Shown piece after piece: positions 1 through 64,000 of a DNA stretch of 64,000 nt. Origin of the DNA: Phoronis australis (Eukaryota > Animalia > Phoronida); the NCBI GenBank assembly GCA_002633005.1, contig NMRA01000001.1, forward strand, positions 1,521,755-1,585,754. The letters are read 5' to 3'. Below the pieces are notes generated by a model that did not search any database, was not told the DNA's origin, and saw only the letters and a list, made by a program, of their open reading frames with translations. A program made the position numbers and the translations under genes. The stretch's first letter is position 1. Every line of letters begins with the position of its first letter.

Positions 1-2051
1 TAGTTTATTTTACGGTAATGGTTGTGAAATACAAATGTGTAATGTGAAGTTTATCTATAATTGTATTCAGTTAAAAGTGCTTTGAGTCAGTTATACTGAT
101 GCTACAAAACCTGGTATATTGTGCAGCATTGCAATTCTGTTTCAGTATTGAAAAGGTCAACAATCTAAAAACAATGGGCTGTTTCGCTCCAATAGCATGC
201 GATTTATTAATAACCAGAATTACAGAAAATAACAAGAAGACATGATTTTTCAATGAACACCGGTTTTTCACTTATACGTTTTAAGTTTATTAGATTTGAC
301 CACTGATCTTTTTACGGACTGTATTATAACAAAAGGTTTTGACTGTCCAGGGGGATTAGCCTCGCTTCACTTCGACTTGTGTCTCCATCTTTTGAACTCA
401 TCAAGTAATACCATTGATTTTAGTGTTATTGCTGAAGGTACATTCCATGTTTTTAGCCTTCTGACATTGATCATTGGTGGTCAATCAGATACATTCCAAA
501 ATGTGAGATATTCTCTAAGATGGGTTGTGATAATGAGAGGAGGGGGTTCTTATCATTGGAATAGACGGAAAATGAAAAAGCATTCCCCATCATGGGGGCA
601 TGTGTTGGACAAGGGTCGTACCTGACCTGAATACTTGCATTTCAATTGGTTGATGGCAATGTTGTTACACCTATAGTACAAAGTGAATTGTGATTCCTCA
701 TTTGATGCGCATTCTCAGGCAGTCTGTAAACCGGTCATTGAGCTAAAACACTAGTGCTTTTTATAAAGGAACAAATTTCTTTGATTGTTCTTAAAGACCA
801 AGGTTTTAGTTGTCATGAATTCTTTTCTTTTCTATTCGCTAGAAAATAATCAGAATTAACAAGTCTGTGCTCAGTGTGGATTTTCAAAAGAGTACCCAAC
901 AACATAAAATCAAAAAAGCCCCCTGTGAAGGCTCTCGGGATCGTTTTGCGTTTCTGTCATTTGACGAACTAAGGTATGGAAAATGTGACAAGATGTACGT
1001 TTCCCAATTTTAGTCCTTAAAAGTACCATTGACATAATCGTTCATCAGTAAGTCAGCAGAGGCGTCACGCGACTACTCTTATAGTAGATAAACTGGTGCT
1101 GAATTGATTTCAAGTTCAGTGAAGTAAAAATTTTGGTACATGTAAAGACAAATCGCTGTTTCAGATGCCAGCTTCGCAAACGGTTGAATATTCTCAGTAA
1201 TCTGAAGTGCAGTGAATTGCTGCATCCTACAGCACTTATAAAGCCCACTGCTGGATGAGAGTGCTGTGACAAGCACTAAAAGTTTCCAAAGATTCTCAGC
1301 CCTTTTTTCCAAGCATGAGTGGTGGGGTTTGTGGACACGAAATAACTCCAGTAAAATGGACATTCCCCGAGGACTTTTTTGGAAATCCTCTGTAGCACAA
1401 AAATTAATGCTTCAAAGTGAAATGAGCTACGTGTAATAAACTAAGATGTGGCGCGGAATACTTAGACTTTTACCTACTAATGAATCTTGCATTTCTAGTT
1501 CTATGTTATTAACATATAGACTGGTGTAAGGAATGTATTGTTAATCTCATTAAACTCCTTTTACAGAAACATTTTCTTTTACTATTGGGGTATTCCTTTT
1601 ATAACTAATTTAGTAGCGAATGAGACTCCTTACCCTCGTCCTAGTTTGGCTATTGCACGTCAAGTCTTGCGTGAAGGTTACCCCAACTGCTGTACACCCT
1701 CATGAATTCCACAAGATTCGTATAGATTCAAATTGTTTTTTCTTTTCAAGTGGATTCTATGTTAAAATTTATTAGTTTAAGAACTTACGTTCACTAAGTT
1801 TGTACTCCTGAGTCTTGAAAGAGGAAGTTGCACTCTTCTTAGAGTTCAAACTAATAAACACTCATGTTTTTGCTACAGTGGTGCAATTTAGCTGTGACGA
1901 GTGCAAAATTCACAATTCACACTTGCCCATCGGGAACACAAATTCCCCATAAACTCTCAGTAGTTGTTATAAGCAGTAAAATAAGCTTTCATCTCCAAGG
2001 ACCAGGAGACCTGATCATAATGAGTCCTGCTTACCGATACAAAACTGTCCA

Positions 2052-2552
2052 TTAAATCAGTTTTTGGCCACAATAAGATCAAAAACCGGACGATCGCCGC
2101 ACAAATAAAAAAGTTCATGTTCAATTCAACGTTTTGTCTATTCATTAGACATCATCAGGATCATATTTACAACAATTTAGGACAACAAGTGCCAACATAC
2201 AGCTCAGGTAACATCCACAGAGTGAAGTGAGAGATACATAGAATATGGTCAGTAGCTGGTCATCACCATAGCTGCAGGGTTACAGAGCTCTGCATGTTAT
2301 TCAGAGAATCAGTGGCATGCTGGTTCTGAATGGCCAATGACTCTTTAATGTACAGTAACTCCTTATTGGGTTCTCTGCACATAATACTACATAATATTAT
2401 CTCTCACTTCACTCTATGGATGTTACATGAGCTGTATGTTGGTACTTGTTGTCCTAAATTGTTGTAAATATGATCCTGATGATGTCTAATGAATAGACGA
2501 AACGTTGAATCGAACATGAACTTTTTTATTTGTGCGGCGATCGTCCGGTTTT
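2052..2552. mobile_element. Inverted pair of Penelope-like pLTR fragments (2052-2345 minus; 2402-2552 plus)
   Basis: ~150-bp inverted repeat containing a hammerhead core; third family copy at 12465-12755. Confidence 0.6.
2472..2511 (+). ncRNA. Minimal hammerhead ribozyme-like motif
   Basis: CTGATGA-t-GTCTA-atgaa-TAGAC-GAAA-CG-TT; short imperfect stem I. Confidence 0.55.
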
Positions 2553-3180
2553 TAAAACTGCCCATGTTAGGGTATGCAGCTGTTTTTACCGTTTCTGCCT
2601 TTGCTCTGAAACGTGCACTTAGGCCCACATGCCTATGTACCAAAACAAGGAAATTATTTTTTTAAATAATTTTTGTTTTATTCTTGAACATAGGGGCGTG
2701 CTTGTGCGTCACTCATAAGCACGTCGGGCGAATACCTCCTTTCCTAAAATGGGTATTTCCTGAGTGCATTTTCGTCCTTAGTACATTTCATTGAATAGTT
2801 CAATGTAATGTATTACGGTCATTTGAAATGTTTAAGAAATGTTTCCCTCACAGGCTATTTTAAAACGCTGGTTTTTGCTCAAATGTTTAAATTGCTCTAT
2901 AAGTGCGTGCACCTGTTTTTAGATATAGCCTCACAAGTGGGAACATGAGGCTATGTTCAATAATTCTATCCGTCTCAAGGCTTAACTTGGTCTGTTCCTC
3001 CATTTTGAAATGCAATGCCCTCCAGCATTAGAAGAAAAGCCTAAAAATTCAGAGTGTATTTTTGTGTGTTTTCATTCAGTTAGTACAGAAATGGTGCAAA
3101 GAACAAGCTTTCAATGTAACTATATATTGTCAAATAATTCAGTCAATGTTCATGTAATATGTACTTAAAAACATTATTAA

Positions 3181-3513
3181 AGCTGTATTTGGGCCCTGTT
3201 TAGCCGTCTATGTTGAATTCCAAACCGAAGCGCTTGGGAGCCCATCATATCTTGAATTGTTGCTGAATGAGTTGCCAAATTGAGTCGCGTGAAATGCACA
3301 TGTGAGCCACTTTCGAATTCACAAGTTTAAGGTTGGCCAAACTCAATAAACACAGGCATTTTCTGGAATGACTGGTGGTTTTGACTTTCTTGGAAACTAA
3401 AATAGAATCTTATCATGGTAAGGAATGTTACCAGATTGATTTTATGAGAGTAAAAGACCAAATTCTATTTTTTTTTTTTTTTTTTAGCCCACTAAACAGG
3501 GTAAAATGCAGCT
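3181..3513. mobile_element. TTAA-flanked MITE (Kolobok/piggyBac-type)
   Basis: TTAA|AGCTGTATTT...AAATGCAGCT|TTAA with imperfect TIRs. Confidence 0.65.
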
Positions 3514-5862
3514 TTAACAAGCCATCAGTTTCCATAGCAACTACGTTTTTTCATTTACCAGAAAGTGTCTACAACCCTTGACCTAAACATTTAAGTGTTC
3601 TTGTCAATAAGCAGAAACTTGATTCACAAATTCCAACTTTCACTATGTAGTATTGTGAACAGTGTTCAACAAGGCAGTGTTTACTGGTGGTAAAAAGACC
3701 ACGATGAAATTATATCCAGTATTCAAAACACCATAAATCAGTAATCATCAGCTGGACAGGTGCTGAACACTGGCATAACAATCTTACAAATTCTCTTCAT
3801 AATTCTGAACTGGTTCTGTCTATTATATAACAGCGGTCCCATTTTGAAATGGCAACTTTTCTACACCATTCTAACAGTGACACAGCAACTAATCAACAAT
3901 AGTGAACATGAAGCAACTAAAGAGTTCTCAATAATAAATACATTCAAGTTCTACAACATTTAATAATAAACAACAAATGATTCAACAATACATTGGAGCA
4001 CCATAAAGTGTTACACATATTGTACATTATATTTCTATCTGGCAATGAGCTATACACTATAAAGTCTGACTAAAAGTCAGAAATTTGTCAGTGGTCAACC
4101 ACCTTCAACTACGGTAATTCACGTATTTAATTCACTATATGGCAGGCAAGGGAAATTTTATTCAGTAAACATTCACAACAAACAAGGACAAAGAAAATAT
4201 TAGTCTATTTTTAGCTTGGTTTGTGCTGTGTAGCTGTTACAAAACAACTTTTGGTAAAGTTTAAATTGTTTGCAGTAAGGTAATTAACATTTGAAAAATA
4301 GAAAGTGACCATTTTGGCAATTATTTTTGAGTGAAATAAGTGAAGAATTGACATACATATCTGTAACATAGGAGTCAAAAGCAGTGCATGATAATTTAAT
4401 GAAAGACAGTATAAACAAGTATAAACAGCATAGGCATTACAGTAGCCTCACCCCTAGTTTTAGGCAATAATGGTAAAATTTTCTGACAAAAAATGTGCAG
4501 GCAATTCAATTATAATTGTTTCCCACACCAAATCCAAATATCTCTTGTAGACAAAATATCAACTACATTGAGACAGTACACATTCAAGCATATTTAGCAC
4601 AGACAAGACCGTTTCACATATGCTTACATGTAAGAAACAGTTTTGTCATTATTTTGTCACACAACTGCTACCACTCCTGTGATAAACATGAAACTACTTG
4701 ATTGGAACAGTATGATAAGCACCATTTTATGATGTACACACAGCTGTGTATCCACGTTTTGATATTTTGGACCGTCTTCAACAGGATACTTTAGGGCAAG
4801 TTTAGTTGACTGATTTCGCTACTTATCATATAAATCATCCAGTACATCTGCTGTTGACAAGACATGTAAGTAAGAACTGTTTTTTGATTCATACTAGTAC
4901 TGCTCTCATTTTATGGTTATTTGCAGGATGTACATAAACCTCGTGGCACATTTGTAACCATAGGATACCAACGTTGCAAATTTGCAACACGATCAATGTG
5001 CGTTTTAAGTAGCCCAGAGTGGATGTTCATTCGATTTCTAGACAGTAACTTTGTCTACTTTATACACCTATATTCAATTGATTTCGTGAAATAAAAGTTA
5101 AGAAAGTGCATTTCAGAAAACCCAATTTCTACCAAGGTAACTTTTTCACAATTTTTGTACTTCTGGGCCTTCCAAGGTTAAAGGTATTAGGTCAAGGTCA
5201 AAATCACCAACTTGAATTAACCAGTCGCCAGGTGTCAATTACAGAGGAGTGTGGTCACATGACATAAACAAACCCCTGTCAATGACTTGCAGACATTTTA
5301 CTTGGACTTTTTTCTATATAGTACAAATTTCAGCTTCTGTGGATTTTGAGGTAAAATGGCTAAATGATGTCAATAGACATTGTGTAATTAGCAAATATCC
5401 TGATAATTTTATTGAGTATTACAATTCAATCTATTTCCAAACCCATGATTCATTCATCATAAGAGCAAGCCGGCCATTTTGTCAAAATTTTTGCAGAAAA
5501 AGCTAAAAGCAACCCATAAAAGTTCCTCGAATTAAAAAAAAATAATCGTTCAAGACTTTGTGGCAGTAAGCATTTTTTATCATAAATTAATTTTAAAGGC
5601 ACGTGGTGAAACTTTTCAAAGAAACTTTTGTCCCGTGACTGAAAGTATCTGTTTTCTGCCTTCAAAACACAACAACTTAACTCTAAATGAAGTATCGCTT
5701 AGACACACTTCGTTACTTGAGGTAATTGTCATAGTTTGTCTAAGATTGCATCAACACTGTTTGAGTAGGCAGAATGTTAGTCAATTTGGCGACTGGTTAA
5801 TTGTGTCTAGTAAGACTGCTGAGTGCTGGCCTTTGGACTGCAAACATATCAATAATTCACTT

Positions 5863-6078
5863 TCAAATATTGTCCCTATCCAAGAGCCCTGTGTCGCCAG
5901 AAGCTAAGACAGATTCTCCAACTGTTTGAGCTGGCACCAACGTTTCTGTGGTCTGATGAGAGCTCATCAGCTCAGCCTGGTGTTGCTGCTGCTGTTGAAG
6001 AAGGCGGATTTGAACTTTGACCTCTAGGCAAATCTGGCTTTCCTGGTGAGTCTTTTCACAGAGCAGGGCATTTTCTCT
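5863..6078 (-). CDS. RALBP1: RALBP1 terminal coding exon
   Basis: RENALLCEKTHQESQICLEVKVQIRLLQQQ...DRDNI*; cttcag acceptor; TGA at 5863-5865. Confidence 0.85.
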   Translation of the reverse strand, partial: RENALLCEKTHQESQICLEVKVQIRLLQQQQQHQAELMSSHQTTETLVPAQTVGESVLASGDTGLLDRDNI

Positions 6079-9000
6079 CTGAAGTTATAATATGTAGGAT
6101 TAATTATTACCCACTTTGGTAAAACTTCTTCAAATTAGAACATAATATGGAAGATGAGTGAAATTTCATTTTAACCTTTTTTCATGAAATTATGAGTAGC
6201 ACCAAAATAAATGCTTTAGTTACCATAACTACCATACTTCAGGTAATATGACTATTTCTTTGGGACATCCCAATTCACAGAATGATGAGTATCTATGGTT
6301 ATATCGAAGTCAGAATGGAGGTGTTATTTTTGGTGTAATAAACAGTTTCATTCCAATTATTCTATCTACCTACCTCCAGGCAACTGTTTTCACTCATATT
6401 TGGGTCACCCTGTATAACCACTATGTACTACCTCCAGGAAAATGTTTTCACTCATATTTGGGTCACCCTGTATAAACACTATGTCCTACCTCCAGGAAAC
6501 TGTTCACTCATATTTGGGTCACCCTGTAACACCACTACGCCTTACCTCCAGGCGACTATTTTCACTCATCAGCTGCTGCAAGACTTCCAGTAACTCATCT
6601 TCGTCCTCCTCACTGTCTGATGAACTATCCGAGGTTGACGATGCGTCCGAGTCCATGCTTTGCGACCGTATACTTCGTAGCTCTTCGATCTCTTCAATAT
6701 CCTGCTGCAGTCGTTCAATCTCTAATGTCTCTGACTCAATTTTCTTTTTAATCTCATCACCTGAATCAAAGATAAGGAAGGATGTAAGGCCACAATACAT
6801 ACAGTTAGTTCCGAATTCAATTTTTTTACATCAAAACAAGGACTAAACTAGAGAGACAATGCTAACGCCACGCACTTCCTTATTTAGAAAATTCACACAA
6901 ATGGAGATTTCATGGCAAATTTGAACTGAACACATTGAGCAACCATTTCTAATATTGTGTTCCTGCACCAAGCTAAGCACAGTCTCGTCAACATTACATA
7001 ACATTATATCATCACCCATAGTCACGTATCGCTAATAGTTCTTCCTCTTCCAACAACAAAATAACGTGTTCGTGTAGTAAGCTAAGCACAGTCTCGTCAA
7101 TATTATATAACATTACATCATCACCCATACTCACGTATCGCTAGTAGTTCTTCCTCTTCCAACAACAAAATAACGTGTTCCTGTAGTAAGCTAAGCACAG
7201 TCTCGTCTTCAGCATCATTGTCACCATCACTTGTATTGCCTACAAAGTACAACGGTCCATCAACAGTCAGCTGATATACAACAACATTTGGCAAGGGTTG
7301 ATCAGACATACAAAGTAAACCAATGCACTACCAAAGACAGGCCAACACAACTTTCATTTCACAGGTCCACAGTATATGTTTTGTATTTGAAGTTCCCAAG
7401 AATGAAGATAGGGTATTTTGCTAGACACGTGAAATATTGTGAATACGGACAATTTTTGTGAATGAGGGTTGAGATATACTTAAGCCACTTAAATGAAACA
7501 CACTCCAGAACACGTATTTGTTTTAGAGAACTAATTTTTACTAGATAACTGTTTATTCATCTTAAAGAAACTGAACAAAAAGTGATACAATTACTGCCTG
7601 CAAATCGATAACACTGCAGGCATTCATTTTTCTCTGATTTTAGATTGGCATGTTTTGGCAGCTTTGATGTTTGGTCATCCTCTGCTTGCGTTTTTACAGT
7701 CGGGGGTTTCAGTTGACAAAAGGCGACATCTATTGTCTGGGTGGCTTGAATAAAAAATGGTATTCCATGGCTAGCTGATCAACATCACAGCCCAGTGAAA
7801 GTTGCACCATGTTTCAGGCAATCAGAGGACAGAAGTATCAGTGAGTGCGTAATAATTACTGAAATTTTCACCTACCTGTGCAGAATTCATCATCAAGTGT
7901 TTCCTCACTGCTCTCTGTTCTTTCTACTGCTTCTGTGTCTGATCCCTCACCTTTGACCTCTGACCCAGCATCGCTCNACAATTAGTCCCGAATTCAATTT
8001 TTTTTACATCAAAACAAGGACTAAACTAGAGAGACAACGCAACCGCCACGCACTTCCTTATTTAGAAAATTCACACAAATGGAGGTTTCATGGCAAATTT
8101 GAACTGAACACACTGAGCAACCATTTCTAATAATGCGTTCCTTCAGCAAGCTAAGCACAGTCTCGTCAATATTATATAACATTACATCATCACCCATACT
8201 CACGTATCGCTAATAGTTCTTCCTCTTCCAACAACAAAATAACGTGTTCCTGTAGTAAGCTAAGCACAGTCTCGTCAATATTATATAACATTACATCATC
8301 ACCCATACTCACGTATCGCTAATAGTTCTTCCTCTTCCAACAACAAAATAACGTGTTCCTGTAGTAAGCTAAGCACAGTCTCGTCTTCAGCATCATTCTC
8401 ACCATCACTTGTATTGCCTACAAAGTACAACGGTCCATCAACAGTCAGCTGATATACAACAACATTTGGCAAGGGTTGATCAGACATACAAAGTGAACCA
8501 ATGCACTACCAAAGACAGGCCAACACAACTTTCATTTCACAGGTCCACAGTATATGTTTTGTATTTGAAGTTCCCAAGAATGAAGATAGGGTATTTTGCT
8601 AGACACGTGAAATATTGTGAATACGGACAATTCTTGTGAATGAGGGTTGAGATATACTTAAGCCACTTAAATGAAACACACTCCAGAACACGTATTTGTT
8701 TTAGAGAACTAATTTTTACTAGATAACTGTTTATTCATCTTAAAGAAACTGAACAAAAAGTGATACAATTACTGCCTGCAAATCGATAACACTGCAGGCA
8801 TTCATTTTTCTCTGATTTTAGATTGGCATGTTTTGGCAGCTTTGATGTTTGGTCATCCTCTGCTTGCGTTTTTACAGTCGGGGGTTTCAGTTGACAAAAG
8901 GCGACATCTATTGTCTGGGTGGCTTGAATAAAAAATGGTATTCCATGGCTAGCTGATCAACATCACAGCCCAGTGAAAGTTGCACCATGTTTCAGGCAAT

Positions 9001-12000
9001 CAGAGGACAGAAGTATCAGTGAGTGCGTAATAATTACTGAAATTTTCACCTACCTGTGCAGAATTCATCATCAAGTGTTTCCTCACTGCTCTCTGTTCTT
9101 TCTACTGCTTCTGTGTCTGATCCCTCACCTTTGACCTCTGACCCAGCATCGCTCTCATCTTCACCAACCTCTTCAGTCGTCTGCTCCAGGTTAACCTCTG
9201 CACTCTCTCCCACTTCAGACCCTTGACCCCCTTCATCAGATTCTTCCTTGCAAACCTCTTCTTCTTTTTCTTCAGGCGCTGGAGGAGGCATAAATTGCAT
9301 CTTGGCCGACTCAAACAATTTCTGCATTTCCTGGTTCATTTTCTTTTCTGACTCTATCCGCCTGGCCTCCTCCTGTTTCTTAAGTTCAATTGCTCTAAGG
9401 CGGTCTTGCTCTTTGACCTCCAGTTGTTTCTTAACCAGTTTTAGCTTGTAACAAAAACAAACATACCAAATGACAAATCTCAATGACATGACTGTACGCA
9501 TGGATCCATATGCTAAACACCTACTGGTGGCCCAGGACTGAGAATCTACCGATGACAGAGTAACAGAAACCTGCAAAATAAACCTTTTATTCATCCTAAT
9601 ACACACCAGATGATCCTGAGAGGATAACACTTTCCAGACTAACTCATTCACAGAAGGGATTCTCCAGATTAAATCAACCAGGATGCCACAGCATGAAAGA
9701 ATTCCGAATCCTATGTCAATAGCAAAGAAGTTCTGGTATCTCTCTAAATTCTATTCCTGCCCCATGAGGATTTTATGACATGCTTCCAACAAAACTCAAC
9801 AAATTGTAGAAAGTGAAAAATCTAAAAAAAATTAACAATGAATGTTGTCTTGAACTGATTAGAAGCTTCTGCAGTGATTATTAACAGTTGTTTCCAAGTA
9901 ACATCCACCAGTACCTTGAACATGATGAAGTCTGGCGTTTAAAGAAAAAGTCACTGTTGTAATCTCACATAGCTTATTTGGACTAACAAAGTGGGTCATG
10001 TTCACAGATGAAGCCACAGCTGCCACGAGCAACATGTTTTACTGCCACATGTGATTCAACAGTCATACTTGTCTTCCATATATAACTTCCTTCCAAATCA
10101 GGCTACACGTACAGTTAGTTACCCATCATTTGCATTCATCTTTTTAACCATATCATCACTGTGACAAGCCCCAAACCCAAGCCACGCCCACTGACGCAAT
10201 CTCAACCTCTCGTCTTCCTTCTCATTCACACATGTACGTTATACTCGGCCCTTTATATGGCTGCGCAAGATTAACTTCGGCGGATTTGCCATGTCAAGTG
10301 GCCATGGACATCATATGGGCCTGTAAGCCCGATGTCGTCATCATGACCAATCGGATGCTTAATCTGTTTGACCCGATGGAACCGGCAAAGTCAATCAAGA
10401 TGCAGCCACTGACACGCCCCTAACCCATGCCCCGCCCACTGCTCACTACTAACCTTCCTTTTTAGCTGTGTTACCACCCTCTGCACCTCCCACAGTTGTT
10501 CCTCCTTCTGTGACGTAGCCTTCCCACAATTCACCTCTTCGTGCAGCTGGTTCAACAAAGACTCCTGCTTCTTGATTTCCTCTTCTATGAGAGCCGGATC
10601 ATCGGGCACCTCAAGTGACCATTTGGATGAGGCTGGACGCAGGGGCGGTACATACCTACGATACGGCAACGGAGTAATGAAGAACTTCCACAGATTACAA
10701 GCAATTCTATCAACAGGAGCAAGACATTAATCACAAGACTGTGTCTTGGGAATTAAAAAAATAAGAAATGACTGCTATTAGGAATTGAAAATATTTAATG
10801 GGATTCTTTTGGAAACTTACATTGCTGTCTACAATGCCCTCACTCAGCCATGAGATTTTTTAGGTATTTTTAAGAGAAAGGTGTCACTTTGTTGGCAGAA
10901 TGCTACTGTATGAGAAGTCTGCCGACACTTCAGTCGACATGGTCGACAGAAAATATGCAAACTGTCCTTTTTAAGCTAAAAATTGAAGAAATAGTGACAT
11001 CTTTCTCACATTTTCCACATGCAAAACGTTCCAGAAAGAGTCGCTATGGAGCTTTTTCAAAACTTGTTTCCAAAAGAACATCATGGGGTCTTTTTATTGG
11101 CATCACTCTTTCAGGAATCCTGATAGTTCCAGCAGTAAGTTGCTAATTCTGCGATTAAGTTTCACCAACTTGTTCATTTCTGTTTTTAACACTGGCTACA
11201 AGTAACATTAGGTGCAAGGCACAATTGAAGCCCTTTTACATGGCAAAGGCACGAACATGAAATGTGCAATTGTGAATTACAAGAAACAATACATAACCCT
11301 TGGTGACCTACTTCTTTATATTGACATGACTGAACAGAGGTCGGCAGTGAATGAAGAGAACATTCAACACACGGTGGCTGATCTGCATGGTGGGACTCAA
11401 AACTATGGACACATTCTGGAGACTCATACGGTTGATCTTCTCCTGAAATGCAAAACAGAATAGAGGATTGTTTACAACAAGAAACATCTGATACGCAACT
11501 CTTAAGGGTGGCCAATTTAAGAAAGACACATCATAATTTTTTCAAGCACAGAATCGCGTCACTGGCTTGTTAAACACCTGCATCTGTTTAAGATGCAGCG
11601 CCATCTTTGAACAAGCACAGTTTCTCTTCACAATTTGCTCATAGTAGTCCAGGAACCTACAAAGTCGTGTGGTGAAATCCCATTTCAGGGTTTCCCATTC
11701 CTAGGTCTTCTTTCAAGAACCATTTTAGAAAAATGTGGGTATGGGTGAATTGACCCACATGGCCTCAACCAAAAATTATATGGGCCAATTTGGAAAACCT
11801 TATGGGCCATGTTAGTTTTTTGTCCGTTTTCACTTCCTATTTTAATGGGATTGTTGGCCCGAGTTAAGCAATCACAGTGCGTCAATGAAATTATTTTTGC
11901 GCACATGATTTAGCGCACAGTTTTTTCTGCTATTTAGTATCACTTTACATTTTTTGGCTTGTGTAACCATTCCCAGACTTTGTGAACTATTTGTACTAAA

Positions 12001-15000
12001 CTTGGTTCATGGTTTGGGGTTAAATCATTGGTTGTTTAATATGGCGAGGTAACATTTCTAATACACACAATAACACCACGGACAGTATGGAGCTCACTGA
12101 GTACCTCAACAGCTGGATTCAACACAGCTTACAATATTTACTACAGAATTAAGTTACCACGAGCAACTTCATTTCATAGCATATCATCAACTAGCCTTGA
12201 AGATATTCTCCAATGTTCCACTATTAGATAAGAACACGCTTTAAACACTTGCTAATTTTAAAATGGTCACGCCTGTGACACACTGTGACCCCAGCACTGC
12301 ATTACCTTGGCGATGACATGAGACATGTGCACGATCATCCATGACAACAAGAGTCTGTTAGGGGTGGGAAGTTCAGCTATCAGTCGCTTCAGTTGATCTA
12401 CTCGACGTGGGGGACTCTTTATGGCTGTAAGTAAAGCAAGCAGTGTGGTTTTAAAAAGTCATTGAAGAGTCACACTGGCCATTCAGGAGCAGCATGCCGC
12501 TGGTTCTCTGAATAACATGCAGAGCTCGGTGACCCTCCACTTTTGGTGATGACCTGTTTACTATTTCCTGTCATTGTTGCTGCACTCATTTCACTTCATT
12601 GATGTAACCTGATTCGTATGACACTTGATGTCTGATTGTTTGTATCCTGATGATATCTCATGAATAGATGAAACGTCGAATTAATATGAACTTTTTCATT
12701 TGTACGGCGATTGTCCATTTTTTTTTATTCAATTATGGCCAAAAACTGATGTAATTAACAATGGGGTTTTGTAGGTAGAACAGCAATATTTCAGTGGACC
12801 TACCACAATCTCTTGGACAGCTATTTTAATGCTTAGAAGAGACTAACATCTCAGAAACTTGACCAAGCAATATGGATTTGAACCTAATGCTAGTGAACAG
12901 ACACGAAGATTTGGTTGGCTTAGTCATTTTGGTTTAAATTTGAGTCATAAACAACGTTTGAAAAGCATCTACCTAAAGGAACAAAAATATCAGACGATAT
13001 ATTAATAAGCATTGTATCATAAAAATTGTTGGCCAAGTCATACAAATGCCGCAAATTGGACAGAAAATATTATATCTCATATTATCATTCGCAGTAGAAT
13101 GGTGAAGTAACATGGCCATAGGAGTAGCAAAGAAACGAAAATTGACCTGCGTTTAAATTGGAAAATGCCACTGGTCAGATCCTTCAGAGGTATCAAAACT
13201 CAATGTCAAAAGTCTGCTTCCAACAGGAACTTTTCTAAGGACATGCATACTTTACATACATTTACACAGACAATGCTCTTCGAGTGGAAAGCCAAAGTTT
13301 AATACGATTATAATAGAATTTCAAAGCATATTCAAAATCTAGAATATCCATAATTCCTATGTGAGGATTAGACAGTATACAGAGGCTAACTTACTAGAGG
13401 CCTCCTCAAACTTAGGCATGAGATTAATTGTCAACACAGGCTCTGGCAGTTCCCTTAGGAAGGTCTTCAGCAGACTCCCAATAACATTGGGCTCATGCTC
13501 GTATAGGTAGGCCGGCTGGTGGCGGTTGTAGCAGTCCCTCAGGGCTTGCACCTTTGACTTGACACCAGAGATACGGTAGATGCCCTCGCTGGTTAAACCT
13601 GAGAGGAGACGTCACAATGAGACAGATATTACCGAGTACTTAATGACGAGAACAGTTATTGCTTTACAAAAAATGTCAATTGATGTGATTTCAGGGAGTG
13701 AAAAATCAACTACACAGCTTCAAACTACGAATACAGACAACAAATAGCTTACTTTATGTCAGCAAAATCACTCCACTGACTGATAATATCATTAGATCCA
13801 TTTGTACCATAAGAGTGCTATCACTGTTACACATTAGAAAATCACATCTCCATTTATCGCATCTATTTACACCATGAACCTTGTCAAAATGAATAAAGAT
13901 TTACTCATAATTACTATTAGAACAGCCCATACGAAGGCAAAGACTAAAATGTATCAATCATTATTACAGGGTTTATTTTTCTTAAAAATACCATGGTTCA
14001 GTTGGCCCAAAGAGACAGAAATATGGGAATCATATAACAGCATCAAAATGTCCCACCCAGAAACAACCTTGACCCATACCATGCTCCTCAACATAATCAA
14101 TACACTCTCTGAACACAATGGGCAGTTCAATGCCATCATGGCCCTTGCTTCTCTCCACGGCGACGACCAGAGGTACACCAAACACAGGTTGGAACTCTGA
14201 AGAGACAGACGACAACAAAGTGAGAACCACAACAATGAAAAACACTTCCAACAAACTGAGGTTTTATGATAAGTCTGATAGTCCTAAACAGTTTTTATTG
14301 TACATATAATTACCAGTGTTCAATTTAAAAACATTTCAACAAAGGTTCCTTCTCTATTGAAACTTCTGGTCTATGCAATCTGCTTCCTGCCTGTTCCTAA
14401 ACTTCTACGTTTAAACGTTGCTTTAACACTCAATTCATCTTAAAACTAATTTTAAGCTGCAGCTCAACCTTTGTGCCATATCAACGCAGTCTAGTGCTGC
14501 CACCTGCAGTTTGCCATACATCTGTATCAAAATTAAGTCTTAACTTGTTTCTAATTGTTAATTTTCAACTTTTAGGTCACTATTTTACTCTCGTTGTAGT
14601 GAATTCTTCCATTTACAGCACTGTAAAGNACAACGGAGTTTTGTAGGTAGAACAGCAAAATTTCAGTGGACCTACCACAATCTCTTGGACAGATATTTTA
14701 TTTCTAAGAAGAGACTAATGTCTTCCCAGAAACTTGACCAAGCAATATGGATTTGAACATAATGCTGGTGAACAGTCATGAAGATTTGGTTGGCTTAGTC
14801 ATTTTGGTTTGCACTTGAGTCATAAACAACATTTGAAAAACATCTACCTACAGGAACAAAAATGTCAGACGATGTATTAATAAGCATTGTGTCATAAAAA
14901 TTGTTGGCCAAGTCACACAACTGCAGCAACATGGACAGAAAAAATTATATCCCGTATTATCATTCGCAGTAGAATGGTGAAGTAACATGGCCACAGGAGT

Positions 15001-18000
15001 AGCAAAGAAATGAAAATAGACCTGCGTTTAAATTGGCAAATGCCACTGGTCAGATCCTTCAGAGGTATCAAAACTCAATGTCAAAAGTCTGCTTCCAGCA
15101 GGAACTTTTCTAAGGACACGCATACTTTACATACGTTTACACAGACAATGCTCTTCGAGTGGAAAGCCAAAATTTAGTACGATAATAGAATTTCAAAGCA
15201 CATTCAAAGTCTAGAATATCCATAATTCCTATGTGAGCATTAGACAGTATACAGAGGCTAACTTACTAGAGGCTTCCTCAAACTTAGGCATGAGATTAAT
15301 TGTCAACACAGGCTCTGGCAGTTCCCTTAGGAAGGTTTTCAACAGACTCCCAATAACATTGGGCTCATGCTCGTATAGGTAGGCCGGCTGGTGGCGGTTG
15401 TAGCAGTCCCTCAGGGCTTGCACCTTTGACTTGACGCCAGAGATACGGTAGATGCCTTCGCTGGTTAAACCTGAGAGTAGACGTCACAATGAGACAGATA
15501 TTACTGAGTACTTAATGACAAGAACAGTTATTGCTTTACAAAAAATGTCAATTGATGTGATTTCAGGGAGTGAAAAATCAACAACACAGCTTCAAACTAC
15601 GAATACAGACAACAAATAGCTTACTTTATGTCAGCAAAATCACTCCACTGACTGATAATATCATTAGATCCATTTGTATCATAAGAGTGCTATCACTGTT
15701 ACACATTAGAAAATCACATCTCCATTTATCGCATCTATTTACACCATGAACCTTGACAAAATGAACAAAAATTTTCTCATAATTACTATTAGAACAGCCC
15801 ATACGAAGGCAAAGACTAAAATGTATCAATCATTATTACAGGGTTTATTTTTCTTTAAAATACCATGGTTCAGTTGGCCCAAAGAGACAGAAATATGGGG
15901 GTCATATAACAGCATCAAAATGTCCCACCCAGAAACAACCTTGACCCATACCATGCTCCTCAACATAATCAATACACTCTCTGAACACAATGGGCAGTTC
16001 AATGCCATCATGGCCCTTGCTTCTCTCCACGGCGACGACCAGAGGTACACCAAACACAGGTTGGAACTCTGAAGAGACAGACGACAACAAAGTGAGAACC
16101 ACAACAATGAAAAACACTTCCAACAAACTGAGGTTTTATGATAAGTCTGATAGTCCTAAACAGTTTTTATTGTACATATAATTACCAGTGTTCAATTTAA
16201 AAACATTTCAACAAAGGTTCCTTCTCTATTGAAACTTCTGGTCTATGCAATCTGCTTCCTGCCTGTTCTTAAACTTCTACATTTAAACGTTGCTTTAACA
16301 CTCAATTCATCTTAAAACTAATTTTAAGCTGCAGCTCAACCTTTGTGCCATATCAACGCAGTCTAGTGCTGCCACCTGCAGTTTGCCATACATCTGTATC
16401 AAAATTAAGTCTTAACTTGTTTCTAATTGTTAATTTTCAACTTTTAGGTCACTATTTTACTCTCGTTGTAGTGAATTCTTCCATTTACAGCACTGTAAAG
16501 TGCATACCAACTTTTATGTGCTGTAGAAGACTTGGTACCACTGAACCTTGATGTAAGGCCAAAAAGATAGTTAGTTCTGGTCTCTGTAGTCAGAGGTGCA
16601 TTATTGTTTTAGTAGCTCACTTTTTCAAAAAAGAAAATCCTCCTGAGACGAGCAAATGTGACGCAGGATTTGTTTTTTTAACATTCGTTTCTTGGCAAAT
16701 CATGGTATTCGAAATCTTGCTTACCCATTTTTGTACTGTTTTTCGAAAAAAAAACGTGATTGGCTGAAATTGATGCGAGCAGACATTTCTTGTAAGTTGG
16801 TGAATGCAGGTCTCAAAAGGAATCGAGAAAGAGACCAAAAATTAACTATGCTTTTTGGCCTAACAGCAGAAAAAATGATGTTTTTAATTATGCATGCATC
16901 CTTGAACCACCCACCTTCTTCAGGCGGCTCAACGATATCCGGTGTCTTGGCCTTCTTCTTCATCTTCTCCTTCTTCTTCTCTTCCCTCTTCTTCTCTTTC
17001 TCCTCTCTCTTCAACTCCTTCTCCCGTTCTCTCTCCTTTTTGTCTCGATCTTCCTTGTCTTTTTCCTAAAAACGGTACCTCGTGATTCATAATTTCTATT
17101 CGCATGATCAAGTCAGTTATATCATATCATACGACAAACAAGTGAAATTTCATTTAGTGATTCTTTCAATGAAAGCTATGTAGCAATAGAGTAATAATCT
17201 TACATTTCAAGACCTGTACTCTGGCTGCAACCAGGCAATATTTTGAAAAATTCTGCAGCTTCACAACAATATTAGAAGCGTTCGGAAAATGAAAAATGGT
17301 TATTTCGGTAACTTATTTTCATACAAAATGGGAGATTTTACTGCACAAATAATTAAGAATTCCATTGCATCACAATTTTTAACGCTTGACACTTTCTCCA
17401 CGCAAACATTACAGGATGCCGTAGGTACATTAACTTGGTTCTGGTCTACAGTCTTACATTTTAATTTCTTCTAGAACACAAAACCAATGAAAGCCATGTG
17501 ACGAGATGGCTTTTAAATCCCGTTAGTGGTCAATGCTTCAGACCACTCCACACTTTGGTGAGTAGGTCAATAAAATGCAGTCTTTTTAGGAGGATGACGC
17601 CGTACTTAAACAAATATGGTAAATGCAAAATAAACTAAATACAAAACTTTCAGGTCAACAATCTCAAACACATTATTGCCTGTCAACCACTTTCAATCAA
17701 TGTAACATTCAAACAACTGAATTAAACAAATTCCACACAACACACACAAGTCATAATATTTATCAGGCAGCCACTGTTCAGGTACTTTGTATCATAATAA
17801 TATACCTTTGGCTTTAACTTCATATCTTTCTTTCCAAAACGGAAACTAGGCTTGCTGTGTTTCTTAAGCTTACCAGCTGGACTTCTGTAAATAAGCAGAA
17901 TTGTATTTTACAAGGTTTCAGCAAGAAAATCTCCAAATCAAAATGACAAAACTGGTCTGAAAACAGCACAATCGTCATTATGCCTGGAGTTTTGGAGCAA

Positions 18001-21000
18001 GATAAAGTTTTTACCAACAGAGGGCAAGGCCAATATTGCATGTATCAACACTGTGAAACCCTGACAGGCACACAAGCATCTGATTCTACTAACTTTTAAG
18101 TTAAAAATACTCCTTCAGATTATAGCTTATTGCCATGTTTGTGCAAACAGAACAAAGCTGTAGAACAAAAATTAAAAGTAAATATTTTCTGACAGCAAAA
18201 CACCGGTAAACTTTGATTTATGACTATATCAATCTGCCATTAATTGGGCCACATGACCATGTCTGTTTACTAAATTTATCAAAAAAGGAAAGGTACGTTC
18301 ACAGTAAAATAACGATATCAATAACATGATCAAATTATATTTAACATAAATGTACAAGATGGTACCTCAAAAACGTTATAACAGTTTTCTAAATTATCCT
18401 TTTGTGTCCGCTTTATGCAACTTTTTGATTTTGTTGCTAAAGATCCCAGTTTTTAACAGACCCTAATACCACAGTGGAACACTTTGAAAACAATTTCAAC
18501 CAAAGTTTTGTTGAATAGTGCATAAAGCACAGCATCTGAAAGTTTCATGGGAACACGATCAGCCACCTCTGAGGTATGACGCTCTGAGGTATGACGCTCT
18601 GAAGTTAGCCAAAGTTTTTCATATATCTGGGGTTTTGCATAACCTTAAGAATTTGCTATAATCAGTTGCATGATTCGATTCAAGGCAACCAACTTATGCC
18701 TCATGAAATCAACTGAAATTATGCATGAGCCTGATTTGCCATTAAATCCGACAATAGTCTCTATGCACACAAACAAAACACACTACGTACATGTATCTCT
18801 TCAAAATGAAAGTTGGAATCTATGAGAGTGCGATAGAAGCTGGTGAGAAGCCCTGCACATAATGACAAAGGACAGGAATACTTACCTGACATCTCTGTCC
18901 TCAGCGACCATTAGTTCTTCTTCAGAGTTCTCCTCTTCAAACATTTTGTACCCTAAAGATGAATTGAGAATAAGTGTTCCGCAAGTAACGAATGTTGGAA
19001 AAATGACCAACACACAGACCCAAACATTACAAAATCTTTAATGGACTTCCTTGAGAAACTGACAGCTCCATTTAATCGCTATAAAGACTGGCGACACATG
19101 GTGGCAAGCGAGAGGTTAAACAACAGTAGACAATAATGCAGCTGATAGTTTTCCAAGTAAGATTTTGGATTTGGAATTCAACACTGAACACATAAAAATC
19201 TTCAACAAACAAAAACATTTTTTAAACTGCCATTGTTTCATTTAATCAAAACCATTTTCACCAACAGGCCAACATGAGTCAACTTTCAGGATTACGCACT
19301 TATGTTTCAATTAGAAGGAATTTCCCAAATTCCTCTGGTGATGCCTAAACAGCACATTAAGTCTCATAAATGAAGACGAAAGTCTTGACAATAAGTTACT
19401 ACAACTCAATTTAATCAGACAACATCTTATACCTTTGTCTTTTTTATCTTTCTTGTCCTTTTTCTTTCCAAGTTCTCGCTTTTTGAGTCGATTAGTCTCG
19501 TGGTCTTCTTCGGAAACTAAATGTTTCGAAAGCAATCAGCAAATGATTTGAAGGAATTCAAAATCAAGCCTAAGAATTAAAAACTCTTAACCAAACACAA
19601 AATACCTAGTACCTAGTTGGTTCAGCATTAAAAGCAACTGAACTTTAACCACTTTTACACGTAATCTGGTCAGATGATAGTGAAATCCAAAGGAAAGTCC
19701 ATATGAATCAGAAAACAAGTTACTTTTCACAAAATTTTTCAGTCGAGCAGATTCTATTACTGTACCTGATTAACATTTCAAGCAACCAGTCAAATCCACA
19801 ACACAAGCAATAGTAAGAGATGACACGCACAGGGATGGTTTTCAACTACCATTCAAACAGAGCAATGATCAACACATTCAACACATTGAGCTGCGGTAAA
19901 GCAGACACATTAAGTCTTAAGCCTCATTGGAACATAGATTAGGATGTAACGACATATCACTGAGATCGCAATATTAGATTAAATGCTCTTAAATGTGATT
20001 AACTTTTGTATAAACAGTGTAATTAGCCTGAAAAGTGTAGACTTCAGTCATTCTGGAAGCATTTTGTGACAGCCAGTTTTATTACATTCCCAGGTCAATT
20101 ACATCATCTTAGAAGTTGTTACTTGAGCTTGTCTTAAAATCTGTGGTAATTTATATTGATCACGGTCCATGATATAATCTCCGAATTGACTCGGGCTCCA
20201 AATTTAACCATTTACGCCACACGACTTGAGTATGAATTTGTAGGTTTACTCACAGTGAGGCCAATAAATGGTCAATTTTCCAGTACAGAGATGATGTTAG
20301 ACTCTAGGCCCATGAAAATGTAGAGCCATAATATATTGACACGTACGCACACACGCATGCATGCACACGCACACACACACACACACACACACATGCACGC
20401 ACACATGACAAAACAGCGGAGTAAGCAAAGGCAGCAGAGGGGTGAGATGAAGAAAGAAACAAGAAGGGCATGAACCTGGTGTCCCAAACTAAGGAGAATT
20501 TTACAGATTTGCATGTTTGCAGTTGCTACATTTTCCACGTAATCAAGTGAATTACTGACTAGTGGTAGGCAGACAACACTTGTGAAAGCTGGTAAACGTG
20601 ACTGAAAATCAAAAATAAAATTTGAAGTCATCCATATCTGAAGTGTCTGAGACAATGTTTAAATTGTATTTACTAATTTTATTTGAACCCATCAAGGTTG
20701 AACAAAAATGCTGAATGCAGAATGTTAAAATTCAACAAAAATAAAAAAAGGTTTAGAAAAATCTTTGAGAGTTTCTGCGCGAAATATTGCATGCTGTTAG
20801 TGCATAAATAAATATAAACTTTGGGAAATTTGGCAAGAGCTGCGAATCAATGAGGTGAACAACTCGGTAGTAGTCATATGCTACAACTGTTGATCACAGA
20901 AATGTCATGAGCGAACTGACGAGGACAATTCAGTGAGTCATATGCCACAACGCGAATCGTTACCTCAACTGATGCTGCATGCTTTTAGAATATTAACGGA

Positions 21001-21143
21001 ATTATAAATAAAACTTGGAGACATGCACCAGGATCATACCATAGCTGAAACTACTTACAATCACTACCTTCACTGGGACTAGTTCCACCATCTTTATACA
21101 GACCTGGAAACTCACGTTCCGCATCTGGGCCCTCGTAACTCAT
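5863..21143 (-). CDS. RALBP1: RalA-binding protein 1 (RLIP76), gene span; join(21059-21143,19433-19516,18886-18952,17806-17884,16915-17065,15952-16068,15267-15470,12306-12424,11312-11442,10454-10655,9054-9444,8313-8417,6546-6760,5863-6078), 2166 nt, ~721 aa
   Basis: N-terminus MSYEGPDAEREFPGLY (FPGLY motif of RLIP), Lys/Glu-rich region, RhoGAP domain (VFGVPL...GIELPIVFRECIDY...EGIYRISG...LRELPEP...NRMSLQNVSIVLSPTMQI), Ral-binding helix (EEQLWEVQRVVTQLKRKL), C-terminal coiled coil. All junctions GT-AG with matching phases. Confidence 0.95.
6371..6569. repeat. 56-58 bp tandem repeat spanning the RALBP1 exon 13 donor
   Basis: tacctccagg...ttcactcat recurs at 6371, 6429, 6487, 6543. Confidence 0.9.
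6546..6760 (-). CDS. RALBP1: RALBP1 coding exon 13
   Basis: RDEIKKKIESETLEIERLQQDI...SDSEEDEDELLEVLQQLMSENSRLE, matching the RALBP1 C-terminal coiled coil/acidic motif. Confidence 0.9.
7135..7239 (-). CDS. RALBP1: RALBP1 exon 12, second (probably allelic) copy
   Basis: As 8313-8417 with one E->D change; lies in the N-joined duplicate. Confidence 0.55.
8135..8385. repeat. 109-bp tandem repeat spanning the RALBP1 exon 12 donor (allelic copy ~6955-7207)
   Basis: ctcgtc anchor at 8162, 8271, 8380. Confidence 0.9.
8313..8417 (-). CDS. RALBP1: RALBP1 coding exon 12, copy A
   Basis: GNTSDGENDAEDETVLSLLQEHVILLLEEEELLAI; ttgtag acceptor, gtgagt donor. Confidence 0.8.
9054..9444 (-). CDS. RALBP1: RALBP1 coding exon 11 (coiled coil plus acidic linker)
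   Basis: LKLVKKQLEVKEQ...EETLDDEFCT; acaag acceptor, gtaggt donor. Confidence 0.85.
10454..10655 (-). CDS. RALBP1: RALBP1 coding exon 10 (Ral-binding domain)
   Basis: YVPPLRP...IEEEIKKQESLLNQLH...EEQLWEVQRVVTQLKRK. Confidence 0.9.
11312..11442 (-). CDS. RALBP1: RALBP1 coding exon 9
   Basis: EKINRMSLQNVSIVLSPTMQISHRVL... (RhoGAP end). Confidence 0.9.
12306..12424 (-). CDS. RALBP1: RALBP1 coding exon 8
   Basis: TIKSPPRRVDQLKRLIAELPTPNRLLLSWMIVHMSHVIAK (RhoGAP). Confidence 0.9.
12465..12755 (+). mobile_element. Penelope-like pLTR fragment with hammerhead motif (12643-12681) in a RALBP1 intron, antisense to the gene
   Basis: Homologous to the reverse complement of 2052-2345; CTGATGA-t-ATCT-catgaat-AGAT-GAAA-CGTC. 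Confidence 0.6.
13395..13598 (-). CDS. RALBP1: RALBP1 exon 7, second (probably allelic) copy
   Basis: Same peptide as 15267-15470; 5 synonymous differences counted by eye. Confidence 0.6.
14080..14196 (-). CDS. RALBP1: RALBP1 exon 6, second (probably allelic) copy
   Basis: Same peptide as 15952-16068; lies in the N-joined duplicate. Confidence 0.6.
15267..15470 (-). CDS. RALBP1: RALBP1 coding exon 7 (RhoGAP arginine finger), copy A
   Basis: GLTSEGIYRISGVKSKV...LLKTFLRELPEPVLT...FEEAS. Confidence 0.9.
15952..16068 (-). CDS. RALBP1: RALBP1 coding exon 6 (RhoGAP start), copy A
   Basis: FQPVFGVPLVVAVERSKGHDGIELPIVFRECIDYVEEH. Confidence 0.9.
16557..16860. mobile_element. PIF/Harbinger (Tourist-like) MITE
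   Basis: TAA target duplication on both sides; TIR GGCCAAAAAGnTAGTTA...TGGTCTC / GAGACCA...TAACTAnnCTTTTTGGCC. Confidence 0.7.
16915..17065 (-). CDS. RALBP1: RALBP1 coding exon 5 (K/E-rich)
   Basis: EKDKEDRDKKERE...KKKAKTPDIVEPPEE; ttttag acceptor, gtgggt donor. Confidence 0.88.
17806..17884 (-). CDS. RALBP1: RALBP1 coding exon 4
   Basis: RSPAGKLKKHSKPSFRFGKKDMKLKPK; restores phase 2->0. Confidence 0.8.
18886..18952 (-). CDS. RALBP1: RALBP1 coding exon 3
   Basis: GYKMFEEENSEEELMVAEDRDV; ctttag acceptor, gtaagt donor. Confidence 0.85.
19433..19516 (-). CDS. RALBP1: RALBP1 coding exon 2
   Basis: FSEEDHETNRLKKRELGKKKDKKDKKDK; phase 1-1. Confidence 0.85.
20339..20406. repeat. (CA)n microsatellite
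   Basis: acacacac run with degenerate flanks. Confidence 0.9.
21059..21143 (-). CDS. RALBP1: RALBP1 coding exon 1 (ATG at 21143; exon 5' boundary 21182)
   Basis: MSYEGPDAEREFPGLYKDGGTSPSEGSD; tttcag acceptor, gtaagt donor. Confidence 0.88.
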
Positions 21144-21782
21144 GACTCACGGTTTGGTAAATGACAGCACCTCTAGAGAAGCCTGAAAAGTATTTTGAAA
21201 TTTTGAATAAGATTCAGTTTTACTGACAAATCGAACAACATTATTTCTATTGTTTTCTGACGATGATTTAAAGTGGAACCTTGTTATTAGTGAAACTTTG
21301 TAAGTTTTTGGTACTTAATCATTTACTGTAAGCCAGCACTTGGCGTTTATTACCCTATTCATACCACATACACAAGCCTGCATAAATAGTTCAATTCCCA
21401 AAGTTTAGCCACTAGAGTGCACTACATCCATCTCCTCAACCCAGCAGGCCCATTGTCATGGTGATTCTCTGTTAGCCACAGAGAAGTTGCTACCTAGAAC
21501 AGGTACTCACTGTGAAAACACATGGGTCGGGATCATTAAGCTCTAAATTTTGAAGGTTCAGTAACAAAATGAATTTTTTCTATAATGACAGTTGTTCAAA
21601 TTTTTTTATCCATTCTGTGAATTTTAAGGTACGAAATCAAGCGCCATGCACCAATGATGTTGCATCAAGCTCAGATTCAACAAAAATCTCAATAGATTTC
21701 AATGAATAACAAGTTTTTTTAACGCTTTATGATCGACGCATCACATGCAAGAGTACTTTCGTGGGCATAAATAGACACTTAC

Positions 21783-21815
21783 CTTGTGGTAGCTGCAACA
21801 ATCTCAATATAAGAT
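21783..21815 (-). other. RALBP1: Probable 33-nt 5'-UTR exon of RALBP1
   Basis: Long polypyrimidine tract plus ccag acceptor and aag|gtaagt donor on the minus strand. Confidence 0.55.
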
Positions 21816-22117
21816 CTGGAAAAGAAACAAGAAATGGAAAGTGCACATTACATCAACAGGATACAAATGCCACATTTAAAAAGAATGCTGCGAGAAAAAT
21901 CAGATGAAATGTCCACAAAATAGTAAATATTAATCATTCCTATCCTAATTATGCCATATAAGCCAAAGTTTATTTTCCAGAATTTCATGAGATCAATGGT
22001 TGCTTTAATTCATGGACTGTTATGGAACCCGTGGCAGCAAACTAAACAGGCACTTTCAGCCATTGGATAACCAGCTATAAAAATCGTGTACCACCATGTT
22101 CGATTAGTGGCAATGTC

Positions 22118-23125
22118 GTAAGACCAAGTTATCTTGGTCTGTTTACATGGTCCAACCTCGTAAACCAAGTGAACTACTGCGCCTGAGTTGTAGTCTACCG
22201 TCAAAATCTGAATATTTCCCATGGATTTATAGTAACCAGGTGTACCAAATACGTTCCTGGAGTGTGTGCCTTGTCGCAGCAGAACAGCTAGCGTATCTTC
22301 GTAACCTCTAGCACTTTACTGGCAGGAGTCTAAAAACAACTGCCATGGTGACGAATGGTGGGCAGGAGGAAAGGTAGAGATTTGACACAGTACATCCCAT
22401 CACTCCCTCAGGGTCACATTAGAGAAGGGAGTAAGGCCAACTCCCTTATCCTATAACAAAATTGTTCCTAGTGAGCAAGTAACCTAAGAGAAGGACAACT
22501 CTGAGATTAAACCTTGGCAGCCTGGGCTCGTTCCATCAGCCATGGTGTGCAACTAGTCAGTAAGTCTAGAAAGTTGCTCTGAAACAAAACAAAGACAGAG
22601 CATGTTGGCTTAGGACAGAGGGCAGATCTTCTATGCATGAATTAGGTATCCCGCTGAAGAGAACCAGACACACCCTGTACCAATCATGACCACGCAAACA
22701 GATATTCGACAATATGGTGCTAATCCCATGGTTCATCAGACGGTAGCAGCTTCACCAGTCGGTACAGCAGCGCTCGGTCCTCGACTTAGGAAGTAGCTGT
22801 GGGGTATGACAGCGGCAATCCAACGAACAGCAGAAGACCAGACCGAACATTTAACCTGCATGGCCAGGAACTCAGAAAAAGGCATTCCTAAAGCCGACTT
22901 CATCTTTCACAACCAAAAAACGTGACATTTGGATGCCAAACAGTTAGTTAAAATGATTAAAAGCTCATAAAAAATGAAATTGATTTTAGGAAAGCTGTAA
23001 TTGGCAAACATGCTCACTATATATGGTAAGTATTCAGATTTTAACAGTAGACTGCAACTCAGATGCAGGAGTTCACTTGCCTTGGTCTACGAGGTTGGAC
23101 CATGTAAACAGACCAAGTTAACCCG
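22118..23125. mobile_element. ~95-bp inverted arms (22118-22215 / 23031-23125) enclosing ~800 bp
   Basis: ttggtctgtttacatggtccaacctcgta...gtagtctac...aaaatctgaata vs its reverse complement. Confidence 0.6.
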
Positions 23126-23698
23126 GTCCGGTGGCTTACCAGCTTACTTGGTCTACAACACCAGATACGTGTAGTTGTGGTGTAGCAGGCGTAGGTCATG
23201 TCTGTTTGTGTCTCCTGAGTGTACCTTGGCATGCGTGGTTAGTGAGGTGATTGAAAAAAGGAAAAGTTGGACTACATCTGCAGTTTGTTCACTGTGAGTG
23301 TGACTGACAGGAGGTGAATAGAAAACGCAGAAAACCGCCAGCCATAACAGTGTTAAGTTAAGCCAAGTAAAGGCAAGGTATCCCTCTATCTCTAAGGCTC
23401 TATTATGTGTAAAAGTACTTAAAACAAAGTGACTTTGACGTTTTAGTCAGTGAGACACATAATTTGCCGAAAAGCTTCTGGCATCTGGCACCGTCTCTAC
23501 TTGGGCCAGCTAGAGACGGTGGTCACTGTCTACCGTCTCTACTACTACTACTCCCAGTTGAGGGGTGGTGGTGCTGTCTAAGTAGTGTCAGTGAGCACCA
23601 TGTAACACGAAAAATCAAGGTAGGATTTATACTTTACACCATTGAACATATACCCACCTCAAATCTGTACTTGTATACAAAACATTTCAAACCCTTAC

Positions 23699-24050
23699 AA
23701 GCGCTCCACGATTAAGACATGTCACTTTCGTCTAATCAGCATCCGATATTGTCTATCATCCGCCATTCGAGTTCGCTGGTTTACCAATAGGTGTCACCAG
23801 AGAGAGTAGAAATGTGTATTTTTATGAAAGCAACTGCATTCGTAAAATTCGCGACGTATATGACTATGTAAAACTACTTTTAAGTCAATTTTACGTCACT
23901 AAAATTAAAGAGCAATTTTTATTATTTATTTTTCAATCAAAAAGACCGAATATAAAGTTTTGTTTGCGTTGCTTATTTTGCCCACTCCACCATCAGATGC
24001 CGCTAGTTGTTAATCCGAAGAACCCGAATGTACGATGCTAAATTTTCAAG
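23699..24050. promoter_or_regulatory. Candidate bidirectional promoter / first-exon region shared by RALBP1 (-) and MEN1 (+)
   Basis: Minus-strand donor gtaagg at 23698; CCAAT at ~23784; CRE-like TTACGTCA at ~23891; MEN1 ATG at 24051. Transcription start sites cannot be determined from sequence. Confidence 0.45.
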
Positions 24051-24465
24051 ATGTCACGATTCGCAGAACGTCATAAACATTTCTTTCCACTGAACAGTAT
24101 CAAGTCAGTTCTCGGTTTGTTCGAAACAGAACTGTCACAAAAAGAAGAACCCGATCTGGCCTTACTTTCCATAATCCTTGGTGCTGTTGAAAATATTTTG
24201 ACTGTAAACCGCGCGCTACCAAATCATTTGGAAGATGCCGCAAATTTGGAACCGATTTTTCCCGTGGTCGATTTGCAAACAGTGGACACCCTGTACTCTA
24301 AATTCGTGAGGTTTATCAAAGACTCTGTTGACCTGTCAGATTACGAGAAAGACTATGCAACTCGGGACTTGATCAAAAAAGTATCTGACGTTATTTGGAG
24401 CACGCTGACACGAAGTGTTTATAAAGACAAAGCTCATCTGCAGTCTCTTTACAGTTTTTTGACAG
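24051..24465 (+). CDS. MEN1: MEN1 coding exon 1
   Basis: [17 protein letters not shown]...[14 protein letters not shown]; acag|gtgtgc donor. Confidence 0.92.
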
Positions 24466-27400
24466 GTGTGCAAAAGGCCGATGATATCGCCGTGAAGCAA
24501 TGTGGTTCAAATTTTCAGTGATCGTTTGCTGTACATTTGGGAAAAGTGCTGTCAAAATTGTTGTTTGGAGAACTAAGAATGTTGCATTCATGAACAGAAG
24601 CTTTGTTTGCCTTTAGAGAGGGATCAACCACTGTCTCTACTGGCACCGCCAGAAGAGTCAGTGGTGCTCATAGGCACTTCATACGCCGTAAGTTTTTTGG
24701 CAAAGTATGCCTCGCACTGACTAAAACATCAAAGTTACATTGTTATAAATACCTTTTGCGCATAGAAGGACACCTTAGGAGCCCGTCGATGCTTTTAATT
24801 CTTTCCAATTCGAACAAATACTCCCGTTATCAAACTTTTTCTTCAACCAGTCCCTCGTTCAGTTCCCAAAACTCGTAACTCACCATTTTGAACACTGCGC
24901 ACGCCAGGGTATATGATGTCATACCACCTGCCGTGCGCAGTGTTAAAAATGGTGAGTTACCGATTTTGGAACTTAATGACTGCTCGAAGGAAAAGTTTGA
25001 TAACAGGAGTACTTGTTTGAGTTGGAAGTAATTAAATACATCGACGGCCTCCTAAGTTGTCCCTCTATGCGCAAAAGGTATTTATAACAAGGTGTCTGAT
25101 TTTTTAGTCTGTGCGAGGCATAATTTGCCGAAAAGCTTTCGGTATGAAGCGCCTATGGGAGGTCTACCATCCTACTGGCAGTGCCAGTTTGCCTGCACTA
25201 ATTGAATATAGTGGTCATTCTTATTTTGAGGTCCTGGGTTGATTTGCATACAACTTCAAAAGCTATCCGTTGGAAAAGTTTGATTTTTGCATGATATCAG
25301 GTTTTTTAACAGCATGACACGTGATAATGCAACGTCATAACTTTTATGCAACTGGGCCCAGACAACCACTGAATAACGGGCATGTTACTCAATGAATATA
25401 ATTGGTTTTCCAAATCAGGAAGCACCGTATTCAACCAGTGCTCATTGGTGGTTGGATGTTCTTATAACTTGTGCCTGGTAGAAGCTTGTCAACAAATTAC
25501 GCCTCACCCTGGCCTGGCAAAACTGTCAAAGTGAAGTTGTTGTGAGTACCATTCGAACAAAGAGGAACACCTTAGGAGAGTGTTGGTGTCTTCAAATCCT
25601 TCCAAATCTATCAAATACAATGTTTGGGGTGGGAGAATTCAGGGACATCGAGGACCTTTAAAGGTGTCCTCTGTGGTTAGGAGGTACTTACTGTAATGCT
25701 GTGATTTTGATGGTTTGGCAGGTGTGAGACAATTTTCCGAATAGCTTCCAGCATACATGGGGCCAATGACATGGCTTTTCTGGTCCATTTCAGTTGGTAA
25801 AACTGTCTATGCCATTGCTTAACAATGAACGGGGATCAATGTTAAATTGCTAAATGGCATGTGGACGATATATGGTAATGTGATCGTTTTTGTTTTTGTA
25901 CATGCTTTGTTATGTTACCCGTTGGTTTTATGTAACCAGGGTATTGACACCTGAATCAATAATAGTCTGGTGGCTATAAACTGGTATTCCTACTCAGAAA
26001 CCAACTTTTGTTTTTGACCGTGTAACATTTTGAAATTTGTCTCAAATTGTTATGCGCCCACATATTTATATGTGGACGCATTATTCTCTATTCATATTAA
26101 AGATAAGTTGTTGCCTTGGAAAAACGGAGTTAATTTATGCTTGAGACCAGACTCTACAAATTGGATTTTCACAGCACTTTATGTGCCAAGCATGGTCTCA
26201 AACGACAGCGAAAAATAACTTTTTTCAAAACCCAGACACCACACTAGTACGGTATGTCTCACATGGGTTAAGAACTAGTTGATGTCAGTTAATGGTCAGT
26301 TGTCTAAGTCAGTTTCTTTTATAAACATGATGCTTTGATTTACTGACATTTTTGTTGCAGGAGCTGCTGGAACACTAGCCTTCTGCCAAGGAGTAAATTA
26401 AGTTTTGTTTCCCCTAATGATTGAGTGACCATGAAACATTTGCGATTCAAAAATGTTTTATTTTGCACCTGTCAAAAGAATTTTTTTCTTTTGTTTGTTA
26501 TATAACACATTTCTGACATCGAAAATGAGTGCGCTCTGACAATGACAAGTGGAAAGAAAACATTTTACCTCCATTCCTACCTATCATAAACTAGTGGGGT
26601 TCTGGAGGGGAAATCGACCATAATTTTAAAGCCAACTTCGTTCTGTTTAGTTGGCTAAGAAACGCAAGTCAATTTGGGCCTTTTACTCTCATCAAATTGG
26701 TTATGTAATATTTCTTTCCATGATAGGATTCCATGCCTGTAAGAAAATGCTTCAGAAAATATGGTGCATGTGCGTATGTGGTGCATGCACACAATGTGGT
26801 GCATGTACGCAATATGGTGCATGTACGCAATATGGTGCATGTACGCAATATGGTGCATGTACGCATGTGGTGCATGTACGCATGTGGTGCATGTACGCAA
26901 TGTGGTGCATGCACACAATGTGGCGTAAGTACCCACATGTACGCATTACCTGCGTCTTGAGTTGGCAAAAGATTTATAGAATCCCATCGCTATAAGGAAT
27001 ATCATGAGATGGTTAATGAACGAAAAAGGCCCAATTTGATTTTTGTTTTACATCCAGCTAAACGAGGCAAAATGCAGCTTTAAGGACAGACTTAATTTAT
27101 TGTTTAGCTCTCAGTGATATCAAATGAAATCCATTTTTTGTTCACAGGGAACAAGTTGGACTGCTTCGGTGTGGCATTCAGCCTTGTAGCAGCTTGTCAG
27201 CTACTGGGATTTAAAGATGTCCATCTAGCGCTCTCCGAGGACCACGCTTGGGTGGTTTTTGGGGAATGTGGTTCAGAGACTGCTGAGGTCACATGGCACG
27301 GTATAGGGTTTGTTTTATTTGGTCTAAAATACAAGCATATAAATCATGCTTGAGCTTTATGCTTAATTGTTGCATGTGTGTGCGACATGGCCAAACCAGC

Positions 27401-30400
27401 TAGAGAATTTTGAGTCATGCTGTTGAAAAAGTTGAAAACACGAGAAATGGATCTCCTGATAACGAAGATAATGTTGATTTCATTTTCATTAATAGTTGGA
27501 TGCTGTCTTGATATGTTTTGAAGACATTTCAAAGATCCACACTGTACTAATTAGGTCAAGTTGAAATTGCAAACTTCTTAGTGACTGAAATAAACCAAGT
27601 TTTTGGTGGTGAATCTTTCCCTTGAAGCAGTCAATGAACTCACCCAATTCATTTCATGATTTTAATAAGTGTGAAAAACTCACTATACTATAAAGCAAAA
27701 CAATGGCTTCTTCTGCAAAACCTAGAAGAGGGATTTCTCGATGGTACTGCAGAGGGCTATAGGTTATCATGTGGTTTCAAACAGGTGTTTCGTACACTTT
27801 ACCCAGCTTGGTGACCAGCCCACATCTGTGATTTTTATCATGTGGTTTATGAAGTGACCTTAGCCTTTCTATCATTAGGAATGCAGAAAATAGTTTTATT
27901 TAAATATTAAGGATTTTAAACTTATTTGAAAATACTACTAACACGTGCATTTTTATAGACTATTTTGCTCCGTGTGTTTTTGTCTCCAGAGCACAGCTTG
28001 CTGTCATATCTCTTGCATACCACTTGTCTCCAGCCCCTCATTCTCTCGTCTAATCATACATGATAAAAGTCATGGGCTCATTGCTGATTAAGTGATAACA
28101 TATCTATTGTTCTAGTGTCCGTCCATAGATAGTCCAGCAATGTTGAAGCTGTCAACACACATAGTCATGGTGCATGTGTCAGATAACGATATAACATCCT
28201 GGACTTCTCAACTATTGATTTTAAGGGCAGTTTCGTTTGTTTGTAAAATTCAGGACGCGATTGTGTGGGGGTGTGTATGTGACAGCTGGTTACCTTATTG
28301 TCTAGAGATATGCCAGTACCATTTCTTCGCATAGACCACCAATGTTTTTGAAATATTCTTCAGAATATCTTTGATATAATAATTACGAACCATAATTTTG
28401 TATCTAGACTCGTAACTGAAGTGTTTTCAAAATGCAACGAACTACTTGGATTTTGTGATCAGGACCATGACCTCTGACCTCTGACCTCAAAGATTAACTG
28501 AGCAGAGTTCATGCCATGGACATGTTTTTACTGAGTCTATATCCTAGACTGTTCTCTTCTACCTAATGTAGGAGGTAATTTTTAGCTTATTTTGCACAAA
28601 AAATAATTGCCAAAAGTGTTGTTTTTCTATTTTTCTAAAGACTCTGAGATAACTTTACTACAATTATTGGAAAATTCACCAAAAAGTTGGTTTATGACAT
28701 CTACGCAGTACAAACCATGCTAGCTGTACACTAAAAATTTCTTAATCTTTTTTTGTGTAGAATTTTGACAAAATAGAATTACTCTTGTCTGTCGTATTGT
28801 TACGTAAATAAGTGAAGAATTCACTTAACACACTACCTTGACAATTGAGAAAATAGACCCCTGAGATAAAGCAATAGATGAAAAACCTGTGGGCTTAATG
28901 TGCCTATTATGTGACTCTTGAGCACACATTCTTGAGAAATGATCAGGGGCCAGGGGCCTGTTCCAAGAAACGGACTTAAGTTCATTTTTTACTTAAGTTT
29001 AAGATTTGTCTTAACTTCCAAACTGTAACTTCCACATTCGATAAGTTAGTCAAAATTAAGACAAAACTTATGCCAAACACTTATTAAGTCAAACTAAAGA
29101 TTTCTCTCTTCAATTGGTTTTGAGACAAATTTAACTTTTATTTAAAAATTTACTAGAATTTTTTAACATTTGTCTTAGCTAAGTCAGTTTTGTTGGAATG
29201 GGCCCCTGGACTTAATCATAAAAAAATCATTTTCTGCAAATCATGTGGGCCTAATCCAGGTGAAAGGAAAATTTTCTTGCTTTTGCTATCTACTACATCT
29301 GACCCGTTTTGGTTTGTTTGTGTTGCAGGTAAGGGTAATGAAGACAAGCGAGGTCAACCCATCAATGTGGGGGTGGCAGAAAAGAGCTGGCTCTATTTAA
29401 ACGGACACCCTGTGGTTTGCACAAGGTGCACCGAAGTGGCAGCCATTGTGTCGAGCATCAACCCCACGATCAATGCATGCACAGACAGTGTAGAGATGGG
29501 CTCGCTCCAACAGGTGTGGTTTATTTGAGCTGTTTGATGAAACTTTTCAGTTGTATGATTTCTCAAATATTGTCCAAAATTTGTGGATACAGCGCTGCTG
29601 CTGGTAAGAAAGTTTCACCAAATGTTGCTCGATGGTTGCTGTGCATCTCAAACTACACTAACAAGTTAGTGAAACTTTTATTTGGGGATTACAGTTTTCA
29701 CAAAATTTTATTTTACTGCAAAGAATTTCTGAAAAGCATTTTTATGCGCCCACATATTTATATGTGGACGCATTATGCCGTCATCTCCGTCCGTCCGTAC
29801 GGGCGGCGTCCGTCCGGCGTCTGGCGTCCGGCGTCCGCTGCTCTATCTCCAAAACCCTTTGACATATGTTCATGAAATTTGGCACATATGTTCCATTCAT
29901 GAATGGGACGGCATGTGCGAACTTTCGGATGGATCCGACTACCGGTGTGCCCCCTAGTGGCAATTTGAGTTTTTTACGCTTACCTCTGTATCTTCAAAAG
30001 TCCTGAACGGATTTTCATGAAATTTGGTATGTAGGCACTTATTAGTGAGATGCCGCTGTCCTCCCGTTTTCAGATGGATTCGACATAGTTTGCGCCACCT
30101 AGTGGCCATTTTTAGTGTTTTCGAGTGTGTTTTTGAGCGTCCACCCCTCTTATCAACCAAACCGCTCAAAGGATGGTTGTGAAAATTGGCATGTATGTGC
30201 TTACTACAAAGATGACAGCTGACAATGATTTTCAGNGTGATCAGGAGCATGACCACTGACCTCAAGCATTAACTGAGCAGAGCTCATGCCATGGACATGT
30301 TTTACTGAGTCTATATCCTAGACTGTTCTTTTGTACCTAATGTAGGAGGGAATTTTTAGCTTATTTCGCATAAAAAATAATTGCCAAAAGTGTTGTTTTT

Positions 30401-33400
30401 CTATTTTTCTAAAGACTCTGAGATAACTTTACTACAATTAATGGAAAATTCACCAAAAAATTGGTTTATGACATCTACGCAGTACAAACCATGCTAGTTG
30501 TAGACTAAAAATTTCTTAATCTTATTTTTGTGTATAATTTTGACAAAAGGTCTGTCGTGTTGTTACATAAATAAGTGAAGAATTCACTTAACACAATACC
30601 TTGACAATTGAGAAAATAGACCCCTGAGATAAAGCAATAGATAAAAAACCTGTGGGCTTAATGTGCCTATTATGTGACTCTTGAACATACATACTTGAGA
30701 AATGATCAGGGGCCAGGGGCCTGTTCCAAGAAACTGACTTAAGTTCATTTTTGACTTAAGTTTAAGATTTGTCTTAACTTCCAAACTTTGTAACTTCCAA
30801 ATTCAATAAGTTAGTCAAAATTAAGACAAAACTTATGCCAAACACTTATTAAGTCAAACTAAAGATTTCTCTCTTCAATTGGTTTTGAGACAAATTTAAC
30901 TTTTATTTAAAAATTAACTAAAATTTTTAAAGATTTGTCTTAGCTAAGTCAGTTTTGTTGGAATGGGCCCCTGGACTTAACCATAAAAAATCATTTTCTG
31001 CAAATCATGTGGGCCTAATCCAGGTAAAAGGAAAATTTTCTTGCTTTTGCTATCTACTACATCTGACCCGTTTTGGTTTGTTTGTGTTGCAGGTAAGGGT
31101 AATGAAGACAAGCGGGGTCAACCCATTAATGTGGGCGTGGCAGAAAAGAGCTGGCTCTATTTAAACGGACACCCTGTGGTCTGCACAAGGTGCACCGAAG
31201 TGGCAGCCATTGTGTCGAGCATCAACCCCACGATCAACGCATGCACAGACAGCGTAGAGATGGGCTCGCTCCAACAGGTGTGGTTTATTTGAGCTGTTTG
31301 AAATTTTTCACTTGTATGATTTCTCAAAAATTGTCCAAAATTTGTTTATATACAGCGCTGCTGCAGGTAAGCAAAGTTTTGCAAAATGTTGCTCAATGGC
31401 TGCTGTGCATCTCAAACTACACTAACAAGGTTGTGAAACTTTTATTTGGTGATTACGGTTTTCACAAAATTTTATTTTACTGCAAAGAATTTCTGAAAAG
31501 CATTTTATTTATGTATTTATTGTACGGTAATTCTTCACCTCTTTTGCATACAATACGGCGGACAAGTGAAATTCTATTCTATGAAATGTTTCCTCAGAGG
31601 TCTAGATTAAAAATATTTAATCTGTTATCAGCTTGATTTGCACTGAATACATGTCATAAAAGGATGTTTTACATTTGTTTTGTGCGAAATAAGTAGAGAC
31701 TTACTGTAATGTTTAAAATGACCTCGTCAGTGGTGGCACTGCATTCTAAAATACATTAAGTCATTTCTTTCCCTTGTTCTTATTATTTTCAATAAAGAGG
31801 TGCAAGCCAGACTTTAAGGTTCCTTAATGTGAACTTTAAATCTCCTCCCTATGTATCCATGGGTCTACTAAATCCACCTTTCAAAAGTTGAGGACCACTT
31901 CATTTGATTGTAAAAGCAATCCAGCAATCATTACGCTTATACGGAATGACCCAACACACACAACTACTCAATTTGGTTTTTCTTCAGTTCTGCAACTGTG
32001 GACAAACATTGACTTTCACTTTCAATGTACTTCCCCCAGTAATAATTGTTTACCTCCTGTGTTGCAATAATGCTCCTGCTTTAAGTTTTTTAGATTTGTG
32101 GACGCAAAATCATCTGAAAGGCATTCTACAGTACTTACATCTTCCCACAATGTCTTACTAAAGCTGCTTTGAGGTGGTGATGTGGTAACCTCATGTCTAA
32201 AATCTGTTGGTCTTTTTTACTCCAACCAACCAATATAAAATGTTCATCGTTGTCCACCATATACCCACCCGTGCTTGTTCTTCTAAGAACGCTGTAAGAC
32301 CTGAAGATGGCCGGAGAAATGACTGGCCGAAACGTAGCGTCAAAGTAGATGGGCTATAGGTTGATGTAAATAAACCAACACATTTTAGAATGATTTTCTC
32401 ACAAGTTTATTGCCTTATCATTAGATGCATGTTGTATGTATGTTTTTGTTTTTAAATAAAGGTTGTATCTTTGAGTAATTGTGATTTTTTGTTTTCAGGA
32501 ATTACTATGGTTACTCTATGACAAAGGCTATCTCAAAAAGTAAGAATGCTGAGTGATTTCATTCCAGTATGGTGAGGTCTAACTGATGCGTAGGTTTGAG
32601 TGCATGAATTACAACAACTGCACTGCTAAACTTTGCCCGAATCAAGTGAAAATCCGACTTATTTATGTCCGACTTGATATGCATGTTTTACTGCGCTGTC
32701 AATGACGTGGAAAACAAAAACANCCTAGAAGGATACCGTATACGGTGCAATTGTGGGCGCATTTCAACGCTCTGCGTTGCTCTTGTATTTGTATTTATTG
32801 TACGGTAATTCTTCACCTCTTTTGCATACAATACGGCAGACAAGTGAAATTCTATTCTATGAAATGTTTCCTCAGAGGTTTAGATTAAAAATATTTAATC
32901 TATTATTAGCTTGATTTGCACTGAATAACATGTCATAAAAGGATGTTTTACATTTGTTTTGTGCGAAATAAGTAGAGACTTACTGTAATGTTTAAAATGA
33001 CTAAGACCTCATCAGTGGTAGCACTGCATTCTAAAATACATTAAGTCATTGCTTTCCCTTGTTCTTAGTATTTTCAAGAAAGAGGTGCAAGCCAGACTTT
33101 AAGGTTCCTTAATGTGAACTTCAAATCTCCGCCCTATGTATCCAGGGGTCTACTGAATCCACCTTTCAAAAGTTGAGGTCCACTTCATTTGATTGTAAAA
33201 GCATTCCAGCAATCCTTACGCTTATACAGAATGACCCAACACACACAGCAACTCAATTTGGTTTTTCTTCAGTTCATTTGATGCAAAAATGCAGCTGCGG
33301 ACAAACACTGACTTTCACTTTCAATGTACTTCCCCCAGTAATAATTGTTTACCTCCTGTGTTGCAATAATGCTCCTGCTTTAAGTATTTTAGATTTGAGG

Positions 33401-36400
33401 ACGTAAAATCATCTGAAAGGCATTCTACAGTACTTACATCTTCCCACAATGTCTTACTAAAACTGCTTTGAGGTGGTGATGTGGAATCGTCATGTCTAAA
33501 ATCTGTTGGTCTTTTTTACACCAACCAATAAAAAATGCTCATTATTGACCACCATGAGCATGCCATATACTCACCCATGCTTGTTCTTCTAAGAAGGCTG
33601 TAAGACCTGAAGATGGCCGGAGAAATGACTGGCCGAAACGTAGCGTCAATGTAGATAGGCTAGAGGTTGGTGTAAATAAACCAACACATTTTAGAATGAT
33701 TTTCTCACAAGTTTATCGCCCTATCATTAGATGCATGTTGTATGTATGTTTTTGTTTTTGAATAAAGGTTGTATCTTTGAGTAATTGTGATTTTTTTGTT
33801 TTCAGGAATTACTATGGTTACTCTATGACAAAGGCTATCTCAAAAAGTAAGAATGCTGAGTGATTTCATTCCAGTATGGTGAGGTCTAACTGATGCGTAG
33901 GTTTGAGTGCATGAATTACAACAACTGCACTGCTAAACTTTGCCCGAATCAAGTGAAAATCCGACTTATTTATGTCCGACTTGATATGCATGTTTTACTG
34001 CGCTGTCAATGACGTGGAAAACAAAAACAGTGTTATCCTTAGGTGCAATAGTCAGGTAAAACGAAATACAGTAACAGCTCAAGATCTATCAACTTCTAAT
34101 TTGGCCAAAAACTAATATTGTGGTACTATTTCTAGCAAAGTTAAGTCAAGTTGTTTACAAATTTCAATTACATAACAGCATTGTGTATGAATAATTTGGT
34201 AAAGGTTTCTAACTTCTGCTTTTTCTATTCTGGGTAGTATTCTGATATGAGTTATGTTGGAATCACCGCAAATCAACTGCTGCACAAGATAATTTACGAA
34301 ATTTCTATATATTACTACAAACTTAAGTGCGTTAACTGCACTCTTTGAAGAGGCAAAGCATTTCTTTATTTTGAGCCAAAGATATTTCAGTGAGCTGATT
34401 CTGGGACATTTTAACATGTTATTGACGAAATTCCAGAAACTATGCTATTTTCCTGTACGTGCAAGAAGTATGTGTTGTGTGTGCAGTGTTGCAAATTTCC
34501 CTGTCATTTTTTAGGACACCAAGCAAAAATTTTTGCTCAGTCACAAAATAATTACTCGTATCTAACTAAAATATACATATAGTACAACTTCAAATTGAAT
34601 ACATCGCTCATTTTGGAAACAATACAAAGTAAAGAGAAGATGATTAAATTAGATATAAATCACTGTACATAGAAAGGAATACTAATTATAGTGACACTAA
34701 AAACATTGGTTGTCAGTTACTTGGTGTGTGGGTTTTAACAAGAAGATAATGCTTATACTTTGTTTCTGTAGATACCCCATGGCCATTGGTAATCTTGGCG
34801 ACTGTGAAGAGATCGCCCCCACCCCTGGCCGTCCGTCATCCCTTCAGCTGTTCAAGGAGGCAATCCAGAGCAGCGTGACTCACTATGACAACCAACACGT
34901 GTACCCCTACACGTATCTAGGGGGATTCTTGTACAGAAAGGGCCTGTACAAGGCTGCGTTGAAGTCTTGGGCTCAAGCAGCTGATGTGGTTAGAAAGTAA
35001 GTGTGTTCAAAGGATATTATTAAATCTCATTTTAGTTTAATCACACACTGATACTGACCACCACTGATTTTCTTATCTTTTTGAAACAGAGTATTGGTGT
35101 ATAACCCAGTTTCTCATTTTCATTCTTTTGTTTGAAAATTTGTAAGATCAAAATTAAAACTCCTCACTTTGGTTGAAATGTAATTACAATGTTGTGATGT
35201 ATCGTATTTTCAATGTTATTTACAATTACAATGTCATAACGTTATATCTTATTTACAATGTTGCTGTTGCAAATATTGTCCCATAATGTTATACTTTATT
35301 TCCAATATTATAGTAATTACAGTCATAAAACCTTAACATTGTGTCTTGTTTTAAATGTTTTAGTTACAATTATAATGCCATAACCTTACAGTTAAAATCA
35401 AAATACTCTAGCGTTGTGTATTATTTTCATTGTTACAGTTACAATTATAATGCCATGACCTTACAGTTAAAATCAAAATACTCTAGCGTTGTGTATTATT
35501 TTCATTGTTACAGTTACAATTATAATGCCATAATCTTACAGTTAAAATCAAAATACTCTAGCGTTGTGTATTATTTTCATTGTTACAGCTACAATTATAA
35601 TCGAGAGGATGAAGAAGTGTATAAGGAATTCTTAGAAATAGCCAATGAGCTCATTCCACAAATCATAAGAAATTCCCACGATTCTCTGCAGCAGGATGAC
35701 CTGCCAACAAACAACAATAAATCGGAAGACCTCAAGGTGTCGCTAGTGTCCTCGGATGAGCTGTCGTTCCTTCGCGATCCCGAGTGCTACCAATTACTCT
35801 TGTTGTTCTATGACGGAATTTGTGAATGGGAGGAGGGGAGCCCTACCTCCATTCTGCACTCATTCTGGGCTAAACATTTTGTGCAGTCACTTTCCAAGTT
35901 TGATCCCCGCACACGGACACAGTTTGAAGTAGTTGTTGGGGAGGAAGATAAATCTGGCGAGCTGGAGGGCTGCGACGAGCAGATTCCTGTCAAGCCTAGG
36001 CTGAAAAAGGCGAAAAAGTTCAAACATGACCGTGACGAAGAAGAGATGGTGATAAGACACGCCATTGAAGAACTTGAGCACCGAGTTAAAGGTGCGACTG
36101 AATCTGTTACAGACGCACCCAACCCGACTATCACAGCGTTGGCGCACGCATGCAGTGACTCCATATTGAATCCCGATTTTCTGCTTGGCTGCGGTGAACC
36201 ATTCACAATGGGCAGACAGAGTCCAGCGTCAGATAGAGTTGTTGATGTCAATGAGTTTCTCAGCTCAAACGCCAGATCTAGTCCATTTCCAGGACTAACA
36301 ATGGACTCGGTGTTGAAAGCCGAGACGCCAGTCGAAATGAAGATGGCAAAAAGCGAGCGTGCGTCAGAACATGGCAGTTTGGTCGAGGCAAACGTAGACT

Positions 36401-36597
36401 CTTGTGGTCCGATAACATTGAGGAGTGAAAAAATGAAGGGTATGAAAGACTTGTTGCTAGCAGAAAAATTAAACGCTAGCGCCATCAAGCTGCAGCTGAC
36501 AGCTCAGTCTCAGGTACACGTGAAGCACACGAAACCTGGGGACTCCGACTGGGACACGGAAGGCTTTGTGGCCAGAAAGCGCCACAGGAGGGAATGA
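24051..36597 (+). CDS. MEN1: Menin, gene span; join(24051-24465,27148-27300,29329-29513 [or 31093-31277],32499-32539 [or 33806-33846],34772-34996,35589-36597), 2028 nt, ~675 aa
   Basis: Diagnostic motifs [109 protein letters not shown]...[12 protein letters not shown] and a C-terminal basic NLS. Confidence 0.97.
24639..25188. mobile_element. Palindromic MITE / foldback element (~270-bp arms) in MEN1 intron 1
   Basis: Nearly full-length inverted symmetry centred at ~24915; related fragments at ~23370-23490 and ~25560-25755. Confidence 0.8.
26630..27079. mobile_element. TTAA-flanked MITE of the same family, carrying an internal minisatellite
   Basis: TTAA at 26626-26629 and 27080-27083; long imperfect TIRs similar to 43676-43958 and 3181-3513. 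Confidence 0.65.
26757..26945. repeat. 17-18 bp minisatellite (tggtgcatgtacgcaat-type, ~10 units)
   Basis: Direct inspection; explains the repetitive ORFs in all frames. Confidence 0.92.
27148..27300 (+). CDS. MEN1: MEN1 coding exon 2
   Basis: [11 protein letters not shown]...[13 protein letters not shown]...EVTWH. Confidence 0.93.
28950..29209. mobile_element. MITE with CCAGGGGCC...GGCCCCTGG termini (allelic copy 30713-30974)
   Basis: ~29-bp imperfect TIRs; internal cttaag-rich repeats. Confidence 0.65.
29329..29513 (+). CDS. MEN1: MEN1 coding exon 3, copy A
   Basis: [12 protein letters not shown]...SWLYLNG...SINP...SLQQ. Confidence 0.85.
29742..30235 (+). mobile_element. 5' part of a non-autonomous Helentron/HINE (DINE-1-like) element
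   Basis: Starts in a T run; subTIR ATGCGCCCACA within a hairpin; CCGT-type microsatellite follows; absent at the homologous site 31501-31510. Confidence 0.75.
31093..31277 (+). CDS. MEN1: MEN1 coding exon 3, copy B (probably allelic)
   Basis: Identical peptide; 6 synonymous differences counted by eye. Confidence 0.65.
32296..32342 (+). ncRNA. Hammerhead ribozyme-like motif in MEN1 intron 3, sense strand (allelic copy 33602-33648)
   Basis: CTGAAGA-t-GGCCGG-agaaatga-CTGGCC-GAAA-CGTAGCGTC; stem I poorly paired; lies inside a ~195-bp element with inverted ends. Confidence 0.5.
32499..32539 (+). CDS. MEN1: MEN1 coding exon 4 (41 nt), first copy
   Basis: [13 protein letters not shown]; tttcag acceptor, gtaaga donor. 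Confidence 0.75.
32724..32785 (+). mobile_element. 3' end of the same HINE-like element
   Basis: subTIR TGTGGGCGCAT (32752-32762, perfect reverse complement of 29744-29754), stem-loop CAACGC-TCT-GCGTTG, then the flank resumes. Confidence 0.75.
33806..33846 (+). CDS. MEN1: MEN1 coding exon 4 (41 nt), second copy
   Basis: Identical to 32499-32539; lies in the N-joined duplicate. Confidence 0.75.
34772..34996 (+). CDS. MEN1: MEN1 coding exon 5
   Basis: [13 protein letters not shown]...[10 protein letters not shown]...[10 protein letters not shown]. Confidence 0.93.
35356..35601. repeat. 75-bp tandem repeat spanning the acceptor of the MEN1 last exon
   Basis: ag|ttacaattataat (ag|ctacaattataat at the true site) at 35364, 35439, 35514, 35589. 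Confidence 0.92.
35589..36597 (+). CDS. MEN1: MEN1 terminal coding exon
   Basis: [20 protein letters not shown]...[12 protein letters not shown]...RKRHRRE*. Confidence 0.92.
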
Positions 36598-39500
36598 CCA
36601 GCTGTGGTATCCATTGATTGTAGTTCTCCAACATTCTTTTTTCTGGCATTCAGTTCGGGAAGTAAGAGAGCTACTTCTCCAATCTTGATTCCCGACACTC
36701 ATTTGTTTGTTCTCTCACCAACGTGAAATGGACTTGGGAGTAGCCATGTTGGACTAAAGTTTACAGCTGTTATAGATGAGCTAGCGAATTTTGTGAAGTC
36801 TGCTCGTTCCATGACTGTCTTGGTGGTCAATGTTTGGATCATAAGTTTCTCGTAAACTTTTTGGTTGAAGAGAATGGTGCACAGGTTTTGTGATTAATTT
36901 CATTTTGTTTACGTTTCTTATCTTGTTTTGGTTGACAAAATAGACAGTATTTATGATGACTAGATCATGTTAACGATTTGTTTATCCTGATGAACCATAA
37001 CTTATAAGGTCTGTTGTCTCAGTTGTCCACACTCAACGATAACTACCTTATGCCATTCACTTTTAGCAGTAAAAGTGTTTTCAACTTGTTCCGTTCCCCA
37101 GTTTTAATGATTCTTGGAGGTTTAAAAATTGTCATGTTGTTATGTACTAAACTTTTGCAAAAACACATCAGCGAACGACCTTATCTCTTAATCCGTTATT
37201 GAAAAAGTCCAATGTCGACTAGTGAAAAGTATGTAAGGAGAAACGTCGCGGATTCTTGAACATTTTATTTGAAGGTTTTTATTTGTGTATGTGAAAAAAA
37301 ATGTTAAGTAGTTGTCATCTCCATGTTTTGTTAAAAGCTGAGCTCCCTTCGTGAGATTCCTCGCCTCGTTAAAAATTCAACTATTAACTGTGCTCGTTTG
37401 TCAAAGATAATGTTTTCATAGGCATATGTGCTCCTCTTATGCTTCGTTTGAATTGAAATTTATTACAACATTAAGAACAGCAAAGCATCTGGAGTTGCGA
37501 TGGGGATACTGCTTCAGAGACTGCAGTTAGCTCATAACAACAGGTTACTTCATGGTGCCTGGCCTGAAACAATGATTAAGTGTCAGTTATTTTAAAAGCT
37601 CAGAAATAGTTCTTATCTGAGTTAGGAAAAAAATTAGACCGATTTTACCAAGGCTAATGGTCGAAATCTGATTTTTGGACAGAGGGCAGGGGCTTATTGC
37701 ACCTTGAAACTTGGAGGTTTGCTGCTCTACTCTGGGTTTTAGACATGTTATTCTTCGTAAAATTCAGTATACTGAGGTTGCATTTCTACTAAAGGCAAAA
37801 TATTCTTGGAACTATTAGAGGACCCGTGACTTTTCGATTTTTATATTTTATAGTTTTGATTTTACTGTAATTTTTATTGTGCTAAAAACAGCTGTGGTTT
37901 TGAGACTATTAATTTATTTTGATGATAGTTAGGTACGTGAATCGTCCATCCTATTTTTGTGGATTAGGTGTTGTGCTACTGTCTTGAAATACCTGTGTAG
38001 AGGTACGATATCAGTTTTAGCCATTGCAGTGGTCAAAGGAAACAACAAGACGTTTGAGGTCGAAAAATAGGCTAAATGTAACTATATCTGTTTTGAATTT
38101 TAAATGTGAAACAAAAGAAAATGGGAGAATGAAATACACATACACATTTGATCTGATAACAACAAACTGGATAACTGTGTTGGTGTAACGTTATTGTTTT
38201 AATGAATAGTGTACCTTTTGTTTGTGAATCATTAGTGAATCATTTAATATGAAGCTTGAGTGATAAAGGGTCATGGGCTAGTATCTAAACATTTGCTTAG
38301 TCAATGCTGTGTTGTGTTGACTCAGTGTGCCTAAAGAGGGGGCTTGAATTTTGTGTTGCATGTTCAGGGATGTGTTTAGTCTACGTTTAGTCACACTAAG
38401 AACACTTCGGTTTGTAGACAGTGTTACTTTTGGTGAATGTAGGTGTTTTAGACTTCTACTTTGTGAGAAAATGAGTGAGAGGTGTTCTTTCGTATTGGAC
38501 ATACTATAGGGAGGCTAGAACAACATGTCCATGAACATGCCACGCAAAATTTAAGCACCCTCCAAGGGCGTATCCAGGATTTTGAGTTGGGGGGCAGGGC
38601 ATTCGCATCTGGGGGAATTTTAGGGGTGCCATGTCCTCCTTGGCCTCCCTCTAAATCCACCACTGCCCTCTTTAGGCTACCAGTCATTATCTCTCAACCT
38701 TCGTATTAAAGAGACAGTGATAATACATGAACAAAAATCGCAATTCTGTTTTAAGAAATGTTACATTAACTCAGGTACATCTGTGCTCTTTAGTTTACTG
38801 AGTGGTTCTTATCAGTTGGAAATAATAGGATGATGTAGTCTGTTATTAACCATCTATTGGTTTTTATAAATCGCTGATGACGCTTTTTTGAAGGTAACTG
38901 AAACAGCAAACATTGTATACTTGTATATATGCAAACGTAAATGTGATCATTATAAGTTTTGTCGTTCACTTTGTATAGGTAGCGATTTATTTATTGAGTT
39001 TTGAATGATATGTAAAAAATTTTTCTTCCCTGAGAATGACATGTCTTGATTGTTGACAAGAATCAGTTTCCCAGGTAACCTCCAGTCGGCTGTTTCCAAG
39101 GTTTCGTCATGTCAAAAGTTGCTATACCATATAAGGAAATAACATACTTAGTCACATTAACAGAAAATTACGTTTCATACGTCATAGTTATTGAAGCCTT
39201 GCTGATTATTATGTTGTTTGTATTATGGCAATCGATGCATGAGATTTTTTAACTAACGTCTTTTTTGGGTTTCTTTTCAAATCGAGGCTTCAACAAATGC
39301 TCTGCAAAATATGTAAAATCCTTCATTTGTTGTCAGATATCTTGAATCTTTCACAAAAACGAATTTCAATTAAGTCCTACCTCCTTTTGTTATGGAGTAA
39401 TTATCGTAATTATTGTCTGTTAGTAATAATTTTCCCAACCTCAAAAATGTGCTGTTTGTATGGAAACGTGATTTACTTGCTGTACAAGTCCTTGAAGTGT

Positions 39501-42500
39501 TCTAGAAAATCAATCCAATAGGTGTAATACAGTATATTGGTTTAAAGGTAACAGCTAAATTTTAAGGATGAAATTTTCAGATCTAATACTGAAACTGCGT
39601 TCAGTAAAACTTTTATCAGAGCATGAGATTGCACTCAGCTTGCAGCACTCACACAAAGTTGGCTTTATTAAATGCACTTCTCTTTCGAATCGTTTCTGGA
39701 TTCACTTAAATATGTGTTTCAGGGCTATTTTCTCAAGTATGATTTATTCATTTAGTGAAATAGAGTGTTCTGAACAAGTTGTGGCGTAAAATTAAAAAAC
39801 ATGTTGATGTTGTGCTCTTCGGCAATGATGTTAATGACTTGGGGAAATGGTGTTAAAACCTTGGTAGCTTGAGATTATGTCATGATTTTAATGAATATCC
39901 ATAGATAATGAATTGTGAAATGATAGGAATTGCTTTACTGTGATTATAGACTATAATTGTCGTTACCATTCTTTGTTTCACACATATTGTTTTCATTATG
40001 TTATTGCTGTCTGTGTTGTTTATGCTCGGAGAATGTTAAGTCTTACTTAAACTGGTGTACCTGCCCCCTGTTGGGGTAGTGTTACAACGATTGATAAAGT
40101 TGAAGGCTCAGATCATTTCTTTGTGATTAATGCTAGTTTGAGGATACGTGACTCAATACTGACCTGGTAGTATAGTCCTTTGAGACATCATTCACAAACA
40201 CTGCAAGACAAAAGTATTCAGACAAAATGACCCGAAATTCCCCCATCATGTCGCCTGGGTGGAAGCTGAATGCATCGGCATAATCATATTCTCTCGTGAC
40301 CGTGAATGAGTTGGAATTAACAGGAAACTTTGTAAGGTGGATAAGCTATTCTAGCTTTTGCCACCCGAACACTTATAATCAATCATTTTTGATCTTAACA
40401 CAATTATCCATCATGACAGGAAAATATTTCATGGAGGGTTTATAGCAGTACGTGCTGCCAATTTGTGTATGTTGCTGGAGTCCAGTTGAAAAGCGGCGTA
40501 TAGTACAAAAACAAAATCAGGTTTTGTTAGTTTTATTTGGTGCATTCTGGGATTGATATCAAGTGCTAGCTCATGACTTTGCCCGCTGAAGTAACAAGAT
40601 TGTGACGTGAACAATATATCCATTTGCAATAGTACTAAGCAAGTCAAGGAAGTCATGTCAGCCATAGTGAAATTTCACCAATATGGGACCCGATGTTGGA
40701 AAACGAGAAATTTTGTTTTCTCGTTTTTTCATTAAAGATCCGTAGAACCAAAATGATGCTTTCGTGTTTTTAGTTTGTACTACAGTTAGTGCGATGAGGT
40801 AGTTTGAAAACTTCAGGCCATTCACAACTACCATAGAGCCACTTGGAAGTTTCCATAGGGTACTTTGGCAACTTGTTTTATCTGAAAAAGGTGATATTTC
40901 ACTGAAATTCTCAGAGCATCAACTTGGTGGAAGACTATGTTGATTTTGTATGGAAGTTGGGATTTGTAGCAAGCTCCCGTAGCAAACCTGACCTTTTGGT
41001 ATTTTTAGCAGTCTCTGAAAATAATTGTGAAGTCTATTCTTGATTTTTGTTACGTGTTAATTACGCAAAAGCATTCTGTGGTTATGTCAATCTGCTCTGT
41101 AACCATAGTAACTAAACGTGTTTACTTGCTTTGAAAGTGCATGACATGAAGATGTAAAGGTTGATTCAAGAGGGAATGTCTATTTTTATATGTTGCCTAA
41201 CTTGAACGGGTTCGTCTAACTAGTAAGTTTGTTTTTATTTTGTCATTTGTTGATGATGTAGTTGAAAGTAAATGTTTCATTACAGCAAACCTGCATTGAC
41301 CTTCGCACTTATGAACAACACCATAATGTTCTTGAGTTGAGAAACCATGACTGTTACAGGTCGAATGAAATTGAATGAGTTTGTATTCATAGTAATTACA
41401 GAACAACAGCATCATGTAAAGGTTGCTATAGTAGTCAGAACACCGTCTGCATGCCAGTTAGCCGTCCAAAAGTCATCTTAACAGGGCACGGGATACTCTT
41501 GACATGCCATCTGTTGGCTGCATTCTATGAAGTACATGTCGTAAGATATATATGAAAAGGATCAAGTATTGGTAATTTGCTCTTGACATGCCACCTGTTG
41601 GCTACATTTTGTAATGTACACCTTGTCATAAGTTTCTGTCCAGAATGTTACTTAGACAATTGGACCATATGCCAATCGTCCAGTTCCCGAATCCGCTGAT
41701 CAGACCCAAGTAATTGCAGAAATTCAACCAGACTTGATTCACACCACTTACTACTATGAAATGGGTCTCGATTTGTTCCTCAGTCAAATTTGAAGCGATT
41801 TTAGGGCATCGAAAGAACTGAAATTTTGACTTGTTATTGCTTACGACCACGTGCTACAAGTTGTTTGTCATGGAGTGTCCTTTTATGTAACAAGCATCGT
41901 CTCCACGAATAACAAACTGTCGGTTCTTTGCAAACCCTAAAATAACATCTCAACAGAGAGGAACAAGCTGCAACCCATTTCAGTGGTGAGCAGACACTAT
42001 CGAAAGTTCGTTTCTTGGATGGAACGCATGTTTATAGCCACTTTAAACTGGCAGGTTAAGGCCAACAGGTGGAATCGGAATCAGTTATGGCATTGAACAG
42101 AACCATTGCATCCTAAACAAAGAGGGTAGTAATGTCCTACTCTGCAATGCTGAAAGTGGGATATTCTCTGCATGTCACGAAAAAGGAAACTGCCATAGAG
42201 TGGATCACCTAAATTCCAAGGTAAAATGATAAACATTTTATTTCATAAATAATTATCCTATACAATTCACATTCAATAAACCAGTCCTCTAGTATAGTCA
42301 TTGCATTTTACATGGCATTGCCATTAGTCCGTCATAGTACATAATTTACATTATATATCCACAGTCTTGGTCCTATTGGCAATAAACTGTAATCAAATGG
42401 GCTCTAGGACTAACTCGTACATGAAATAAGTTGCACATTATTCAGAGAGAAATATAAATTTCATTGGAAGAAATACAAGCTTGGACATAATTTTCAAAAT

Positions 42501-43043
42501 CATGCTTTATCACATTTGAAAAAAAAATATGAACAGCAAGCATATACTGACAAAGAAATAAACTATTTGCAAACTGCTTTATAAAATGTGACGATTCACT
42601 GTAACACGATTATCTTCTTATTTGTCCATTCTCCAGGAAAAAATGACTCGATTTCCATTTAATTTCGATTAAAATAATATTCAGAGATTACGAGATATAA
42701 AAGCACTAAAGTTTCTGATCAATAGGTGGCATCGTGCGCATGGAAACTGCACCAAGCCAGCTCAACAGACCTGTAACATGCAGCTGCTTCAACAAGCAAT
42801 CTTCTTAAATGACAGTGATTAACTTAGCAGAAATGTCAAAAAAGCCAATTTCACGTCACTTCCCGCAGTAATTTACAGGAAATGCGAGTATCTGGTTTAC
42901 TCAATAACATGAATGCAAAAACTCGGAGTTCAGCTTATGAAAGTTGAGCATTCTATAATCGAGAAAAGAAAACACCTCGATACCTCTTACCAACTAATTA
43001 GCTAAAATTGTGCAAAAGGCAACATCAGCAACACTCAAAAAAT

Positions 43044-43262
43044 GGAGGAGGCACTGTAGCCTAGTGGAACTGGTTCCAGGTTTTTACTCGAGGTTGTAGG
43101 TTGGAGGCCCACACAGCTAAACTCTCGAGTCGGGTATCTAGTTCCTCAGCTTGGTTTTATCTAATAAAGCGTAAAATGGGTCTGAGTGATCAGCGCAATG
43201 GAGCCCACCCGAGCAGTCTATGCACGTCTGCTCACCGTATAGACTGCCTGTAATTGTTTTTA
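43044..43262 (+). mobile_element. tRNA-derived SINE
   Basis: A-box-like TAGCCTAGTGG, B-box-like GGTTGGAGGCCC; body shared with the 46826 and 48995 copies. Confidence 0.65.
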
Positions 43263-43675
43263 TTACAACCAAAAAATATCACAATTGGTTCTCATCTGCG
43301 CCCGACTCATTTTGAAGCCTGAACCCTTCAGATGGCATCAGGTGGCGCTGTGTAAAAAAGATCCCGGCCCCTTTCAGTGGGCATCAGGTGATTTTCCTTT
43401 TGAAAATATGGACAAATAAAAGTGCTGCATCTTCAGATCATTTTTTCTAAAACAGACCGAAATCATTCATCCTATTTTGTCCTTAGTCCATAGATCTAAA
43501 GCTAATACAATTGGTTTCACACTGATGGATATCCCAGTGACTTGACCACGTTAAAGAATGTGAAATTCCATGTAGGACTGTCCAATACAAAACTACAATC
43601 ATCGATAATAAATTGATAAACTTCTTACACAATAACATTTAGCACAGGCCTAACAATATCTCAACCATTCCTTAA

Positions 43676-43958
43676 AGCTGCACTTCGTCCTGAATGGAGG
43701 TCTTTAACTCTCATAAAACTGGTCTCGTAATATTCTTTACCATGATGGGATTTTATTTTTGTTACCAACAAGAAAACCAAAACCTGATCAGCGACTTAAG
43801 AAAACACTTAAAAATTATACATATGATTGCCTTTGACTTGATTTGGTAATAGAAATAGAATTCTATCACAGTTAGGAATATTATACGACTGACTTTATGA
43901 TAGTAAAGGCCAAATTTGATTTTCGTTTATAGCCAGCTGAGCAGGGCAAAATGCAGCT
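43676..43958. mobile_element. TTAA-type MITE, same family
   Basis: TTAA|AGCTGCACTT...AAAATGCAGCT; palindromic body. Confidence 0.6.
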
Positions 43959-45104
43959 TAAAATAGTCTCACATAATCATGTCTAAACTCATACTTTGCA
44001 CATTACAGACAAACAGCACATTTGGACAATCAAAAGACAAACACAGACGATACATGATTGAATGTCACTTGTCACTTGAGCATTTAAACTTAAAAATTTC
44101 TACGAATTAAGTATGTCCGTGCAGATAAAAAATTCGAGGTTAAAGTGTTCGGAACAATACATTCAATTTATCCAACTACGCACAACCATTCTGGTTATTT
44201 GTTGTCGACGATATTACATTATTCTGGTTAATGTTTCTGGTCTAATTTGTGTAACTGAAATCAAGTATTCCCATCAGTTTCCAAATTACTACATTATACC
44301 GTTTTTATGTCCACATGCTGCCAGATGTCACAAATATGAGCCAACAGAAAACTGTTTGCACAAACGTAAGCAAGAGGCTTTCGGTAAACTTAATTGCCCA
44401 AATGGTCATTTCCATAATCTTCAAGGTCCTGCAAAGTCGCAAAAAAATNACTTAAGAAAACACTTAAAAATTATACATATGATTGCCTTTGACTTGATTT
44501 GGTAATAGAAATAGAATTCTATCACAGTTAGGAATATTATACGACTGACTTTATGATAGTAAAGGCCAAATTTGATTTTCGTTTATAGCCAGCTGAGCAG
44601 GGCAAAATGCAGCTTAAAATAGTCTCACATAATCATGTCTAAACTCATACTTTGCACATTACAGACAAACAGCACATTTGGACAATCAAAAGACAAACAC
44701 AGACGATACATGATTGAATGTCACTTGTCACTTGAGCATTTAAACTTAAAAATTTCTACGAATTAAGTATGTCCGTGCAGATAAAAAATTCGAGGTTAAA
44801 GTGTTCCGAACAATACATTCAATTTATCCAACTACGCACAACCATTCTGGTTATTTGTTGTCGACGATATTACATTATTCTGGTTAATGTTTCTGGTCTA
44901 ATTTGTGTAACTGAAATCAAGTATTCCCATCAGTTTCCAAAATACTACATTATACTGTTTTTATGTCCACATGCTGCCAGATGTCACAAATATGAGCCAC
45001 CAGAAAACTGTTTGCACAAACGTAAGCAAGAGGCTTTCGGTAAACTTAATTGCCCACATGGTCATTTCCATAATCTTCAAGGTCCTGCAAAGTCGCAAAA
45101 AAAT
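43794..45104. repeat. N-joined tandem duplicate (43794-44448 / 44450-45104)
   Basis: Single N at 44449; offset 656 bp; near identical. Confidence 0.85.
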
Positions 45105-45682
45105 TTTTTTTTCACAAATTTGCCATTTAAATTATCAATTTAGTAGATTTACTACTCAGACTTAGTTTCTCTTTATTTCACACTCACATAAATGAAACCC
45201 CATACAATGTCAAGACAAAATCTTCAATTAGAATTACAAATGAACTGCAAAAGTGAATCTACCCACCGAAGCAATCAAATTGCTTCAACAGCATCACATT
45301 GTAATTGAGTAAAATTAGATATCCTTCTCCGCCTCATAAGAGAAGCTTTAAACTGCATTCTAGACGAAACAGAGGTTCTCAAAAGATGAGACTTTAAGAT
45401 ACAAATACGTGATTCAATGTTCATTCAGGTGATGTTATTGAAGAAAGATCCCTCTGAAAGATTGAAAGTAGAGAGTAGCTCCTTAGCATAGGGGCGTTTG
45501 CTTTAAAAGGGTACCACGTGACATGAAAGCTGTTAACTCTACATCTAGCACCCCTTCTTCATTTGTGCAACCTAATAAATTTTGTGTTCCCATTGTACTT
45601 GGCACGTGATCATTCAAACCCATGAAATGTCCACTGATCAGTTTGGAATTAAAACTCATGATCAAATGACTGAGTGTCTTCT

Positions 45683-48600
45683 CTACGTAGTCTGTGAGCC
45701 GCCATTCACCAAGTCATTCAGCTCCGTCTCGATGGTGGCGCTTTCCTTCATGGTCGTGATCTCCTCAATAATCTGATTGTGCTCCTCGATCAAATGTTCA
45801 AAGTCCTTCTTTCTCGTTTCGCACTCGGACTACAAAAGAAAATACAATAACAGTCTTTGATGAGCTCTTGTTCTGGCCAAACAGTCCCTTTACATATTGT
45901 CTGTTGTGTAGCTAAACATGGATCTCTTATCATTGGTTCATATCTCAATTTGGAAGTCAAAACGAGTGCAGTTAAACGAACAATATTGTTAAATAATGTC
46001 TCTGCACGTATGTTGTACTTTGAGATATATATTTATTGTGCAGAACTTCGCAAAAACTGTGTGTATAGACACTGGCATTCATTCCTAGCAATTATACTAT
46101 TGGTCACTCTACAAATCATCAAATCGGACTTTAATTTCACTGCAACTCAACATTAAAGAGCTCCAAATGCCTCTGTAAATGGGACTTAAGTACACTTTTA
46201 ATTGCTTTGGCAAACGAAGACATTCAACATTTAGTTATTAAGACTAGTTATGTTTTTCCACAAGTTAGAGTAAAGATTAAGAACATTTTACAATTTATTA
46301 CAAGGATGGATTGTAGTGTACAAATGTCACAAAACATGCTAACATTCTCATTATTTGCAAAAAGATTATCATCCATTGAAAAATGGAGAAATTACGACTT
46401 TGGCAATTACTTTTCAGCGAAACAAGAGGAGAATTATCGTGTATAACTATTCTGTTGTTGAAGTATAGCTGACATTTTTACAAGATACTTACTTTTATGG
46501 ATTCAACCAGAGATTCTGAAGATTTCATTTTCATCAATCGCTCTTTGATGGAAGTTCGTCTTTGTAAAACTGGCTTTTCTTTTTCTGTAAATAGTTTTAT
46601 GATATAATCATTTATCAATTACCAAACTTGTTAATATCGAAAAAAAGTTGTACAGAATTTAAAGGAATAAAATGACAATCGTAGTTTCACTTAGAAGAAC
46701 AGTTTAACAACATATTAAGAAAATATTTGCCAAATACAAAAACTATATGTCGATTCCTTCTTTTGTGCAATTACTGTTAGAGCTAGTGCACATTTTTCAA
46801 TTCACTTTCTTATACGAACAACAAAGTAGGCAAAGTGGACTAGTGTGATAACTGTCCACGTCCTTTACTCAAAGTCATGGTCCAAGTCCCACTGGGGCAC
46901 ACGGTTAGACACTTGAGTCAGGTCTCTATCTCCTCAGCTCGGTTTAACAAGTAGAGTATAATAATGGTTTCAGGTGATCAGTGCAACGGACCCAAATGAG
47001 CGGCCTGCGCACATCTGGTACAACATGTGGTAGACCGCCAGCAATTAGTTATTTTCATCGTAATCTATTTTGCCCAGGGTACGCCACGAGCTATGTTGAT
47101 GAGAATTGGGAATAATGTCGGTTATTATGATGTGAGTAGAAGGACTAAAGCAGACTCTGCAAGATAGGCATGGAAAAAACACCACCGGAGTATAAAAGGA
47201 ATTGTCCTTAATGATGGAACCAAAACAAAAGACTTAAGCATTGCCTGAACGGCCTACAGAAAATGTAAAAAGAAAAGATCATAAACAAATACAAAGCTCG
47301 ACAAAGGTCTAACAGGTAACGTATAATGAGAAAAAAATTTTGAACAAACAACCGGTATGGAGGGGGGGGGAAACATGCGGAGTAAAAAACGTAGGTCTTG
47401 TAGATGACGAGGTAGGTGGATGACTGACCTAGACCACGTTATACCGAACAGCGGAAATATGATTGACCAATCAGGTGTCGAGAAGCGAAACATATGAATA
47501 TGAAAGTAGACCCTTGAGGTTATTTTGCGGATGGTTGTCAATCGTGGGTATCTAGTTGACCTGTGTAAGTAAACACAGTTTAACAAAGGGTTTATTGTCA
47601 TGGGTTAGAAGATAGTTGTTTTAATACCCCCTATGGATTCTGGATAGCCTGAGCATGGACTGTGCATTTCACCCTGGGATATTGCCTAAGACATTTCCCC
47701 CTCAATATGACGATGGGTGAATATTTTATAAGGCCACGTATTTTGCCCTCTCGTGTGGGTACTTTGTCATATTGGTGTTATCATCGTGGGTCACAGTAAA
47801 CAAAAGCATCATCAAAGGTGAGTAAGGGTTCAGCCAAAGTGGTATTGTCTGTATGGGATTTTTCATCATTTTGTATTGTCTCGGGTGTCCACTAAACCCT
47901 TTAACTATTTACTCAGGAGTTGCACCTCCTTTCCAAACACTGGAAAAGCTTCACAAGTTTACATGAGTAAGAGTGACTACTATGAGCCACCATCTGAACA
48001 TTCATATGCACACTGCTCACCTGGGTCCTCTCTTGGACTAGTAGCGATGACTTCATCAGCCTCGTCGATGTCGAGCACCCCTTGGGACCCCTCTTCATTC
48101 TCCAGTACCAAGTTGATGTGATCATTATCCTTTTCTCCATTCTCTACCGTTTCCATGGTTTCAGCCACGTTGCCGTTGTTGTTCGCGTTGTCGTCTGCTT
48201 TCACTTTATTCATGTTTGCCTGCTTCTTGTTCTCTGTTAGTACGTCAGCTCGCAATTCTTCGACACCGTTGTCCGTCACTGTCGTAATCTCACTCTGGTT
48301 ATCATCCGCCACTATCGGCTGAGGAACAGACACAGCGTTGCGATTTTCCTTACCTTAGCAAAATAAGAACATGAATTGTCAAAGAATGCACTATAACCCA
48401 AACAGAAATATTTTAATACTGAAACACCTTTTGACGGCATAGAACTCTTCAGATGTAAAGATCTATTTGACCAAGTTGAGACGAAAGATGATTTTCCCTA
48501 TGAACAACTAGTTTCAAACTACCACATCTGCTTAGCTGCGTCTTTAAAAACAAGTGAATGCACAGAATTGTGGAAAGATTTAATTCAATACTTTCCGTAC

Positions 48601-51600
48601 TGAAATTTCACACCACAATCAACGAGAGATGACTGACATCCGTTGACTTGCGCCTCAAGTATCCGTCACACAACATGAACTAAATGTAGAAAGTCTCAAC
48701 AATGAAAGAGACTCAAATTAGAAATGCAAAAATAGACAACCATTCGGAGAAAGGCGGTATATGTAACACAACTGGTTACCATGGCTACAGCAACTAACCT
48801 CTACTGTAGTGTACTCACCTTTTGATGGCTGGCCGAGGTCTATGTACATATCCTGGAAAGCAAGAAAGACAAAATAGAAAACTCAACACTGGCTGCAATG
48901 TCAAGCAAACATCTTTAAAGATACTTGTTATTGTTATCAATCAATTGTCTTAAAAAAGATTTTTCATGAAAACTAATCCTTCTCTGAAAATCAAACACGT
49001 ATCCGACGAGCGCAGGGCACGCATGAAGGCCCTTTTCACTGATTACCTGGAACCATTTTTGTGCTTTATTAATATATAGTTAAAACCAGAGGAGCTAGAA
49101 ACCTTTACTCAGGGGTCTAGCAGTGTGGCCCAGTGAGACTTGAACCCACGACCTCCAGTAAAGAAAGTGGGAGCTAACACTAGGCCACACTGCCTCCTCC
49201 AATCATTCATTATCAAGTGACAACAAATTTTTATGTATTTTTTGCTTTGAGCCTAGATTTGATTTTTGAATTCTTAGTGTCAAAATGTAGGGAAGCTTAG
49301 CTCGGATTTTTATTTACCATCGGAGAACAGAGAAATATCAAAAATCAATCCCTTTTCAAAAACAAGTGAAGTGAGACAGCTGATTCACTCCTGTTCACAG
49401 AAAAAAAACATGATAAATCAAACACAGGATTTCCCTGGGCATAAACTATAAAATAAGGTGCAGAAGTTCCCTTTAATTGGCCCAAACACAAAGAAATCAA
49501 TGTTCAAAACTGCCAACCCGTTAAAAATCAAAAGGCTGCCACACAGGATATATGTGTTTTAAGAAATGCTATGGGAAGTGAAGAAAACAAAGATACAACT
49601 TTACAACATGACCTGGAATGTGTTACAACACGACTGGTTAATAACACCGAGTACGGGCGAATCACGAAGTAGTGAAGAGTAGAACTCCACACACTTTACA
49701 ATTTATCGTCTGCAAAACACTAATACCAACAACCAAACAATGCTGGAATTCTGTTCCATTAGGTTGTGGTTGACAAATCGGGTGTCGCAACTGTAATCAC
49801 TGTACACAGTTCACGGTAACAATAGATGGTACTAACAAAATCATAGCTGAAAGTGAAAAAATTTCTAGGTGTAGCAAGCGGCGGGTCAGGGGTTAAGCCG
49901 GTTCATTGACTGCGACCCTAGCCAAGTCATTGAAACACATGTATGTACTCCCAGTCGGAAGGACAATTCCTGAAAAAACTTCTTAACGGATCCATCTTGA
50001 GCGGCGACGAATTCCATATCCACATTACTTCAAATGGAGATGAACCCCAACCTTATTCCCCAACTCAACATATCATGCGGTGAGACAGACTTACAGTACT
50101 GTCTCAAGGTCAGTTGAGTGCTCACGCGAGAGTTAGCCCTACAGTCTGTTTTATTCTACAAACTTTGATAAAAACACGACTACACTTTTTGTTTGCAAGC
50201 TTGATACTGGTACACTCGTAATTTTGGAAGTCTCCTTTCTTCAGGTGTGCAGGTACGACATAAAACACCGAGAGACATAACAAACAAACAAATTAAAACA
50301 CTAGCTATATTTCGAGACTGCATTGTCTCAGCATCAGGCAATGAGAGGAATGTTCGTTATCAAGCTTGCAAACAAAAAGCCTAGTCCTGTTGTTAATGAA
50401 CTTTGTGTAAACGAAGGGCTGCTACCAAACTATACTGTGTTACTTATAAACATTTGTTAAGTTCTAATGTTACAACTTCAAAGAGCATTTACAAGATTTT
50501 AACTTCAGTATTAGTTACGACAGCTAAATGCAATTTACAATTGCCCAGTTAAAAATATAATTATTAACAAAAAGTAACTGGGTTTACTTTGCATTGCCCA
50601 AGCGTATTTTTACAAAACTTGCATCGTGTGGTTGAAAGTTCTAGACACGTCAAGTTTTTCATAAAAATCCCTCGGCAAGCCTCTATTCATATGTGTCAAT
50701 AGTTCAGGTTGACAATTTGACCTTAAAGTAAAATATAACCAGTTTTGGATCAAAATAATTACCAAATATATCACCTTCCTTTTGCAAAGGTTTCTTATAT
50801 TGCTAAGAAAGCCCACAATTTCTCAAAATATTTTTACAATCTCACAAGCTAGGGAATAGAATTAATATCAAAGTGTTAAAATTCATTTCTTCCAACTTTC
50901 TCTTCTATGGAAAAATGAAAATTTCATTTGCCCCGTGTGTCATGTCCTGAACTGGTGAGATTTTACCATAATCTAATACCACGGCCGTCCCGCACTACAT
51001 GGCGATCGAAATTCACTTTGTTGCGGAGATAAAAGCACGTAACTCTCGTTTTGAAAATCAGGCACATTTTCGTTAGGCTATCTCTCACTGAAGTCAGAAA
51101 GGCAAAGAATTTCACTTCACACATCCAAGGGTATTTGTCCAGTTTAGCAAATTTTCTCACGTCGAAGTTGCAGCCCACAGCACAGCCGTAATACCTTGTT
51201 GGCATTCTAAGGATCAATAGAGTAATGCAACCAAGAAAAACTTTTAAACAACAACAAATAACATGTAAAACTCCAGAGGCATGCACCTCGCAGATGTTTA
51301 TAGCATTGTAGGTAAATACAGCAAAATAACACAGAGTGTCACTGTGTAAACTGGGTCACCCCTATTTAGTGACTGTTAAGTACTTAAATGGTCCCAATAA
51401 ACTACAAAGGGGGTGTTGCATAATCTTCACAAGCCAATGTAGATGAAGTTCTGTTGAATGGAAGGCATTACAAAAAAACAACAATAACTTATCTTAGTAG
51501 TTGTAAATTACGGAAATATTTCAACAAATTTGAAAATTTCACGTTTTTGCTAAGTATTTTATGTACGGTAAAAATTCTCTTCACTTTGGGACACAATATG

Positions 51601-52067
51601 GCGGACAGGTGAAATGTGGATTTGTCACAATTTCTCAACAAAAATTTCAGCAAAAATTAGTTTGCTTTGAATAAGGTTTGTGTAGCGTAGCTATTACCAA
51701 ACAACACGTGGTAAGATTTTGAGCATTTGTAACAGTGTGGTAAGACTGGCAAAATAGTAATATGTCAACTTTAGCAATTATTTTGTCTCAATTTGAATTG
51801 AACATATTAACAATGTGCAGTTCCAACAAAAAATGAATATTAACAGTAAGGCTTAGTCCTTAATACCATAGCAATGCACAAGGCAAGAAACATTTACCAA
51901 AACATTTCTTACCTTTTTCACACAGTCTGCTAGATTGTCAGGGCCTTCCGGTGTCGCCAGATCTCTTGGAGAGTTGGAACGGCGGACACGTGACAACGAC
52001 TGAGACACCAGACCTGCCCCTGGTATAGCTAGAATTTTAGAGCTGCCTTGTAAAGAGCTGAACTGTT
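45683..52067 (-). CDS. Unidentified gene, 3' part; join(51913-52067,48819-48852,48021-48353,46493-46584,45683-45829); acidic disordered middle and short C-terminal coiled coil; 5' exons not found
   Basis: Five exons with AG acceptors and gtaag/gtgag donors join in one open frame (phases 1-0-1-1-0): ...PDNLADCVKK|DMYIDLGQPSK|GKENRNAVSVPQP...REDP|EKEKPVLQRRTSIKERLMK...SIK|SECETRKKDFEHLIEEHNQIIEEI...QTT*. Confidence 0.75.
46826..47050 (+). mobile_element. tRNA-derived SINE, diverged copy
   Basis: TGGACTAGTG...GGTCCAAGTCCC; ctcctcagctcggttt...ggtgatcagtgcaa body. Confidence 0.6.
48995..49200 (-). mobile_element. tRNA-derived SINE
   Basis: Minus strand ggaggaggcagtgTGGCCTAGTG...GGTTCAAGTCTC, same body. 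Confidence 0.65.
50140..50410 (-). mobile_element. Penelope-like pLTR remnant with degenerate hammerhead (50303-50338) and inverted flanks
   Basis: Minus strand reads CTGATGc-t-GAGAC-aatgca-GTCTC-GAAA-TATA; inverted repeat 50185-50205 / 50358-50379. Confidence 0.45.
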
Positions 52068-52519
52068 CTGTAAAGACAAGATGGAAATAACACTGAGTGA
52101 AGGTATTCCAGAGATTAGTAGAGGGCTTCGCTATTCATGACATTGTTTCTCAAAGTGTAACTGTTAGAGTATGGCCAGTCCATATTGAAATTTACTAACC
52201 CGCCACACAGTGAGCATTGGCTGACAAGCATACAGTGTCACTTATAGAGCCCAAGTAATGCGGACGGGAGGTTTCAACCAACTGGTAAAAAACGTTTTAA
52301 CACCTTTCTTGCCATAATGTCGGGAAAGTGTACTAATGTCTTAGGAGAAATGGCAGTCCTTTTGATATATCAATGGATCCATACATTTTCTACTGCTAAG
52401 AAATATCCGTGACCATTAGTCAGTTGCTGCAGGTGATGAAGTGGGAGAATTTCGATCCCAGCCGATGTCAAAAAGCTAAAATAAACTAGTGAACTAGTAA
52501 ACTACCGTAATCAAATAAT

Positions 52520-52568
52520 GGGAGGGGCTGACAGTGGGAGGGGCTGACAGTGGGAGGGGCTGACTGTG
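52520..52568. repeat. 16-bp G-rich repeat x3 (gggaggggctgacagt)
   Basis: Direct inspection. Confidence 0.8.
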
Positions 52569-55148
52569 GAATTTAATCTTCTGCTTTTAAATTAATGAAC
52601 CACTATGTAATAATTAAACTTCCGTCTACCAAATCTGAATCAGGATCAATCAGAATTCACTTTCTTGCTTTCAATACTCAGGAGAGCGTCAATATGAAAA
52701 GTTCCCTATTTAGTGTTCATTTAGTTCATCATAACTACCACCTCGTTTCTGCATATAATAGCCCAATTACCAGATCTCAAATCATTTAAATACTGTGTGA
52801 GATCGATTTGAGTGACAGCGTTGTAACCTTGTTGTAAACAAATCATGCTGCTGAAGTGGATTCTACAAAATCTGTTTTTTCGCATTTCGTATTTGAAGTT
52901 AATTAAAGAAAAGATGTTTTTCTAAATATATCAGAAATATTACAAAAATGGCCAATATAAATAAGGTCTAAAATATCCTTTAGTAAGCAGAGACACCATG
53001 AATAAGGATGGGAAGCATATTATGAAGATGGTAAAGACTTGATTTTTTTTCGATGTCTACACATTGTTCCACCTATAAATACTATTGCCACAACCTCATT
53101 TCTGTGACCTGCATAAGTCACCACTGCAACCTCAGGTTTTGGAAAAAATACTAAATCACTGCAAAGTTACCATGCACGCCTCCAAGACTTGCTCAAAATA
53201 TTTCAGGAAGTAAACGGACGGCAATCAGACATGTTTGGCAACAAATAGATGAAAGGGACCATTAAGGACTAATGCACAGACATTGTGTCCTCAGATCAGA
53301 CACTTTAAGAAAGGGGGTTTTAACCTACACAGGATATCACTAGGCCTCCGAGGTGGTACCGAGCACACAATACACTCATAACTACCTGTGTGACTATAAA
53401 AGAGCACGGACAATCCTGGATGTTGCGGCAGATATTTTTGACAATTGCCAACCATGCGTCGTTAAATCTGACAATCAAGATTTTTGAAACTCACATACGG
53501 GAATCCTTCTTTTGTCGACCTCATCTCCATTTGGAATTTTGCCAGGTCACGTTTGGGGAGTTGACGTAATCAAGTGTGGAGTCCTGTATCATACTTTTAA
53601 GCCAACCATAAAAATTTAATTGACCAATCCAGACCCACAATTCTTCTTATGCGACCACATGCCGAGACATAGAAGTTGCCACATTGAACTAAGAGTCAGA
53701 CTGTAACTACAATGAACACAGTCAGGGAACCCCACTTACACCAAAGGTAGACTGGTCAAAACCTATTACCTAACGCTTTGCACACAGCAAGCCACATGCT
53801 GAGATGAGTGACAAGAGGGCCACCAGGAGAGACGGAAACAACATCATCTTGCAATCACGAGACCTACTGACGTTTAGTACCCAAATCTAGCAGGCGAGGG
53901 ACACCCTGAAGTTGAGACAATACTCCGACATTTTCTTGCGTACTGTCCTACTGGAGGCGCCACTCTCCTAAATTATCTGTTTCAGTTTTCGGTTAGTGTA
54001 TCATGACGACAAAACAGTCGACCATGATTAGCAGACGACGTAGTTGCCAGAAATAATGCCCTATAATTTGACTAGGTATCGCCAGTGAATAATGACGTCA
54101 TTACCTCTGTAAGAGCACAGATTTCGTCCATTGAAAGTTTACAGAGTTGGTGGTCCATGTACCATAGTCTCTGGTGGTAGCAATAAAAAGGTTGCACAAA
54201 GCTGATAGTGCTTGAAAAGATATAATCGCACACCAAATTTCAGATAGATGAGATGCCAAAAATATGGCACAAAAATTCAGAGACCAGTCCTCCGAAAATC
54301 TCAAATAACTCGAAAACGGTAAGAGCAATGCGGAGCATTGAAATGTAGCCATGACAACACCGCTACTGCTGTGCTTCTATGGGTGAATTGAGAAGATTAG
54401 GAGAAGCAGAAAACATCAAATCTGTCCAAAAATGGAAAGCCGTTGTCATATCTTTAATAAAAACCTATTTGTAGAATTTCATGAAAATACATTGATGAAC
54501 TCCACAGATACAGAGGGAAACATAAAAAACATTTTGTCATAAGGGGGCACAGTAGTATTTGGATTAGTTCAACACTTGTTACCGTTCGTCGTTGGCTCTA
54601 TAGGAACACATTGTTCAAATTTCACAAAGTTCCTTCAAAGGATTAAGGAGATTGAGCCTCAGACTCCAAAAAAAAAACAAAATCGCCACTAGGGGGTGAC
54701 ACAGAAGTCGGACCTCAGTCCGAAAGTCTATGTCATTCATGGCCTTCTTATCAGGAACACATCGGTACATGTTCATAATGACCCTTTGAGCGGTATGGCA
54801 GATAAAGAGGTGGACGCCAGAAAAAGGATGAAAAGGTAACAAAAATGCCCACAAGGTGGTGTAAAATCTGTCAAATCCGTCCGAGAATGTAATGGCATCA
54901 TCGCCTTGTTATTCAAAAAATAATTTCCCGAAAATCCATCTACAAACTCCAAAGATATAGAGGCAAACATAAAAACTGAAATTGGTACTATTAAGGTGGC
55001 AGTCTAAAACTCATCGTCATTCAATGTGAGCATTACACGAGCCAGATTTCATTAAGATCATACAAGGCCAGTTTTAATAGGAGATACAGCCACTGACGAC
55101 TGATGCCCAGACAGAAATGATGGCAATATGCATCCACATATAAATATG

Positions 55149-55418
55149 TTAGCGAATAAAAAGTGATGACACACTCAAAATAGCCCAAAGACTGATCAAT
55201 TGACAAAAAAATTTAAAAATCCCACCCAGAAAATGCCATCTTGAGTGTGATTTTAACCAAAAACAATAGGCTTCGAGCCATTCACAAGACAAATGCTGTG
55301 TGTAAATTTCACGTTGATCCGGTAAGAATTGCGATCTGTAGTGAGCAAACAAAGAAACAAACAAAAAATTATGACAAAGCAACAAACTTGGAGAAATTTC
55401 ATTTCCCCAAGTAAAAAT
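55149..55418 (-). mobile_element. Second HINE-like family, 5' portion
   Basis: Terminal hairpin acttggggaaat/atttctccaagt after a T run, followed by a TGTT microsatellite. Confidence 0.4.
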
Positions 55419-57608
55419 ACAAAATAGGCAGGTAGCCCGATGCCTTCTATGGTACACCAAGCGTACTTAGGCCGTACAGTTGGACCCACTGGCACTAATC
55501 ATGTAATTGGAACTGAAGGGGATCTCTCAGCATGGGGTATTTCCTCCTGAGGCCTTCAAGTCTTCCCGTTTTTCTCAGGAAATTAGAAAGGTCATTGAGC
55601 CTGCATGATCTGGTGATGAGGTGCTGTCACTTGAAGTGACTATTATAATCCCAACTAGTATAAAGCATTTCACTATTGCTGGTTGGGAAAGCAGATGTTG
55701 CACCTAATCAGAAATTACATAGTTCACTGTTTCGCCTTTTTGCACCAAACTCCATCTTACGCTTTACTCTGCTTTGGGTTATCAGTTTCTGGCTGACAAA
55801 AACTGGAAATTCAGTGTGGAGGCTTAGATCAACGAGAACAAGCAGTGAATTACGTAATTCTACAGATTCATCATCTCAAAGAAGTTTCAAGAAGTTACCA
55901 TAGCCGTCTGGGCTACTACCCAGGGTGCCTAAATTAGGGCATCAAAAAGTCAGGAGGTTAGCGTTAAGCAGCAACAAACCAAAATCCCTTGACAATGTGT
56001 TCACTAGCCTGCTCTTGGGTGTATTCATTCTATCTAATGACTTAAACCCAATGTGTAACCTTTAATTAAAGGCTCAGAACATGAAGTGACTTGGAACAGA
56101 GATTTGCGTCAATGTAAAACATAGCTACTGAGGTTTGATACTTTACACCTAACCTATAATGAATATCACATGATTGACGTAGGTTTTTGGACCTTCCAAC
56201 TGGAGCCAGCTATTGGTCAGCGATAACACTTACAGCATCACTCATCTTTGCAACACAGTTTCCAGTTCTTTTTTTGAAACAAAACAATAGCAATAGGTGG
56301 AAGAATAAATAACAAAATGACATTATTTGTACCTTGACGGGCCACAAAAGAAAAGGGTGCCAACTAATGAAGAACCAGAGTATCGATTTCCATGCAAGAT
56401 GCATTTTGGTTGAAGTCCTCACAACTGGGCTTGTGATACACAGTTCCTATATCAGCATGCAGTAAAACGTATCAGCAGCAACAATTTATGAAAAAGAAAC
56501 ACGACAATGGGTCAATAGACCCACAAAACCGTTTGAGTTAGTTCCGTGGTCCTTTTTGATTACCATGCTATAAACGTGCCCTTTAAAACAGGCGATACAT
56601 TTGGAAAAAATCTTTTGAATTTCTCCAATGCCAGTGGTCAGCTCCCTTCTAATCCCCACATTACAGCGTCTGAGACGCTCGGAGGGGGGGGGGGGCTAGT
56701 CATCAATAGCTATTCTAATTACTAGATCACTAGGGCACATAGTGAGGGTAATTCCTGTTTCTTATCAGATCATATCTGTTTCTCCATTTTCTTTTCTTTT
56801 TTGGACAAGAAAACTGATAGAAACCATAAAATCTGAACAGAGGAGTAAAAATCAGACTATGCTGGTTCTTGAATTTTCAACATTGGTCAAGTAATTACGA
56901 TTTTGTCAACAAAAATCCAACCCTGGAGCTCTATTCATTGGAGAGAAGTAATTTCAGCATGGCTTATCGGCTAATTATATGCATCACCGACTCACAATAG
57001 AAGCCGTGGGCCTCAAAGAATGTGGATGAGACACCAATCCTGTTGGGGAATTCTCCTAATTAAAGGGCATGGTCAAGATACGGCAATTTTGCAGAATGTC
57101 ATCTGTGTTTTCTGCTAATGACTGTCATTACCAGGCTAGTGATGGGTGCAACAACCAAACACTAAATCCACAGTTGGCATCTACATCATTCTTCACTGTT
57201 AGGTCCACCTGTAGATGGCATTAAATTTATCAACTGTTGTTGCGATCATCATGGTTGAGATCAGCTGCTCTGCAATGCCTTGTGCTAGAATCTGACTGCA
57301 GTGCGTATTCACTGTGACCATAGAAAATAAGGTTCGCAATTTTTCATGTGCCAATTAGTAAAGCAATCACAGTATGTCAATGAAAACGTTTAGCCACTAA
57401 TGACGATGAGCGAGCTCACAAAATATCTCTGTAACAGACAAGGGAAACTTACGCCTAATGACTTATACTATAGTAGACTAATGCATGGGCACTTGAACTG
57501 TGGCAAGAAGATCAGGAACAATGATTTGCACTACTTCCAAGAGGTGGGGTAAGTTTCCACATCTATCAAAAGCTGCTAAGTATTGTCCAGACAGTCACTA
57601 ATGTGCCA

Positions 57609-57804
57609 CAAGTTAAAGTGCCCAACTGCACTCAGCTGTGGAGGCAAATGAAAGTACCAAGTAAACTCAACTTGCGCAAGTTAAAGTGCCCAACTGCACT
57701 CAGCTGTGGAGGCAAATGAAAGTACCAAGTAAACTCAACTTGCGCAAGTTAAAGTGCCCAACTGCACTCAGCTGTGGAGGCAAATGAAAGTACCAAGTAA
57801 ACTC
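57609..57804. repeat. 68-bp tandem repeat, ~2.9 apparently identical copies
   Basis: caagttaaagtgcccaac... at 57609, 57677, 57745. Confidence 0.92.
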
Positions 57805-60800
57805 CTTCGCAGCGTAGCCGGAGAGAGCATAACTTGGCTAATATTGTGGGCTTCAAACAGTGAACAGGTCTCCCAAAACATTCCTCGTTCCTTATTAAGT
57901 ATCAAACCCCAGGGGACAATGTCAGACGAAGTAGAAAATCCAAAAATAGAAGGCCAATCAACAGTGCTTTGAACTTGATTGATCCCGTAATAAAAACAAA
58001 ACGTTGCACTGAAATGCCACGTTTCAAATGCCAGTTCCCACACTGTATAACAAAAATACTAGTAGAATGTTTACGCGATATGGTTTTCAACAAAAAAGCT
58101 TCTTACAAGGCACACACAATTAAACAACATTTGCTAATTTAAACTCGTAAAAGCTTTTGAGCCCCACAGAGTGATGATGATCGAACCAGAATTATATCTC
58201 CGCCATATTTCAAGCATATTTTGGTCGAAAAGATATTTTCAAATTCATTGTGCAAAATAAAACATAAGGTAAAGCATGTTAATTTATTAATTATTACTGT
58301 GTCGGTATAATTCCAACAAATTTACACGCTAACTAACCCAAGTTCAATGACTAGAGAAATTTTATAGTAAAATTACTCATTACCTGTAACTAGGATATTG
58401 AAATTGATTTTAATTAGATTAGGTTTTTCCATTGATTCCTAATGATTCGTTTACTCAATAATTGGAGTGTCAGTTGGAAATTCTAACAGAATTGTATTTC
58501 AGTATAATCTTTCATCATCCACAACCTTGTTTCACTATTCAAATGTACCAGGTAGTAACTCCTCAAAACATTTTACACACAGTAGTCGAAAAAAAAGTGG
58601 AGACTCACATCATAAAGTTACCATTTTAGTGAGTGTATGGTGAAACCTGGTTCATTGTGTATAATTATACTTTCTGCGCTAGACACTAAACAATTACAAA
58701 TGGTAGTCATTTGCATCTTGTTATTGAAAAATCTACTAAACTAAATAACTTGACAAACGTACAATTTTCTTACAAAAGATTCACATTTACATTAATTTAC
58801 ATTACTGTAAAGGAAAACTGTTAAGCATCCTGTGTTAGTCCAGTGTCCAACGTCATAGACAAGATCCTGTATCCACATGTGCTGACAAACCTTTCAGGGC
58901 TGCTTACCACGCAACAACGCAAGGCAAACGTAACGATGCAAGAATTTCCCAAATAAACCTATTGCGATCACATACTTGCAATGCAATCTCAAGAAGTCTT
59001 GCAAGATCTTGCATTCGCACAATTCTTTGGGGTCTCAGGAACACCAGTCAGATGCTCCAGACTTGACTTTTTATAAGGAGTGGAGGACAGTGGTGATAAG
59101 GTATACAAAAAGTCTGTTACTTGAGTGAACGACCTCATCAGAGTGAACATTGCTCTCTAGCCCTCTTCTGCGGGTGTCACATTTCTAATGAGATGGGGAA
59201 GCACTTGAACAGCTATTACCAGTGCAGAACAATACCTTTTGTATAGTTTACGAAATTAGTGAAAAGCACAGGAGCAGTGAAAGAGTTGTGGTGCCAGCAA
59301 TAGCATAAAATGTCAGTAGATGACTCATCTAAATAATGACATAAGGCCTTCCTACTGTCTAACTCGGGTGTGAGAGGAGCGTCGGTGTGACAGGAGCGTC
59401 GATGTAAACTGCGAAGTTCATTGAATCATTCCTTCCAGCTTCAGTGGTTAACGGCATCGAAGTACACGCTAGGTGACGCTGTCGTCATCGAAGTAATCGC
59501 ACTTAGGTATAGTGCATAGTTGTTTACTTTCAACCAGGACCGAAGTTAACCATTCATACTGAGCGCAACTCTCGAAAACATCGATGAGTCAATGTTAGTA
59601 TGAAAGGGCCTTCTATACCCGTAACTGCATTTCATTTTATCTTGACATTTTATTAAGCACACAATATACATGGCCGACTACTGAAATTCTATTTTGTCAA
59701 ATCTATAAACAAAATAAAGTTAAGAAAAATCAAGTTCAGCTTTATCATGGTTCGTTCCATGTAGATGTTACCACATAAGATGAAATAAATTTTCTGTTTA
59801 ATAACTGCAGTGAAGTAATCAGCCTCAGAAAGAAGAAAAATGACAATTTTGGTAATTACTCTTTGTGTGAAATAAGTGAGAGTTACCATACCAAAGGCAA
59901 ACTACTAAATGTTAAAGCGCCATGCAGTGTCATGTTTGAAAACCATTGTTTTTTGTTCTTGTTTTGGGGTGGAATTGTTTGTTTAGATTTTCAATAGGGC
60001 GAGTGAGTGTCCCTAATTACTGCCAATTTATTCCACTTAGAAGCTTCTAATTTCATCCTAATAAGTACTACGCGTGGGTTTTTATGATTGGCTTTCAAAG
60101 ATATTTATTGACACCGGGTAAAAATGTGCACTAGTGAAAACTTACCAACTAGGGTTTTCAATAAAATATAAAAAAGTAATGGTATGAAAATGGCTGAAAA
60201 GCTAGAGCATGAATTAGTCAATAAAAACCTGACATTAGGCAGACTTTCAAAGGCACTGTAGTTCCTTCGTGGAAACCAGGGATATTTTTGGTTAACATTT
60301 ACGCATTCCTGAGCTATACTAATTACATCGACCCGACTTAAAAGGTTTTTGAAAGTCAAGCACAGCGTTTTTAAAGTACTGTTAACGTAATACCTTGATT
60401 CAGATAACAGGAGGCACTCATATACCCACTTTGAATTATAAATAAAATTCATTCAAAATACATTGAACGGAAATCTACTCGAAGGTCTCAAATGCCCCTG
60501 TCCCAGAGGGTACCAGACCAGCAACAAAAACATATGTGGCTAGCATTTGGACAGACAGACAACCGACTTTCAAGAAGTCATATGGAACTGCTTACAAACA
60601 GCAATCAGGTTCATTTCCTACTGATAGCTCAGTTTGATTTAGTCCCAAATGGATGCTATTGAGATAACTGGTTTGATCACCAAACCTCTCTGGCTGATCC
60701 AGATTGGTAACTCCAATAGAATAAGAGAGGAGGTGATTGCCCAACTTAACAGGAAAGGGATTTTGTAACACCATTTAGATAATGTATCAATTTTGGGACA

Positions 60801-63517
60801 TAATCACAGACAGATACCTTTAGGTAACCGTGGTTACCATTAGTTGGGAATACTAACTGGAGGTAACTGGAGGTAATTAAAAACCTCCAGTAATGAAAAA
60901 CAGAGCCTTTTCAGTGGTTTCAGTGGTTTGCCTTGTATTGAATGAACTCTCATTCTCCATTGATGCCAATTTTAGTTTTTACATATTTTTTAGACCAGTG
61001 ACAGCCAGATTACCAAGCCAGAATCAAAATTTAGTACACGTTGGTAATCAATTAATTTTGCTTGATTCAAATATGCTCGTGGAATAAACCAAAAAGCTAT
61101 GATTTCCAACACGATCCATGTAACCGCAATAGACAGAACACGAAAGTGCTATGAATAAAATCGATGCTCAAGAATCAAAATCACAAGTACAGGACTCTAT
61201 TGGTTTCGAGTTGATCACTCGTGCACGTAGAACTGAGTAAACAGTTAACTTGTTACATTGTGTTCTGTCCACTTCCAGGAGAAAACCACCTAAATTGGTT
61301 TGTCGGTTAATACTCTCCCAAATTAAATATTTAAGATTATGCACAAAACTATGGGCTCTGTGCAACTGAAAGACTTGAAACGGCATCAAAAGTAAACCAA
61401 TAAATCCACCAGCACCAAGGCATCATATCACTATCCATAGGTATTGTATCTTAAAGAGTTGTCACTAGGTATTGTCACAGCAATCTATGTATTTCTGTTT
61501 CTTGTACTAATATTGGTCTCAATTTTGACCAGTGGCACCTCCGATTATTAGGTGGAAGTAACCCCCTGCATGGCATTAGCTTCCATGAATTAGAGAGGCT
61601 TTGACTAATAACCACAATTTCACAATCATTAGACACCAGGCCAATTTACTCATGGCCAGCTCTTGTATCTATCACAACATCATGCACTCACTGTGCTGGT
61701 TCTTGCATGTAACCCATCAGTTGGAATGATTTAATTTCATCTCACCACAACATGTTCTGCCTGTTCACATCACCAGACCAAGGAAGAGAATCCAACCAGA
61801 AATTGTAAAAGCCACATCCTGCATTATCTCAACATTCAAAAATGCCAAAGAGACTTGTCACAGTGCTGTTTACTGGAGTGGCACCTTTGACATTGCACCA
61901 ATAGATGCTAAAGATTGAGGCCGAATTTACAAGACACCTTTGACACCGTGCAAAAAGATGCTGGAGATTGAAAAATTAAAAATGAAATAGTTGGAAGCCA
62001 GAGTTGATGGGACGCATTCGTAATAGTGCACACAGATGCTGAAGACTGAAAACTACAATTTTGAAATGGTTGAAAATGATGTCAAGGTCACCAAAACAAA
62101 CTACTGTTGCACCTGCCAATAAATGCCGCCTCCCACACCTCGGTACAAAATACGAACAAAATCTTGAGATTTCTTGTGCCAAAACGTGAATACCAAGACG
62201 ATCATAAATACCATGATCTCCGCTTCCTGCCTTTAAAAAATGATAAAAAAACAAATATGTCAATAATTTTCGTCTCATGTTGAAGATATTTAATTATAAG
62301 TCACAACAATGTCCACTGCAGCCAATATGTGTACTGTTTCACATTTAAGGTCTAAAAATAGCAATTGACTGCAGTGCTTCAGGATTCTGCACAATTGACA
62401 TTAACTCCCCCATTGAATAAAGGTCCCGGATCCTGCCGTCCAACAGGGCGTCTTAAAAGGGTCTTTGATTGTGGTCCCATGTATTGGCCAGAAATGCAAC
62501 GCTGACGTCCCGTAAACGTCATAATACGACACCATTAAGAATAAGTAAGGCGCACAACCAAAATTTTCTTCTGTCTAATTTCTCAGCATAAATTGCCAAT
62601 AAGAAAAGTTTTACTTCATTCTCATCATGTTTCGTAGTGTTTAATTGCTGTGAAACAACTGATTCATCATTCTACCAAGCATGTTTTTGATATTACTGAA
62701 GACTTGCCACATTGTCTGCAGTTAACACTGGACCAGCTGATGGAAACATACAGTAAAATCTTTCTAAGTTCGGACAAAAATAATTGCCAAAATTGATCCT
62801 TTTCTTTCTTCAAAGGTTTCAAGAATTGTTGTATGAATGTCCACAATTTCTTACGACAATGCATAAGTTTGCTATGGTATAGAGCTTTAACATATTGGAG
62901 CATTTACAGTAGTTTCAATTTTGATGAAAAAATGAAATTTCACTCATCTGTCCTATTGTGTCCTAAATGGGGTCCCACTACCAAAATTTTAGTACTCACA
63001 TCTCTGCCAAATTGCAACCTTAAATGAGAATTTAATATACAATTGTTGAATTCTAAAGTTTGGCTCAGTGCCATCAACAAAACAAGAAAAACAATCCACA
63101 GGCCTTAAGTAATCAGACAAGAATCTACTTGAATGGTTGACTGACATACTACGTGATGTCACTGGGATAGCCTTCTCAAACAAGCATTTTTAGTGATTTA
63201 TAACATGCCACCCCACGTTGTTTGTAAACAGGAATAGGAATGGCAGGAACTAAGTGCGCAAATGAGAGTATTTCAATAGCAAAGGCACAATGACAAGATT
63301 TAAGATATAACTTCATCACCATGATCAATGACCGACTGAACACAGGCTGAGTAGGCCTCCTGTCTTTTACTACATTGGCACAACAGCAGTCAGATCCATC
63401 CAAAACTCATGATCACCTTTATTTTCCAGATATGCCTCAAGGGGGCGTAGCAAAATTCAAAACTGACCAAAAAGCAACAACAGGCAGGTTTAATAATAGT
63501 TTTTGTCTAAATTAGAA

Positions 63518-63672
63518 GCAAGAAGAGAAAAACAAAAACAACACTTAGAGTACAGCATGAAAACGACGTTTCTAATAATTGACAGATCTTGTGTAATGAG
63601 GATGATACTTGCGTCATATTGAAATGTCGTTTTCGTGCCGCACTCCAGTGTCGTTTTTGTTTTCCACTTCAG
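63518..63672. mobile_element. Inverted repeat (~50-bp arms) with hammerhead remnant, pLTR-like
   Basis: aaaacaaaaacaacacttagagtacagcatgaaaacgacgtttc vs gaaatgtcgttttcgtgccgcactccagtgtcgtttttgtttt; TGAGGAtg...GAAAtGTC between and in the arms. Confidence 0.4.
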
Positions 63673-64000
63673 GCACGACTGTCCGTCAATAGAAACACCT
63701 AGTTAGCACACAATATTGTGGACAAATTGCATTTTCTCAAATTTCTCGATACTGTGCAGATGTCATAAAACAACATTTGTTTAAGTTAACAACGATATTT
63801 GCAGGAAGGTAAAAAATGACAATTTTGGCAATATTTTAGTGCAAAATAACTGAAGCATTGACTGCCGTCAAATTATGTAGCGATTCTTCAAACCATTTAG
63901 TAGACAGAAAGGTGGATACCAAAAACAGAATTGAAATACTACAAGTGCCAACAGGGGCGGACAACATGCCAGAGGTGTGCAAAAATGTGCAGGTGCAGTC

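Follow-up and report, generated by a model that had tools for sequence, protein, structure and literature searches.

A tandem repeat of the last menin intron–exon boundary in Phoronis australis, with upstream copies that are likely spliced out

The last coding exon of the menin gene (MEN1) of Phoronis australis is preceded by a tandem array of copies of its own acceptor region. Which of these acceptors does the gene use, that is, does the array lengthen menin or is it removed with the intron? From the window (the whole 64,000-nucleotide stretch of DNA that was analyzed, to which all coordinates refer), together with DNA and RNA reads and menin homologues, we consider it highly probable that the array is a tandem repeat of the last menin intron–exon boundary (an acceptor-side ‘mirage’ minisatellite), with the upstream copies spliced out and likely silent.

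The MEN1 gene and its repeated last boundary

When joined, the exons of MEN1 give 675 codons and one terminal stop, and every intron is GT..AG. The three exons that were tested against Pfam match Menin (PF05053) with 128.3, 95.3, and 201.6 bits (cut-off 23.6) and are colinear. The features of the gene are as follows:

24051..36597, + strand: MEN1 (menin) gene, six coding exons
24051-24465, 27148-27300, 31093-31277, 33806-33846, 34772-34996, 35589-36597, + strand: MEN1 coding exons
34772..34996, + strand: penultimate coding exon; Pfam Menin positions 270-343; RNA depth stops at 34996
34997..35588, + strand: last intron, 592 nt; contains all of the array save its final 13 nt
35589..36597, + strand: last coding exon; Pfam Menin positions 345-655 from 35590

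The donor GT of the last intron is located at 34997-34998 (phase 2), with 34996 as the last exon base. Two of the exons are doubled in the assembly (29329-29513 / 31093-31277 and 32499-32539 / 33806-33846); the doubled exons sit in 1.2-kb blocks that are 94% alike and flank single Ns at 30236 and 32723. These blocks are likely both haplotypes put in tandem by the assembler, an arrangement that would mislead gene prediction. Intron 1 also contains an 18-bp minisatellite (9.4 copies, 26758-26923) that is away from any boundary.

At the boundary of the last intron and exon, TRF calls a repeat at 35339-35601 (period 75, 3.5 copies, 94% matches, no indels, score 463). The AGs of the array at 35362, 35437, 35512, and 35587 place the first exon bases at 35364, 35439, 35514, and 35589, so the 75-bp tandem unit and the four acceptors that had been proposed from the letters of the window are borne out. 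The parts of the array are:

35339..35376, + strand: boundary half-copy, with a diverged acceptor AG at 35362-35363 and 13 exon-like bases; on both haplotypes
35377..35451, + strand: 75-bp unit 1, with pseudo-acceptor AG 35437-35438; 6 nt at 35386 are missing from the second haplotype
35452..35526, + strand: 75-bp unit 2, with pseudo-acceptor AG 35512-35513; its junction letters are in contigs of all four DNA runs
35527..35601, + strand: 75-bp unit 3; its AG at 35587-35588 is the acceptor in use, and bases 1-13 of the exon follow

Each full unit is composed of 62 intron bases ending in AG, followed by 13 exon bases, and the three full units are identical to one another at 72-74 of 75 positions. 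The contexts of 35439 and 35514, which the sequence-only reading held to be shared with 35589, each differ from that of the true site in just one of 38 letters (-25 to +13); the context of 35364 agrees at 31 of 38 letters (the boundary half-copy, 31-32 of 38). The inner units are, therefore, homogenized and the boundary unit is diverged, as in mirages. A frame check of the four acceptors also agrees with the claim of a 25-codon, stop-free unit: all four share one frame, and no stop occurs in the unit. Two additional AGs occur in every unit; the one at 35390/35465/35540 is out of frame, and the one at 35410/35485/35560 is in frame.

Several other identities for the array were rejected. A transposon or satellite unrelated to the boundary does not fit a unit that ends exactly 13 bases into the conserved exon; a microexon array does not fit units that continue in frame into the exon; and intron gain does not apply, because no new intron is formed.

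The repeat had been described correctly, but the array is older and longer than was claimed: local alignment with a 50-nt boundary probe (35414-35463) locates three further decayed copies at 35198-35340. The four stretches compared with the probe besides the control were picked by eye, and their shuffle counts are post hoc. The decayed copies are:

35198..35244, + strand: decayed acceptor-region copy; AG lost; local score 52, 0 of 500 shuffles as high
35242..35291, + strand: decayed acceptor-region copy; AG lost; score 40, 0 of 500 shuffles; exon-frame stop at 35284
35296..35340, + strand: decayed acceptor-region copy (weak); AG kept at 35312; score 31, 7 of 500 shuffles

The weak copy contains exon-frame stops at 35311, 35314, and 35326. 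In the control stretch of the intron (35003-35185), the acceptor probe has no match above shuffles (139 of 500). The old copies are spaced by ~47-50 bp, as compared with 75 bp for the young units, and the AG is retained in four of the six upstream copies, being absent from the two oldest. To judge from these alignments, the boundary has been copied repeatedly, with the earlier copies decaying as the intron does.

Units, haplotypes, and the acceptor that is used

Could the array be a product of assembly? The exons duplicated around the Ns at 30236 and 32723 would support an artefact in which a gene with a single acceptor acquired the entire array, and no DNA contig covers the whole array from end to end. 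We compared contigs from four DNA runs (X1-X4; one sample, possibly the source of the window) on 34950-35850, a comparison that tests the assembly and not the population. The unit-to-unit junction is present in contigs of all four runs with zero differing letters, in records of 66 nt (X1 and X2) or 105 nt (X3 and X4); a length of 105 nt is what one complete pass through the 75-bp unit gives with 31-letter words (a word length deduced from 30-nt overlaps). Within this one sample, the last intron is highly heterozygous at 35177-35421, where the two haplotypes in X1, compared over 239 bases, show 11 substitutions plus a gap of 6 nt at 35386; the gap, which is flanked by two TTA triplets, keeps the frame and deletes the out-of-frame AG at 35390. 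The second X1 haplotype also carries the boundary half-copy. The junction in all four DNA runs and the half-copy on both haplotypes together mean that at least one extra unit is real. The junction has about haploid depth in X1, and the decayed upstream copies cannot stem from mis-assembly, so we give an artefact of the entire array almost no credence; the earlier assertion that the array is not the N-marked haplotype join stands, given the DNA contigs and the distance to the closest N (32723).

The number of units is a separate matter. The repeat may be real but overstated, that is, the diploid would have one extra 75-bp unit and the third copy would be an assembly product; this reading, which is compatible with a silent mirage, we regard as a serious contender with somewhat less than an even chance. 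The depths of the X1 contigs (30.3 and 26.8 for the haplotypes, 31.1 for the loop, and 69.4 and 80.3 for the shared core) match 1:1:1:2:3, as for one loop in a diploid; however, when the haploid depth is left free, k-mer flow modeling gives no separation of two cores from three, and the three literal units of the window fit equally (chi-square 2.4 vs 2.9, 4 df, in a rough Poisson treatment of correlated values). The depths are compatible with unequal unit numbers on the two haplotypes but do not fix these numbers. Position 35589 is C in the window and T in the RNA of X5, a difference that is synonymous in the split codon. We infer that the exit contigs of all four DNA runs (start 35572, one unlisted near-end difference) fit T at this position; together with the T in the RNA joint and the haplotype joins elsewhere in MEN1, this favors one extra unit. 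The C could be either a private allele or an error in the consensus; should T be correct, the sites at 35439 and 35514 would be identical to the true one over all 38 letters compared. The letters private to the third copy (35534 and 35589) occur in no contig or read; however, their absence proves nothing against that copy, since contigs drop rare variants. The bin 35539-35569 is without contig cover in every DNA run, and it is identical to the earlier copies, where contigs were placed.

The use of the acceptors was followed in three RNA runs (X5, X6, and X7, from a single study of other P. australis individuals; 18-19% of each run was covered). These provide 29, 16, and 13 reads, respectively, on 34750-35950, with a flank depth of ~9 reads. 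A fourth run, X8 (contigs, presumably of RNA), has no record on this stretch and counts as no evidence either way. None of the 58 reads is located inside the array, and the depth is zero in all 13 bins of 35037-35569 in X5-X7. The sole listed joint connects 34996 to 35590 with one letter, T, between them, that is, it uses the distal acceptor at 35589; it is found in six reads of X5, each with its own start, in which the shorter arm reaches up to 60 letters, and bin arithmetic suggests one more such read in X7. Counting the junction reads from donor 34996 for each acceptor, as the sequence-only reading proposed, thus places all six listed reads at 35589 and none at 35364, 35439, or 35514. X7 has the letters of the window at six exonic sites distributed over both sides of the intron, and X5 and X6 differ there; X5 gives six of the seven junction reads, and its exonic letters resemble the second haplotype, which may have fewer units. 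An upstream acceptor is used in none of the 7-11 informative reads, which puts the one-sided 95% upper limit for such use at ~35-24%. In these individuals, the RNA excludes inserts as the main product but is compatible with minor use in fewer than roughly one-quarter to one-third of transcripts.

A protein search with the longest open form (35365-36594) gives 680 menin-like proteins, 120 of which are listed; 29 of these hold both anchor motifs around the junction, and the other 91 are mostly last-exon fragments. The predicted spacing of the anchors is 39 residues for the distal site and 64, 89, or 114 for the upstream sites; among the 29 homologues, the spacing is 39 in 26 and 40 in 3 (a one-residue offset of the fallback pattern). 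No insertion occurs at the junction in any of these 29 listed homologues, all of which are distant (<55% identity), and a young, species-specific isoform would escape a comparison with distant relatives. The menin of the window has 38% identity to that of Branchiostoma belcheri and 43% to that of a nemertean. At the distal junction, Pfam positions 270-343 meet positions 345-655, and the position of the intron looks old, many genomic fragments starting just before the same motif.

The claim that upstream AGs insert 25, 50, or 75 residues into menin, therefore, gains no support from the reads in the array (0 of 58), the listed junction reads (6 of 6 distal), or the homologues (0 of 29). The alternative that had been offered, that is, that the spliceosome skips near-identical decoys, fits the data; the situation has already been described, however, so it poses no new problem. 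Precedents are the amphioxus mirages (PMC3087553, PMC3902484) and duplicated β-globin acceptors (PMC5389562).

Silent copies or leaky acceptors

How would four such similar acceptors resolve to the distal one? Only the last copy continues into real exon sequence, so those upstream of it are probably removed together with the intron. The last exon of MEN1 has a purine-rich stretch immediately beyond its 13 duplicated bases; past base 13, the purine share is 0.70 after the true site as compared with 0.49 after each copy, and the first 60 nt contain six GAR triplets after the true site and none after each upstream copy. Purine-rich runs act as exonic enhancers. The distal AG would then win because the copies have only 13 exon bases and are without the enhancer-like stretch behind the true site. 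A simple pattern detects no consensus-like branch point within 60 nt of the true site. Early globin duplication studies were divided on the choice of proximal or distal acceptors (PMC1557585).

The history of the array may be read in two steps: an older run of 47-50-bp boundary copies would have arisen first and then decayed, and the youngest unit would then have been multiplied by slippage, or by unequal crossing-over, with the 38-nt half-copy pairing with the true boundary 75 bp away. Its open frame would be chance. Of the intronic 21-codon windows of MEN1, 2001 of 6785 are stop-free (a composition-based prediction gives a fraction of 0.20), and a unit that is both in frame (one in three) and stop-free is expected by chance in 7-10% of cases; that the 75-bp unit and the 6-nt haplotype difference both keep the frame has a chance of 1 in 9. 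Insertion might, in addition, be selected against, as an insert would land five residues before the equivalent of human E359, located by alignment to solved human menin. According to PMC9361535, E359 is on the contact surface for MLL1 and JunD, and E359K lowers MLL1/MLL2 binding.

The main alternative to silence is low-level or tissue-specific use of the upstream acceptors, which would give menin with 25-, 50-, or 75-residue inserts, with selection holding the frame so that leaky splicing avoids truncation. The young unit is in frame and stop-free, and the 6-nt deletion of the second haplotype preserves the frame while removing the out-of-frame AG at 35390; however, the older copies are out of frame and have stops, the neighboring 58- and 109-bp arrays (see below) are out of frame as well, and slippage explains a 6-nt difference that is located between two TTA triplets. 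The pseudo-sites match the true site almost fully over -62 to +13, and pseudo-donors are used in human CBS and 6-16 (PMC1557585); nonetheless, the array has no RNA read among the 58, all six listed junction reads are distal, and none of the 29 homologues has an insertion, which would sit beside the MLL1/JunD contact. We judge low-level use to be unlikely, although the RNA bound on it reaches only about a quarter to a third.

We think even less probable its extension, in which an array of variable copy number sets the output of a leaky series of menin isoforms that carry 25-residue inserts next to the MLL1/JunD surface; selection would keep the youngest units (75 bp; 69 bp on the other haplotype) in frame, since menin would be truncated by a frameshift in its last exon. 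If this were true, the VNTR would be an allele-specific dial on a chromatin scaffold. With the silent, spliced-out array that we prefer, the locus is, as it stands, one more acceptor-side mirage, found beyond lancelets and of little consequence; its importance would grow only with proof that carriers produce menin with an insert.

Known boundary repeats and other arrays in the window

Mirages have been described in amphioxus, including globin BflGb6 (acceptor side), BflGb9, and Adh3 (PMC3087553) and Adh, troponin C, and PGBD5 (PMC3902484); those in BflGb6 and Adh3 leave splicing undisturbed (PMC3087553, PMC3902484). The MEN1 array shares five features of mirages: it spans the boundary, its unit size is in their range, AGs are retained, splicing is undisturbed, and units are homogenized. 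In both, the tandem unit joins the 3' end of an intron to the 5' part of the next exon; many, although not all, copies keep the splice dinucleotide; the inner copies are near-identical and the boundary copy is diverged; normal splicing is seen in RNA (for MEN1, at thin depth and in other individuals); and the genome contains several such arrays. The MEN1 units of 75 and ~47-50 bp fall inside the 10-160 bp range that PMC3087553 gives for amphioxus. Among the further features of mirages are copy numbers that differ between haplotypes, a difference that the depths at MEN1 would suit without fixing it, and somatic length instability (Adh3). Unlike the amphioxus mirages, the MEN1 array is in a host outside the lancelets, copies just 13 exon bases, has a youngest unit that is in frame and stop-free, and consists of two strata of unit length, 47-50 bp (old) and 75 bp (young); these old and young layers show how boundary arrays grow and decay.

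Boundary-spanning VNTRs are also present in human genes (F7 intron 7, 37 bp; CBS intron 13; interferon-inducible 6-16; LMNB2; and PDGF), and their pseudo-sites are silent in F7, LMNB2, and PDGF and partly used in CBS and 6-16 (PMC1557585). As in MEN1, the end unit of the minisatellite spans the exon–intron junction and leaves pseudo-sites; however, the human arrays are on the donor side, with the site of the intact exon most upstream, whereas the MEN1 array is on the acceptor side, with the site of the intact exon most downstream. In the literature searched, which is mostly that outside subscription journals, we found no acceptor-side human VNTR and no printed account of the MEN1 array.

The experimental parallel is provided by duplicated acceptors of human β-globin intron 1, in which 14, 55, or 205 exon bases were copied along with the site; the constructs originate from Reed and Maniatis 1986 (per PMC5389562), and splicing is distal only and very inefficient (PMC5389562). 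A proximal acceptor with 14 exon bases thus loses to the distal intact site, as in MEN1; the 55- and 205-base versions are also spliced distally, whereas the MEN1 copies carry 13 exon bases. The β-globin duplicates have two sites and were assayed in vitro; MEN1 has up to four sites, at a natural last exon. The MEN1 array is, therefore, a natural counterpart of the duplicated-acceptor experiment, in which the decoys match the true site throughout their 62 intron and 13 exon bases and diverge only in the sequence beyond.

Three more arrays of interest are located on the minus strand of the window:

6362-6569, - strand: 58-bp array; copies of a donor together with the end of the open exon-like frame (6760-6546) before it
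8129-8385, - strand: 109-bp array; the repeat takes in the greater part of an exon-like frame (8417-8313) along with its donor, found again after 8204
57609-57804, - strand: 68-bp array, 2.9 copies, 100% matches

The 58-bp array, the unit of which is not a multiple of three, has three more donor-like sites after 6490, 6432, and 6374; judged by its letters, it is a candidate donor-side mirage. The unit of the 109-bp array is not a multiple of three either. This array is doubled at 6957-7207, around an N at 7977; the doubling is likely a haplotype join, and in the second version of the block the extra copy has lost the donor consensus. Pfam searches with the two exon-like frames of the neighboring gene gave one weak Nup49_C match below the cut-off and one blank. 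Each copy of the 68-bp array has a pyrimidine-rich, acceptor-like end, with no exon found behind it. Boundary-spanning arrays seem to be common in the host genome, with three (the MEN1, 58-bp, and 109-bp arrays) in this 64-kb window.
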